Shown: piece after piece, positions 1 through 33,807 of the stretch
Numbering within the stretch: the first letter of the stretch is position 1
How the letters are laid out: each line of letters opens with the position of its first letter
Source of the DNA: a virus
Lineage: Duplodnaviria; Heunggongvirae; Uroviricota; Caudoviricetes
Strand: one strand, 5' to 3'
Virus record (IMG/VR): IMGVR_UViG_2695420701_000007
Span: 1 to 33,807 of that record
DNA: 33,807 nucleotides
The notes under the pieces: model-generated
What the model saw: only the letters and a program-made list of their open reading frames with translations
What the model was told of the DNA's origin: nothing
Databases searched by the model: none
Translations under genes and position numbers: made by a program

Positions 1-1773
1 GGCATCGAAGTTTCCGTAATTTAACGGAATTACCTGTCCGTTTACGGCGAACGTGATGCTGTTATCTGTATTCCTCTGGCTGAAAAAATGCCAGCCTGAA
101 TCATCACCAAGCTCTGCAACAACAGGCCTGGATGGATTACCCCACAAATAAAACGCTGCATTTTTCGTGGAGTTGTTGGCGCTGGATAACGTGAATTTTC
201 TGGCAGTTCCGGCCTGAATATTCTTAAAAGCAATAGCCACGCCATTCTGAAAACGAAATACATGCTGTCCATTCGCATAAACATCCAGCAGACCATCGCC
301 ATTTTGTTTAAACCCGGTATCGTTATCTCCTAAAACGATTGAACTTCCACCTAACGCATTCGTCGTACCAATTCCAAGACAACCATTAATGACGGCATTA
401 ACCAGAATATTTAGTGTATTCCATTTGAGATTCATCAGGTCTTTAACCCGGCCGCCAGCGAGGCGGTGTCTCCATTTGAAATATTCATTACCGTTATCCG
501 CCGTTTCAAACCACATGTAGGAATCGGTGTCTGCATCCGAATCATTTTTAAATCCAATCTTCGCCCAGTCAGTATTCCGAATCCAGGCGAGGATTGAGTC
601 GTTTTCAAAAGTCAGTCCACCGGACAAGGTATCGCCTGTCTTTTGGACAGCGTTATCAGCCTTGTTTACCGTTTCCTGTAAACCAACGTTCTGGATAAAC
701 AGCGGTTTATCGGGAATATCTGCTCCGTTCTGATTTTTTTGCAGCGCTCCTGTGATGCGGATGTCGTCACCTGCGGCTACAGTGTCCTGCGCGGTGCCAA
801 CATTAAGGGTGGCGCTGTCGCCGAGGCCCATATGCTTTCTGGCATCAGACTGGGCCTGTTCACCTTTGTCAGCAATTTCTTTCAGGTTCCCGTTACGGGT
901 CAGGTATTCGCCATCAAGGCGGTCATTTAATGGTTTGCGGGTTTTTCGTATATCGGTGATCTCGCCACTGTCTGATATTGTGGCGATGGGTTCGACATAA
1001 TGGGCAAATCCTGAACTGTCGGTATAGTCGGCTGTTTTCTGACTCGTCAGGCTGAATATGGCTTTATTTTCCCCGGTCAGGGTACCGGTTAATGCCGCGT
1101 CAACATAAACAGTTTGTGAAATTCCGGTGGCGTATGTCAGTGTGCCTTGTTCATCCAGCTCCACACGTAATCCGCGCAGATAGGCAATACCCGGCGCGAA
1201 GGTCGCCTGCCCGGTAGCCTGAGCGGTGAGTTTAAAGGCGTTATTAAAGAACAGGCCAGGCCCGTAGATATCCAGCGCCGCTTTGCGGGTGGCCTCGTCC
1301 ATGCCGTGAAGCCGTGCCGTAAAATCAATCTGCCAGGTGCTTACTGGCGTGGTGATGCCGGTTGCGGCGCTGGCTCCGGCGTATTCCATAATTTCAGAAT
1401 AAATCAGGGTATTACCCTGTTTGCCGTCTGCGGTTTTTATTTTTTTCTGAGGGTGAAGATATACCACCATACAAAGTGTATTTGTGGTGCTGCTTACCAG
1501 ACCCAGCCAGTTAAAAGTAAAATCACCCGTGGACTCCGGCAGGGTAACGGAGTAGGCGACGGTGTTCTCATTTACCATTCCGTTGCGATCAACGTTCTGG
1601 CGGTGAACTATCTGTGCATCGGGGGGCAATGGTTCGTTTTCAGACGGCGTGTCGGCAATGTTCAGATCCGGGATATTTGCAAATACAAACTGATCAATGA
1701 TGATACGGTTGCCGCCTGCGGCTTCCTGCGCTTTCAGGCGCTCAAATGCTGAAGTGATAGCGCTCTGGGTCAT
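1..1773 (-). CDS. Tail fibre protein, first 591 codons (3' end beyond left edge)
   Basis: Absent from the ORF track because it is edge-truncated. ATG at 1773 with GGAG 7 nt upstream. I translated every 60-nt line down to base 1 and found no stop. The N-terminus (MTQSAITSAFERLKAQEAAGGNRIIIDQFVFANIPDL...DFTFNWLGLV) looks like a phage tail-collar fibre N-domain. Downstream, GDTLSGGLTFENDSILAWIRNTDWAKIGFKNDSDADTDSYMWFETADNGNEYFKWR is typical of enterobacterial side tail fibres. Confidence 0.85.
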   Translation of the reverse strand, partial: MTQSAITSAFERLKAQEAAGGNRIIIDQFVFANIPDLNIADTPSENEPLPPDAQIVHRQNVDRNGMVNENTVAYSVTLPESTGDFTFNWLGLVSSTTNTLCMVVYLHPQKKIKTADGKQGNTLIYSEIMEYAGASAATGITTPVSTWQIDFTARLHGMDEATRKAALDIYGPGLFFNNAFKLTAQATGQATFAPGIAYLRGLRVELDEQGTLTYATGISQTVYVDAALTGTLTGENKAIFSLTSQKTADYTDSSGFAHYVEPIATISDSGEITDIRKTRKPLNDRLDGEYLTRNGNLKEIADKGEQAQSDARKHMGLGDSATLNVGTAQDTVAAGDDIRITGALQKNQNGADIPDKPLFIQNVGLQETVNKADNAVQKTGDTLSGGLTFENDSILAWIRNTDWAKIGFKNDSDADTDSYMWFETADNGNEYFKWRHRLAGGRVKDLMNLKWNTLNILVNAVINGCLGIGTTNALGGSSIVLGDNDTGFKQNGDGLLDVYANGQHVFRFQNGVAIAFKNIQAGTARKFTLSSANNSTKNAAFYLWGNPSRPVVAELGDDSGWHFFSQRNTDNSITFAVNGQVIPLNYGNFDA

Positions 1774-2314
1774 TTTTCATCTCCGGTGCATAAAAATAGT
1801 GATAGCTGCCATGCCAGTATCCGTGTCCGATAACACAATCCGTGGATGTGATTATCTGAAGATGGTAACGGCGGCAGGTGCGACCGTACTGGCGAATTAT
1901 CTGATTGAGTAATGTTGTATTTTCTGAGATCTGGTTGTCTGTCAGGCGCAAAAGAACAACATCCCAGTCTGTGCCTGGCTGGCGCTCCTGAATCTCCACA
2001 TAACCGATCCCCAGTCGTTCAAAAATTGCCCTGAATCCCGCCACGCTGCCCGCGTCCTGTGCGTTGATAAAGGCATATTTGACACGCTTTCTGTACAGCG
2101 TGAGCGGTTCGCCGTCAAAACGGGCTATATCATATTGCCAGGCTGTCAGGTTCAGAATGGATTCCGCACATGTCAGTGGGTCGGTCTGGCTCAGTGGCCA
2201 TGTTACCCAGTCGTGCACCTTTCCCCAGAAACGGATAAAGGTGTTTTTCAGGCGGAGCACATCGCCGCGATTCAGCCATGACGGCAACTTAATGTCCGGT
2301 GATTTATCAGACAT
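1742..2314 (-). CDS. Baseplate/tail protein, P2 gpI-like by position (190 aa)
   Basis: ORF lies between the J-like gene and the fibre gene. It overlaps J by 8 nt and the fibre start by 32 nt. Assignment is positional. Confidence 0.5.
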   Translation of the reverse strand: MSDKSPDIKLPSWLNRGDVLRLKNTFIRFWGKVHDWVTWPLSQTDPLTCAESILNLTAWQYDIARFDGEPLTLYRKRVKYAFINAQDAGSVAGFRAIFERLGIGYVEIQERQPGTDWDVVLLRLTDNQISENTTLLNQIIRQYGRTCRRYHLQIITSTDCVIGHGYWHGSYHYFYAPEMKNDPERYHFSI

Positions 2315-3485
2315 TCTTCACCTCAACTGTCAGTGTGTTCAGGCGGGGTACGTTCAGATCGCTGATGATATCCTCAAGGGAAAACGTCACGGATCCCACC
2401 AGAGGAAAGGTGTCATGCAGTTCGCGTCCCAGTTGCGAGAATGAAAAGCGACTGTATGGCCATGTGCGGGTTACGTCGTAGTTACTGTTTTCACGGAATG
2501 CACAACGAATCAGGTTTTCAGTGCCTGATTTCAGGGCGTCGATATCGTTTTTGCTGATATTGGAAAGGTTTTCAACATACACCGTAACCGCCAGATCGTG
2601 GCGGGTTTCCGGCATGGCAAAACAACGCATATCATCGCCGTGGCCGTGATGTCCCTGTGCCATGATGTAATCATTCACGCTGTCAACCCAGGGTTGCGAA
2701 ATAACCCCGGTATCCAGCAGCAGGTAGGCATTAGCTGTACCAGGTCCTCGCGGGGCGTCATGTAAAAAGAAGATGCGATCGATGGTCAGTCCGGCCTGTG
2801 CAGCTATCAGGCTGCGGTAAACTGCGTCAGTGTGATAACTGCCGGCAAGGTTAAACTGGTTACGGCAACGATCTTTTAGTTCGTCGTCACTTTCGCGGTT
2901 TGCGCCCGGTATGGTCAGCCAGTTATCACCGTTACGTACAGACGCAATTCCGTTAATCGCTTTGGGGAGTATCTGGTAATAGCCTGGTGCCAGATTGAAT
3001 GCCGTACCGCTGTCGGTGGCGATCACATCAATAAGGGTGCTTTGCGTGCCTGCGGGGATAATTACCTGCTCGCGGGTCGCCATGGAATAAATCACACCGT
3101 TAATACGCTCCGTCTGAATCAGTGTGCCAGCCGGTACGGTCACACTGTCATTCTGGTTGTTTTTGGTAAAAATGATTTTACCGATCGCACGCGTGGCTTC
3201 CTTGCGGGTAAGCTTGAGGGCGGCAGCGAACAGGTCAACGAACGGCCCTCTGGCAGTCATCAGAAACAGATTATGCAGTACATTGTCAGCCAGTGTGTCA
3301 ACAATCCACACATACGGCGTGATAACCAGCAACTGAATCAGCCGCCAGAATGGCGACATGCGCGACGTATTGGTGATGAGTTTTTCATCATCTGCCACCT
3401 GTTGCAGGGTGTCACGTACGGTCTGTTCATCAACCGGCATTCCGCTTTCGCGCAGTATGTTTTTGAAGTCGATATTATTCTGCAT
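2307..3485 (-). CDS. Baseplate J-like protein (392 aa)
   Basis: Size and position (after a small W-like gene, before the I-like and fibre genes) match the P2 W-J-I-H order. It overlaps both neighbours, consistent with coupled translation. Confidence 0.65.
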   Translation of the reverse strand: MQNNIDFKNILRESGMPVDEQTVRDTLQQVADDEKLITNTSRMSPFWRLIQLLVITPYVWIVDTLADNVLHNLFLMTARGPFVDLFAAALKLTRKEATRAIGKIIFTKNNQNDSVTVPAGTLIQTERINGVIYSMATREQVIIPAGTQSTLIDVIATDSGTAFNLAPGYYQILPKAINGIASVRNGDNWLTIPGANRESDDELKDRCRNQFNLAGSYHTDAVYRSLIAAQAGLTIDRIFFLHDAPRGPGTANAYLLLDTGVISQPWVDSVNDYIMAQGHHGHGDDMRCFAMPETRHDLAVTVYVENLSNISKNDIDALKSGTENLIRCAFRENSNYDVTRTWPYSRFSFSQLGRELHDTFPLVGSVTFSLEDIISDLNVPRLNTLTVEVKNV

Positions 3486-3813
3486 AGCGCATCCCCTGGC
3501 TTAACTGACCAAAATCGTAGGTATCGGCGGTAACAAGGAGCTGGCCGCGTTGCTCTTCGTCAATAAATACGGAGCCGGGAATGAGGCGTTCATCCTCCTC
3601 CAGGAGTATCACCATTTGCGTGAACAGGTCGGCCCTGAGTGTGGGGCTGTTCTCCGCAATCAGACGACAGGGCAGACCACTTTCAATCAGGGCGTGAATC
3701 ATGTCCTGAGCAATACTCTGGCGGTTGTCACACAAGACCGGCTCACTGGCGGAGTTGAACGTAAGATCGCCGTCAGTAATGAGCAGGTCGATATAAAGTG
3801 ATTTCGTACTCAT
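3475..3813 (-). CDS. Small baseplate protein, gpW/gp25-like by position (112 aa)
   Basis: Small acidic protein directly after the tape measure and directly before the J-like gene. Assignment is positional. Confidence 0.4.
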   Translation of the reverse strand: MSTKSLYIDLLITDGDLTFNSASEPVLCDNRQSIAQDMIHALIESGLPCRLIAENSPTLRADLFTQMVILLEEDERLIPGSVFIDEEQRGQLLVTADTYDFGQLSQGMRYAE

Positions 3814-3816
3814 TTG

Positions 3817-5898
3817 TCACCCCGCTGCCAGTTCGCTGTATTCCGCCAGTTGTCCCGGTGTCGCCAGGGTGTCAACGTGCAGTGTGATATCCTGCTTAAC
3901 GTTGTTATTGGTGACTTTGTCGCCCCGGTTGTTGCTTATCTGGTGACTTACCGGCCCGCCCTGGATGGCGGCGCTACGGTTGCCAGTGATAAGCTCCGGG
4001 GCGGGTGTCGGTGCGACGGTCTGTTGTGCGGTGCTGATATTGACACCGGGGATTTTGTTGAGCTTCTCTGCTATCCAGTTCCATGTCCCGGTAAAGGCGC
4101 TCTTAATGGAATCCCATATGCCGTCAAAGAGCTTGCCAATTCCAGCTGTGATATTGCCGAATGTGTCGGCCAGCGAGAAATTTTTAAACCAGTTCGTCAG
4201 ATTGTCCCATCCGGCTTTAATGCTGTTCCATGCATCATCAAACCAGCCCACCACAGCGTTAATGACTTTTAGCAGGGCACTGAAAGCTTCCGTGTCCATG
4301 ATGGCGGCTTTAATACTGTCCCAGTATTTGATAGCCAGACAGATCCCTACGGCAAGTGCGGCAATGGCGAGAATAATCAGGGTTATGGGACTTATCAGGA
4401 GTTGAAGCGCACCGCCTGCGAATGCCGTCGCCACGCCCCACAGGCGCATTGCAACCGCGCCCGCACGTAACACTACGTTCCAGGCTACGATCGCTGCTTT
4501 ACAGATCCCTGCCCAAAGAGCGACCAGCTTTGACCACACCCAGACGGCTTTTTCCTGAATCCATAGCCCCATCAGGCCAAGACGGGTTGAAAGCAGGGAG
4601 GGGCGTAATAAATCCAGGGTGAAGATTAGTCCTTTCCATGCGCCTTTCAGCACGCCAGCAATTCCGCTGAGCCCGGTCATGATAAAGCCGAAGGCCCCCA
4701 TCGTGATACTGGCAAGCGCCCCTGCTGCGGCAAAGGCGAGGGTCATTGCAGTGATATATCCCAGCCAGCGGGCAATATTGGGGAACGTATCCAGCCATTT
4801 CATGAAGGCTTTCCCGCCAGTGATGATTTTTTGCAGGAACGGGGCAAAGACGGGATCGAGCCGCAGACCGATACTGACGCGAACCTGCTCCAGTAAAGAA
4901 TTAACCTGATCCCACGGGTCAACCATCTTTTTCGCCATTTCGATGGCTTTATCCATGCCTTTGATGTTACCTAATGTATTGATGTTCCGTTTCAGCCCGT
5001 CAACATCTCCGGCCAGTAGTTTAATCATGGACACCGCTTCATCGCTGCCAAAGGCTTTTTTCAGCAGGTCTGCATCTGCCACTTTTGACAGATCACCAAA
5101 CTTTCCTTTAATCAGATCGATGATGCCGGTAATGCTTCTGGCACTGCCGTCCCGGTTGGTAAAGTTCAGCCCCAGCACTTTTTGCGCATTCCCAATCCCC
5201 GCCAGGAATGATTTATATTTGGTTCCCGCCTCGCTGCCTGACATGGTGGACTGGAGCTGTCCCAGTACGGCGAACTGTTCAGCGGCAGATACCTTCATTG
5301 CCTGCGCGTTGGCACCCAGCGCAGTAAAGGCAGCAGACATTTCATTACCGGTAGTTTTGAACACCTGAACGGCGGTTGCGGTCTGCCCGGCAATTTGTTC
5401 AACCCACTGCGTGCGCCCCATCTTCTCTGCGGTATTTTTAAAAACACCGTACATGGTGCCCATATAGTTAGTAATGGTGGCCGTGTCTGATTTGGTGGCT
5501 TTGGCGAGAATGGCGGATGCTTCAGTAAATTTTGGCAGTTCATCGCCCTGAAGTCCTGCGATGGCGGACTGGATATCGTAGGCGCTGCGGACGAAATTGC
5601 TGGCGCTTTCGCCGTAGTTAATGGCAAACGTCTGTGAAGTTTTACGCAGCTGATCGAGTGTTTTATTTGCCACATCCAGCGAGCTGACTTCGGCCAGCGC
5701 GGCTTCCATGTCGCGGGCGGGGTTGACCAGTCCTTTTATTCCCTGAGCAGCACCCCATAACCCGGCCACACCAAAACCGAGACGTTTAAAGTCGGCTGTT
5801 GCCTTGTCAGCAAATCCGGTCACAGCCGATTGCGCCTGTTTTAAGGGTCTCGTCAGCTTATCAACCAGACTTAGCGTAAAATCAAGTTCAGCAGCCAT
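3817..5898 (-). CDS. Tail tape measure protein (693 aa)
   Basis: Long Ala/Gly/Leu-rich protein with a central block of hydrophobic segments (…ITAMTLAFAAAGALASITMGAFGFIMTGLSGIAGVL…). Its ATG overlaps the stop of the frameshifted chaperone product (TAATG at 5896-5900). Confidence 0.85.
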   Translation of the reverse strand: MAAELDFTLSLVDKLTRPLKQAQSAVTGFADKATADFKRLGFGVAGLWGAAQGIKGLVNPARDMEAALAEVSSLDVANKTLDQLRKTSQTFAINYGESASNFVRSAYDIQSAIAGLQGDELPKFTEASAILAKATKSDTATITNYMGTMYGVFKNTAEKMGRTQWVEQIAGQTATAVQVFKTTGNEMSAAFTALGANAQAMKVSAAEQFAVLGQLQSTMSGSEAGTKYKSFLAGIGNAQKVLGLNFTNRDGSARSITGIIDLIKGKFGDLSKVADADLLKKAFGSDEAVSMIKLLAGDVDGLKRNINTLGNIKGMDKAIEMAKKMVDPWDQVNSLLEQVRVSIGLRLDPVFAPFLQKIITGGKAFMKWLDTFPNIARWLGYITAMTLAFAAAGALASITMGAFGFIMTGLSGIAGVLKGAWKGLIFTLDLLRPSLLSTRLGLMGLWIQEKAVWVWSKLVALWAGICKAAIVAWNVVLRAGAVAMRLWGVATAFAGGALQLLISPITLIILAIAALAVGICLAIKYWDSIKAAIMDTEAFSALLKVINAVVGWFDDAWNSIKAGWDNLTNWFKNFSLADTFGNITAGIGKLFDGIWDSIKSAFTGTWNWIAEKLNKIPGVNISTAQQTVAPTPAPELITGNRSAAIQGGPVSHQISNNRGDKVTNNNVKQDITLHVDTLATPGQLAEYSELAAG

Positions 5899-6385
5899 TA
5901 CCCACCTTTAAATGCTCTCGCAATGCCGTTATTGATGGCAATACTCATGTTTTCGAAATAACGGTTGTCCAGCCAGACCGCAGCGGCAATGTCTTCCGGT
6001 GTGTCCTCGCCATCCGGTAGCCAGTGGCGGCGCAATACCAGATATTGCGCGTAGCCGTTGCGCTCAATGCCGGACAGTGCCGCCTTTATTTTTTTACGGT
6101 GATATCCAGATTGACGGCAAAATCTTCATTGAGTTTTGCTGCCATCTGAAGGGCTGCTCCCGGGCGGTGAATGAGCTTCTCCAGTTTCTCTTTGTCTTCC
6201 GGGTGTACGCAGCGCATCAGGTAGTTTTTGGCTGGTGCTACCTTGTTATCCATCGTTATTTCATTCACGAACTTGTTGTAGACAGCTTCGGTCGGGGCGA
6301 AGCGAATATCCTCGCCTGCGACGGTCAGGGTGATGATGGTGGTATTTTCGTCTTTCATGCTATTTTCCCCGGTGAGTGGTGCCAT
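5898..6385 (-). CDS. Frameshifted chaperone fusion (gpE+E' / gpGT analogue) via -1 slip at A_AAA_AAA (6089-6095)
   Basis: The -1 frame after the A7 run stays open for 63 codons (IKAALSGIERNGYAQYLVLRRHWLPDGEDTPEDIAAAVWLDNRYFENMSIAINNGIARAFKGG). It has no start codon of its own near its 5' end. It stops at a TAA (5898-5900) that overlaps the tape-measure ATG. Confidence 0.65.
6086..6385 (-). CDS. Tail assembly chaperone (P2 gpE / lambda gpG analogue, 99 aa)
   Basis: Small ORF immediately upstream of the tape measure. It ends in GTA AAA AAA TAA. Confidence 0.7.
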   Translation of the reverse strand: MAPLTGENSMKDENTTIITLTVAGEDIRFAPTEAVYNKFVNEITMDNKVAPAKNYLMRCVHPEDKEKLEKLIHRPGAALQMAAKLNEDFAVNLDITVKK

Positions 6386-6388
6386 TTT

Positions 6389-6853
6389 TTAATGACATTG
6401 TTCAGTAATGTACTGTTGCAGGCCGTTCACTTGTGCAACGACGGCTTTCGCTTCGGCTCTGAGATGCTGATAATCCCGTTCAGCGTCCGGAGTAAGTCGG
6501 GCGGCGGTTGCATCAGTTGAGCCGGTGGCGGTGGTATCACGCGTGGCGGCGGGCATACAGACGGCGTGGAGCTGCAACCGGCGACGGCCAGAAGCAAGAT
6601 CGGCGCGTAACTTTTCGGATTCAGCTTTTGCATTGGCGAGCTCCTTTGTGTATTTCGCATCAAGCGCGGCGTTCTGGCGCTGACGCAGTGTCATGTCGTC
6701 AATGGTCTGCTGTCGGGTGTCGGCAAGCTTTACGGCTTTCTGGCGGGCTTTTTCTGCCCTGGTGAAGCGGTTGTGCCAGTGGTCAGCCGTGAAGCCGAGC
6801 ACGGCCACGGCGACGACCATGAAGACGATAAAGGCGAGCGTTGCGCGTTTCAT
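6389..6853 (-). CDS. i-spanin (Rz-like, 154 aa)
   Basis: N-terminal TM helix (LAFIVFMVVAVAVLGF) followed by a charged coiled-coil region. It follows the lysozyme gene and contains an embedded lipoprotein ORF. Confidence 0.8.
   Translation of the reverse strand: MKRATLAFIVFMVVAVAVLGFTADHWHNRFTRAEKARQKAVKLADTRQQTIDDMTLRQRQNAALDAKYTKELANAKAESEKLRADLASGRRRLQLHAVCMPAATRDTTATGSTDATAARLTPDAERDYQHLRAEAKAVVAQVNGLQQYITEQCH
6427..6633 (-). CDS. o-spanin lipoprotein (Rz1-like, 68 aa) embedded out of frame in the Rz-like gene
   Basis: MQKLNPKSYAPILLLAVAGC carries a lipobox (LAVAGC). The mature part is proline-rich (PPPRVIPPPPAQLMQPPP). The ORF is wholly nested within 6389..6853. Confidence 0.8.
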   Translation of the reverse strand: MQKLNPKSYAPILLLAVAGCSSTPSVCPPPRVIPPPPAQLMQPPPDLLRTLNGIISISEPKRKPSLHK

Positions 6854-6859
6854 GTGGCC

Positions 6860-7303
6860 TTACCTCTGTCCCAGAAACATTGCCCGTTCACGTCCGCGAC
6901 GCGGGGCCAGAATTGTCGGGTTACTGCCTGCGCGGCTCCATTTCAGGAAAGCATCAGCGGCGGCGGTGTAGTTGCCGGCGTTTAACTGACGGCGAACGGT
7001 GGAACCGATAAAAGCGTCAGCGCCGATATTGAAAATCAGGCTACACAACGCGTCATACTGACTCTGGTTCAGCGGAACTGTTACCCGTTCAGCGATGCAG
7101 TGCTCCACCCATGACAGATCGTCGCGTAGCAGTCTGTCGGCGGTGTCCTGAGTGATGGTCATGCCCTTGTGAACTGCGACACCATCAACCTTTCCTGTGT
7201 GACCTGTACCAATGGTCCATACGCCGCGCGGGTCGGGGTAAGCGGTCAGTTTGCAGTTTTCTTCGCGTTTAAGTGCGGTCAGCCCGTTGTCTGAAATTTT
7301 CAT
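6860..7303 (-). CDS. Endolysin, T4/P22-type lysozyme (147 aa)
   Basis: The motif LKREENCKLTAYPDPRGVWTIGTGHT matches the E-x8-D-x5-T catalytic signature of lysozyme-family endolysins. The start overlaps the holin stop (ATGA). Confidence 0.85.
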   Translation of the reverse strand: MKISDNGLTALKREENCKLTAYPDPRGVWTIGTGHTGKVDGVAVHKGMTITQDTADRLLRDDLSWVEHCIAERVTVPLNQSQYDALCSLIFNIGADAFIGSTVRRQLNAGNYTAAADAFLKWSRAGSNPTILAPRRGRERAMFLGQR

Positions 7304-7638
7304 TCGTCATTTTTCCCTGCAAATTTCTTTGTGATGAACACACCCAGTGCCCGGATATGTTCAACACCAATAAGGCCAATTGCGGCACCGATACCGACGC
7401 GCCAGTCTTCGGCCAGCCATGCGACGGGGACCGGCTTGATGAGGGTGAATGCCGCCACGGCCAGCAGGCAACACAACGGCACCTCAAGCAAAAGACGACG
7501 CCAGCTGCGGCCTGTGTAAAACACTCTGAGTGCTGCAATGACGGCAGTCATCAGTAGACTGTCAAGAGGGATATCACCACGTAACCAGTCTTTGATTATC
7601 GCCAGCCAGTCGCTCCAGTTGTGGGGAGGGCTTTGCAT
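7300..7638 (-). CDS. Holin (112 aa)
   Basis: Several hydrophobic segments (LLMTAVIAALRVFY, LLLEVPLCCLLAVAAFTLI, VGIGAAIGLIGV) and a charged C-terminus (KKFAGKNDE). It sits directly upstream of the lysozyme gene. Confidence 0.6.
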   Translation of the reverse strand: MQSPPHNWSDWLAIIKDWLRGDIPLDSLLMTAVIAALRVFYTGRSWRRLLLEVPLCCLLAVAAFTLIKPVPVAWLAEDWRVGIGAAIGLIGVEHIRALGVFITKKFAGKNDE

Positions 7639-7646
7639 TGTCTTTC

Positions 7647-8108
7647 CTATTGGTTCATGATGTCCCGAACATCGGTGGCGCTGAGAACCGGAACACCGTC
7701 AATTTTGACGAACTCCGGCGAAGTCACCATAAATTTGATTTTATGGCTTATGTTGTCACCGCCCTTGCTGTCGATACTCAGCAGGTTACTGATCAGCAGT
7801 TTGCAACCAAAGGCTTCCACCCTGAGTTCTGTCTTTGCTGCACGGGCAAAGAAGAGAAAGTCGGCTTCTTCGATGTCGCGCCAGCTCCCTGCTTCACGCG
7901 CGGCTTCGCCAAGAAGCTGGAAGTTAACGGTATCCAGTTCAATTTCACCGCCAGCTTCCACGTCGCCGCGTACCCAGCCATCAGGTACACCGCGCTCCTG
8001 GATGGCTTTGGTGTTGTCGGTAATATCAAGGGTGGCAGTTTTTACGTGAACGATGCGGCCATTAAATGACACGTCAAAGCTCATGCCACTGATGCGTTCG
8101 GTGCTCAT
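7647..8108 (-). CDS. Probable tail tube protein (153 aa)
   Basis: Position directly after the sheath-sized gene, and size. No motif recognised with certainty. Confidence 0.45.
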   Translation of the reverse strand: MSTERISGMSFDVSFNGRIVHVKTATLDITDNTKAIQERGVPDGWVRGDVEAGGEIELDTVNFQLLGEAAREAGSWRDIEEADFLFFARAAKTELRVEAFGCKLLISNLLSIDSKGGDNISHKIKFMVTSPEFVKIDGVPVLSATDVRDIMNQ

Positions 8109-8111
8109 GGG

Positions 8112-9236
8112 TTACTCTCCGCTTTCGTCCAGCATGATGCTGATGGTGATTTCTTTCGGGCAGTTATACGGGCGAACCACGATCGCAATCTGCACTTTGT
8201 CTTTTTCCGGCCATGAGATTTTTACGTCGCCGTCGCGCGGTGACATGCAAAGGCCAGGGAATACCGTGCCGTTGATTTTCAGGCTCTTTGCGCCGTCGCG
8301 CATGGGCTTCGCAAAAAGCTGTTGGTGCGCGGCCACACTTGCCGGGGTGGAGTTCAGTGAGCGATCGGCGATTTTTGGGATAGCCAGCAAACGCACCTGA
8401 CGGGCCATTTCATCGGCAACGCGCAGATATTCGATAGCCTGATAATCGCCACCGTCCACATCGAGCGTGACGCCGTCGGCCCAGTAGTAACCTTCGTAGT
8501 CGGGATACCACGTTGGTACGCTGAAACGCGCCCTGTTCAGGGCCCTGATGGTGGCAGTGTCCAGTTCGCGCTTGTCGCTGTCCTGCGGTTTATCGTTGCG
8601 GCCCATATTGACCAGTGCGCCGGTTGCAACACGGGCGGGGGAATCAGCGATCGTCACTGACGGATTGCAAAGGCGACCGGCCAGTATCCCCGGCTCATTG
8701 CCGAACAGCATCGGGGTAAGCTGCACCGCGTAAGCGGCAATGTCTTTCTGTAGTCCGGTTATGGCGGTGACGTATTCTGACCACTTCTCGCCTGTTCCGC
8801 AGCCGCGAACAGCCAGGATAAACCATGTCCAGCGCTGGAAGGTGTTATTGAGTTCGCTGCGCAGTTGCTGCGCTTTGTTGATATCGTCACCTGAGGCGTT
8901 AGCGCGAACAACGACAACGCCTTCCACCGAGAGGGTGGCCTGTGCATCCATAACCACATCAACCCACGTTCGGGTCCGACCAGAAGGCTGGGGTGTCTGC
9001 ACGGTTGCCAGCCAGATCATGGCATTTTGTCCGGCATTATCCAGAAACGCCTGCACGTTACTGCGCAACAATGAATCCTTTGTTCCTAGCAGCGAGTCAA
9101 GATCGGTTTGTGCTGTAACCGGTGTCGGGAGAATGGCTTTTGTGTGCTCGCCCACCATCAGCAGGGTGCAGGCGATCCCACGCTTGCTTCCGCTGTGGGT
9201 GTTGAGCTGATTAATCGTGACCTGTGGAAACGTCAT
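8112..9236 (-). CDS. Probable contractile tail sheath protein (374 aa)
   Basis: Size and its position in the order sheath-tube-(lysis)-chaperone-tape measure. Assignment is positional. Confidence 0.5.
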   Translation of the reverse strand: MTFPQVTINQLNTHSGSKRGIACTLLMVGEHTKAILPTPVTAQTDLDSLLGTKDSLLRSNVQAFLDNAGQNAMIWLATVQTPQPSGRTRTWVDVVMDAQATLSVEGVVVVRANASGDDINKAQQLRSELNNTFQRWTWFILAVRGCGTGEKWSEYVTAITGLQKDIAAYAVQLTPMLFGNEPGILAGRLCNPSVTIADSPARVATGALVNMGRNDKPQDSDKRELDTATIRALNRARFSVPTWYPDYEGYYWADGVTLDVDGGDYQAIEYLRVADEMARQVRLLAIPKIADRSLNSTPASVAAHQQLFAKPMRDGAKSLKINGTVFPGLCMSPRDGDVKISWPEKDKVQIAIVVRPYNCPKEITISIMLDESGE

Positions 9237-9239
9237 GGG

Positions 9240-9968
9240 TTATTTCCTCTTAATGTCCTGCGGCTTTGTCTGCCAGCCATAATTAATGCCCTGCAACTGG
9301 CGGGACAGTATCCGTGCAAATTCCTCGTTACTGACACCAAGGAACTGACGGGGTGGGATGGTTATCGTCCAGCAGCTTTTGGATGGTATGCCTTCCATGC
9401 TGCGGATAATCACGCCTGCCTGCCCTTTCGTGAGCGACGTCCGGATATCTGCCGTTGATGGTTTGCGGCGCGTCCCCTTTTTTTTGCCGCTCACCGTATA
9501 GCCCAGCTTGCGCAGCTTTATCGCCTGACGGCGGGAGCAGGGTTCCTTATTGGCTTTTTCCATCGCGTCGGTTTTCAGCTGCGATGCGTTCACTGTGAAC
9601 GTAACGCCATGGCTCTGGATATATCCCACTGCACCTACGCTGATTTCCCTGTGATTGTGGGGCTGGCGATAGCTCCTGCCTGCTGCGTATATACGCACCG
9701 ATTCTGCTGATGGCATGTCGTGCACTTTCAGAAATTTAGGGAGCCCCTTCAGCAGCGGTCTGTTGCCGTAGCGGCGTTCTGCAAAACTGCTGCCATCAAC
9801 ATTCTTTTGTTCGCGAACATGGCGCTTTGCGGCCGGAATAACGCCGCGTTTTGCGATACGCTGCAGCAGACGCTGTCGTTTTGCCGGGGGGATCTCACCG
9901 TTGGCCAGCATTGTCTGCAGTTGCTTAAGCTGCGTCCGGTTAAGTTCGCCGTGCAGGGAGATGTCCAT
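9240..9968 (-). CDS. Virion morphogenesis / tail completion protein (gpS-like, 242 aa)
   Basis: The N-terminal region (…LLQRIAKRGVIPAAKRHVREQKNVDGSSFAERR…) resembles the phage virion-morphogenesis family (from memory). It lies between the gpR-like and sheath genes. Confidence 0.45.
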   Translation of the reverse strand: MDISLHGELNRTQLKQLQTMLANGEIPPAKRQRLLQRIAKRGVIPAAKRHVREQKNVDGSSFAERRYGNRPLLKGLPKFLKVHDMPSAESVRIYAAGRSYRQPHNHREISVGAVGYIQSHGVTFTVNASQLKTDAMEKANKEPCSRRQAIKLRKLGYTVSGKKKGTRRKPSTADIRTSLTKGQAGVIIRSMEGIPSKSCWTITIPPRQFLGVSNEEFARILSRQLQGINYGWQTKPQDIKRK

Positions 9969-9971
9969 TGT

Positions 9972-10451
9972 TTATTTCCCTGCCCTGATGGTGGATACAG
10001 TGATATTTTCTGCCACCCAGATCTCTGGCTTATCCAGCCGGTAACGGATGCCGCCCATCATGATAAAACCGGCCTCGTCCGGGATCAGAATGATGGGGTC
10101 AGCGAGAGGCATACTGACAGTCACTTCTGCAATGTTGTCGTCCGTGGGTTCGATGTTGACATCCGGCGCATCAAGCTCAAGCTGGCTGTAGTAGTCATTA
10201 GCCTGTTCGTCCCGCCAGACAAGCAGGGCGCATAACAGCAAATCAGGGTCAACCTGACGCCATGGCCAGCGCTGCCAGTCGAACACGGCGTTGTACTGGC
10301 GAATACCCATTCTTATCTGTCCAAGCCCCATGTCTTTCTCAGCGGGCAAAAGACGAATATCACTCATCCACGAATCAAAGCCGGTATTGTCAAACACGGA
10401 AATGTCAAACGCCTGCCGCAGATATGCATAAAGGCTGTCGAACTGGCTCAT
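9972..10451 (-). CDS. Tail completion protein (gpR-like, 159 aa)
   Basis: It follows the gpL-like gene. The segment LLLCALLVWRDEQANDY resembles the P2 gpR segment LLIVPVLAWLRENQPDI (from memory). Confidence 0.4.
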   Translation of the reverse strand: MSQFDSLYAYLRQAFDISVFDNTGFDSWMSDIRLLPAEKDMGLGQIRMGIRQYNAVFDWQRWPWRQVDPDLLLCALLVWRDEQANDYYSQLELDAPDVNIEPTDDNIAEVTVSMPLADPIILIPDEAGFIMMGGIRYRLDKPEIWVAENITVSTIRAGK

Positions 10452-10918
10452 AAGATGTACACCCCCACACGGCCTGCGCCCTGGATAGCACGCAGCACAA
10501 AGGCCGCTTCAGCAAGCAGGGTTTCGCGGGTGTCATTACTGTCGATATTGCTGTCGGCGTGGCGGGTGTTCACCGCCGTAAACTCACCGAGAAGATCGGC
10601 TTTGGCGCGGGCAAAGACCGCTTTTTTGTACTGTGCGCAAAGGGCGCTTTCTCCGTTAAGTTGCGGGCCTTCCACGTCCGCCGCCTGCGCTGTTCCCTGC
10701 ACTACGTAGCGGGATTTCACACCGGTCAGTGCGGTGTTCACCTCAAAGACGGCAGACAATAACGCCTGTTCTGCCAGTGATGCAGGGATATCCAGTGGGA
10801 TAGTTCGGCTTCTGCGAAAATCAGCCATGACCAGATCCGGCCAGAAGCCATCATTTTTAAGCATGCCTGTAGCAGTGTCTGTGTTCTGGTCTGTGCTGTA
10901 GCCTGGTTTCAGGTTCAT
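10448..10918 (-). CDS. Head completion/stabilisation protein (gpL-like, 156 aa)
   Basis: I trimmed track ORF 10448..11119 to the ATG at 10918 (MNLKPGYS…). The longer version would overlap the gpM-like gene by ~100 nt and has a non-protein-like N-terminus. The gene follows gpM as in P2. Confidence 0.55.
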   Translation of the reverse strand: MNLKPGYSTDQNTDTATGMLKNDGFWPDLVMADFRRSRTIPLDIPASLAEQALLSAVFEVNTALTGVKSRYVVQGTAQAADVEGPQLNGESALCAQYKKAVFARAKADLLGEFTAVNTRHADSNIDSNDTRETLLAEAAFVLRAIQGAGRVGVYIL

Positions 10919-11022
10919 GACTGATTCTCTGTGTAGGTCAGGTCGGGCGAACGGTTCCGTGGCATGACTGACGCTTGTGCGTGTCATCCTCACCGTGCCC
11001 GCCTGAAGCCGTGGGGCTTTCG

Positions 11023-11724
11023 TTATACCGCCCGTAATGCGCGCAGACGGGCGGCTATTTTGTTTTGTATGGCGCGAACACCTGCTTTGGGGGTGGTGCT
11101 GTGCGCACGGGCCATCCACTCATCGGCGCTACGTAGTTTCGCCACGTCGTAAATGGCGGCCGGGGTTGTCGGTTTGCCATCGCTGTCCCGTAACAGGTTA
11201 AGACCGGCGAATTTGTACCATCTGGCAACTATATCTTCGTGCAGTGTCCAGTCTTTTTCGATATGGCTCATCACGCGGCTGAAATAGGGCTCGACGGAAA
11301 GGCCTTTATCAAACTGAATCTGTGCCCACTGCATGACCTCATCGGCAACGAACGTTGGCAAATCACGGTCAAAGCGTGGTGGCATGGGTTGATTCTGCCC
11401 GATGGCGATATCGGCCCATTCCAGGGCTTTGTCCATTTCGCCGGTATCAAACAGCCAGACGATGCACCAGGTAAACGGGATGTATTTGTACTCCTCGCCG
11501 CTTTGCAGCCACGCCTCAATCGTCGGCATCCAGCGCGGCAGCAGGGATTCACGCTTGAATGCCACACGATCGGCGTTGGTGGCGCAACTGCTCACAGCCC
11601 TGCAGTCGATTTCCAGTTGCGCCAGTTGCAGATGAAGACTGTCGCGTACGGTCAGTGCCTCGTGGCGTTCCATCGCCTGCTGCGCGGCCAGTCTGGCTCT
11701 GAACTTTTGCGCCGGAGTCTGCAT
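11023..11724 (-). CDS. Terminase small/endonuclease subunit (gpM-like, 233 aa)
   Basis: Position in the O-N-M-L order. Overall resemblance to P2 gpM (…LLPRWMPTIEAWL… versus the P2 …LLPFWLPWVNGVL… region, from memory). Confidence 0.65.
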   Translation of the reverse strand: MQTPAQKFRARLAAQQAMERHEALTVRDSLHLQLAQLEIDCRAVSSCATNADRVAFKRESLLPRWMPTIEAWLQSGEEYKYIPFTWCIVWLFDTGEMDKALEWADIAIGQNQPMPPRFDRDLPTFVADEVMQWAQIQFDKGLSVEPYFSRVMSHIEKDWTLHEDIVARWYKFAGLNLLRDSDGKPTTPAAIYDVAKLRSADEWMARAHSTTPKAGVRAIQNKIAARLRALRAV

Positions 11725-11735
11725 ACGTCAGACCG

Positions 11736-12785
11736 TTATGCTACCTGGTTTGGTTTCGCATGTTCAGGTGATGGCAGTCCCGCCAGTTCAATGTTGTCAA
11801 ATGAACCGTAGAGTGCGTCATATTCCACGGCGCAACCCTGCATACGCAGCCAGTTGTTTTCGAAGCGTTTGCGGTCATCAATCCATTCAGCACGGCGTTG
11901 CTGTGTTCCGCGCTGGAAGTACATATGCAGATTCCAGAGCGTGGTGACAACCAGGCGGTTATCCGGCATAAATGGCGGACTGAATGACTTGCGTCCGGCG
12001 ATCTCACGGTTGATAAGCTGGGCGGCGACTTTTTCTGTCGGGCGGTCGATGCGGTTCAGCATACTGACCGTATCTGCTGCGATAATGTTCTGTGATACCA
12101 GTACAACCAGATCCGGGTGTTGACGGAATTCGGGTGGAATGCAGGTATTAATTACATCGGCGGCAATAGCATCAACAGACGTAAAATCAGCCCCGGTTCC
12201 TGTACGGTTCAATACGACCTTGTCAGTAATGATCTGTTTTGGTGTGCGCGCTTTAACAATCTGATGCCATCCCGGGTGAATATCTTCCCCGTTCGGGCAG
12301 GTATCAGGATTGGTTTCATCTGCGGCATGCGTACCGTTCAGTGCCACGCGTAACAGGTCGTTGGTGACTGACTTGTAAAAGAACGCCTGAAGACGGTTAT
12401 AGAACTCGTTTTCGGTGCCTGCGTTTGCCCAGTTGGTCAGGGTGGTGTAGTCCAGGAATGAACCGGAATCCACTTCGTAAAGCTTGTACTCGTTGCCTTC
12501 ACTCCCCAGCGCTTTATTGAAGCGTCCGTCTTTCTTGCGCCCGGTATACAGCCCCGGAATTCCGGTACTGACTACCTGGCCGACAAGCTGTTCGACCAGC
12601 ATGACGGTGATCTTGCCCATGAACGGGTCGGCATTCTCAATCAGGGCATCGCGTAGCAGGGTTTCACGTGGTGGGCTGATGGTAAAAAACTGTTGTGCTG
12701 TAAATACGCCATTGGCTTTTGCCATCGAAATGGCGTAATTACGCAAAAACTTTTGCGCCTGTGGTGATAACATCTGTGCGGCCAT
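11736..12785 (-). CDS. Major capsid protein (gpN-like, 349 aa)
   Basis: Shared landmarks with P2 gpN from memory: HPDLVVLVSQ versus DPDLVVIVGR, and the C-terminal RRAEWIDDRKRFENNWLRMQGCAVEYD versus RRVIEENPKLDRVENYESMNIDYVVEDY. Confidence 0.85.
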   Translation of the reverse strand: MAAQMLSPQAQKFLRNYAISMAKANGVFTAQQFFTISPPRETLLRDALIENADPFMGKITVMLVEQLVGQVVSTGIPGLYTGRKKDGRFNKALGSEGNEYKLYEVDSGSFLDYTTLTNWANAGTENEFYNRLQAFFYKSVTNDLLRVALNGTHAADETNPDTCPNGEDIHPGWHQIVKARTPKQIITDKVVLNRTGTGADFTSVDAIAADVINTCIPPEFRQHPDLVVLVSQNIIAADTVSMLNRIDRPTEKVAAQLINREIAGRKSFSPPFMPDNRLVVTTLWNLHMYFQRGTQQRRAEWIDDRKRFENNWLRMQGCAVEYDALYGSFDNIELAGLPSPEHAKPNQVA

Positions 12786-12832
12786 TGGTTTTTCTCCGGT
12801 TGGTCCTTTTGTCTGTTTTTCTCAACGACCGC

Positions 12833-13945
12833 TTACAGCGGTTCAAACTGCGCGGGTTGTTCGCCGGGGGCTGCGCCCGGCGTCGGTGTGCGCTGGCTTT
12901 CAATGACCGAAAAACGCTGGCTCAGATTTTCGATTGCACTGGTAAGCGTTGTCAGTGTGGCGGCGTCGGCCTCATCATCTTTTTCCGTCTTCCGGGTACT
13001 GAAATTCTGCGCTGCGGCTGGCGCTGGCTGTTGTCCGCCATTACGGGCGGCGATACGTGCCTGGAGTTTTGCGGTTTCAGCATCCTGTGGCTGCACCGTA
13101 AAGGTGTTAAGTGCGGTCTGTAGCTCCGTCACGGCGGTGGTGTAGTTCTGGCGTGCCGTGTCGTCTTTCGGGTTGATGGCCAGTGTGTCAGTGGCAACGG
13201 AAAGCTTTTCACTCAGCTCCGCAACGTGATTAGCGTGAGCGCTGAAATCCCCGGTTACTGGCTGTGTGTCTGCTGTTGCGGATGCCGTGGGCTGCGCCGG
13301 TGCGGGTTGCTGTGCCTGTGGTTGCGTGTTCGCCTGCGCGTCAATTTTTGCCGTCAGAGTGACAATCTGGGCTAGCAACTGGTTCGCCTGTTCTTTAGTC
13401 ATGGATTTATCCTCATGATGGTTTGTTGGGGTGTCAGCGACCAGCGTCAGACGCCCAAGACTGAACATTTCAATATTTCCAGCGGCGGCATACTGCGGAC
13501 GTGAGCCCTGTGTGTTGTTTTCCACTGATTTGATTTCCATGCGCTGGGTTCCCAGACTTGCCGGACTGTCGGTTGCTGCCAGCCCGTACAGATAGGTTTG
13601 CCCGGTGTTGGCATAGTTCTCCCAGAACTCGCACGAGGTAAAGAGCTTCTGGCCGCGATCGTTAAGGTTAACCAGCGCCTGGTTAGGCTCCAGCTTCGCC
13701 ATAAGGCGCAGTCTTCCGGCGTCTTCTTTAGCCGCCAGCTCGGAAACAAGCCCCAGATTGGGGGTAAATTCTCGCTCCTGAAGACTGTATACGGGGTGAT
13801 TAGGCCAGATCATCGCTGTGTATCTGGCGGTGCTGTAGTTGTCAGCGGCCTGCTGGATCATTTCGCGGGTAATGGGGCGACCGTCGATGGCGTAGCCTTC
13901 GGTTGCTATGCATATCCAGTCAGTGGTGTATTTCTGCTTTGCCAT
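12833..13945 (-). CDS. Capsid scaffolding protein (gpO-like, 370 aa)
   Basis: Start set at ATG 13945 (MAKQKYTTDWICIATEGYAIDGRPITREMIQQAADNY…), which parallels the P2 gpO N-terminus. The Q/P/A-rich middle and coiled C-terminus are typical of scaffolds. Confidence 0.75.
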   Translation of the reverse strand: MAKQKYTTDWICIATEGYAIDGRPITREMIQQAADNYSTARYTAMIWPNHPVYSLQEREFTPNLGLVSELAAKEDAGRLRLMAKLEPNQALVNLNDRGQKLFTSCEFWENYANTGQTYLYGLAATDSPASLGTQRMEIKSVENNTQGSRPQYAAAGNIEMFSLGRLTLVADTPTNHHEDKSMTKEQANQLLAQIVTLTAKIDAQANTQPQAQQPAPAQPTASATADTQPVTGDFSAHANHVAELSEKLSVATDTLAINPKDDTARQNYTTAVTELQTALNTFTVQPQDAETAKLQARIAARNGGQQPAPAAAQNFSTRKTEKDDEADAATLTTLTSAIENLSQRFSVIESQRTPTPGAAPGEQPAQFEPL

Positions 13946-14102
13946 TTCATTACCGCTTTTTGATGTATCTGGCGGTATTATTGCGGCTGTTTTCGCGGGT
14001 TTCATTCGTTCTGAATCCGGGCTTTTCGTATATGATTTTATGTGCGAAAAATGCCAAAATTTAACGATATTTCAGAGTGTTATTGCTCTTTATGATGGGC
14101 GA

Positions 14103-15926
14103 ATGAAATATACCGAAGAAGTCAGGGACGCTGCCCGCGCCCTGTATCTGAAATTCAGTACACCAAAAGAGATAGCGGCCACGCTGGGGCTTCCTGTGCG
14201 TACCGTTTATAACTGGGCTGTCCGGGGGCAATGGAATGAAATGTTACCAGCCGAGTCGGTGGAAGTGGCTGTCGCCCGGCGAGTGGAACGACTGACCTGC
14301 AAGGATGGTAAAAGCGAGCTTGAGCTTGAAGAGCTGCGCTTCCTGATATCCCAGCACGTCAGGCTGATGGCGCAGAAGAACAAACATGCTGAACGGATGG
14401 AAGAGATCCGGGCGATGGTCAATACCGGCGTGGTGGTCAATGATGGCCGACAGGGTAGCAGTGAAGAAGGGAATGACGAAGGTGGTAAAAAAAGGAAGCG
14501 ACTACGTAAAAATGATGTCGGCGGACTGACAAAAGAAATATTTGATGAAAAAGCGAATGGTCATCTGTTTGAATATCAGCAATATGTGCGTGAGCACGGC
14601 GACGAACTGTTCCGCTTCATTCTGAAAGGGCGACAGGAAGGATTTACCTACTATTTTGCATGGGAAGGGTTTGAAAAGGCCGTTCTCACGGGCAAGAATC
14701 AGATATTCTTTTCCGCCAGTAAACCCCAGGCGGAAGTTTTCCGTTTCTATATTCTCAGTATTGCGCAGCAATTCTTTGGTGTCGAGCTTAAAGGCAACCC
14801 GATTCGCCTCAGCAATGGTGCGATACTGCGTTTTCTGGCGACCAATCCCAATACGGCGCAGTCCTACAGTGGCGACCTGTACGGGGATGAGGTCTTCTGG
14901 ATACCGAAATTTGCCCGCCTGCATGAAGTGGCGTCAGCGATGGCGACGCATGACGAATTCCGTATTACCTACTTTTCAACCCCCAGCGCTAAAACGCACC
15001 AGGCTTACAGGCTGTGGACAGGGGATGAATGGAAGGGCGACGATCCGAAACGTAAGGCGGCGGAGTTCCCGACCAGCAAGGAATTGCGTAAAGGTGGACG
15101 GGTCTGCCCTGACGGGATCTGGCGCTATGTCATCACTATGGAGGATGCGTGCGCTAAGGGACTCAGTGCCAGAGTTAACATTGAGAAGCTGCGTAACCGC
15201 TACAGCGCCACGGCGTTTGCCATGCTGTACATGTGTGAGTTCACTGACTCCCGCGACACAGTATTTAAATTCTCAGACCTTGAAAAATGTGAGGTTGAGT
15301 TCGGCATCTGGCAGGACTTCGACCCCTCCGCATTACGGCCTTTTGGTAATCGTGAGGTGTGGGGCGGTTTTGATCCGTCACGAACGGGTGATAACTCAAC
15401 ATTTGTTATTGTGGCCCCGCCTGTTGAGTCTAAAGAAAAATTTCGCGTGCTGGCTGTCTACCAGTGGGTGGGGCTTAACTTCACCTGGCAGGTTAAGCAG
15501 ATTGAAGAATTAATGAAACGCTACCGGTTTACGCATATCGGGGTGGATATCACGGGTATTGGCCGGGGTGTTTATGATCAACTGGTACGCTCCGCACCGC
15601 GTGAGGTGATGGGGATTAACTACAGTGTTGATAATAAAAATAAACTGGTGCTTAAGATGATTGACCTCATTGAGCGGCGACGTATCCAGTGGGTGAAAGA
15701 TGCGGTTGATGAGGTGACAAAAGAACGTGCCGATATCCCGCTGGCATTTATGGCCATCCGCCGTGTAATGACTGCCAGTCAGAACGCAATGACGTTCGCC
15801 GCCGAACGCAGCGAAACGACCGGTCACGCGGACGTATTTTTTGCCATATCGCACGCGGTCTGTAATGAACCGCTCGACTATGAATATGACCGCCCCTCGG
15901 TGTGGGCATTCGGGAAGGCTGCATGA
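14103..15926 (+). CDS. Terminase large (ATPase) subunit (gpP-like, 607 aa)
   Basis: Start set at ATG 14103 (MKYTEEVRDAARALYLKFSTPKEIA…). The ILKGRQEGFTYYFAWE segment is of the P2 gpP ATPase-motif type. The gene is divergent from the scaffold gene as in P2. Confidence 0.85.
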   Translation: MKYTEEVRDAARALYLKFSTPKEIAATLGLPVRTVYNWAVRGQWNEMLPAESVEVAVARRVERLTCKDGKSELELEELRFLISQHVRLMAQKNKHAERMEEIRAMVNTGVVVNDGRQGSSEEGNDEGGKKRKRLRKNDVGGLTKEIFDEKANGHLFEYQQYVREHGDELFRFILKGRQEGFTYYFAWEGFEKAVLTGKNQIFFSASKPQAEVFRFYILSIAQQFFGVELKGNPIRLSNGAILRFLATNPNTAQSYSGDLYGDEVFWIPKFARLHEVASAMATHDEFRITYFSTPSAKTHQAYRLWTGDEWKGDDPKRKAAEFPTSKELRKGGRVCPDGIWRYVITMEDACAKGLSARVNIEKLRNRYSATAFAMLYMCEFTDSRDTVFKFSDLEKCEVEFGIWQDFDPSALRPFGNREVWGGFDPSRTGDNSTFVIVAPPVESKEKFRVLAVYQWVGLNFTWQVKQIEELMKRYRFTHIGVDITGIGRGVYDQLVRSAPREVMGINYSVDNKNKLVLKMIDLIERRRIQWVKDAVDEVTKERADIPLAFMAIRRVMTASQNAMTFAAERSETTGHADVFFAISHAVCNEPLDYEYDRPSVWAFGKAA

Positions 15927-16978
15927 GTAAACGTAAAAGCGCACGCCTGCGTAAACGGGCACAGACAGAAAATTTTACTCCCGGACGCGGCAATATTATC
16001 ACTTTCGGGGAGCCGGAACCGATACTGACTACCGGCACGGAATACATCAACGTCTGGTATAACGGTAGCTACAACTACTGGACACTACCAATAGACAGAC
16101 TTGCGCTCGCGCAGTTGCCGAATCTTAACGCCCAGCATGGCGGCGTACTGTATGCACGCAAAAATATGGTGTGTGCCAGCTACCAGGGGGGTGGACTGAC
16201 GACCGATCAGATGGAAATGGCTGTCTTTGACTACCTGCTGTTTGGTGATGTGGCCATTCTGAAGGTCCGTAACGGGTGGGGACGGGTGGTGGCGCTGGCA
16301 CCATTACCGTCTTTGTATCTGCGTCGCAGCAAGCAACTTGATTTTATCGTGTTACAGGAGGGCGAGCCGCTGGTCTATTCGCCGTCTGATGTTGTGTTTT
16401 TACGTATGCATGATCCGCGACAGCAGATTTATGGACTGCCTGATTATATCGGTGGTATTCATTCAGCGTTACTGAACAGTGAGGCGACCATTTTCAGACG
16501 TCGCTACTATCACAACGGTGCGCATATGGGGTTCATCATGTACGCGTCCGACCCGAATATGTCTGTTGAGGCTGAAGAAGCTATACGTAAAAAAATAGAG
16601 AGCGGTAACGGGCTTGGGAATTTCCGTAACATGTTTATCAGTATCCCAAAAGGGCAACCGGACGGGATTAAAATTATTCCGGTTGGGGATATTCAGCAAA
16701 AAGATGAGTTTTCAAATGTGAAGAATATCAGCGCTCAGGATGTTCTTACGGCGCACCGCTTTCCGGCTGGTCTTGCCGGTATTATCCCGCAAAATGCGAG
16801 CGGACTTGGCGATCCCGATAAGGCAAGGACAACCTATGGACGGGATGAAGTGACACCTGTCTGCCGTAAATTCATGCAGGCTGTGAACAGCGATCCCGAA
16901 ATCCCCCCGTCGTTACACCTTAATTTTACGCTGGAAGATGTGGAAAATGTGGTGTCTGCGCTGGCTGATGAAAAATAA
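15923..16978 (+). CDS. Portal protein (gpQ-like, 351 aa)
   Basis: ATG at 15923 overlaps the terminase stop (ATGA). Size and its position after gpP match the P2 P-Q operon. Confidence 0.8.
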   Translation: MSKRKSARLRKRAQTENFTPGRGNIITFGEPEPILTTGTEYINVWYNGSYNYWTLPIDRLALAQLPNLNAQHGGVLYARKNMVCASYQGGGLTTDQMEMAVFDYLLFGDVAILKVRNGWGRVVALAPLPSLYLRRSKQLDFIVLQEGEPLVYSPSDVVFLRMHDPRQQIYGLPDYIGGIHSALLNSEATIFRRRYYHNGAHMGFIMYASDPNMSVEAEEAIRKKIESGNGLGNFRNMFISIPKGQPDGIKIIPVGDIQQKDEFSNVKNISAQDVLTAHRFPAGLAGIIPQNASGLGDPDKARTTYGRDEVTPVCRKFMQAVNSDPEIPPSLHLNFTLEDVENVVSALADEK

Positions 16979-17028
16979 CCCGAAAAAGACTATATTACCC
17001 CTGCAACCGGTCAGATTGTGGGGGGGTT

Positions 17029-17304
17029 ATGGCGGGTGTGATGAAAATTGAATGTCCGGCGTGTCACTGCCGGGCGGCTATACGCAAAACTGCATGGCAG
17101 GATGACGCAAAAACGCTGGCGGTAGTTTATTGCACCTGCACTAATTCTGACTGCAATATGCGTTTTTCGCTCAATCTTTCCGATCTTCGCGTGATTTCAC
17201 CCAGTGACCTGCAAACTGATGGTGTCGTTAAAGCATTGCTCCAGCGCCTTAAACCAGACGAAAGGCAAATGGCACTGGATATTCTGCTCAGTGATGGCGC
17301 GTAA
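17029..17304 (+). CDS. Ogr/Delta-family zinc-finger late-gene activator (start 17029 or 17041)
   Basis: The sequence MKIECPACHCRAAIRKT…YCTCTNSDCNMRF gives the CxxC…CxC-x4-C pattern of P2 Ogr / P4 Delta. Confidence 0.8.
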   Translation: MAGVMKIECPACHCRAAIRKTAWQDDAKTLAVVYCTCTNSDCNMRFSLNLSDLRVISPSDLQTDGVVKALLQRLKPDERQMALDILLSDGA

Positions 17305-17438
17305 GTGCCATTCTGTGGGGCGGTGGATCTTCCGCTTCCTCGCCCTGACAGACTCACCGCTATGCGGTTCGCTAATCAGGGGCTGCGGCGAGCGGTTTTG
17401 CACAATATGATCCAGTACAGCAACAGAGAGATTTAGTT

Positions 17439-17957
17439 TTATTCGAAGCTGGCAAGAATCTGTTCTCGAACAGAAGATTTCATCGTTAACCCACGATCCA
17501 GGAAAAATTGGAAATGCATTAAGGCTTGTTGTTTGTGGATAAATCTCCTGCGCACAGCCTCCTGGAGTAGCCCTCCGTGGCGGGCGGCTTTTACACCGCG
17601 TTCCGCACACGTTTTATAAACCGCATTATCCGCCGAAAGACATGTTGCATCATGTATTCTCGCGTTAACAACGCAGCTTATGTCCGCATACTTCAATGCT
17701 CTCCTGCGATTTTTTATCTCAGCCATTTCAATAAAATGTTCAGGTTCGTAATCATTGGTGAAATTGTATGGAAGTTGCAGGCGTGTAAGCTGTTCCTGAA
17801 CATCAAGATTGTATTTAGCTTTTAGTTCCTCGCAGACATAGGGGTCAATCCACACACCACCCGGGTAAATTTGCCAGATAAGATCTAAGCATTTACCTTC
17901 GTAAAAATCAGACAGTACATTCGTATCGATAACACATCTGGGGCATTCAAACGGCAT
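17439..17957 (-). CDS. PIN-domain nuclease (putative toxin/effector, 172 aa)
   Basis: Start set at ATG 17957 (AGGAGG 9 nt upstream), overlapping the upstream gene by 11 nt. It has the PIN hallmarks CVIDTNVLSDF (first Asp), VCEELK (Glu) and ATCLSADNAVYKTCAERG (distal Asp), plus a helical C-terminal extension. Confidence 0.75.
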   Translation of the reverse strand: MPFECPRCVIDTNVLSDFYEGKCLDLIWQIYPGGVWIDPYVCEELKAKYNLDVQEQLTRLQLPYNFTNDYEPEHFIEMAEIKNRRRALKYADISCVVNARIHDATCLSADNAVYKTCAERGVKAARHGGLLQEAVRRRFIHKQQALMHFQFFLDRGLTMKSSVREQILASFE

Positions 17958-19092
17958 CCTCTCCGGCCTCCTGTTCGTCGTACCATTCATCCAGAAGATT
18001 GCTGAGAGCTTTTCTGTCTAATTCTAAAAGTTCAGATATGAAGGTTTCCGACGCGGAACCGGCTTCCCATGCTTTACGCGATAAGACGGTTAGGCGACCT
18101 TTATAATTTAGTGCTTCCCTTATGGGATTTGGCTCGTGTCTCTTCCAGCCTTTACGATTGGCGGTTGCCCATAGGTATCTAGTGTTTTGCTGATTAATTA
18201 AATTACATTTACTAAGACGCTCAATGATGCAAGTGGCTGATACTCTGAAAATGCTTTTTAGTCTAAGGACGGTTTCCTCATACGCCCATCCACCACCTTG
18301 CATGACGAATTGTTTTCGCAACGCGCTTTCTGGTACCAAAAAACAAGCAGCAAAGTGATTAGCAACTTTTTCTTCCGGTGAAATTGCTTTGCCATTAGTT
18401 TTATAGCTTTTAGCAGGGCCATCATACTCATCACGGTGGAAGATAAGATGAGCATATTCATGGCAAATACTGAAGATTTGACGTTCTATTGAAATGCTGT
18501 CGTGAACATTTACATAAATCGCGGTACCGTATTTGTTCGAAAACGCAGAAAATCCGAATACCATCCCTTTATCGGTTTCCTCGCGATTGAACGGGATCAC
18601 TCGAATATCCGATGCTTCCAAAATGGCTACAATGTCACCAACGCAAGTAGCGTTTCCCATACCAAGACGGAAACGTTCTTCCATAGCCTTATCTTCGACT
18701 CTTCGCAAATCTTCTGCTTTGGCGGTAAAAACAGGCATTGAGTTAGGAAGATCTTCTGGCAAATTAGCATCAGCAGCTTCCTCAATTGCATTGATATTTT
18801 TTAACTTTTCAATCAACTCATTGCGAAGTCTGGCATCCAACAAATCCGGACTATCTGCTCGCATTGCAAAACGAAACTCGCCATCATCTTGCTCATAAAA
18901 ATACCCGACAGGCTTATCGAAAATCTTGCAGAGCATGATGAGTTGGGTAACGCTTGGGACGCCTAGCGCCTGCTCAAACTTACTGTAGGTTTGACGAACA
19001 ACACCGATCGCATCTGCGACGGCGCTTGCACTCATTCCTGCGTCGTTTCTGGCCTGAACCAAGCGTTCTGCTATACGCTGTTGAATGTTCAT
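17947..19092 (-). CDS. HTH-XRE / ImmA-IrrE (M78-type) zinc metallopeptidase fusion protein (381 aa)
   Basis: N-terminal XRE helix-turn-helix (RLVQARNDAGMSASAVADAIGVVRQTYSKFEQALGVPSVTQLIMLCKIF). HExxH motif (SICHEYAHLIFH) followed by EEKVANHFAACFLVP, the usual third-ligand segment of ImmA/IrrE peptidases. Helical C-terminal ~80 aa with an acidic tail. Confidence 0.85.
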   Translation of the reverse strand: MNIQQRIAERLVQARNDAGMSASAVADAIGVVRQTYSKFEQALGVPSVTQLIMLCKIFDKPVGYFYEQDDGEFRFAMRADSPDLLDARLRNELIEKLKNINAIEEAADANLPEDLPNSMPVFTAKAEDLRRVEDKAMEERFRLGMGNATCVGDIVAILEASDIRVIPFNREETDKGMVFGFSAFSNKYGTAIYVNVHDSISIERQIFSICHEYAHLIFHRDEYDGPAKSYKTNGKAISPEEKVANHFAACFLVPESALRKQFVMQGGGWAYEETVLRLKSIFRVSATCIIERLSKCNLINQQNTRYLWATANRKGWKRHEPNPIREALNYKGRLTVLSRKAWEAGSASETFISELLELDRKALSNLLDEWYDEQEAGEDAV

Positions 19093-19145
19093 ACGTCACC
19101 TGAATTTAACAATGGTGGCTCTTATGGGTTTAGATTGGTTAATTA

Positions 19146-19174
19146 TTACTAACATTATGAATGGAGAGTTGCAA
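19146..19174 (-). promoter_or_regulatory. Candidate sigma70 promoter for the XRE-ImmA/PIN cassette
   Basis: On the minus strand: TTGCAA (19174-19169), a 17-nt spacer, then TAGTAA (19151-19146), about 50 nt upstream of the ATG at 19092. Confidence 0.4.
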
Positions 19175-19178
19175 AAAT

Positions 19179-19193
19179 CATAATTAAATTATG
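19179..19193. promoter_or_regulatory. 15-bp perfect palindrome (candidate operator) abutting the -35
   Basis: CATAATT-A-AATTATG has perfect 7-bp arms and lies 4 nt upstream of the candidate -35. Confidence 0.35.
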
Positions 19194-19246
19194 CAAATTT
19201 CATGGAGTGTGATGTGGTGTGGGTTCACACTCTCTGCTGATTACAT

Positions 19247-19267
19247 CCAGGGCGGTTTCCGCCCTGG
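19247..19267. other. GC-rich hairpin separating the early operon from the cassette
   Basis: CCAGGGCGG-TTT-CCGCCCTGG has a 9-bp perfect stem. There is no clear U-tract on either strand, so it is not a canonical intrinsic terminator. Confidence 0.4.
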
Positions 19268-19376
19268 CTCTGCTTACTCAGGAAATAACGCCCGGATATT
19301 TCCGGCCATCTGACTGGTTATCTGTGCGGTTGGTACTGGCTGTGGCGTGGGCGTTCTGCCCTGTTTGCGCCCTGAC

Positions 19377-19709
19377 CTATGCAATCCGCGCCGGATTCAT
19401 ATGGCACATGTTGTGTCTTTTTTCTGCATGGTAATGAGCTTTGTTCTCGTTAAACGGTAACACCTCATTCAGCCCGGCACTTCTGAAATCAGCGTGTAAT
19501 TGCTCCAGTACTGTTTCTTTATCAGCACCCGTTAATTCGAGATAATCCCAGAGGCTGGCGCATAAACCACAGTTTCGCGAAAATATTCTGCCTGGATTTG
19601 CTCCGTTTTTCAGCCACAAATCATAAGTAATATAAAATCCGTGAAGTTGTTGCCTGATACTTTCTTTGATTTCCTGCGCTGGCACGGTGCCTGGTAATTG
19701 CTCTCTCAT
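19377..19709 (-). CDS. Hypothetical protein (110 aa), last gene of the early operon
   Basis: Start set at ATG 19709, which overlaps the upstream stop (ATGA). No family recognised. Confidence 0.6.
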   Translation of the reverse strand: MREQLPGTVPAQEIKESIRQQLHGFYITYDLWLKNGANPGRIFSRNCGLCASLWDYLELTGADKETVLEQLHADFRSAGLNEVLPFNENKAHYHAEKRHNMCHMNPARIA

Positions 19710-20137
19710 TGTGAATCTCTCCTGTGTTGTGCCGGTCTGGCGCATGAATGGCGCTGCGGTAAAAAGACCCTTTGCGTCAGTGCGGCCTTGCGATTGACGG
19801 CAGTCAGCGTTCTGGCCAGCGCGACATTGTGTTTGCGGGTCTGCTCTTCGTGGTACTTCTGCATGATTTTCCCGGCCGGCGTGAGTGGTTCCGGCTCTTC
19901 CGGTGAACGGCGCGGACGAACGGCAACTATCCAGCTCTGATATTCACTGCCCGGTCGCCTGTTAAGTATGTCGGTGATGGTGGTTGTGGTGGTGCGATCG
20001 GGGCTGGCCACCGTGATTTCCAGTTCGTCCCCGGGCTGTGGTCTTGTGGCTACGCCTCTCAGTGTCATGGCTGGCGTGCGCTGGCGCATAACGGCGTCGA
20101 ACTGCTGACGCTGCATGGTGCAGTGAAATCGCGTCAT
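19706..20137 (-). CDS. Hypothetical protein (143 aa)
   Basis: The ATG overlaps the gpA-like stop (ATGA). The N-terminus is weakly ASCH-like (…QQFDAVMRQRTPAMTLRG…PGDELEI); this is not secure. Confidence 0.55.
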   Translation of the reverse strand: MTRFHCTMQRQQFDAVMRQRTPAMTLRGVATRPQPGDELEITVASPDRTTTTTITDILNRRPGSEYQSWIVAVRPRRSPEEPEPLTPAGKIMQKYHEEQTRKHNVALARTLTAVNRKAALTQRVFLPQRHSCARPAQHRRDSQ

Positions 20138-22626
20138 GATCTTACCTCCGCTGACGACTCCTGTGTGATGACGATGCGGCGGGTTGTGGCGCTCCAGTAC
20201 GCGATACGCCCGTCGCCCGGGCGAACGCGGGCACCGTTACTCACGGAAATAATGGCTGCGTCAGGCAGCTGCACACCCAGCGCGTCGAGTTCGCGGGTGA
20301 TTTGTGCGATGGTCGTGGTGTCGACAGGCACGACAACCTCCACCCTGACAGGGGTGTCTGATGCTGGTCTGGTGTTATTTTGTCCGGTATCCGTGGCGGG
20401 CGGCTGATTTTTAAGCTGTCTGATGAGCTGTTTCCGCTCGTAATGGCTCAATCCCTGCAACCATTGTGTCAGGCCATTTTCCGGAAGTGTCAGACGTTTC
20501 TCCTGCTGCCTGTTTTCTGTGCCGGTTCCGGCTGTTTTTTCGTCGCCGGGACAGTTATTGCCACGAGTCCAAGGGGCGGCAGGGCCGCCCTGAAGGTCAA
20601 AACCATTTTCGCGGGCGCTGTCTTCCGCTTCCGGTTTACGTCTTACCAGCTTCCAGTTGTCCGGATGCGTGCACACACGGGAGGATTCCCCGATGAGTGG
20701 CGACCAGATCCCGTAAATCTGTACGCTCTGTTCGCCGTAATCGTTCAGCTCATCTGCGAGGTCGTAGGCGGTGCGAATCAGGTAGTCCTTACGTGGAACA
20801 AGTACGCCGCCCTGTTTCTCTATGTAGGTGGCAAAACACCCGGCATCAGCGGCAGCAAGAACCGCATCCATTGCGTCATCCTTCAGCCGTTGCGGGCCTT
20901 CCGGGTTGCGTGCCATCTGGCTGGCAAGGCGGCGCAGTTCACGCCATACCTGACGGGAGGGGATGCCAAAGAACTGGAACTGGCGGACCCGGTGAAGGCG
21001 CGCCCAGCCGATGGCGCGTTCCACGCTTTCTGCCATCGTCTTTCCTGATTCGTCGTCGATGCGCGGTTTGCCTGTTTTCGGGTCAATGCCATCCACGGCG
21101 TGGCTGTCCAGGTTCTTTCCGATGTAGGTGGCGATATAGCTGGTCGGCGTACCTTTCGAACCGTCGACGTACTCCGCCTTAAAGCGCGGAGTTATGTCAT
21201 CGCCCAGCTCGTGGCGGTCTTCACGAATGGCAATATCGCGGGCGATGGTCACGATGCTGTCGATTTCTTCAGGATGTGCAAAGACCATCATATGCCAGTG
21301 CACCGTGCCGTCATGGTGAGGCTCCACCGTGCGGATGCCATACCAGCGCAGGCCCTTGCGGTCCAGTCTGTTACGAACGGCTTTAAAAAAAGTGTTAACC
21401 AGATAATCACTGGAATCGCGCATGGTAGCCCCGTTCCATTTGGGGTTCGGATGACCGTTCTCCGTTGTTGCGTGGTATTTTGACGGGCAGGTGACAGTCA
21501 GAAACACCGCTTTGTCGCCACGGGATTCGGCTATAAGTTCCGCCCCTTTCATGGTGGCCATCATTTCTGCCTTACGGTGAACCGGGTTACTTACTCCCGC
21601 GTAATACACTGTCTCGAGATCAATCGTGAACCCGTCTTCATTTTCCAGCATGAAACTTTTCAGGAAATCGCGTGTTTTCTCGCGCTGTGCGCGAAACTCA
21701 CTTAACGCGTCCTGGCTCAGATAGGGCGATGTTTTTCTGGAAACCAGACAGGCGGCGCGGAGTTGTTCTTCTCTCCACTCGCAACGTAAAAGCCACAGTT
21801 TGCGTTTCCACCAGTCCGCACAGGTCAGGCGAAGGATTGCGCCCGGCAGCAGTTCCGTGTCCGGTTCGTTCTTGCGGTCTTTGTCTGTTGTCAGCGCGTC
21901 ATAATGTGGAGGCATGGCGTGCAGGTGTAGCGCCATGCGGGCCAGCATCTGATACGCCTTCAGTGCCACCTCCATGGTCAGCTCGCCATCTCTGGCACCG
22001 AAACCATCACAGAGTGTTTCAAAGGAGCTGCTGAACATTGCCGCCGTCATGGTGCCCAGCGTCTGTATCTGGTGCTTGTTAAGCTGCGGCAGGTACAGCA
22101 AATCGTCCAGGCGTTCGCGTCCGGCAAGGGCGCGATAACCCGGTGTCAGCCAGCGGCTGTCGGTGCGGTCCAGTCGTTCGAATATTTTGCGCAGGGTTCC
22201 GCGCGCGTAGCCCTCTGATGGTCGACTCTTTTTGCCTTTCTGGCGGTCAGATTCCTGCTTCTTACGTAAAAAAGAGAGGCGGCGGCTCAGAGGTTCACGC
22301 AGATAAACAGGTAGCGCCTTTAGTGTGACAAATGCACGGGCCACCGGGTCTTGTTCTGTTGCCTGGCGCTTGCTGATGATGCTTTGTGTTACCTTCTCGC
22401 GCCGTTCGTCCTCATCGAGGGCGACCATGAGTTTTTTACCCATGTCTGACTGCACAAAAAAGGCTTCTTCTTCCGCCTCCCTGACTTCCTGTGCTTTCAG
22501 ATCTGCTTCCTGGTAGTAGCGTATGGCCTGTTGCAACGGGGTTTCAGGCGTAGGCTGATACTTCGCAAATGTGGCTGGGTCAATGGCCTGCCGTGGTTCG
22601 TTCCAGTCCCAGGTAAATTCACTCAT
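20134..22626 (-). CDS. Replication initiation endonuclease (P2 gpA-like, 830 aa)
   Basis: HUH-type motif (TVEPHHDGTVHWHMMVF). Size and position match P2 gpA. Start set at ATG 22626, which overlaps the upstream stop (ATGA). Confidence 0.85.
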   Translation of the reverse strand: MSEFTWDWNEPRQAIDPATFAKYQPTPETPLQQAIRYYQEADLKAQEVREAEEEAFFVQSDMGKKLMVALDEDERREKVTQSIISKRQATEQDPVARAFVTLKALPVYLREPLSRRLSFLRKKQESDRQKGKKSRPSEGYARGTLRKIFERLDRTDSRWLTPGYRALAGRERLDDLLYLPQLNKHQIQTLGTMTAAMFSSSFETLCDGFGARDGELTMEVALKAYQMLARMALHLHAMPPHYDALTTDKDRKNEPDTELLPGAILRLTCADWWKRKLWLLRCEWREEQLRAACLVSRKTSPYLSQDALSEFRAQREKTRDFLKSFMLENEDGFTIDLETVYYAGVSNPVHRKAEMMATMKGAELIAESRGDKAVFLTVTCPSKYHATTENGHPNPKWNGATMRDSSDYLVNTFFKAVRNRLDRKGLRWYGIRTVEPHHDGTVHWHMMVFAHPEEIDSIVTIARDIAIREDRHELGDDITPRFKAEYVDGSKGTPTSYIATYIGKNLDSHAVDGIDPKTGKPRIDDESGKTMAESVERAIGWARLHRVRQFQFFGIPSRQVWRELRRLASQMARNPEGPQRLKDDAMDAVLAAADAGCFATYIEKQGGVLVPRKDYLIRTAYDLADELNDYGEQSVQIYGIWSPLIGESSRVCTHPDNWKLVRRKPEAEDSARENGFDLQGGPAAPWTRGNNCPGDEKTAGTGTENRQQEKRLTLPENGLTQWLQGLSHYERKQLIRQLKNQPPATDTGQNNTRPASDTPVRVEVVVPVDTTTIAQITRELDALGVQLPDAAIISVSNGARVRPGDGRIAYWSATTRRIVITQESSAEVRS

Positions 22627-23012
22627 GGTTGACACCCTGTCACGCGTTGCCATTCCTGCGAGAAGAGGGCAGAAAGACGGTTAAACTCAGTGGTGTATTC
22701 ACTCAGCGAGGCACACCCGCCAGCGGTGCGATGCGCCAGCATTGCTGCAAACACGGAGGCAGGGGAGTTGTAATACGCCAGCAGGGAGTCGCCGTGTGGT
22801 GTCAGGGTGTACAGGGCCAGACCGTGTGGTGTGAAGTCCACGCGGTAACAGTCGTCCACGATGAAATAAAGGGGGCCTGCGTTCTCTGGTTTTGTGGTGC
22901 GAGCCTGGCTGGCGCGGGCACGGAGATAGAAATCAAACATTGCCTGAAGTTTTGGAGCCAGACGGGTGTCCTGTGTGCGCACCCATTTTACGAAGTCATG
23001 ACGGTCAATCAT
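22623..23012 (-). CDS. Hypothetical protein (129 aa)
   Basis: ORF with GAGG 7 nt upstream of the ATG. Translationally coupled to the gpA-like gene. Confidence 0.6.
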   Translation of the reverse strand: MIDRHDFVKWVRTQDTRLAPKLQAMFDFYLRARASQARTTKPENAGPLYFIVDDCYRVDFTPHGLALYTLTPHGDSLLAYYNSPASVFAAMLAHRTAGGCASLSEYTTEFNRLSALFSQEWQRVTGCQP

Positions 23013-23084
23013 GCTGCACCTCGCTTTGTTAAAGATGTGCGAAGGCCTCCCGCCGCAAGGTGCAGGAAAGGCCCGGAACAGGAA

Positions 23085-23315
23085 TTAATGGAGTTTGTTT
23101 TGCTGCTGGATGAGCTGTTGAAGCTCGTGCAGATCATCCGCCAGATAGCTGAATACAGCGGCGCAGTAGCTGTCTGACAGCGCGTGGCTGCGTTCATGCA
23201 GCATATTGATGTGCATGATTTGCGCGACGCGTGATGCGCGGAAAAGTCTGCGGTTGATTTCAGTCCGGATGTGACGACGCGCAGCGTATGCGCGCTGTTG
23301 TTTGCGGTTTGCCAT
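23085..23315 (-). CDS. Hypothetical small basic/helical protein (76 aa)
   Basis: AGAGG 8 nt upstream of the ATG. The sequence looks helical (…DDLHELQQLIQQQNKLH). Preferred over the overlapping 208-aa ORF. Confidence 0.55.
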   Translation of the reverse strand: MANRKQQRAYAARRHIRTEINRRLFRASRVAQIMHINMLHERSHALSDSYCAAVFSYLADDLHELQQLIQQQNKLH

Positions 23316-23490
23316 GATGTGGCCTCTATGTGTGTAAGTTTTGAAAACTCACCATCCAGAGCTGCGAAACTGTGGGTGGCGAGACGTACGAGGTTCGCAG
23401 TACCGGCAAACATAGAACCCGGCCCGACCGAAGTCGGCCCCGTACGCCCCACCATAATTCGTGTGCGAAAAAGATGTGGCGATACAGTAC

Positions 23491-23618
23491 GCACAAAAAA
23501 ACCGCTGGCGCGGTTGTGCGCTATGTTTGTCAGCGGGCTGCGAAACCCGGCACCCGTTTTATGAGGTGCAGCGGAAATGTAACCTGACTGATTGCGACAT
23601 GGCAAGCGGTTTTTTTGT
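23491..23618. repeat. Perfect 15-bp inverted repeat flanking 98 bp
   Basis: CACAAAAAAACCGCT at 23491-23505 and its exact reverse complement AGCGGTTTTTTTGTG at 23604-23618. Confidence 0.9.
23492..23516 (-). terminator. Intrinsic terminator-like hairpin inside the early operon
   Basis: The minus strand reads AACCGC-GCCA-GCGGTT followed by a T run (7 T in total). Confidence 0.5.
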
Positions 23619-23635
23619 GTGTGCATGATGATCAC

Positions 23636-24190
23636 TCAGTTCGGCAGCAGTTCGTACAACAGGGCGTCGGCGGCGGTCCGGCGGTTGTAGAGGTGAAACG
23701 CCGTATCATCGCTGATGTGCATTTGCATCGTGATGTTGATGTGTTTCGCGATTATGCAGAACGTCATGTTGCGTCTGTCGCGTAGCTCCGTAACCAGCTC
23801 AGCCAGACGATCGCTGTATCTGGTGCAATGGTGGCTCTCGCCGCATTTCTTAAGGCTGTAACCCCGTTTATGCAGTGTGTACCTCACGGTGCACTCGCTG
23901 CGTCCCACCTTCCGGGCCAGTTCCCGTGCGGTTTTTGCGTGACGGTTTTTGGTGAGAAAGGCGATGGCTTCTGCACTCAGCGGTGCTTTTCTCTTGCGAC
24001 CAATCAACCCGCGATTACGTAAAAAAAGAATCCGGTGCATCACTGCGCTGCGGGTTCGCTGAAGTCGTTCAGCCATTTGCCATGTGCTGTGATCCTGATA
24101 AAGCGAGATAAGCAGTTCGTCTTCCTGTTGTGTCCAGGCACTGACGTGCTTCGGTGCTTTACCTGGTCCCCCCATTGGTTTCAGAAACAT
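23636..24190 (-). CDS. Multi-HTH (Myb/SANT-like) DNA-binding protein (184 aa)
   Basis: WTQQEDELLISLYQDHSTWQMAERLQRTRSAVMHRILFLR looks like a Myb/SANT repeat. Two further HTH-like segments follow (AKTARELARKVGRSECTVRYTLHKRG and others). Confidence 0.55.
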   Translation of the reverse strand: MFLKPMGGPGKAPKHVSAWTQQEDELLISLYQDHSTWQMAERLQRTRSAVMHRILFLRNRGLIGRKRKAPLSAEAIAFLTKNRHAKTARELARKVGRSECTVRYTLHKRGYSLKKCGESHHCTRYSDRLAELVTELRDRRNMTFCIIAKHINITMQMHISDDTAFHLYNRRTAADALLYELLPN

Positions 24191-24492
24191 GATTTGGCCT
24201 CCTTACGGCTTTCTGGTGTGGAGATGATCAGATTCAGTTTCAGGGCGGTGGCGTGTTCCTCTTTTGCCCCCGGCGAGTCCTCCCAGCCATCCAGCAGGTA
24301 AATCACATCGGCACAGTGCAGCATGGCGCTCCCGATAAGCATGTAGTCCCTGTATCTCAGCCCGTCAGGGAGTGTTGCGGGGTTGAGTACGGTATGACCC
24401 TGCATCCTCAGGCGGGTCGCCGTCATGGTGAAGGCGGTGCGGTTGAAATCAGGCTTCCCCGTCATGGGGCCAGCGATATAGATAACGGCCAT
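24181..24492 (-). CDS. DUF4406-like (nucleoside 2-deoxyribosyltransferase-like fold) protein (103 aa)
   Basis: MAVIYIAGPMTGKPDFNRTAF…VLNPA…CADVIYLLDGWEDSPGAKEEHATA matches the family pattern from memory. Confidence 0.6.
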   Translation of the reverse strand: MAVIYIAGPMTGKPDFNRTAFTMTATRLRMQGHTVLNPATLPDGLRYRDYMLIGSAMLHCADVIYLLDGWEDSPGAKEEHATALKLNLIISTPESRKEAKSCF

Positions 24493-25451
24493 TACATGAT
24501 CTCCGTGGTGGGGTGTGGAGCGGGAATGTGAGACAGCCAGCCCGCATTGACATCCCGGATCCGGACCTCACGGGCTGGCGGATAAACACCAATCACCTCT
24601 TTTGCCTGCTGGCGTGCACTGCTGCTGGCAGCCACAGCGCGGCGAACGCTCAGGGTGTGCAGCTCAAACGAGGAATAGATCTGCCGGGTTTCGGAGGTGT
24701 CACTGTTGGAGACCACCGGGTGGATACCGTAACGCTGCCAGGCGTTCATCATGAGCGCCGCAAGGTCACGGTGGTCTTTGCGGGTAAATGCCCGGCCGTT
24801 GTAGTGAGTGAACGCCTCTTTACCGTCCGGTGGCAGGTAGGGCGGATCGCAGTAAATGGCGATATCGCCGTGCACCGAAGAAAAACGGCGGATCTCAGCC
24901 GGCATTGTGAAGGCTGTACGGAAATCCGCGTGAATAAAGCGGGTCCGGGTCTCGTTGGCTTTATCAGCAAACAGGCGCATTTCCTGGCAGGGGAAATAAG
25001 GCATGCGGTGTTTGCCGAATGGCACATTGAATTCGCCTTTTTGGTTGGTGCGGTACAGGCCGTTAAAGCAATGGCGGTTCAGGTACAGAAACAGCGCTGC
25101 CCATTCCAGGGATTCGCCGCGTAATCTGTCGGTGGCCAGCGCGATGGTGTTAAATGCCCCGCGATGGCGTTTGTAGGCTTCCGGTGTGCCGCCATCCTTA
25201 AAGAGCGACCATGCACGATCCATTAATTCCGTGGTGTTGGTCGTCAGTTGCTGGTAGAAATTAATCAGCGCGGGGTTGCTGTCACACAATACGTAATAGT
25301 CATAATCCGTGTTCATGAAGACCGAGCCGCCGCCCACGAAGGGTTCGATCAGGCAGGCGGCTTTGGGTAAATATTCGCGCAGCTGCGGCATGATACTGAA
25401 TTTGCCGCCCGCCCATTTGAGCGGTGAGCGCTGGTTCAGAATACCTTTCAT
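24492..25451 (-). CDS. DNA adenine methyltransferase (Dam-like, 319 aa)
   Basis: Motifs PLKWAGGK, EPFVGGGSVF (SAM binding) and CDPPY (catalytic). Confidence 0.9.
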   Translation of the reverse strand: MKGILNQRSPLKWAGGKFSIMPQLREYLPKAACLIEPFVGGGSVFMNTDYDYYVLCDSNPALINFYQQLTTNTTELMDRAWSLFKDGGTPEAYKRHRGAFNTIALATDRLRGESLEWAALFLYLNRHCFNGLYRTNQKGEFNVPFGKHRMPYFPCQEMRLFADKANETRTRFIHADFRTAFTMPAEIRRFSSVHGDIAIYCDPPYLPPDGKEAFTHYNGRAFTRKDHRDLAALMMNAWQRYGIHPVVSNSDTSETRQIYSSFELHTLSVRRAVAASSSARQQAKEVIGVYPPAREVRIRDVNAGWLSHIPAPHPTTEIM

Positions 25452-25687
25452 GCGTCACTCTCCGGTTTTTTCCCGCGTGTGAATGGGGTGGGTTCGAGCG
25501 TGATTTCGCGCCGGATATTGCGCACGCGTAACTGCGAGCCGTCGTTCAGGCAGATCACGCGTTCATCATCCGGGCCGGTGATGTTGTCCAGCAGCGAACG
25601 GTCAGGGTTGATGTGGCGTTCCCTGATGCGGTAATGGTCGCCGGTGACAGTGCTCTCGCACAGAATGCAGATAATGGCGGGTTTCAT
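25448..25687 (-). CDS. Hypothetical protein (79 aa)
   Basis: ATGA overlaps with both neighbouring genes. Confidence 0.55.
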   Translation of the reverse strand: MKPAIICILCESTVTGDHYRIRERHINPDRSLLDNITGPDDERVICLNDGSQLRVRNIRREITLEPTPFTRGKKPESDA

Positions 25688-26214
25688 GCGTCAGCCCTCC
25701 ACTGCGACAACATCACGATGTGGGTGAAGGTGTACCGCCAGTAGGTTTCGTTTTTGGGGTTTTCTATGTGGCAGGTGTCCCGCATGAATGCAAAGAGTTC
25801 GTCGCGGGGATGGTTTTCAGGGTTAAAGCCGTCCCTGACGGCCACTTCATCGGTTATCTGGCGGCCCTGTATTACACCGATATCGGCAATGAAGGCCACG
25901 GCGAACGGCACGGTTTCGCCGTTCTTGTTTTCTGTGACCAGATGAATGTTGTCATACTGCCGGTAGGGCTGTCTTTTCAGGAGTCCGGCAAAGTCTGATG
26001 CGCGGGTAAATGTGGTTCCCTCCTCAAAAACCAGGGTACCGCCGGCGCTGTAATCGGGAAGAACGATGTTGCGGGTCAGGGTGTCTTCATGAAAATATTC
26101 TGCTGACTCCTGGCCCGCCTGGTAGCAATCAAACCCCGTCGGGCGAAGGGATGTGGTCTTGCGTCCGTTGCGGAATGCGTCAATAAAGCAGGGCTTAAAT
26201 TTCATCTGTAACAT
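25684..26214 (-). CDS. ASCH-like domain protein (176 aa)
   Basis: The N-terminus (KFKPCFIDAFRNGRKTTSLRP) resembles the ASCH signature. AAGAGGA lies 7 nt upstream of the ATG. Confidence 0.5.
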   Translation of the reverse strand: MLQMKFKPCFIDAFRNGRKTTSLRPTGFDCYQAGQESAEYFHEDTLTRNIVLPDYSAGGTLVFEEGTTFTRASDFAGLLKRQPYRQYDNIHLVTENKNGETVPFAVAFIADIGVIQGRQITDEVAVRDGFNPENHPRDELFAFMRDTCHIENPKNETYWRYTFTHIVMLSQWRADA

Positions 26215-26278
26215 CGTCTTATCCTCTTCACGTATTCGTTATGGTTAAGCAGTACCCATGTCCGGCCTTCGTCCAGAC

Positions 26279-26455
26279 TTAACAGCCGGTAACGGTACAT
26301 GACGTTGATGACGCGGGCGGTACCCGCTCCAGCCGTCGCACGTGTGACCGGTCCCCCTTCAGCAGGCGACGGTATGCCGCCCTTGCTGCCCGCTCCGGCT
26401 TTCCCCCTGGCTTCATCCGGTTTTTGCGGTGTCGCGCAGGGATAATCAGCTTCAT
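26279..26455 (-). CDS. Small Arg-rich protein (58 aa), below the ORF-track cutoff
   Basis: ATG at 26455 overlaps the stop of the 140-aa gene (ATGA). It fills an otherwise empty 237-bp gap. Sequence: MKLIIPARHRKNRMKPGGKPERAARAAYRRLLKGDRSHVRRLERVPPASSTSCTVTGC. Confidence 0.4.
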   Translation of the reverse strand: MKLIIPARHRKNRMKPGGKPERAARAAYRRLLKGDRSHVRRLERVPPASSTSCTVTGC

Positions 26456-26874
26456 TTGTCGGGGGTTATTTCCAGGTTTCTGGTCTTTACCCAGCGGTCT
26501 TCCTCGAAGGGGGAATCGAAACGGACGAAAACCCGGTCAATGGCGGGGCTACTGGTGCGGGTGTCAACGACCGTTCCGCGTTGCTGCGGACTGTTTTTCA
26601 GACATACGCGGGTCCCTTTGATGAATGTGGTGTGGCAGGTGTGTTCAGCACTTTCCTTTGCCGGGTCAGCTGCTGTCTGAAGGGTGGCAAGCTGATTTCT
26701 CAGACAGGTGTTTTCCTGTACCACCTGTTCAATTGCGTCTGCGGCGATAAGGTGAGGCTCCACTGACAGCACCATCATCGGGTTGTCAGTGTCAGCCATC
26801 ATTGCGGCGTAGTTGCGTAAAAACATTGCGCCCGCAAGGGCTTTATCTTTGAGGGTGAGTGTCGGATTAATCAT
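26452..26874 (-). CDS. Hypothetical protein (140 aa)
   Basis: ORF with AAGGGA upstream. No family recognised. Confidence 0.55.
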   Translation of the reverse strand: MINPTLTLKDKALAGAMFLRNYAAMMADTDNPMMVLSVEPHLIAADAIEQVVQENTCLRNQLATLQTAADPAKESAEHTCHTTFIKGTRVCLKNSPQQRGTVVDTRTSSPAIDRVFVRFDSPFEEDRWVKTRNLEITPDK

Positions 26875-26970
26875 TTTTATTTCCCTTATTCAGATTGTGC
26901 GAATCCCGCCGCGTGAGCGGTGTATTAACGAAACCGGTTAATTAACTAAAGAGGCGGCGTGCTTTACGCT

Positions 26971-27156
26971 CTACGTCTTCTTTGTGCTGAATGAATGCGT
27001 TGTATGCATCCCGTTTTTTTTCTGGCGACGTCTGTCGCGTATTTCCCGCCATGTATCAATAAGTGTCAGTATGCAGATGGCAAAAAACATTGCGGCTGCA
27101 ATCAGTGTGATAACAAATAACGACTCCGGTACACTGAATGAATAACTGAAATTCAT
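26971..27156 (-). CDS. Small single-pass membrane protein (61 aa)
   Basis: Hydrophobic core (LFVITLIAAAMFFAICILTLI) followed by a basic tail (REIRDRRRQKK). Confidence 0.5.
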   Translation of the reverse strand: MNFSYSFSVPESLFVITLIAAAMFFAICILTLIDTWREIRDRRRQKKNGMHTTHSFSTKKT

Positions 27157-27161
27157 CGTGA

Positions 27162-27404
27162 TTACTCCGTAATTATTGCGGGTTCGGGAACCATGCCATC
27201 CGTTAATTGTTTCGCCATCCGGTTAAGTTCTTTAAGGTCCTCGCTGGCTCCCGTATCTTTTGAACAAAACAGGGTGTTGCGGACGCTGAATATTCCGCAC
27301 TTCATTACTTCGAAGTGTGTTTTTCTGGCGCGGGGATTAATTTCGTTATCGAAGTAATATCCCTGCAGAAATTCGTTTACCTGTTCTGCTGTGTGTTTTC
27401 TCAT
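27162..27404 (-). CDS. Hypothetical protein (80 aa)
   Basis: ORF in the early operon. AT-rich. No family recognised. Confidence 0.5.
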   Translation of the reverse strand: MRKHTAEQVNEFLQGYYFDNEINPRARKTHFEVMKCGIFSVRNTLFCSKDTGASEDLKELNRMAKQLTDGMVPEPAIITE

Positions 27405-27445
27405 AACGGAGTCCTCGTTAAAAATAACCGGTGATAAACCCGCTG

Positions 27446-27796
27446 TTATAACTCAGCCTGTTTAATAAAATTTTCTCCGTAAAGAAGGCGATCAACTGTG
27501 CGTAGCGCTTCGTACAACGTGAAATCCTGCCCGAACTGATTGTCGCCGCAGCTCAGAGCAAAAATGCGGTTTCCGGTAAACGGATTGCGCGGGTATTTGT
27601 GGACCACTATTCCAGCTTTCTCAATCATCCAGGTATGCTCGCCAATTTGTTTTACTGTATGGCCATCTGGTGTTGCGTGCGTCTCGTTCAGGTTATAGCG
27701 ACTGTTACTACGTGATGCACTGGTAGCGACGTGGTGTACATGGCGTTCTACGCCATTACGAAATTTGGAGTATGGATTATTAGTGTTTTTTTTCAT
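27446..27796 (-). CDS. Hypothetical protein (116 aa)
   Basis: ORF in the early operon. No family recognised. Confidence 0.5.
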   Translation of the reverse strand: MKKNTNNPYSKFRNGVERHVHHVATSASRSNSRYNLNETHATPDGHTVKQIGEHTWMIEKAGIVVHKYPRNPFTGNRIFALSCGDNQFGQDFTLYEALRTVDRLLYGENFIKQAEL

Positions 27797-27817
27797 GATG
27801 ATGCTCTGTTCATTGTT

Positions 27818-28021
27818 TTAGCTGTTAGCCAAAGCGTCTTTTAACATCGCCACAAGGTTTACTTCAGGCTTTTCCATTTTGGCGCGTTTGGGGCGGATAA
27901 TAATTCGACCGTCAGCCAACATCTTTTTGCATGTATTAAGAGGGATACCTGTTATCTCTGCATATTTCTGCAGGGATACATAGGGGGCATTCACATTGAT
28001 ATTGATGGTTATACCTGACAT
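27818..28021 (-). CDS. Cox/excisionase-like small HTH protein (67 aa)
   Basis: YVSLQKYAEITGIPLNTCKKMLADGRIIIRP parallels the P2 Cox segment IPYQEFAKLIGKSTGAVRRMIDKGKLPV (from memory). It is the second gene of the early operon. Confidence 0.5.
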   Translation of the reverse strand: MSGITININVNAPYVSLQKYAEITGIPLNTCKKMLADGRIIIRPKRAKMEKPEVNLVAMLKDALANS

Positions 28022-28037
28022 CCCACTAACCTCCTGA

Positions 28038-28244
28038 TCAGGAAGATTTGTTTTGTTCTTTCTGGGTTAGCTCTAGGCCGCGAAGGAAGATCATGCGCGC
28101 CATGTTAGAGGATGAGCGTTGTTCTTTAGCTGCCATCTCATCAATAAAGGCGCGCTCCTCCGCTGACAGTCGAAGTGCCAGTCTTTGACCTGTGGCGGTG
28201 TTACGCGGAATGCGTGACTTGGTGTCGTGACTAACTTGATTCAT
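28038..28244 (-). CDS. Ribbon-helix-helix (Arc/CopG-like) regulator, first early gene (68 aa)
   Basis: RLALRLSAEERAFIDEMAAKEQRSSSNMARMIFLRGLE fits the RHH beta-alpha-alpha pattern. The gene is divergent from the repressor gene. Confidence 0.6.
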   Translation of the reverse strand: MNQVSHDTKSRIPRNTATGQRLALRLSAEERAFIDEMAAKEQRSSSNMARMIFLRGLELTQKEQNKSS

Positions 28245-28281
28245 AGTGGTACATTGTGATCATCTAATGGTTCGTGAAATT

Positions 28282-28310
28282 ACTTTAGGGAACAAAACTT
28301 CCTATGTCAA
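28282..28310 (-). promoter_or_regulatory. Early lytic promoter (near-consensus)
   Basis: On the minus strand: TTGACA (28310-28305), exactly 17 nt of spacer, then TAAAGT (28287-28282). The -35 overlaps the repressor ATG (28304-28306). Confidence 0.6.
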
Positions 28311-28717
28311 CAGAAAAAGAGGAACTAAGCGTCATTATTGGCCGTCGATTACGGGAGGAGCGAGAGAAAATTGGCATGACCCAAGATGATATGGCGTCGA
28401 TTTTTGAAGTTTCTACAAAGACTTGGGGGAAGTATGAAAGAGGGGTGACTACACCGGATGCAGTTATGTTGAATCTCTTGGGAGGGCGCTGCGGAGTAGA
28501 TGTCTATTACATACTTTCTGGTAGTCGTGCACATGGCATCCCTAATGCTACTGAAGATGAGATTGAGCTAATTAAAATATATCGTTCTGCACCTTTGGCT
28601 GTTAAGGCGGCAGCTTTGGCAGCCTTGACTGCTGGTAGTTTGTCTCTAGGTACAATAAGAGCTTCTGGCAAAGGCCATCGTATTGCAGGTCGTGACTATA
28701 ACGAAACGAAGGGTTAG
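28304..28717 (+). CDS. CI-like immunity repressor (XRE HTH, 137 aa)
   Basis: HTH segment (IGRRLREEREKIGMTQDDMASIFEVSTKTWGKYERGVTTPDAVMLNLL). Divergent from the early operon and reads toward int, as P2 C does. Confidence 0.75.
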   Translation: MSTEKEELSVIIGRRLREEREKIGMTQDDMASIFEVSTKTWGKYERGVTTPDAVMLNLLGGRCGVDVYYILSGSRAHGIPNATEDEIELIKIYRSAPLAVKAAALAALTAGSLSLGTIRASGKGHRIAGRDYNETKG

Positions 28718-28735
28718 TGATAGTAGGGAGGTGAC

Positions 28736-29383
28736 ATGGCTGTCAACTCAAACGGTTCAGACAATCGCGTTTCTGGGCGTGATTACCACGAAAAGAACAT
28801 TCGGATAGAGCGGTATGATGGTCGTCATACAGTCAACATTGCAATCCCTTCCTGTGGGGCTGATGAGCGCCCATTAGTCAAGGCTCAGCGCCATCAACTG
28901 AAGTTGTTGGTTGATAAGATTGTTGATGTCAGCAAGGAAGAATCGTTTGTTGTCTGGCGTAAACTTCATGCTGAAATCGGTGTTGATAGCATCGATAAGA
29001 TGACGGTGAATCAGTATCCAACCGCAATTAGCTTCCTCAATGCGATGCTTGACCGACATAAAGAGCGCGACGCCTGCAAATCACTTGTAAGTCTCCTTCT
29101 TCGCAATAGTGAGAATAATGAAGCTAGACAAAAACTTCTTCGATATTGTCATATCAATTTTGGAACAGGGCGCTTAAATGATCTTACTCGCTCTCAGCTT
29201 CAGATGGCTCTTTCATGGTTAGATCAGCAAACAACAGACTGTGAAAATAATTTGCCCTCAGATAATTCTAAATTTGTCGATAAACAATCGCGATTAGTGT
29301 TTCAGCAAATAATTAAAACATATCCAAAAGAAATGGGGGTATGTTTTGTTATTGGTGTTTTATTAGGCATGATTCTTTTCTGA
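28736..29383 (+). CDS. Membrane-anchored protein of unknown function co-transcribed with the repressor (215 aa)
   Basis: GGGAGG RBS 18 nt after the repressor stop. C-terminal TM helix (GVCFVIGVLLGMILF). The N-terminus repeats the repressor tail motif (RVSGRDYHE versus RIAGRDYNE). Confidence 0.65.
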   Translation: MAVNSNGSDNRVSGRDYHEKNIRIERYDGRHTVNIAIPSCGADERPLVKAQRHQLKLLVDKIVDVSKEESFVVWRKLHAEIGVDSIDKMTVNQYPTAISFLNAMLDRHKERDACKSLVSLLLRNSENNEARQKLLRYCHINFGTGRLNDLTRSQLQMALSWLDQQTTDCENNLPSDNSKFVDKQSRLVFQQIIKTYPKEMGVCFVIGVLLGMILF

Positions 29384-29588
29384 TAGATCGTTGTTGGAGA
29401 AATCAATTATGGCAAAAGCTTGCTTTAACGACTTTGAAAGAAATAAAAAAGATAAATTAAGCGAGCTGACAAAGGTGAGATAAGGGGGAGTGCAACTAGT
29501 AATGTAAAAAATGGTGTGAGTTACTTGTCATAGTCTTAAAGTGAAGTAATTCCTTGTTCACTAGGAAGTTCAAAGAGGTAAATGAATT

Positions 29589-29846
29589 ATGGTAACTAAT
29601 CCGCAAATTCCATTGACTGGCTTATATGTATCCAAAGTTAATCCATCTAATCGTATAGTTGTTACTGATGTTCATATTGTTTAGGATGATGACGATGAGC
29701 CAGGAGAGCTTCCTTTCTATTTGGTTACTTTTGTAAATGAGGGGGATGAGGATGATATGTTGGCTCCTTCTTGGGAGCTAGATCCTGAGGAATGGGAGCA
29801 GTTAGTTGATGAAGAGCGCTTTATGCGCGTGGAGCAACCATCTTAA
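29589..29846 (+). pseudogene. Small acidic ORF interrupted by an in-frame amber codon (29682-29684)
   Basis: MVTNPQIPLTGLYVSKVNPSNRIVVTDVHIV-TAG-DDDDEPGELPFYLVTFVNEGDEDDMLAPSWELDPEEWEQLVDEERFMRVEQPS-TAA. I checked the frame codon by codon. Confidence 0.5.
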
Positions 29847-29872
29847 TTTATCCTTGGTGTGCACTTTTTAAG

Positions 29873-30874
29873 ATGTCTGTTCGTAAATTACCTACTGGCA
29901 AATGGCTCTGTGAATGCTACCCCTACGGAGCAGCAGGAAAACGCATTCGTAAACAGTTTGTTACTAAGGGTGAGGCGCTCTCTTATGAGCGCCGTTTAAT
30001 GAACAGTAATTTGGGGAGCGAGTTTCAGGATGGTTCTGGCCCCCGCCTTTCCGAGTTGGTTGCTCGCTGGTTTGAGATGTACGGTAAGACACTGTCTTCC
30101 GGTGAAGAGCGAAGGGCTAAACTTGAGGCGATTTGCTCCCGGTTGGGGGATCCGCTTGCTTCTCAATTTGATAAAAACATGTTTGCCACCTACAGGGAAC
30201 GGCGATTATCAGGTGAATGGAATCCAAAGGGGAAGAGGAAGCTTAGCGAAGCAACCGTTAATCGTGAGCAGTCATATCTACATGCTGTTTTTGCCGAACT
30301 GAAGCGCCTTGGGGAGTGGTCTGGTGAAAACCCCTTAACTGGCATTCGCAAATTTCGTGAGGAAGAAAAGGAACTGGCGTTTCTGTATGTAGATGAGATT
30401 GAACGCCTTCTGATTGCGTGTGATGAGTCACGGAATAAAGATTTGGGGGTTGTTGTCCGTATTGGGCTTGCGACTGGTGCTCGGTGGAGTGAAGCAGAAG
30501 GATTAAAGCAATCTCAAGTACTGCCCGGTCGAATCACATTTGTTAAAACTAAAGGAAAGAAGAACCGCACTGTACCGATTTCACCTCAATTGCAGGCTAT
30601 GCTTCCTAAAAAACGAGGAGCGCTATTTTCACCATGTTATGAGGCTTTTGACGCTGCAATTAAGAGAGCGAAGATCGAGCTTCCTGATGGGCAATTAACT
30701 CATGTGCTACGTCACACGTTTGCCAGTCATTTTATGATGCGGGGCGGAAATATTCTTGTGTTGCAAAAAATACTGGGGCATAGCGATATAAAAATGACTA
30801 TGCGTTATGCGCATTTTGCTCCAGGTCATTTAGAGGCTGCTGTTGAATTGAACCCTTTTGACAATAGAGGGTAA
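29873..30874 (+). CDS. int: Tyrosine integrase (333 aa)
   Basis: ARWSE… and HVLRHTFASHFMMRGGNILVLQKILGHSDIKMTMRYAHF give the R…HxxR…Y catalytic signature. The gene abuts the att site. Confidence 0.92.
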   Translation: MSVRKLPTGKWLCECYPYGAAGKRIRKQFVTKGEALSYERRLMNSNLGSEFQDGSGPRLSELVARWFEMYGKTLSSGEERRAKLEAICSRLGDPLASQFDKNMFATYRERRLSGEWNPKGKRKLSEATVNREQSYLHAVFAELKRLGEWSGENPLTGIRKFREEEKELAFLYVDEIERLLIACDESRNKDLGVVVRIGLATGARWSEAEGLKQSQVLPGRITFVKTKGKKNRTVPISPQLQAMLPKKRGALFSPCYEAFDAAIKRAKIELPDGQLTHVLRHTFASHFMMRGGNILVLQKILGHSDIKMTMRYAHFAPGHLEAAVELNPFDNRG

Positions 30875-30901
30875 AAAGTGGCGATAAAAAGTGACAATAG
30901 A
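30859..30901 (+). repeat. Direct repeats, candidate Int arm-type sites
   Basis: TGACAATAGA occurs at 30859-30868 and 30892-30901, with a variant GTGGCGATAAA at 30878-30888. Confidence 0.45.
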
Positions 30902-30941
30902 TTCAAATGGCGTTGTATAGAGCTATTTTCAAAGTTAATAA

Positions 30942-30959
30942 AATCATAAGGTTATGATT
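30942..30959. repeat. 8-bp perfect inverted repeat in the att arm
   Basis: AATCATAA-GG-TTATGATT. Confidence 0.5.
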
Positions 30960-30980
30960 TATAAATGGTGGTTGATAGTT

Positions 30981-31035
30981 TTTAAAATCCCTCGGCGTTC
31001 GCGCTGTGCGGGTTCAAGTCCCGCTCCGGGTACCA
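30981..31035 (+). tRNA. leuZ: 3' 55 nt of tRNA-Leu(UAA) (leuZ-type) = attR core; not a complete tRNA gene
   Basis: TTTAAAATCCCTCGGCGTTCGCGCTGTGCGGGTTCAAGTCCCGCTCCGGGTACCA matches leuZ from the anticodon loop to the CCA end (from memory). The upstream sequence lacks the acceptor 5' strand (GCCCGGA) and the D-arm. Confidence 0.8.
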
Positions 31036-31077
31036 TGGGAAAGATAAGAATAAAATCAAAGTAATAAGCAGTGTCGT

Positions 31078-31102
31078 GAAACCACCTTCGGGTGGTTTTT
31101 TT
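31078..31102 (+). terminator. Intrinsic terminator after the tRNA
   Basis: AAACCACC-TTCG-GGTGGTTT followed by a T run. Confidence 0.8.
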
Positions 31103-31230
31103 GTGCCTGCAACTTGTCGTTACACCCTCCTTAATTTTTAATCACCGGCAAAGCCACTCAAAAAGTATCTCTGATACGGACCGGCATGTAAGATAGGTGC
31201 TGGCGAGTTGAGATCCACAAGGAAAAGCGT

Positions 31231-31896
31231 ATGAAAACGGGACCGTTAAACGAAAGTGAGTTGGAATGGCTGGACGATATTCTGACCAAATACAACACTA
31301 ACCACGCCATCCTTGATGTGGCGGAGCTGGACGGTTTATTGACGGCGGTGTTGAGTTCTCCGCAAGAGATTGAACCGGAACAGTGGCTGGTTGCCGTGTG
31401 GGGTGGGGCTGACTATGTGCCGCGCTGGGCGTCAGAGAAAGAGATGACGCGCTTTATGAACCTGGCTTTTCAACATATGGCCGATACCGCAGAGCGTCTG
31501 AACGAATTCCCGGAGCAGTTTGAGCCGTTATTCGGCTTGCGAGAAGTTGATGGCAGCGAGCTGACGATTGTTGAGGAGTGGTGCTTTGGCTATATGCGGG
31601 GCGTGGCACTTTCTGACTGGTCAACGTTGCCCGATTCGTTAAAACCAGCGCTGGAGGCGATTGCGCTGCACGGTACTGAGGAAAACTTCGAGCGGGTAGA
31701 AAAGATGTCGCCAGAAGCGTTTGAAGAGAGCGTAGATGCCATTCGACTGGCGGCGCTTGATCTACATGCGTACTGGATGGCGCATCCGCAGGAAAAAGCT
31801 GTTCAGCAACCGATCAAAGCAGAAGAGAAACCGGGGCGTAACGATCCTTGCCCGTGCGGTAGTGGTAAGAAATTTAAGCAGTGCTGCCTGCATTAA
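31231..31896 (+). CDS. yecA: SEC-C-motif protein YecA
   Basis: [22 protein letters not shown]… and the C-terminal [17 protein letters not shown] match E. coli YecA (from memory). Confidence 0.93.
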
Positions 31897-31904
31897 GAGG
31901 CCAA

Positions 31905-31936
31905 ATTGGGTGTCAGCGTTAATTCTGGCACCCAAT
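31905..31936. terminator. Hairpin between convergent yecA and tyrP
   Basis: ATTGGGTGTCAG-N8-CTGGCACCCAAT forms a 12-bp stem with one G-U pair. Confidence 0.5.
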
Positions 31937-31957
31937 AAGGAATTTGAGGCTATCTGA

Positions 31958-33169
31958 TCACCCCACTTCTGGTAACAACCCTGCCGCAATCAAAAATTGC
32001 ACGCCAATCACAGCAATACCACAGAGAAACACCACCACCAGCGCCGGACGACCACCTTTGACCCGGTAACCCGCCTGAGGATTGTGCTTTCTGCTTTGCC
32101 AGGTCAACAGCGAAGGGATAATCAATGCCAGTACCGCCAGCGCCACACCGGCGTAACCCAGCGCCATCACAAATCCTCGTGGATAAAACAGTGCAAACGC
32201 CAACGGCGGCAGAAAGGTAATTGCACCAGTTTGCAACCGTCCACCAACGGTATTTGAACGCTGAAATAAATCAGCCAGATAATCAAATAAGCCTAACGCA
32301 ACGCCGAGAAATGACGTGGCGAGGGCTAAATCAGCAAATAAATGCACTGCCAGCTCAACATGCGGAGAGGCCACCATTTCGCGTAACGCCTGTAACAGCC
32401 CGTTTAATCCAGCATGATTAGCCAGCAATCCCATAAAGGTTGTTGAATCAATGCTGCCAAGCGTTGCCACCTGCCAGAAAATATATGCCACCAGGGGGAT
32501 CGCACTACCGGTTATAAACACCCAGCGTAGCTTACGAACGTTGCCATCCATATAGCTGACAATACTCGGCACGCTACCGTGAAAACCAAATGAGGTAAAA
32601 ATCACCGGGATTGCTGACAGAGCCAGCCCCTGTTGCAACGGCAGGGTTAAAAGATTCACTTTGTGAATATGCGGTAGCAGCAATACCAGCATCACCACCA
32701 GAAAAATAATTTTGGCGCTGAACAGAAAACGGTTAAATAAATCGACCAGCGATGTTCCAACACAAACCACGCCACCGGCAACAAAAGTGAACAACAGCAC
32801 GCCAGCGGTTGCCGACATTGAAATACCTGTCCAGTCGCTGATGCTGGAGGCCAACAATTCACCGACACCGCTGATGTATGCCGCAGTCAGAGCATACATT
32901 AAGAACATCATACTGAAGCCCGTCAGCCATTGACCGTAGCGTCCCAGATAGCGTTTTGCCAGCGTGCCCAGACCGGTATCTGCCGGAACATGCTGGTACA
33001 CCTCCAGCAGTAATAGCGCCGTGTAGCACATCAACGCCCAAAGCCCAATCAACAAGATTAACGTAACGCTAAAACCAACACCGGCCGCAGCCAGCGGCAT
33101 TGCCAGCATGCCTGCGCCAATTGTGGTTCCCGCCACGATAAAAACACTTCCCAGGGTTCTGTTTTTCAC
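31958..33169 (-). CDS. tyrP: Tyrosine-specific transporter TyrP
   Basis: [33 protein letters not shown]… is a polytopic membrane protein matching E. coli TyrP (from memory). Confidence 0.95.
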
Positions 33170-33237
33170 GCTTTCTTCTGTCCTGACGATCTTTATGAGT
33201 GATATCTGCGGCGCAGGTTAAGGCATAACGGCTGCTT

Positions 33238-33278
33238 CGTCAAACCGACGTTACATATAGTGTAAATATAAATGTACA
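33238..33278. promoter_or_regulatory. TyrR boxes upstream of tyrP
   Basis: Strong box TGTAAATATAAATGTACA (33261-33278) fits the consensus TGTAAA-N6-TTTACA. An adjacent weaker box is CGTCAAACCGACGTTACA (33238-33255). Confidence 0.65.
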
Positions 33279-33359
33279 ATAAAAAGCATTCAGTCCTGCG
33301 CTGGCGCAAAGTCTTCATAAGCGGCAATCGCTACGCTAGGCTTTTTTTGAGGAGGAACG

Positions 33360-33599
33360 ATGGACTCTATTCACGGTCATGAAGTGTTAAATATGATGAT
33401 TGAATCAGGCGAGCAATATACGCATGCCAGTCTGGAAGCTGCGATTAAAGCGCGTTTTGGTGAACAGGCACGTTTTCACACCTGCTCGGCAGAAGGGATG
33501 ACAGCGGGAGAGCTGGTAGCGTTTCTGGCAGCAAAAGGCAAATTTATACCTTCGAAAGACGGTTTTTCGACCGATCAGAGTAAGATTTGCCGTCACTGA
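33360..33599 (+). CDS. yecH: YecH (79 aa)
   Basis: MDSIHGHEVLNMMIESGEQYTHASLEAAIKARFGEQARFHTCSAEGMTAGELVAFL… matches E. coli YecH (from memory). Confidence 0.88.
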   Translation: MDSIHGHEVLNMMIESGEQYTHASLEAAIKARFGEQARFHTCSAEGMTAGELVAFLAAKGKFIPSKDGFSTDQSKICRH

Positions 33600-33606
33600 T
33601 TTGAAA

Positions 33607-33629
33607 CGGCGGCAGTAAACCTGCCGCCG
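33607..33629. terminator. Bidirectional hairpin between yecH and ftnA
   Basis: CGGCGGCAG-TAAAC-CTGCCGCCG has a 9-bp perfect stem. Confidence 0.6.
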
Positions 33630-33636
33630 GAGAGCA

Positions 33637-33711
33637 TTAGTTTTGTGTGTCGAGGGTAGAGAGTTCTTTGTCGATAAAATACAGACCTTCGCCGCTTTTG
33701 CCTGCCAGGCT
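33637..33711 (-). pseudogene. ftnA: ftnA 3' fragment (last 24 codons), truncated by IS10
   Basis: The minus strand translates to SLAGKSGEGLYFIDKELSTLDTQN-stop, the ferritin FtnA C-terminus. The reading frame is cut at 33711/33712 by the IS10 end. Confidence 0.85.
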
Positions 33712-33807
33712 CTGATGAATCCCCTAATGATTTTGGTAAAAATCATTAAGTTAAGGTGGATACACATCTTGTCATATGATCAAATGGTTTCGCGAAAAAT
33801 CAATAAT
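33712..33807 (+). mobile_element. IS10 outside end, first 96 bp (element continues beyond the window)
   Basis: CTGATGAATCCCCTAATGATTTTGGTAAAAATCATTAAGTTAAGGTGGATACACATCTTGTCATATGATCAAATGGTTTCGCGAAAAATCAATAAT matches the IS10/Tn10 terminus as I remember it, including the GATC in the transposase promoter region. Confidence 0.85.

Follow-up and report, generated by a model that had tools for sequence, protein, structure and literature searches.

RosmerTA is a widespread family of two-gene toxin-antitoxin operons found on phages and prophages, in which the antitoxin, RmrA, joins an N-terminal XRE helix-turn-helix (HTH) domain to an ImmA/M78 zinc peptidase. RosmerTA systems give phage defence (Millman et al. 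2022; Ernits et al. 2023), and some homologues protect little or not at all. The toxin, RmrT, is heterogeneous by definition: RmrA pairs with varied toxins, among them one that depolarises the membrane (Kita) and one that targets DnaN (RipA), and an association with PIN-like proteins has been noted (Ernits et al. 2023). The rmrA gene cannot be deleted, and Tn-seq also shows it to be essential. RmrA or RipB neutralises its own toxin in trans when the toxin is placed on a foreign promoter. No complex could be predicted by AlphaFold for the Kita pair, so that direct binding between antitoxin and toxin cannot be taken for granted even in RosmerTA.

Several other described systems use the same protein domains. 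Fusions of an HTH to a DUF955 (COG2856) peptidase, encoded with a PIN-like protein (COG2405/DUF3368 or DUF4411), were predicted as 'three-component' toxin-antitoxin systems (Makarova 2009; Matelska 2017), and the order in which the HTH-peptidase fusion lies upstream of a COG2405/DUF3368-type PIN was predicted in 2009, 2017 and 2023. The systems of 2009 and 2017 are computational predictions with no experiments behind them, and a literature search for experiments on HTH-M78 and PIN pairs returned predictions only. In ImmR/ImmA of ICEBs1, DdrO/IrrE of Deinococcus and CapH/CapP of CBASS, the HTH repressor and the M78 protease are separate proteins; IrrE cuts DdrO between L106 and R107 (PMC7907104). 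PD-lambda-2, an anti-phage system of E. coli, also encodes a fusion of an Xre-HTH with a peptidase, but it has three genes and its HigB-like partner is encoded upstream (Vassallo et al. 2022).

The gene pair analysed here is carried by a P2-like (Peduoviridae) prophage of E. coli, the window, that is, the whole stretch of DNA that was analysed, being 33,807 nt long. We regard the pair, with a probability of about 0.6, as a RosmerTA-type two-gene toxin-antitoxin or abortive-infection module that occupies a cargo hotspot of the prophage; a toxin-antitoxin or abortive-infection role was also favoured in the preliminary description of the locus and is still the most likely one. Gene 1 (17947..19092, minus strand) encodes a 381-residue fusion of an XRE-HTH and a Peptidase_M78 (ImmA/IrrE) domain, an RmrA-like putative antitoxin and autoregulator. 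Gene 2 (17439..17957, minus strand) encodes a 172-residue PIN-like nuclease, the putative toxin. In RefSeq the two products are named only 'helix-turn-helix protein' and 'PIN domain protein'. The longest open reading frame listed for gene 2 spans 17439..17990 on the minus strand and has 183 codons for amino acids, but the ATG at 17957 is taken as the true start because the homologues have 172 residues and the RefSeq annotation covers 519 nt. It follows from this start that the genes overlap by 11 nt (ATGCCGTTTGA, 17947..17957, minus strand), with the AGGAGG ribosome-binding site of gene 2 at 17967-17972, upstream of the overlap; open reading frames and sequence thus agree with the layout first described. 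To judge from the overlap, the two genes are translationally coupled. The GC content of the cassette is 0.44 against 0.53-0.55 in the flanking phage genes, which bears out its reported AT-richness. An Rfam search of the cassette gave no RNA family, and no tRNA genes were found in the whole 33,807-nt window.

The spacer upstream of gene 1, previously described as 285 bp with promoter-like elements and a palindrome of its own, measures 284 bp and is composite. The part next to gene 1 (19093..19246, minus strand) is AT-rich and cassette-specific, and it aligns with the corresponding upstream regions in Gibbsiella and Rahnella. It contains a Shine-Dalgarno sequence AGGTGA (19096-19101), a block conserved in this alignment (CCACCATTGTTAA) and a -10-like CATAAT (19154-19159). 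A standard sigma-70 consensus scan upstream of gene 1 found no site; the CATAAT element, which emerged from a relaxed promoter scan and from the alignment, is conserved across genera and is accompanied by a weak -35. Of the promoter proposed earlier, a -10-like element with a weak -35 stands, and a consensus sigma-70 site does not.

The product of gene 1 matches Pfam HTH_3 (residues 13-65, E=6e-8) and Peptidase_M78 (residues 193-294, E=6e-12), so both modules named at the outset hold. Its AlphaFold model (pLDDT 88) consists of the HTH DNA-binding domain (residues 1-66; 18895..19092), a linker, the M78 zinc-peptidase core (residues 151-296; 18205..18642) and a helical C-terminal domain (residues 297-381; 17950..18204), all encoded on the minus strand. 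The HEYAH motif occupies residues 211-215 (18448-18462); H211, E212 and, further along the core, E241 are the same in all of 57 homologues, and H215 in nearly all. A fold search matched the HTH to CapH, ImmR and DdrO and the protease part to CapP and IrrE, with which it shares the HExxH...E signature and an alignment of about 157-175 protease-core residues; no fold match of the helical C-terminus to ImmA/IrrE/CapP-type C-terminal domains was seen. The fusion thus unites counterparts of the two halves of a known switch; unlike in those systems, HTH and protease are here in a single chain, and the gene under putative control is a co-translated nuclease instead of a separate operon. A full-length homologue exists in the PDB (9vzy, E=1e-37); the fold libraries compared with the model did not include it, and a literature search found no paper describing it.

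Gene 1 matches 14 PADLOC RmrA models, the best of which, PDLC03947, covers 83% of the protein at E=3.2e-35 (residues 4-321 aligned with profile positions 9-315 of 383), and on these profile matches the protein is a member of the RmrA family of RosmerTA antitoxins. It is not an orthologue of S. pneumoniae spr1629/RipB, since it scores 86.2 bits against the curated cut-off of 335 of the NCBIfam equivalog NF052239. Most of the RmrA alignments stop near residue 321, short of the C-terminal domain, which is the least conserved domain in the family and a candidate toxin-binding part. The preliminary description had given this domain an acidic tail. The domain itself is supported by the model, with helices at 301-380; the tail has been downgraded as a functional motif of its own because the last codons of gene 1 coincide with the ribosome-binding site and ATG of gene 2, which partly set its sequence. 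The linker is modelled with low confidence (block pLDDT 51-75, residues 71-90) and contains an arginine, R78, that is kept in 56 of the 57 homologues. By likeness to L106/R107 of DdrO, M77-R78 (18859..18864, minus strand) is a candidate self-cleavage or docking site.

Assignment of gene 2 to the PIN nucleases, with the expected acidic residues, is likewise upheld. The match to Pfam PIN (PF01850, E=4e-5) is barely past the cut-off; the AF2 model (pLDDT 93.7) matches VapC4, VapC-5, VapC15 and VapC21 in Foldseek with probability 1.0 and TM 0.5-0.69. In the homologue alignment (172-residue numbering) D11, E44 and D92 never vary and D110 hardly does. As modelled, the protein has a PIN nuclease fold with a complete acidic active site, and its activity is predicted. 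The pair resembles VapBC in its PIN toxin with four acidic residues and a VapC-like fold, in the antitoxin gene coming first and in the overlap of the genes. It differs from VapBC in that the partner is a 381-residue HTH-protease with an M78 core, not a small VapB with an RHH, AbrB, Phd or HTH domain at its N-terminus and a short C-terminus that wraps the toxin, and in that the PIN is C-terminally extended, by about 45 additional helical residues in the AF2 model. It differs from the known RmrTs in that the putative toxin is a PIN nuclease. Relatives of gene 2 are few: an exhaustive phmmer search against 1.84 billion representatives found them in just 10 clusters, and tblastn found no homologue of the PIN among 50,697 phage records and 72,556 plasmid records. 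The precomputed Pfam label DUF3368 (PF11848), which denotes the COG2405 group, is present on 23 of the 28 gene 2 homologues and on every neighbouring PIN gene; for gene 2 itself the label rests on precomputed annotation, because hmmscan against Pfam-A gave PF01850 only, with PF11848 absent. A PDB profile search with the PIN family (E<=1) returned eight chains, all marginal PIN matches, and 2mdt, the COG2405 representative (Matelska 2017), was absent among them.

Neither the PIN nor any of 18 homologues compared with it matches an RmrT-named PADLOC model. The sole PADLOC match is a weak one to the candidate family PDC-S70 (12 of 19 members, best E=1.4e-7), and no dedicated RmrT, NCBIfam or PHROG family was found for this PIN. 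Since RmrT is heterogeneous by definition, the missing match reduces automated calling more than functional kinship. Automated tools are likely to call half a system, and defence pipelines probably undercount the PIN branch because this toxin type is absent from the PADLOC RmrT models. As to whether the pair scores as an already named system, the answer is thus divided: gene 1 does, as RmrA, and the PIN has no RmrT match. The architecture had been thought undescribed, and that view has to be given up. Besides the RmrA identity of gene 1, the arrangement is identical to that predicted by Matelska 2017, in that a fused HTH-DUF955 gene, its HExxH retained, lies directly upstream of a PIN-like gene and is co-oriented with it. 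The cassette is also listed in the supplementary tables of Rousset 2022 as 'Peptidase_M78/HTH_31/HTH_3 + hypothetical' in the P2 hotspot; in the main text of that paper it is absent from the systems reported as validated, the PIN being named 'hypothetical'. What is recognised here is a gene pair of the P2-type hotspot as a RosmerTA-like module, and no new category of system.

The cassette lies between the replication endonuclease gene and the portal gene, the same position as the old/tin cargo of P2, and this replication-to-portal (gpA-gpQ) slot is a P2 defence hotspot (PMC9122126; also Vassallo preprint). Related prophages hold other cargo there, as expected of the variable slot suggested before. 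The related flank is present in 503 E. coli genomes, just 32 of which have the cassette, and among all 5,426 E. coli genomes it is equally confined to those 32. By blastn, a block of 1,967 bp (17400..19366) is shared at 98% identity with another Peduoviridae lineage (L015), and the flanks of the block have no blastn-level similarity to that lineage. The second carrier is a prophage integrated at pdxB, in which the cassette adjoins partition-type genes (ParM/ParP); its repressor of 106 residues is unrelated, with similarity confined to 14 of 48 HTH residues. On this nucleotide comparison, the 1.97-kb block has passed between two lineages of prophage whose repressors are unrelated. Pairing of the fusion with a DUF3368/PIN gene is kept in all seven informative, independent homologue contexts, in which the fusion protein ranges from 23% to 84% identity and the PIN gene encodes 164-175 residues and lies directly downstream of the fusion gene, overlapping it or at most 16 nt away; an eighth contig ends in a cut-off reading frame that starts 11 nt downstream of the fusion gene. 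The 11-nt overlap is identical in Gibbsiella and Rahnella and becomes 4-17 nt in distant homologues. Conservation as a coupled pair, within a shared block, fits the self-contained unit that had been proposed. Homologous pairs also occur outside prophages, for example in a plain chromosomal context in Rahnella, and the neighbours of homologues elsewhere are often defence or toxin-antitoxin genes: an MmeI restriction-modification (RM) gene with a ParS/MbcA antitoxin gene, a patatin gene, a Bil system and a type I HsdR gene.

If the pair is a RosmerTA-type module, the fusion protein and the PIN would be made from one translationally coupled transcript with a weak promoter of its own. In a lysogen, the fusion would repress the operon through its HTH and would in addition keep the PIN protein itself from doing harm. 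It would most likely do so by binding via the C-terminal helical domain, which is poorly conserved; processing by proteolysis, aided by ClpXP, is the other possibility, and in other cases RosmerTA toxins render ClpX/ClpP essential. Infection by a second phage, or a stress signal, would then switch the protease, remove the fusion protein or do both; this might happen through a cut in the linker that follows the HTH, at its conserved hydrophobic-Arg78 site. Once released, the PIN would cleave RNA, and growth and phage production would stop.

A bolder proposal, which we put forward tentatively and consider possible but hardly probable, is that the fusion is an ImmA/ImmR (CapP/CapH) switch in a single chain and is itself the phage sensor. 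The M78 domain would be activated by a cue that comes from a phage or from damage and would then cut at hydrophobic-Arg78, either in cis or, within a dimer, in trans; this self-cut would derepress the operon and release the PIN, and the PIN with its extra helical module may target tRNA. If true, this would explain for the first time, at the level of mechanism, what RosmerTA antitoxins do with their protease, and it would mark out a branch with PIN effectors that present defence finders overlook. For the role of the protease, a convenient model would be an E. coli pair such as this one, whose putative nuclease toxin is simple and can be assayed and whose linker motif is clearly conserved.

The mobility of the cassette could also be taken to mean that it serves addiction or stabilisation only, as a selfish toxin-antitoxin pair that punishes the loss of prophage or cargo block and excludes no other phage. 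The classical layout with the antitoxin first and the genes coupled, the passage of the cassette from lineage to lineage of prophage as a discrete block of 1.97 kb, the ParM/ParP neighbours in the second lineage, the plain chromosomal contexts such as that in Rahnella and the little defence given by some RosmerTA homologues would all suit such a function. We nevertheless hold it unlikely, as the slot is an experimentally supported defence hotspot, the RmrA family has been validated in defence and distant homologues adjoin RM, Bil and patatin genes. Addiction and defence can, moreover, coexist and are not mutually exclusive.

Post-translational control of the PIN is the point on which a purely transcriptional switch fares poorly. 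Such a switch, CapH/CapP- or ImmR/ImmA-like in one chain, has been proposed for HTH-DUF955 fusions (Matelska 2017; Ernits 2023): the fusion would act as a repressor of the operon and nothing more, self-cleavage in response to DNA damage or infection would derepress the genes, and the PIN would not be neutralised as a protein. With an 11-nt overlap and a shared transcript, however, the PIN is expected to be made whenever the repressor is made, so an active nuclease would need control after translation. RmrA and RipB also neutralise a toxin whose gene is on a heterologous promoter, and a transcriptional switch leaves the C-terminal helical domain without an assigned role. These points make it distinctly unlikely, even though the HTH and protease match CapH/ImmR/DdrO and CapP/IrrE structurally and the near-invariant Arg78 in a disordered linker recalls the DdrO L106/R107 cut.

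Assignment of roles by analogy can fail, because in PD-lambda-2 the Xre-peptidase was the toxic part: on its own it was toxic, and its HigB-like partner counteracted this. The authors of NetFlax likewise caution that toxin and antitoxin labels are uncertain in the ImmA zone. A reversal of roles in the present pair, with a harmful peptidase fusion held in check or guided by the small PIN-like protein, as in PD-lambda-2B/A, is nonetheless very improbable. All four catalytic acidic residues of the PIN are retained family-wide, as would be expected of an active enzyme rather than of a simple inhibitor; the fusion gene comes first here, unlike in PD-lambda-2, and in RosmerTA it is rmrA that cannot be deleted. 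The least probable reading is the alternative offered in the preliminary description, an antirepressor whose protease would cleave the prophage's own 137-residue XRE repressor (28304-28717) and cause induction, with the PIN as an addiction partner: ImmA, IrrE and CapP do cut separate XRE repressors, and the HTH of the prophage repressor is 29% identical to that of the fusion over 48 residues, but the same cassette (98% nucleotide identity) sits in the pdxB-integrated prophage with its different repressor, is found in only 32 of about 503 related prophages, has homologous pairs in non-prophage contexts and encodes a protease with a fused HTH of its own.

The remainder of the spacer upstream of the RosmerTA-like pair contains a hairpin with a perfect 9-bp GC-rich stem, CCAGGGCGG-AAA-CCGCCCTGG (19247..19267), directly 3' of a remnant of parP. 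This is the palindrome noted before, and it was rejected as an operator: prophage L012, which carries other cargo, matches 19248-19366 by blastn with the hairpin included. Because it is common to a prophage with different cargo, the hairpin is likelier a terminator than an operator, and it probably terminates the upstream parP/early operon. The parP remnant (19274..19366, minus strand), the 3' end of a plasmid partitioning/stability gene, travels with the cassette; it is annotated as a pseudogene in RefSeq NZ_CP011416 and matches the parP 3' ends of L013 and L008 by blastn.

The cassette is real and intact: a mobile, RosmerTA-like module that carries a putative PIN effector and occupies a recognised defence hotspot. 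It had already been predicted and catalogued, and its functional role here is a prediction. It consists of two overlapping genes on the minus strand, gene 1 (17947-19092, an ORF of 381 aa) and gene 2, whose longest ORF call spans 17439-17990. Since the homologues of gene 2 are all ~172 aa long and its RefSeq annotation is 519 nt, the start is placed at the ATG at 17957, which gives the 11-nt overlap ATGCCGTTTGA reported in the preliminary description, with AGGAGG ahead at 17967-17972. The GC content of the cassette is 44% versus 53-55% in the phage genes on both sides, confirming that it is more AT-rich than its flanks. The acidic tail previously ascribed to gene 1 (…EQEAGEDAV) is present, but the same nucleotides also supply the PIN protein with its Shine-Dalgarno sequence and its Met-Pro-Phe start, and the DAV/MPF correspondence is kept in Chromatiaceae homologues (DAVH/MPFT), so that its conservation reflects translational coupling in part.

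The proposed modules of gene 1, an XRE helix-turn-helix, a zinc peptidase core and a helical C-terminal domain, are all supported. The protein matches the Pfam families HTH_3 (E=6e-8) and Peptidase_M78 (E=6e-12), and in an alignment of 57 homologues (20-92% identity) the peptidase residues H211, E212 and E241 are invariant while H215 is found in 56. The AlphaFold model (pLDDT 88.4) places the HTH at residues 1-66, followed by a low-confidence linker and two long helices; residues 154-296 form the M78 core and residues 301-380 the C-terminal helical domain. A solved structure, PDB 9vzy (393 aa, 'HTH cro/C1-type domain-containing protein'), can be aligned with the fusion-protein family profile from end to end (E=1e-37); the literature search found no publication for it. 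The Pfam PIN score of gene 2 barely exceeds the threshold, and its model is confident (pLDDT 93.7), with Foldseek matches at probability 1.0 to archaeal PIN proteins, VapC toxins and protein-only RNase P. The acidic residues expected of a PIN nuclease are in place, D11, E44 and D92 being invariant among homologues and D110 nearly so. Three additional C-terminal helices extend past the VapC core (residues 127-172, window 17439-17579). The matches to protein-only RNase P (HARP) hint that the PIN may act on a structured RNA such as tRNA.

The architecture, thought at first to be undescribed, has been described and its antitoxin family named. Gene 1 is matched by 14 PADLOC models of RmrA (best E=3e-35, residues 4-321), which in RosmerTA is the antitoxin, a Zn-peptidase (Millman 2022 preprint). 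Ernits et al. 2023 present RosmerTA as RmrA combined with differing toxins, and report that the ImmA node is associated with PIN-like domains. Dozens of COG2856-HTH fusions beside PIN genes were counted by Makarova 2009, and for HTH-DUF955 fusions Matelska 2017 named PIN-like genes of COG2405/DUF3368 and DUF4411 as lying downstream, the same order as in the window. Gene 1 scores too low to be an orthologue of RipB/spr1629 of the S. pneumoniae member RipAB (86 bits versus a cut-off of 335). In contrast to gene 1, the PIN matches no RmrT model in PADLOC, only the candidate PDC-S70, weakly, and no NCBIfam or PHROG family was found for it; its DUF3368 label is a precomputed annotation that our own Pfam scan did not reproduce. 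Current HMM sets for defence systems have a gap at this PIN branch.

The fusion gene and the PIN gene form a unit. Close homologues of the PIN occur in Gibbsiella, within a decayed P2-like remnant, and in Rahnella, in ordinary chromosomal surroundings; in both, the same fusion gene lies upstream and again overlaps the PIN gene by 11 nt. Fusion homologues at 41%, 33%, 28%, 24% and 23% identity (Chromatiaceae, metagenomes) each have a PF11848/DUF3368-labelled gene of 164-173 aa directly downstream, and the contig of an eighth homologue ends after a cut-off ORF starting 11 nt downstream of the fusion gene. The neighbours of distant fusion homologues include an MmeI-type RM gene with a ParS/MbcA antitoxin gene, patatin, a Bil system and type I HsdR. 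The cassette is present in 32 of 5,426 complete E. coli genomes, and the related parP flank in 503. The block at 17400-19366 is 98% identical (blastn) in a different Peduoviridae lineage, which is integrated beside pdxB and has ParM-ParP and an unrelated 106-aa repressor. The flanks of the block have no blastn similarity between the two lineages, and therefore the module was exchanged as a 1.97-kb piece.

The spacer upstream of gene 1, earlier given as 285 bp with promoter-like elements and a palindrome, is 284 bp long and composite. It contains a ~93-nt remnant of the 3' end of parP (plasmid partitioning/stability; 19274-19366), found by blastn; strain CFSAN029787 has the identical prophage, where RefSeq annotates the remnant as a pseudogene. 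The remnant shows that the cassette came in from a prophage lineage with ParM-ParP. The palindrome is a perfect 9-bp hairpin (19247-19267) just downstream. As it adjoins the parP remnant and is common by blastn to a prophage with quite different cargo (L012), a terminator for the upstream operon is a likelier reading than an operator of the cassette. The cassette-specific region (19093-19246, ~154 bp) gave nothing in a standard promoter scan. Both Gibbsiella and Rahnella conserve its CATAAT (19154-19159) and its block CCACCATTGTTAA. The CFSAN029787 prophage (NZ_CP011416) carries an IS600 insertion at its 19678-20834, just upstream of the cassette region and matching window ~19410; the window copy lacks IS600 and is otherwise identical. 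In the related prophages L008-L015 (Xuanwuvirus/P88-like, integrating P2-like), ParM/ParP (StbA/Plasmid_stab_B) partition genes adjoin the replication endonuclease, a position held in the window by ORFs of 122 aa and 143 aa (19377-20137) whose only matches are PHROGs of unknown function.

The slot that holds the cassette, from the replication endonuclease to the portal gene, is the published P2 hotspot in which old and tin reside, with 1,650 arrangements among 18,150 loci (PMC9122126). Related prophages carry other cargo there (memP; an 807-nt gene of no known function; a ClpX-zinc-finger/XF1762 set; ead/Ea22-like genes), in agreement with the interchangeable slot first proposed. The hotspot study catalogued the cassette with its PIN unrecognised, and it is absent from the systems its main text reports as validated (PMC9122126). 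The portal gene and the cassette are separated by an Ogr/Delta-like zinc-finger gene (17029-17304, plus strand), which is in convergent orientation to the PIN gene; in the second cassette-bearing lineage no gene is annotated at this position.

The best-supported reading of the cassette is a type II-like toxin-antitoxin or abortive-infection module. A pure addiction module is possible, and addiction and defence are mutually compatible. Through coupled translation the PIN would be synthesised whenever the fusion protein is, which, with the reported neutralisation by RmrA and RipB of toxins expressed from foreign promoters, argues for neutralisation of the PIN at the protein level. The same gene coupling weakens a purely transcriptional, CapH/CapP-like switch. 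Reversed toxin and antitoxin roles, with a precedent in PD-lambda-2, fit poorly with a PIN that retains its full active site. The suggestion that the protease is an antirepressor of the prophage repressor is disfavoured, since the cassette moves between prophages with unrelated repressors and has homologues outside prophages.

For the toxin-antitoxin module, most RmrA HMM alignments to gene 1 end near residue 321 and conservation across the family is lowest in the C-terminal domain, both of which fit a partner-specific binding domain. HTH self-cleavage has been proposed for HTH-DUF955 fusions (Matelska 2017). R78, found in 56/57 homologues and preceded by a hydrophobic residue, lies within the low-confidence linker and is a candidate self-cleavage site by analogy with DdrO, which IrrE cleaves between L106 and R107 (PMC7907104). 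In several species RosmerTA toxins render ClpX or ClpP essential, so that the toxin may instead be handled by proteolysis. For work on what the RmrA protease does, the cassette would be a tractable E. coli model.

The repressor and integrase lie within a second low-GC stretch (0.37-0.45; 27000-31000). The 215-aa ORF between them (28736-29383; PHROG 5825, unknown function; no PADLOC match) may mark another cargo slot, comparable to the cI-int hotspot of Vibrio P2-like phages. Rfam places a C4 antisense RNA (81.8 bits) and the Hfq-binding sRNA isrK (69 bits) next to each other in the early region (23372-23569, minus strand), and a truncated match to RNA-OUT, the IS10 antisense RNA (33757-33807, minus strand), suggests that an IS10-type element starts at the right end of the window.

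Follow-up and report, generated by a model that had tools for sequence, protein, structure and literature searches.

Combining RNA family models with covariation among relatives and folding energies, our analysis leads us to read a 320-bp interval (23316-23635) in the early operon of a P88-like (Xuanwuvirus, P2-like) prophage as, most probably, an antisense-RNA immunity cassette of the P4/P1 type. In the window, the whole stretch of 33,807 nucleotides that was analysed, this island is read on the minus strand, which is the operon strand, and the order of elements runs from a promoter-like site through IsrK (b1, a1, terminator), C4 (a', b'), b2 and a2 to an epsilon-like gene, a 129-aa ORF and gene A. 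From its sequence, we take the presence of the IsrK and C4 RNAs, together with the pairing logic of their a and b sites, to be very nearly certain. The mechanistic steps, which are drawn from homology with P4, P1 and Gifsy-1, are favoured to a lesser degree, somewhat above even, and it is to the composite of identity and mechanism that our overall reading refers. By analogy with P4 and P1, the cassette would most likely silence an anti-repressor gene and the replication gene by base-pairing.

The first-pass annotation had described the interval as a structured non-coding island gating the downstream genes, either as an attenuator or as a discrete small RNA of about 125 nt ending at a terminator. 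All five elements that it listed are present on the minus strand, its coordinates being about 1 nt low throughout, and regulatory RNA is indeed what we find, in the form of two Rfam families rather than of an attenuator fold. The small RNA ending at the terminator is there too, as IsrK; counted from a promoter-like site of its own, it would measure about 75 nt instead of about 125 nt. We take the island for a well-diversified case of a catalogued system rather than for a novel type of attenuator.

Two RNAs and their paired recognition sites

The upstream RNA (23495..23569, minus strand) matches the IsrK or seqA-type leader sRNA family (Rfam RF01394) over model positions 1-77 of 77, with 69.0 bits against a gathering score of 50 (E 6e-13). 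Its three hairpins, the last of which is an intrinsic terminator, are reproduced by the MFE fold of 23569..23493; in the terminator scan this last element has a 6-bp stem (23515..23510 / 23505..23500), a GCCA loop and a T7 tract (23501..23495) on the minus strand, and the hairpin by itself amounts to -9.0 kcal/mol. An Rfam scan including C4-type models, which the first-pass annotation had proposed as a check, proved positive not only for IsrK but also for a second RNA that it had missed as a gene, the C4 or CI-type antisense RNA (RF01695; 23372..23459, minus strand), with 81.8 bits against a gathering score of 45 (E 9e-15, model positions 1-87 of 87). C4 is made up of a long closing stem, a UUCG-capped hairpin, a recognition hairpin presenting the a' loop and a single-stranded b' segment, and the C(UUCG)G hairpin at about 23439..23421 is the first of its internal hairpins. 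The closing stem is tRNA-like and ends 3' in ...GCCACCCA; the maturation criterion of the C4 family is an RNase P cut from a longer transcript. A search for tRNA and tmRNA genes found none. Since the Rfam E-values hold for the whole window, and folding gives a z-score of -3.4 for the segment 23640..23486 and of -5.0 for 23569..23300, the structure of the island lies beyond chance. The c4-a1b1 model (RF03163) gave 22.9 bits for the b1 region of IsrK, below its gathering score of 46.7, and P4 likewise falls just under that score at 44.1 bits; the region is better captured by the IsrK model.

Upstream of IsrK lies a sigma-70-type promoter-like site (TTGCCA-18-TACATT; 23576..23605, minus strand) that places the predicted start at about 23569. 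This predicted promoter is the sole hit of the promoter scan within 22900-24300 and is invariant among P88-like relatives. Reading the sequences by eye, we find TTGCCT, a 17-nt spacer and TATAGT in P4, and TTGATT, a 17-nt spacer and TACACT in the lambdoid locus L002, both at the equivalent place relative to IsrK, so that the P4 promoter P_LE is the positional equivalent of the site in the island. The criteria of the IsrK family also include an independent transcription start and Hfq binding; what the island shows is the predicted promoter-like site.

The two RNAs are linked to each other and to the downstream gene by short complementary sites, all on the minus strand. The repeat search located the recognition elements of C4 itself, the a' loop UCUAUGUUUG (23407..23416) and the b' segment CUGCGAACCUCG (23389..23400), and, together with covariation, two targets on either side. 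Upstream, b1 (23538..23549) lies in the loop of IsrK hairpin 2 and is complementary to b', and a1 (23521..23529) lies in the IsrK linker and matches the a' loop at 9/9 positions. Downstream, b2 (23362..23371) is the target of b', and a2 (23325..23334), complementary to the a' loop at 9/10, overlaps the AGAGG Shine-Dalgarno sequence (23327..23323) of a 76-aa gene with its ATG at 23315; b2 and a2 together are the equivalent of P4 seqC. The 10-mer GTTTCGCAGC occurs exactly at 23370..23361 and 23546..23537 with no further exact copy in the window, and the CTGCGAA/TTCGCAG complementarity joins 23391-23400 with 23362-23371. Neither is local structure; they are the antisense sites b1, b2 and b', which covary three ways. 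Searching the whole window for additional C4 targets returned no exact copies outside the island and single-mismatch matches at chance level.

Natural variation supports this pairing logic. The IsrK and C4 pair is present in 6/6 relatives tested, and a comparison of 78 distinct P88-like relatives shows a backbone with almost no variation, whereas a1/a'/a2 and b1/b'/b2 vary in concert. There are 14-15 variants of the a' loop, each with its own matching a1 and a2, and six core types of b' (nine sequence variants) matched by b1 and b2; the a and b types reassort into 24 combinations. Duplex energies follow the same pattern, with own pairs averaging -10 to -16 kcal/mol and non-own pairs -6 to -9. 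The a2 site of the window forms a poorer duplex than a1 (one mismatch, -10.4 vs -11.0 kcal/mol) and is the weakest a2 of all types. A search of genome contigs with the 76-aa protein added two close loci, of little use for covariation. P4-like satellites whose epsilon is 97-99% identical show equal hypervariability of their recognition sites. In the two populations sampled, P88-like phages and P4-like satellites have no a' or b' type in common, and direct cross-immunity between them through common types was rejected on this ground. A single P88 b' type is exactly complementary to a b' type of the P4-like satellites, a match that is compatible with chance given about four variable bases and 18 pairings.

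A reading frame through the cassette and the genes behind it

The interval is also crossed by a 208-aa frame (ORF208, Eta/Ash-like; 23009..23635, minus strand; in-frame ATG at 23626), which had been dismissed as low quality. At its 5' end it adjoins the stop of the preceding 184-aa gene (TGA|GTG), at its 3' end it forms an ATGA overlap with the 129-aa gene, and between these points it traverses the promoter, IsrK and C4 as well as, out of frame, the epsilon-like gene. This through-frame is open from stop to stop in all eight P88-like loci examined first and fully intact in 76 of 85 distinct sequences. Within the island it contains three stops, compared with 136 and 223 in the other two frames, and none of 79 variants at the hypervariable sites introduces one. 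In a test that used the actual sequence backgrounds, was stratified by codon position and by transition or transversion, and excluded the unrelated chance locus L126, 9.7 stop-creating substitutions were expected in the epsilon overlap and none was observed (P = 6e-5); in the island proper 3.9 were expected and one was observed (P = 0.1, not significant alone). The frame is kept open by selection. The earlier description of the interval as non-coding therefore holds only in part: the frame (23635..23009) is open in relatives and avoids stops, and the variable sites of the island, at 20/23/23 over the three codon positions, show no coding bias. Taken together, these data fit selection for translation through the region rather than for a folded protein. 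An A_AAA_AAC heptamer, a possible site of programmed frameshifting, is not conserved in five loci.

The register of the through-frame is that of P4 eta. Its product scores 25.8 bits with Pfam Phage_ASH (PF10554; gathering score 26), compared with 82.4 bits for P4 eta and 38.9 bits for the lambdoid through-ORF. Because BLASTP found no similarity of the product to P4 Eta, the link to Eta is drawn from reading register and Pfam profile only. Several GenBank phage records annotate a CDS here as 'Ash family / transcriptional regulator', and one could suppose that the interval is simply a protein-coding gene and the RNA matches are secondary. The frame open in nearly all relatives, the stop avoidance, the borderline Phage_ASH match and matches to PHROG 'transcriptional regulator' entries would agree with this, but we consider it very improbable. 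The even codon positions of the island differ sharply from the third-position excess of the epsilon-like gene (28/28/57), the hypervariable sites alter amino acids freely yet preserve three-way RNA complementarity, and the covariance-model scores, which include structure, lie far over gathering; the absence of BLASTP similarity to Eta weighs on the same side. In P4, an earlier 'cI protein' reading of the region was superseded by the CI RNA (PMC10111431, PMC3632133).

The proximal regulated gene, encoding the 76-aa protein (23085..23315, minus strand), is a homolog of P4 epsilon, the helper-derepression protein or anti-repressor. It scores 31.2 bits with Pfam PF25738 'Derepression' (gathering score 27; P4 epsilon, 170 bits) and is 30% identical to P4 epsilon over 66 aa (BLASTP, E 2e-8). 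Behind it, the distal genes of the regulated block together occupy 20134..23012 on the same strand. These are the 129-aa ORF (23012..22623), which belongs to PHROG 3237 (function not known) and for which no homology to P4 orf151 was found, and the gpA replication endonuclease (22653..20134; Pfam Phage_GPA, E 9e-128).

The upstream inverted repeat

The first-pass annotation had placed its regulatory switch on a perfect 15-nt repeat, and this repeat is real. The 15-mer CACAAAAAAACCGCT at 23619..23605 has its perfect complement at 23506..23492 and occurs exactly twice in the window, where 0.14 occurrences are expected at two or fewer mismatches. At 90% identity (19/21) the repeat extends to 21 nt, with arms at 23602-23622 and 23489-23509. 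The upstream arm (23602..23622, minus strand) pairs with 23509..23489, that is, with the 3' half of the terminator, the U tract and six further nucleotides. It lies at about -34..-54 from the predicted IsrK start, where it coincides in part with the -35 hexamer and with an A tract that may belong to an UP element, and it spans codons 2-8 of the through-frame when numbering begins at the ATG. A homology break between phages with different upstream genes coincides with it.

The proposal was of a cis-acting attenuator in which the arm CACAAAAAAACCGCU (23619..23605) would pair with the descending half of the terminator and its U tract (23506..23492), so that mutually exclusive terminator and anti-terminator folds would gate the replication block; under such a model, arm-less transcripts from the internal promoter would terminate. 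The complementarity of 15/15 (19/21) is far beyond chance, and the comparison of alternative folds that had been suggested favours the proposal at equilibrium: the long-range helix alone amounts to -27.4 kcal/mol as against -9.0 kcal/mol for the terminator hairpin, and the read-through RNA reaches an MFE of -51.9 kcal/mol with the helix and -44.8 kcal/mol with the terminator enforced. The position of the arm just upstream of the internal -35 hexamer, which confines it to operon-derived transcripts, would make functional sense, and the arm is retained at the module's 5' boundary with three unrelated kinds of sequence upstream. Kinetically, however, the helix is unsuited to anti-termination. Seven of the 15 arm pairs need the U tract, most of the helix being A7:U7, and the arm, whose sequence is the same as that of the local 5' half (CCGC), vies with it for the stem's 3' half. 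In standard terminator mechanics, the U tract is still within the RNA:DNA hybrid and the transcription complex when the terminator hairpin forms. Because the arm requires this tract and competes with a 5' half of the same sequence, the local hairpin should win. The arm also consists of codons 2-8 of the through-frame and would therefore be covered by ribosomes on translated operon transcripts, and its A tract also fits the proximal position of an UP element, at about -47..-41.

The comparison across relatives, likewise part of the original proposal, points the same way. From AAAAACCGCTTGCCA onward the arm is invariant, as is the stem, and where the repeat does vary in length, with an A5 arm facing T7 in five loci and an A7 arm facing shortened tracts in L093 (T6) and L104 (T5), there is no compensatory change. 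Homologs from P4, lambdoid phages, N15 and others that retain the same terminator 3' half lack the arm, and every non-P88-like phage match, among the divergent homologs sought for repeat covariation, begins downstream of it. Because the arm is specific to the P88 lineage, its variants are uncompensated and the A7:U7 tract sits inside the transcription complex at the moment of decision, the proposed switch is unsupported, and we hold an attenuator of this kind to be decidedly unlikely.

The 21-bp duplex might instead act after transcription, as an RNase III-type site or a stabilising clamp, or the arm might be a recombination relic or an UP element. Duplexes of this length and quality are within the range of RNase III substrates, and RNase III-type cleavage of the modelled duplex (19/21, -27.4 kcal/mol) is a candidate process by which untranslated read-through RNA would lose its IsrK segment and the upstream cistrons would be split from C4-epsilon-A. 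The coincidence of the homology break with the arm is what would be expected of a module junction, and the A tract is placed as a proximal UP element of the predicted promoter would be. Neither a junction relic nor an UP element, however, explains the match of eight non-A/T flanking bases, and the natural length variants argue against a strict requirement for the duplex. We regard this group of explanations, too, as unlikely.

Relation to known immunity systems and a possible mechanism

The closest counterpart of the island is the immunity region of the satellite P4, which comprises P_LE, seqA, the CI RNA with seqB, and seqC within eta/kil, upstream of epsilon and alpha. Both contain the two Rfam families, in identical order and orientation (P4 isrK 60.8 bits, C4 74.9 bits), and CI and seqA are reported to be picked up by the C4 and isrK profiles of Rfam (PMC10111431). 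The place of the promoter, the intrinsic terminator after seqA/IsrK, the targets flanking the antisense RNA, and an open frame that crosses the whole region and keeps one register with respect to the AUG at the 5' end of C4 are likewise common to both, as are a homologous derepression protein downstream followed by a replication gene and hypervariable recognition loops among close relatives. The differences concern the setting. The island resides in an entire P2-like phage of the helper type, which encodes a protein repressor of its own (28304-28717), whereas P4 is a satellite with RNA as its sole immunity factor; the replication gene is a gpA rolling-circle endonuclease in the island operon and the alpha primase in P4; the epsilon homolog of the island begins 57 nt beyond C4 and is contained, in another frame, within the through-frame, whereas P4 epsilon follows the end of eta; and the terminator-complementary 21-nt arm occurs in the island and not in P4.

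By Rfam assignment, the island also has the C4 RNA family in common with the immI region of P1 and P7. There, c4 with a1/b1 and a2/b2 controls icd-ant; recognition uses the two segments a' and b', the target is duplicated upstream and downstream with the downstream copy lying over a ribosome-binding site, the product is an anti-repressor, and changed a/b sequences give heteroimmunity. In contrast to P1/P7, the anti-repressor of the island is a small protein of the P4-epsilon type instead of Ant, and its upstream a1/b1 part is a terminated, IsrK-type sRNA. A third relative is the isrK-orf45-anrP locus of Gifsy-1 in Salmonella, which has an RNA of the IsrK family, a read-through fraction, the processed RNA STnc1160 downstream of IsrK in the place of C4, an AUG nested at the 5' end of C4 and an anti-repressor gene downstream (PMC4825925). 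Its comparison group also includes the lambdoid Stx2, mEp460 and ST64B relatives, and in the lambdoid homolog L002 both RNAs lie upstream of the Rha anti-repressor with their own matched a/b set. Unlike the island, the Gifsy-1 and lambdoid loci carry an anti-repressor of the Rha/AnrP type in frame with the through-ORF, have no replication gene behind it, and are without the terminator-complementary upstream arm.

From these homologies alone we propose how promoter, processing, repression and polarity on gene A may work together. Transcripts from the internal promoter would mostly end at the weak intrinsic terminator of IsrK, and the read-through fraction would be processed to a stable C4 RNA. 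Through a' and b', C4 would pair with a2 and b2 and so block translation of the epsilon-like gene, and the same pairing would shut off the A block by way of polarity or premature termination. This control would apply in the lysogen as well as to a superinfecting phage whose a/b type matches. The a1 and b1 sites of IsrK would compete for C4, in cis on the precursor and in trans on the short sRNA, and thereby set a threshold; for Gifsy-1, experiments have demonstrated a trans action of the short IsrK form on the IsrK read-through mRNA (PMC4825925). Lasting repression by its own C4 cannot be a full account for a lytic P2-like phage, which needs gene A to be expressed. Transcripts started at the early promoter, which C represses, would arrive already translated, the through-frame being coupled to the upstream gene, and ribosomes would cross the terminator and the target sites and carry expression into the A block, much as P4 eta overrides CI-dependent termination. 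In P4, translation of eta is reported to prevent termination (PMC10111431).

The sign of the IsrK effect is uncertain, as IsrK is an activator in Gifsy-1, whereas P4 seqA is needed for establishing immunity. A positive switch of the Gifsy-1 type, in which short IsrK, accumulating under inducing conditions, would titrate C4 or remodel the read-through mRNA and turn on the epsilon-like anti-repressor, which would then inactivate the prophage repressor, is a possibility that we view with some doubt. The fit of the IsrK sites a1 and b1 to C4 equals or exceeds that of the mRNA sites, and the regulated gene is an anti-repressor homolog. Recovery after mitomycin C treatment of a lysogen is not known for classical P2, in contrast to P88. 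P88 was recovered following such treatment of its lysogen (PMC5285337); in Gifsy-1, IsrK in trans raises orf45-anrP translation over 100-fold, and deletion of the isrK promoter abolishes spontaneous induction (PMC4825925). On the other hand, the early operon in which the cassette lies is repressed by C, and gene A follows shortly after, an arrangement like that of P4, where the system enforces immunity, and hypervariable, reassorting a/b types are a signature of diversifying immunity specificity for which a purely internal switch has no need. The two roles are not mutually exclusive.

Beyond the immunity cassette as such, we offer a more speculative idea, to which we give little weight: that the cassette sorts transcripts by their promoter of origin, with the 20-plus reassorting a/b 'barcodes' forming a second, RNA-based layer of immunity in helper phages. 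Only early-operon transcripts have the start of the through-frame and the 21-nt arm, and coupled translation, long-range pairing or processing, or a combination of these, may exempt them from an RNA immunity by which transcripts of the internal promoter are stopped.

The island was found in 1283 of 5426 complete E. coli genomes, among them ETEC H10407 (NC_017633, 2136051-2136360), with no annotated feature beneath it among the E. coli matches listed, and phage records mis-annotate it as a 'transcriptional regulator' CDS; naming it correctly closes a widespread annotation gap. No new principle is involved, the RNAs, the pairing logic and the translational override having already been worked out in P1, P4 and Gifsy-1, and what appeared to be an anomaly in a tightly packed operon becomes a recognisable and testable module. 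Its numerous, independently reassorting a/b types provide a natural set of variants for testing RNA-based heteroimmunity. If transcripts are indeed sorted by origin, helper phages would possess an RNA immunity layer parallel to, and possibly interacting with, that of P4-like satellites. That a helper-type P2-like phage and the satellite P4 have an RNA immunity logic and an epsilon homolog in common bears on the exchange of control modules between helpers and satellites.

Two structured RNAs in an early-operon island

The window corresponds to a P2-type prophage of the P88-like group (Xuanwuvirus, Peduoviridae). Its plus strand encodes integrase and an HTH repressor, and its early operon runs divergently on the minus strand, in the order Dam (the label of the first-pass annotation), DUF4406, HTH gene, island, 76-aa gene, 129-aa ORF and gpA replication endonuclease. 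The 76-aa product matches Pfam 'Derepression' (31.2 bits, gathering score 27) and shares 30% identity with the P4 epsilon helper-derepression protein (E 2e-8); we refer to its gene as epsilon-like. On the operon strand, denoted here by descending coordinates, the island runs from the stop of the 184-aa HTH gene (23636) to the ATG of the 76-aa gene (23315). It had been described as structured, and it does fold better than shuffled sequences (z = -3.4 and -5.0); every element listed for it is present, at coordinates about 1 nt higher than reported.

An Rfam scan of the whole window, C4-type models included, gave two matches inside the island, both on the operon strand and far over gathering score: IsrK (RF01394, 23569..23495, 69.0 bits against 50) and C4 antisense RNA (RF01695, 23459..23372, 81.8 bits against 45). 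No tRNA or tmRNA was found in the window. The hairpin AACCGC-GCCA-GCGGTT with its T7 tract (23515..23495) is the IsrK terminator, and the terminator-bounded RNA that had been suggested corresponds to IsrK itself. Just 5' of its start lies a sigma-70-type promoter-like site, TTGCCA-18-TACATT (23605..23576), the sole such match in the 1.4 kb scanned. The UUCG-capped hairpin is the first internal hairpin of C4. The loop of C4 hairpin 2 (a', 23416..23407) has a 9-nt perfect complement in the IsrK linker, a1 (23529..23521), and is complementary at 9 of 10 positions to a2 (23334..23325), which overlaps the AGAGG Shine-Dalgarno of the 76-aa gene. The two exact 10-mer copies are b1, located in the hairpin 2 loop of IsrK, and b2, which lies immediately 3' of C4; the complementarity previously read as a 7-bp stem (CTGCGAA/TTCGCAG) is real, but it belongs to b', a single-stranded C4 segment, pairing with b2. 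No further exact copies of the a or b sites occur elsewhere in the window.

The cassette, epsilon-like gene, 129-aa ORF and gpA form one conserved block that moves jointly within a mosaic early region, and its upstream neighbour among relatives takes one of three forms: an HTH gene, an ead/Ea22-like gene, or a lipoprotein/protease gene with a hairpin after it. The operon of the window also includes, further upstream (24181-25451, minus strand), the 319-aa gene labelled Dam and a gene for a DUF4406 protein, a relative of nucleoside 2-deoxyribosyltransferases; as accessory genes, both may be of interest for anti-restriction or anti-defence functions. The prophage repressor (28304-28717, plus strand) is a 137-aa HTH_3/HTH_19 protein, whereas P88 carries a 93-aa P2 C-type protein (L001 193-474). 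An RNA-OUT match (IS10 antisense RNA, RF00240; 33757-33807, minus strand; 60.6 bits) is cut by the window end, and an IS10/Tn10 end therefore lies at the right edge, beyond host tyrP-like and yecA-like genes.

Covarying sites in phages and hypervariable loops in satellites

We aligned the island first across seven P88-like phages and later across 78 distinct core sequences from a viral-contig scan. The promoter, IsrK hairpin 1, terminator, C4 stems and spacer to the ATG are nearly invariant among the 78, and in the P88-like sequences six hypervariable segments co-change as two sets, a1/a'/a2 and b1/b'/b2. The core sequences hold 15 a' variants and 9 b' variants (6 core types) in 24 combinations, the a and b types reassorting independently. 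Mean predicted C4 duplex energies are -12.8 (a1), -15.4 (a2), -16.0 (b1) and -10.3 (b2) kcal/mol with a cassette's own sites, against -5.9, -7.4, -9.2 and -5.8 kcal/mol, respectively, with sites of other types. Such covariation among three sites strongly supports pairing of C4 with IsrK as well as with the leader of the 76-aa gene, and it also indicates that a/b specificity is under diversifying selection, as expected of an immunity determinant. Two rare exceptions look like recombinant or decaying cassettes: in L112 (C4 10351-10438, IsrK 10474-10548) the IsrK-half a and b types mismatch its own C4 and mRNA sites and the terminator 5' half reads AGGCGC in place of AACCGC, and in L010 b1 is off by 2 nt from the type that its b' requires. 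One locus titled Vagococcus sp. WN89Y, a Gram-positive genus (L004, NZ_JBQPOM010000071.1), bears an enterobacterial P88-like prophage segment whose derepression protein is 88% identical to that of the window, and probably reflects contamination or mislabelling of the assembly.

The RNAs, their pairing logic, specificity switching and translational override are already established in P1/P7, P4 and Gifsy-1. P4 (NC_001609) matches both Rfam families in the same order and strand, at 8692..8615 (isrK, the seqA region) and 8507..8420 (C4, the CI RNA); after them come epsilon, two ORFs and the replication gene alpha. The literature already treats these elements as equivalent, and CI and seqA are known to be detectable with these profiles (PMC10111431). 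In a lambdoid Stx2 phage (L002), too, both RNAs precede a Rha anti-repressor, and their a/b sites form a matched set of their own; the Stx2a locus of this phage also contains an inserted IS with an ALIL pseudoknot, an IS3-family frameshift element (5939-6055, minus strand, 121.5 bits). The short IsrK of Gifsy-1 activates an anti-repressor through a trans effect on its own read-through mRNA, and a processed RNA, STnc1160, is found at the C4 position (PMC4825925). Loops are hypervariable as well in 80 P4-like loci with an epsilon 97-99% identical to the P4 protein, where 8 a' loops and 4 b' types occur in 13 combinations; no a' or b' type is common to these loci and the P88-like set.

Two b' types of P88-like phages, UGUGGAAACC and GUUGAGAACC, are complementary, or nearly so, to the b' types AUUUCCACCC and AUUCUCACCC found in P4-like satellites (L129-L208) and the lambdoid phage (L002 3107-3194); thus the same kissing pair appears in opposite polarity in the P88-like and the P4-like/lambdoid lineages. 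Pairing between the CI RNA of a satellite and the C4 RNA of a helper is conceivable in principle, and the complementarity, which involves about four variable bases, is compatible with chance.

A frame kept open through the island

The 208-aa through-frame (23635..23009) had been dismissed as low-quality, a view that its conservation contradicts. It begins directly after the upstream stop (TGA|GTG), has an in-frame ATG at 23626 and overlaps the 129-aa gene at its end (ATGA); it is open from stop to stop in all eight P88-like loci examined first, and among 85 distinct longer sequences 76 have it wholly intact. In the first alignment each of the three unrelated upstream contexts provides an in-frame ATG immediately 5' of the A tract, and the one island length variant other than T-run slips is +3 nt. 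Across the 78 core sequences the island holds 3 stops in this frame (two from T-run frameshifts) against 136 and 223 in the others, and none of 79 distinct hypervariable-site variants contains one, against 30 and 15. Within the epsilon overlap, stratified by codon position and transition/transversion, 9.7 stop-creating substitutions were expected in the through-frame and none observed (P = 6e-5), compared with 10.8 and 11 in the control frame and 6.7 and 1 in the epsilon frame. Variable sites are spread evenly over codon positions in the island (20/23/23; epsilon-like gene, 28/28/57), evidence that the amino-acid sequence there is without constraint, and these patterns fit selection for translation across the region rather than for a folded protein. 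Counted from the AUG at the 5' end of C4, the P4 eta frame (8821..8168) and the lambdoid through-ORF lie in the same register as the through-frame, with Pfam Phage_ASH scores of 82.4 and 38.9 bits, against 25.8 for the through-frame product (gathering score 26). For P4, eta translation from an upstream promoter is described as averting CI-dependent termination (Forti et al. 1999, as cited in PMC10111431).

In this register the A tract (23610-23617, minus strand) reads A_AAA_AAC, a canonical -1 slippery heptamer, and the terminator T tract (23495-23501, minus strand) U_UUU_UUG. A -1 slip at the heptamer, which is not conserved in five relatives with an A5 variant, would meet a stop about 17 codons on.

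The upstream arm and a proposed circuit of C4 control

The perfect 15-nt inverted repeat was confirmed, with CACAAAAAAACCGCT at 23619..23605 and its complement at 23506..23492, and extends to 19 of 21 positions; the window contains exactly two occurrences of the 15-mer, against 0.14 expected with up to two mismatches allowed. The first-pass annotation proposed that the upstream arm could act as an anti-terminator by pairing with the terminator 3' half. Its long-range helix is indeed favoured at equilibrium (MFE -51.9 versus -44.8 kcal/mol with the terminator enforced; helix alone -27.4), but several findings argue against such a switch. Arm and terminator stem are invariant among relatives and show no compensatory change: length variants are uncompensated, with an A5 arm beside an unchanged T7 tract in five loci and T6 or T5 beside an A7 arm in two. 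Homologs in P4, lambdoid, N15, Klebsiella and Yersinia phages keep the terminator 3' half but lack the arm, their alignments all beginning downstream of it. The arm offers the terminator 3' strand the same CCGC as the local 5' strand, and 7 of its 15 pairs depend on the U tract, which at the moment of the termination decision has not yet left the hybrid. The arm also comprises codons 2-8 of the through-frame and would therefore be ribosome-covered on translated operon RNA, and it shares sequence with the -35 hexamer and with an A tract in the proximal UP-element position. The complementarity is nevertheless too good for chance. Possibly the duplex acts post-transcriptionally, as an RNase III site or clamp; the arm may also be a minor back-up anti-terminator, or a junction relic, the homology break falling at the 5' boundary of the module.

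By homology, we infer a circuit of C4 control. In the lysogen the predicted internal promoter would be active, most of its transcripts ending at the weak IsrK terminator (hairpin predicted at -9.0 kcal/mol) and read-through RNA being processed to C4. C4 would cover a2/b2, block translation of the epsilon-like anti-repressor and, by polarity, expression of the 129-aa/gpA block, in the resident prophage and in a superinfecting phage of the same type. The a1/b1 sites of IsrK would compete for C4; in the predicted precursor fold they pair in cis with a'/b', resembling the inactive 'structure A' of Gifsy-1. Early-promoter transcripts, already translated in the through-frame, would escape this control.

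Of 5426 complete E. coli genomes, 1283 contain the island, and no feature is annotated under it among the E. coli matches listed (for example NC_017633 2136051-2136360). Several GenBank phage records (L006-L008) label the through-frame 'transcriptional regulator' or 'ash family protein', and the P88 record annotates a spurious opposite-strand ORF. Curated models suffice to detect the cassette; our literature search found no published description of it in P2-like Xuanwuvirus phages. Its particular features are its host, a helper-type phage, its large a/b repertoire, an epsilon homolog that lies inside the through-frame in another reading frame, and the extra terminator-complementary arm. The net role may be immunity, on the model of P4 and P1, or the triggering of induction, on that of Gifsy-1, and the two roles are compatible.

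Follow-up and report, generated by a model that had tools for sequence, protein, structure and literature searches.

Membrane proteins that keep a DNA-binding regulator off DNA until a cue arrives are well known from bacteria: Mlc is sequestered by PtsG, and sigma factors are sequestered by anti-sigma factors such as RseA. Among phages, small antirepressor proteins that bind the repressor (P22 Ant, 186 Tum, P4 epsilon and CTXphi RstC) are placed under SOS or lytic control, and RstC acts by aggregating RstR. Immunity regions also express lysogenic-conversion genes for exclusion in the lysogen (lambda rexAB, P22 sieB, P2 old/tin/fun), of which rexAB is a repressor-adjacent gene pair in a lysogenic operon. 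The switches of P2-like phages have been described as being of two types, P2 C and 186 CI (PMC3448106). In the abortive infection (Abi) system Bab/Agp (BASS11) of an E. coli prophage, adjacent genes encode proteins with matched C-terminal and N-terminal motifs that act by amyloid templating (bioRxiv 10.1101/2024.11.07.622273). Flk (Fluke or RflH), a flagella biosynthesis regulator of Salmonella and E. coli, has its bulk in the cytoplasm and a single C-terminal transmembrane (TM) anchor, and restrains the flagellar secretion-specificity switch (PMC13344023). The locus described here encodes an immunity repressor followed by a Flk_N family protein, X, whose N-terminal head matches the repressor's C-terminal tail. 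The window, the whole stretch of DNA that was analysed (33,807 nucleotides; Caudoviricetes, IMG/VR record IMGVR_UViG_2695420701_000007), has the following features in this region:

27818..28244, minus strand: start of the divergent early operon, with Arc-like and Cox-like genes
28304..28717, plus strand: immunity repressor, 137 aa, with an XRE-type HTH at residues 1-72, helices at 84-95 and 98-114, and a predicted-disordered tail at 115-137
28655..28714, plus strand: repressor C-terminal tail motif IRASGKGHRIAGRDYNETKG, from the C-end pattern of the repressor homologues and the core in alignment A4; pLDDT about 45-50 (AlphaFold2)
28715..28735, plus strand: repressor-X junction, read from the sequence, with the repressor stop TAG, in-frame TGA TAG TAG, and the ribosome-binding site (RBS) GGGAGG
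28736..29383, plus strand: X, tail-anchored membrane protein of the Flk_N family, 215 aa, from an ORF with an ATG start, profile matches and AlphaFold2
28742..28849, plus strand: N-terminal head of X, predicted disordered, with the core VNSNGSDNRVSGRDYHEKN (residues 3-21) and a second conserved block to NIAIPS (residue 38)
28868..29248, plus strand: cytoplasmic Flk_N domain of X, residues 45-171, with five helices in which a unit of about 50 aa is tandemly duplicated
29324..29380, plus strand: C-terminal TM anchor of X, PKEMGVCFVIGVLLGMILF, Kyte-Doolittle 1.83, helix 197-214, conserved FxxGxxxG, ending at the stop codon
29589..29846, plus strand: DUF8087 homologue that a premature TAG (29682) has inactivated, lying in the variable slot for cargo that separates X from int
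29873..30874, plus strand: P2-type tyrosine integrase (int; Pfam Int_N and Phage_integrase, phrog_1), which closes the lysogenic transcription unit

The ORF for X and its start had been correctly placed by an earlier note on this DNA: 18 nt separate the repressor stop from the ATG, GGGAGG lies at 28726-28731, 4 nt 5' of the ATG, and X shares the reading frame of the repressor. The AT-rich DNA between repressor and integrase, given there as about 1.1 kb, measures 1155 nt from the repressor stop to the int start (29873), with a G+C content of 0.41 in X and 0.38 in the X-int spacer, compared with 0.52 for the prophage. A scan found no terminator-like sites in the gap that separates the repressor stop from X or in the X-int spacer, and its sole plus-strand match lies inside the repressor gene (28616-28635) and has three G-C pairs. 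The RBS, the tight spacing and the lack of a terminator-like site from the repressor through X to int make it plausible that X is expressed in the lysogen from the repressor operon, which upholds the operon logic that the note had proposed. Read-through or frameshift fusion of repressor and X was considered and rejected, because four in-frame stops separate them here and the gaps elsewhere are not multiples of three. The divergent operon begins with an Arc-like gene (28038-28244; phrog_3431, 2.7e-27) and a Cox-like gene (27818-28021; phrog_575, 1.2e-27, both by PHROG profiles), and a promoter-like site was located by promoter scan at 28310-28282 on the minus strand. The repressor matches HTH_19, HTH_31 and HTH_3 of Pfam as well as PHROG repressor families; no peptidase domain was found in it by Pfam search. 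A LexA-box search of the window found no perfect box, and the box count was not above chance.

The note recognised no family for X, but X belongs to Pfam Flk_N (PF27202), an assignment precomputed likewise for all its close homologues, and matches phrog_5825 over its full length (1.8e-86). The match to the NCBIfam Flk equivalog model NF007987 (2.8e-15) scores 56.4 bits and does not reach the cut-off of 353 bits; in a Pfam-A set that lacks PF27202, the only match was a sub-threshold one to DUF7032. BLASTP alignments to Flk (1e-11 and 2e-8) have 27-29% identity, and the single Flk_N domain of X aligns to each of the two repeats of Flk. Both proteins are tail-anchored and their cytoplasmic helical domains are homologous. 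They differ in that Flk, with about 333 aa, has two Flk_N domains and no head motif, whereas X, with 215 aa, has one Flk_N domain and an N-terminal head; Flk is chromosomally encoded, whereas X is encoded in phage immunity operons. The two similar helix segments that had been noticed in X correspond to halves of the helical domain (residues about 56-104 and 115-165) that align profile-to-profile with 90% probability and E 1.7e-6. Foldseek comparison of the X model with BFVD gave weak matches only (best E 1.6e-3), among them an ORF6C-domain protein at E 4e-3, and phrog_245 ("Ant") matches X weakly (1.7e-6) over only 55 residues, in an ORF6C-like helical unit.

The prediction of one C-terminal TM helix also agrees with the analysis. 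The sole strongly hydrophobic 19-residue window of X is 197-215 (Kyte-Doolittle 1.83; the next best is 0.65), and AlphaFold2 models a helix at 197-214. F204 and G207 of this anchor are invariant and G211 nearly so in alignment A2, and G207 is nearly invariant in the diverse alignment A1. Because X terminates right after the TM helix, we infer that its N-terminus and Flk_N domain are cytoplasmic, and that X, like Flk, is anchored in the inner membrane by its C-terminal tail and exposes a helical domain to the cytoplasm. The head is predicted to be disordered (AlphaFold2 pLDDT 42-57), yet it is strongly conserved, in both A1 and A2.

The first 20 or so residues of X resemble the last 20 or so of the repressor, a repetition that the earlier note had pointed out and that withstands statistical examination: IRASGKGHRIAGRDYNE of the repressor aligned with VNSNGSDNRVSGRDYHE of X has a Smith-Waterman score of 50, which was reached by 2 of 2000 shuffles. 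A six-frame translation of the window contains only these two copies, and no third ORF bears the motif. At the DNA level the two copies are 72% identical over a 39-nt direct repeat, in which five of the seven identical residues have different codons, implying that the motif is conserved in the peptide, not in the DNA. In the repressor family the tail has the consensus [IV]N[VI]SGxGNRxAGRD[YF]xExKK, and 117 of 120 homologues fit the strict C-end pattern, the other three being one-residue variants. The HTH part of the repressor alignment (A4) is variable, the C-terminal part is conserved and the tail core is invariant, so that despite differing HTH domains the most conserved region of these repressors is the tail with the helix before it.

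The pairing of the two genes is equally constant. X had been regarded in the note as cargo inserted between repressor and integrase, a view that the comparison of loci overturned. An HTH repressor precedes X in all 127 loci, among which are P2-like prophages from Enterobacterales as well as transposable prophages of the Mu type, including one from Pseudomonas. In a search from the repressor side, X was directly next in 50 of 57 loci and at a short distance in three more, and the Mu-like loci with X have no P2-type int adjoining it. The gap between repressor and X is -4 to 27 nt in almost all loci. X is therefore a membrane-anchored fixed partner of this immunity repressor type, not free-standing cargo; what truly varies is the cargo in the stretch that separates X from int, where this window has only the nonsense-mutated DUF8087 gene.

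The 127 loci yield 73 distinct tail/head pairs, in all of which the match recurs, with X identity down to 27%. Cognate Smith-Waterman scores average 56.6 with a minimum of 35, and all of them exceed the 99th percentile (32.4) of shuffled heads, which score 19.2 +/- 4.1; heads of other classes score about 20. The motif is always found at the extreme C-terminus of the repressor and the extreme N-terminus of its partner. Class E has NRxAGRD[YF]xE on both proteins, and class M has the tail FHGxVGQxVAGNVTN opposite the head FHGxVGQxAAGDINN; further pairs are QQFNGPVGTVTTGDVVN opposite QQFHGAVEQVAAGDIKN in locus L024 and FNAPISGGEFAARDIVN opposite FNNQIHDGQFAGRDIVN in locus L025. To judge from the sequences, motif class varies by phage lineage but switches jointly on tail and head. 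The class E core is present in loci of 42-49% and of 56-60% G+C, and class M in loci of 54-59%; the presence of the class E core in both low-G+C and high-G+C loci indicates that motif class is not simply tied to the host. Class M has two tail subtypes opposite one head type. Fine covariation was sought within class E and none was found, because the core is invariant; all of the covariation is between a few deep classes and is inflated by the phylogenetic linkage of adjacent genes.

The head is also carried by other proteins whose genes follow such repressors: a Cys-rich TM protein (L193 and L197), three bodies outside the Flk_N family (L157, L204 and L196), and a 169-aa protein (L205). L020 encodes a third head-bearing protein, which has two TM helices and occurs in P0184 as a fusion with X. 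By its distribution among these predicted proteins, the head is a modular unit that is combined with different domain bodies. Two X relatives, P0145 and P0162, have a domain of about 140 aa after the TM helix; its homologue in L023 is a lipoprotein whose gene comes directly after X (5e-19 and 7e-18). This layout is signalling-like, and the extra domain would be periplasmic.

The closest parallel in arrangement is with the BASS pairs (Bell/NLR and Bab/Agp), in which adjacent genes likewise share a motif of about 20-25 residues that ends the first product and starts the second, lying in predicted-disordered termini, rich in N and G, poor in P and L, with glycines between short strands and various domain bodies attached. 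By the yardstick used for BASS motifs, namely enrichment of N, Q, G, V and I, depletion of K, P and L, and beta propensity (10.1101/2020.01.06.895854), the repressor/X motif is enriched in N (3.2x), G (2.0x) and Q (1.25x) and depleted in L (0.19x) and P (0.11x), in line with this profile, whereas V at 1.1x, I at 1.0x and K at 0.9x depart from it. Its charged residues (R, D, E and K) and the lack of V and I enrichment make amyloid formation uncertain; the conserved R, D and E set it apart from BASS motifs, and an amyloid here is putative. BASS partners are an NLR or other immune sensor and a pore-forming killer, and their output is cell death, whereas here an XRE HTH repressor is paired with a Flk_N membrane protein, and the likely output is transcriptional, through lysogeny control.

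Our preferred reading, held tentatively and at somewhat less than an even chance, is that head and tail pair directly, as beta-strands or in an amyloid-like manner, and that X may thereby capture or template the repressor at the membrane, tuning induction or immunity. It draws on the universal match, the joint change of class, selection at the peptide level, the disordered termini and the modularity of the head, on the signalling-like layout of P0145 and P0162, on the precedent of the matched motifs of Bab/Agp, and, for co-expression, on the short repressor-X gaps and the lack of a terminator-like site here. Head and tail would bind by homotypic beta-strand pairing, perhaps amyloid-like; X, probably oligomeric through its GxxxG TM helix, would retain repressor molecules at the inner membrane, or template them there, and so alter the supply of active repressor to the operators. 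Our best guess, in which the direction of regulation is pure inference, is that X responds to a signal as an antirepressor or induction sensor and so makes inducible a repressor lacking a LexA-like cleavage domain. The sensor role is suggested by the lack of any other visible induction route, as the repressor has no peptidase domain and the window has no perfect LexA box. The cue would be received by the Flk_N domain and, in some relatives, by a periplasmic domain as well. It counts against the antirepressor direction that an antagonist transcribed 1:1 with its own target is unusual. Also against the preferred reading are the lack of fine covariation within class E, the two tail subtypes that share one head type in class M, and the X pseudogene of Escherichia phage 520873. 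In a less likely variant of the same mechanism, X would act positively, scaffolding or stabilising repressor oligomers.

The outcome proposed for X, a small phage protein binding a repressor and altering its activity, would be that of the antirepressors, but X is co-transcribed with the repressor and membrane-anchored, would recognise its target through a matched terminal peptide, and, beyond weak profile similarity to the C-terminal part of Ant-type proteins (phrog_245), has no significant homology to characterised antirepressors. The logic resembles that of Mlc/PtsG and RseA, and P0145 and P0162, with their putative periplasmic domain, have a one-pass sensor layout, but there is no homology and the tether here would be a homotypic peptide pair. 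Expression in the lysogen from the immunity region, as for rexAB, sieB and old/tin/fun, is expected for X, which differs from these genes in having no homology to them and in being a conserved syntenic repressor partner, not a swappable moron.

Other explanations of the shared motif fare less well. Tail and head might never touch, both being recognised by one protease, chaperone or adaptor (FtsH, Lon, ClpXP or a phage factor), with X as a membrane decoy or competitor that sets repressor turnover, as lambda CIII shields CII from FtsH. The same short predicted-disordered terminal peptide on two co-expressed proteins would suit such a shared tag, the invariant class E core fits recognition by a conserved factor, the single class M head type opposite two tail subtypes is also in keeping with it, and the C-terminal tail of the Mu repressor governs both its activity and its degradation by ClpXP. 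However, motif class switches jointly on both proteins between lineages, and a single host factor is insufficient when the class E core occurs at both low and high G+C and class M at a similarly high G+C. The window has no third motif-bearing ORF, and an N/G-rich, P/L-poor composition with regularly spaced glycines is more like self-pairing beta motifs than known degrons, so that a shared tag seems rather unlikely. The match is least of all without function: taken as a lone pairwise similarity it is short (7 of 19 residues) and its copies form a 39-nt direct repeat, as chance, recent local duplication or a DNA repeat (a recombination junction or an operator) might produce, but the few shuffles that equalled its score, its recurrence in 73 distinct pairs despite the divergence of X, and its invariably terminal position on both proteins effectively refute this, and the mostly different codons for identical residues contradict a DNA-level repeat or operator as its cause.

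Two further explanations concern the function of X rather than the motif. X could be a membrane-acting Abi or superinfection exclusion effector, a form of the exclusion or defence role suggested in the note; it would be triggered through the motif, and the DNA-bound repressor would serve as the sensor, either by itself or when an incoming phage displaces it. Its place beside the repressor in the lysogenic operon, like that of rexAB, its membrane anchor, the Bab/Agp-like layout of C-terminal and N-terminal motifs, and a TIR-domain gene two genes downstream in L024 are all compatible with defence. This is nevertheless quite improbable, considering that a PADLOC-DB search of X matched no defence-system family at E up to 1, that X has only a small helical protein-binding fold and no pore-forming, nuclease or other effector-like domain, that amyloid signalling pairs place the N-terminal motif on the sensor and not the effector, that X is a core syntenic gene and not a swapped hotspot gene, and that one tail anchor with nothing after it before the stop codon would hardly disrupt a membrane. 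X might alternatively mimic Flk by targeting the type III export gate of the host's flagella, bringing about lysogenic conversion of motility or assembly, with the head incidental. X is homologous to both Flk_N repeats of Flk and similar in topology, and Flk, which restrains the secretion-specificity switch, has been tested by two-hybrid assay against FlhA-C (PMC13344023). Mimicry of Flk is very unlikely: X is no more than 27-29% identical to Flk and, at 56 bits, falls well short of the 353-bit cut-off; genuine Flk proteins have no head motif; relatives of X are found in Mu-like elements of 31% to 63% G+C as well as in a prophage of Pseudomonas japonica; and the conserved head/tail match would be left unexplained.

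Homologues of X are present in 525 of the 5426 complete E. coli genomes, one example being the P2-like prophage adjoining yecA of O157:H7, and are common in Klebsiella and other Enterobacterales; some Mu-like prophages carry them too, among these one from Pseudomonas japonica. A tblastn search of 50,697 phage records found no intact X, and hence no characterised isolate carrying one, but only a frameshifted pseudogene in Escherichia phage 520873, which indicates that X is dispensable at least for prophage carriage. No paper on the repressor/X pair was found in the library searched.

The retention of head/tail pairing across two phage families suggests an undescribed membrane control of lysogeny. 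A stronger form of the preferred direct pairing, which we consider doubtful, is that lysogeny is controlled in a prion-like manner in at least two phage families: a membrane or envelope cue would convert the N-terminal motif of X to a beta or amyloid state that templates the identical C-terminal motif of the repressor and draws the repressor into an inactive membrane-bound polymer, giving SOS-independent induction. If such templating were true, the host's Flk would descend from a phage protein of this kind that was domesticated and is now without a head. The repressor/X switch is a third and widespread kind beside P2 C and 186 CI. If head and tail do pair, the prophage could sense the state of the membrane or envelope instead of DNA damage, and this would be the first matched-terminal-motif signalling that serves gene regulation and not cell death. 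The interaction peptide of about 20 residues is apparently portable, plugging various sensors into various repressors, and a repressor tail that equals the head of the next protein offers a search key for further modules.

The protein X (215 aa) is encoded next to the immunity repressor of a P2-like E. coli prophage (Peduoviridae, Xuanwuvirus-like), whose integration site adjoins yecA and tyrP and whose att core is a tRNA 3' fragment. On the plus strand the repressor gene is followed by X, a DUF8087 gene interrupted by a premature TAG, and int; two genes diverge from the repressor-X-int unit.

Genes around the repressor-X junction:
28304..28717, plus strand, repressor, a 137-aa XRE-type helix-turn-helix (HTH) protein
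28736..29383, plus strand, X, 215 aa, ATG start
28038-28244, minus strand, Arc-like gene
27818-28021, minus strand, Cox-like gene

The open reading frame of X proposed in the earlier note is real, and its account of the junction holds: X starts 18 nt past the repressor stop, behind GGGAGG at 28726-28731, in an AT-rich region (X has a GC of 0.41 and the X-int spacer one of 0.38, versus 0.52 for the prophage). From the repressor stop to the start of int (29873) the distance is 1155 nt. A consensus scan found no terminator-like site in the gap after the repressor stop or in the X-int spacer; its only plus-strand match, at 28616-28635, is within the repressor gene. Four consecutive in-frame stops (TAG TGA TAG TAG, 28715-28726) part the repressor from X directly before the ribosome-binding site, and both genes occupy the same reading frame in the window. 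A general read-through design was rejected because the gap at other loci is often not a multiple of three.

The Arc-like gene is unannotated in the RefSeq records of identical prophages, where a partial pseudo-ORF is called on the opposite strand instead (2894-2986 of the compared locus L002). The DUF8087-family gene (29589-29846), annotated in RefSeq only as a 41-aa C-terminal remnant, has its premature TAG at 29682; the related E. coli prophage L003 has CTG and an intact gene (85 aa). A tRNA 3' end (…GGTTCAAGTCCCGCTCCGGGTACCA) lies at about 30990-31035, 115 nt downstream of int, where ARAGORN detected no complete tRNA; it is presumably the duplicated att core, with the prophage in a tRNA gene upstream of yecA. 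A two-gene cargo (17439-19092, minus strand), immediately past the replication gene gpA (20134-22653), encodes a 381-aa protein with HTH and Peptidase_M78 (ImmA/IrrE-like) domains, matching PADLOC RmrA (3e-35), and, in an overlapping gene, a 183-aa PIN-domain protein; these are probably a toxin-antitoxin or defence pair. The cargo falls in the region between GpA and GpO that is reportedly a defence hotspot of P2.

The earlier note regarded X as cargo inserted between repressor and integrase, but its place after the repressor is constant and the varying cargo lies between X and int. In related prophages, X always directly follows the repressor, and the X-int genes encode secreted proteins of 128 aa and 126 aa, ORFs of 244 aa, 291 aa and 292 aa or, in an O157:H7 prophage, DUF2511; the variable slot is therefore X-to-int, not repressor-to-int. 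A secreted protein with the motif …WYEGGTLH.ANALEW… (about 126-135 aa) recurs beside X in several P2-like prophages (L004 4215-4601; L014 4715-5095; L138 2945-3352), and in L138 it is placed between repressor and X. Two genes downstream of X in the Mu-like element L024, a TIR_2-domain protein of 290 aa (3990-4862) is possible defence cargo of the same operon.

The family of X, which the earlier note did not recognise, is identifiable: X matches phrog_5825 over its full length (1.8e-86; function annotated as unknown) and carries the precomputed Pfam domain PF27202 (Flk_N). Flk keeps the type III export apparatus of the flagellum in its early mode (PMC13344023). Residues 40-166 of X match the NCBIfam Flk model (2.8e-15) at 56 bits, far below its equivalog cut-off of 353 bits, and BLASTP aligns X with each of the two Flk_N repeats of Jejubacter calystegiae Flk (1e-11 and 2e-8, 27-29% identity); X belongs to Flk_N without being an Flk orthologue. 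The family comprises 87 clusters at 50% identity, in short phage-type forms (~185-225 aa) and long Flk-type forms (~330-490 aa), and a G/N-rich N-terminal head is confined to the short forms. Of 5426 complete E. coli genomes, 525 carry a homologue of X, O157:H7 included. The only one among 50,697 phage genomes, in Escherichia phage 520873 (NC_049344, 4001-4607), is an unannotated, frameshift-broken pseudogene, and the integrase of that phage is annotated in two pieces.

An AlphaFold2 model of X from a 30-sequence alignment (mean pLDDT 83.6) has low confidence over residues 1-40, five helices over 45-171 (pLDDT above 95), then a linker, a helix (184-195) and a transmembrane (TM) helix (197-214). 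Both structural features noticed earlier were borne out: the C-terminal TM helix is the sole hydrophobic segment (197-215, Kyte-Doolittle 1.83; next best 0.65), with a conserved FxxGxxxG, and the two similar helix segments reflect a genuine internal duplication (the halves align by hhalign at 90% probability, E 1.7e-6).

The resemblance seen earlier between the repressor end and the X start was confirmed: IRASGKGHRIAGRDYNE aligns with VNSNGSDNRVSGRDYHE (Smith-Waterman 50, attained by 2 of 2000 shuffles), and these are the only copies in a six-frame translation of the window. In the repressor model, the HTH (1-72) and helices 84-95 and 98-114 precede a low-confidence tail (115-137). Among 31 homologues compared, the HTH part varies and conservation is highest in the segment DExELIxxYRxAPLAVKAAALAALTAG...[IV]NVSGxGNRxAGRD[YF]xExKK; the strict motif ends 117 of 120 homologues, the other three being one-residue variants. 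Among 127 loci with an X-family gene, gathered from genome contigs, IMG/VR and Logan contigs, an HTH repressor ORF ends just upstream of X in every one, and the final ~25 residues of its product are similar to the ~25 that begin X. Cognate scores for 73 distinct pairs average 56.6 (minimum 35), compared with 19.2 +/- 4.1 for shuffled heads (99th percentile 32.4) and about 20 for other-class heads. The motif varies among lineages yet agrees within each locus, a covariation drawn from a few deep classes of linked genes.

Tail and head motifs by class or locus:
Class E (P2-like enterobacterial, some Mu-like): tail and head both NRxAGRD[YF]xE
Class M (Mu-type prophages that encode an rve transposase, one of them in Pseudomonas japonica): tail FHGSVGQSVAGNVTNKSGVTFNVGD or HTFxxVGQYIHGSVNQSGLTLNVGG; head FHGxVGQxAAGDINNYGVSISL
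L024: tail QQFNGPVGTVTTGDVVN; head QQFHGAVEQVAAGDIKN
L025: tail FNAPISGGEFAARDIVN; head FNNQIHDGQFAGRDIVN

The class E core is found at loci of 42-49% GC and of 56-60% GC, so class is not simply host-bound; class M occurs at 54-59% GC. The window tail and head use different codons at 5 of 7 identical residues, indicating selection on the peptide, and relative to background the motif is enriched in N (3.2x) and G (2.0x) and depleted in L (0.19x) and P (0.11x).

In a search from the repressor side, a Flk_N gene lay directly downstream in 50 of 57 loci. Cargo genes intervene before X in L138 and L206, and in L150 X comes after a tandem pair of tailed repressors; the two (2468-3987) differ, and one tail has Cys for the conserved Arg (NRIAGCDY). 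At several loci the matching head is borne by a downstream protein with a different body. In L193 and L197 this is a Cys-rich (CPRC) protein of 127-128 aa that has a TM helix at its C-terminus, in L157, L204 and L196 the bodies (152-187 aa) do not belong to the Flk_N family, and L205 has a 169-aa protein; the head thus acts like an adaptor that can be moved between proteins. In L020 the gene that immediately follows X (707-1003) encodes a third small protein, which has two TM helices and opens with a related motif, STVTVVGDNNITASGDLNI. P0184 is an X-family protein fused to the same module, so the head may be common to more than two proteins. Two other family members, P0145 and P0162, have beyond the TM helix a ~140-aa domain homologous (5e-19 and 7e-18) to a lipoprotein whose gene comes right after X in a Mu-like prophage of Pseudomonas japonica (L023 3638-4165). 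This homology with an extracytoplasmic extension is a Rosetta-stone link from X to a predicted periplasmic partner, and some X-family members look like one-pass transmembrane signalling proteins.

The topology of X, the conserved though predicted-disordered termini, the universal, class-covarying match of head and tail and the modularity of the head are shown by the analysis; their explanation is graded. Chance or a DNA repeat can be dismissed almost entirely, refuted by recurrence in 127 loci, the cognate scores of 73 pairs and the differing codons. Mimicry of Flk in flagellar export is very improbable, as it leaves the head unexplained and identity to Flk is only 27-29%. A defence or exclusion effector, as the earlier note suspected, would suit a layout resembling Bab/Agp but is improbable for a core syntenic gene whose product has no effector-like domain and no PADLOC match. 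It is less improbable, though still unlikely, that head and tail are a common tag read by a third party (such as a protease or adaptor), X being a CIII-like decoy: such a tag is favoured by the invariance of the core in class E and by the two tail subtypes that face one head type in class M, but the classes change jointly and do not track GC.

Direct contact of head and tail, through beta-strand or possibly amyloid-like pairing, is the somewhat probable reading; that X would in turn retain the repressor at the membrane, or template it there, is, as a whole mechanism, a little short of an even chance. X may work like amyloid-signalling pairs but is not a member of them, the partner domains being different and amyloid only a possibility here; it may also act like antirepressors, although it has no homology to any characterised one. 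A search of one literature library for the repressor-X pair found nothing, and a phylogenetic survey of P2-like switches lists only two types, P2 C and 186 CI, besides 'less common heterogeneous regions' (PMC3448106). Under the same physical picture of head-tail pairing, X could alternatively be a scaffold or stabiliser. The favoured direction is that X would serve the prophage as a signal-responsive antirepressor or induction sensor, because a LexA-like peptidase domain is missing from the repressor and a perfect SOS box from the window; because the N-terminal motif copy in known matched-motif systems sits on the upstream sensing component; because some relatives have periplasmic domains; and because the tail is kept in essentially all homologues, as expected if regulated inactivation benefits the phage.
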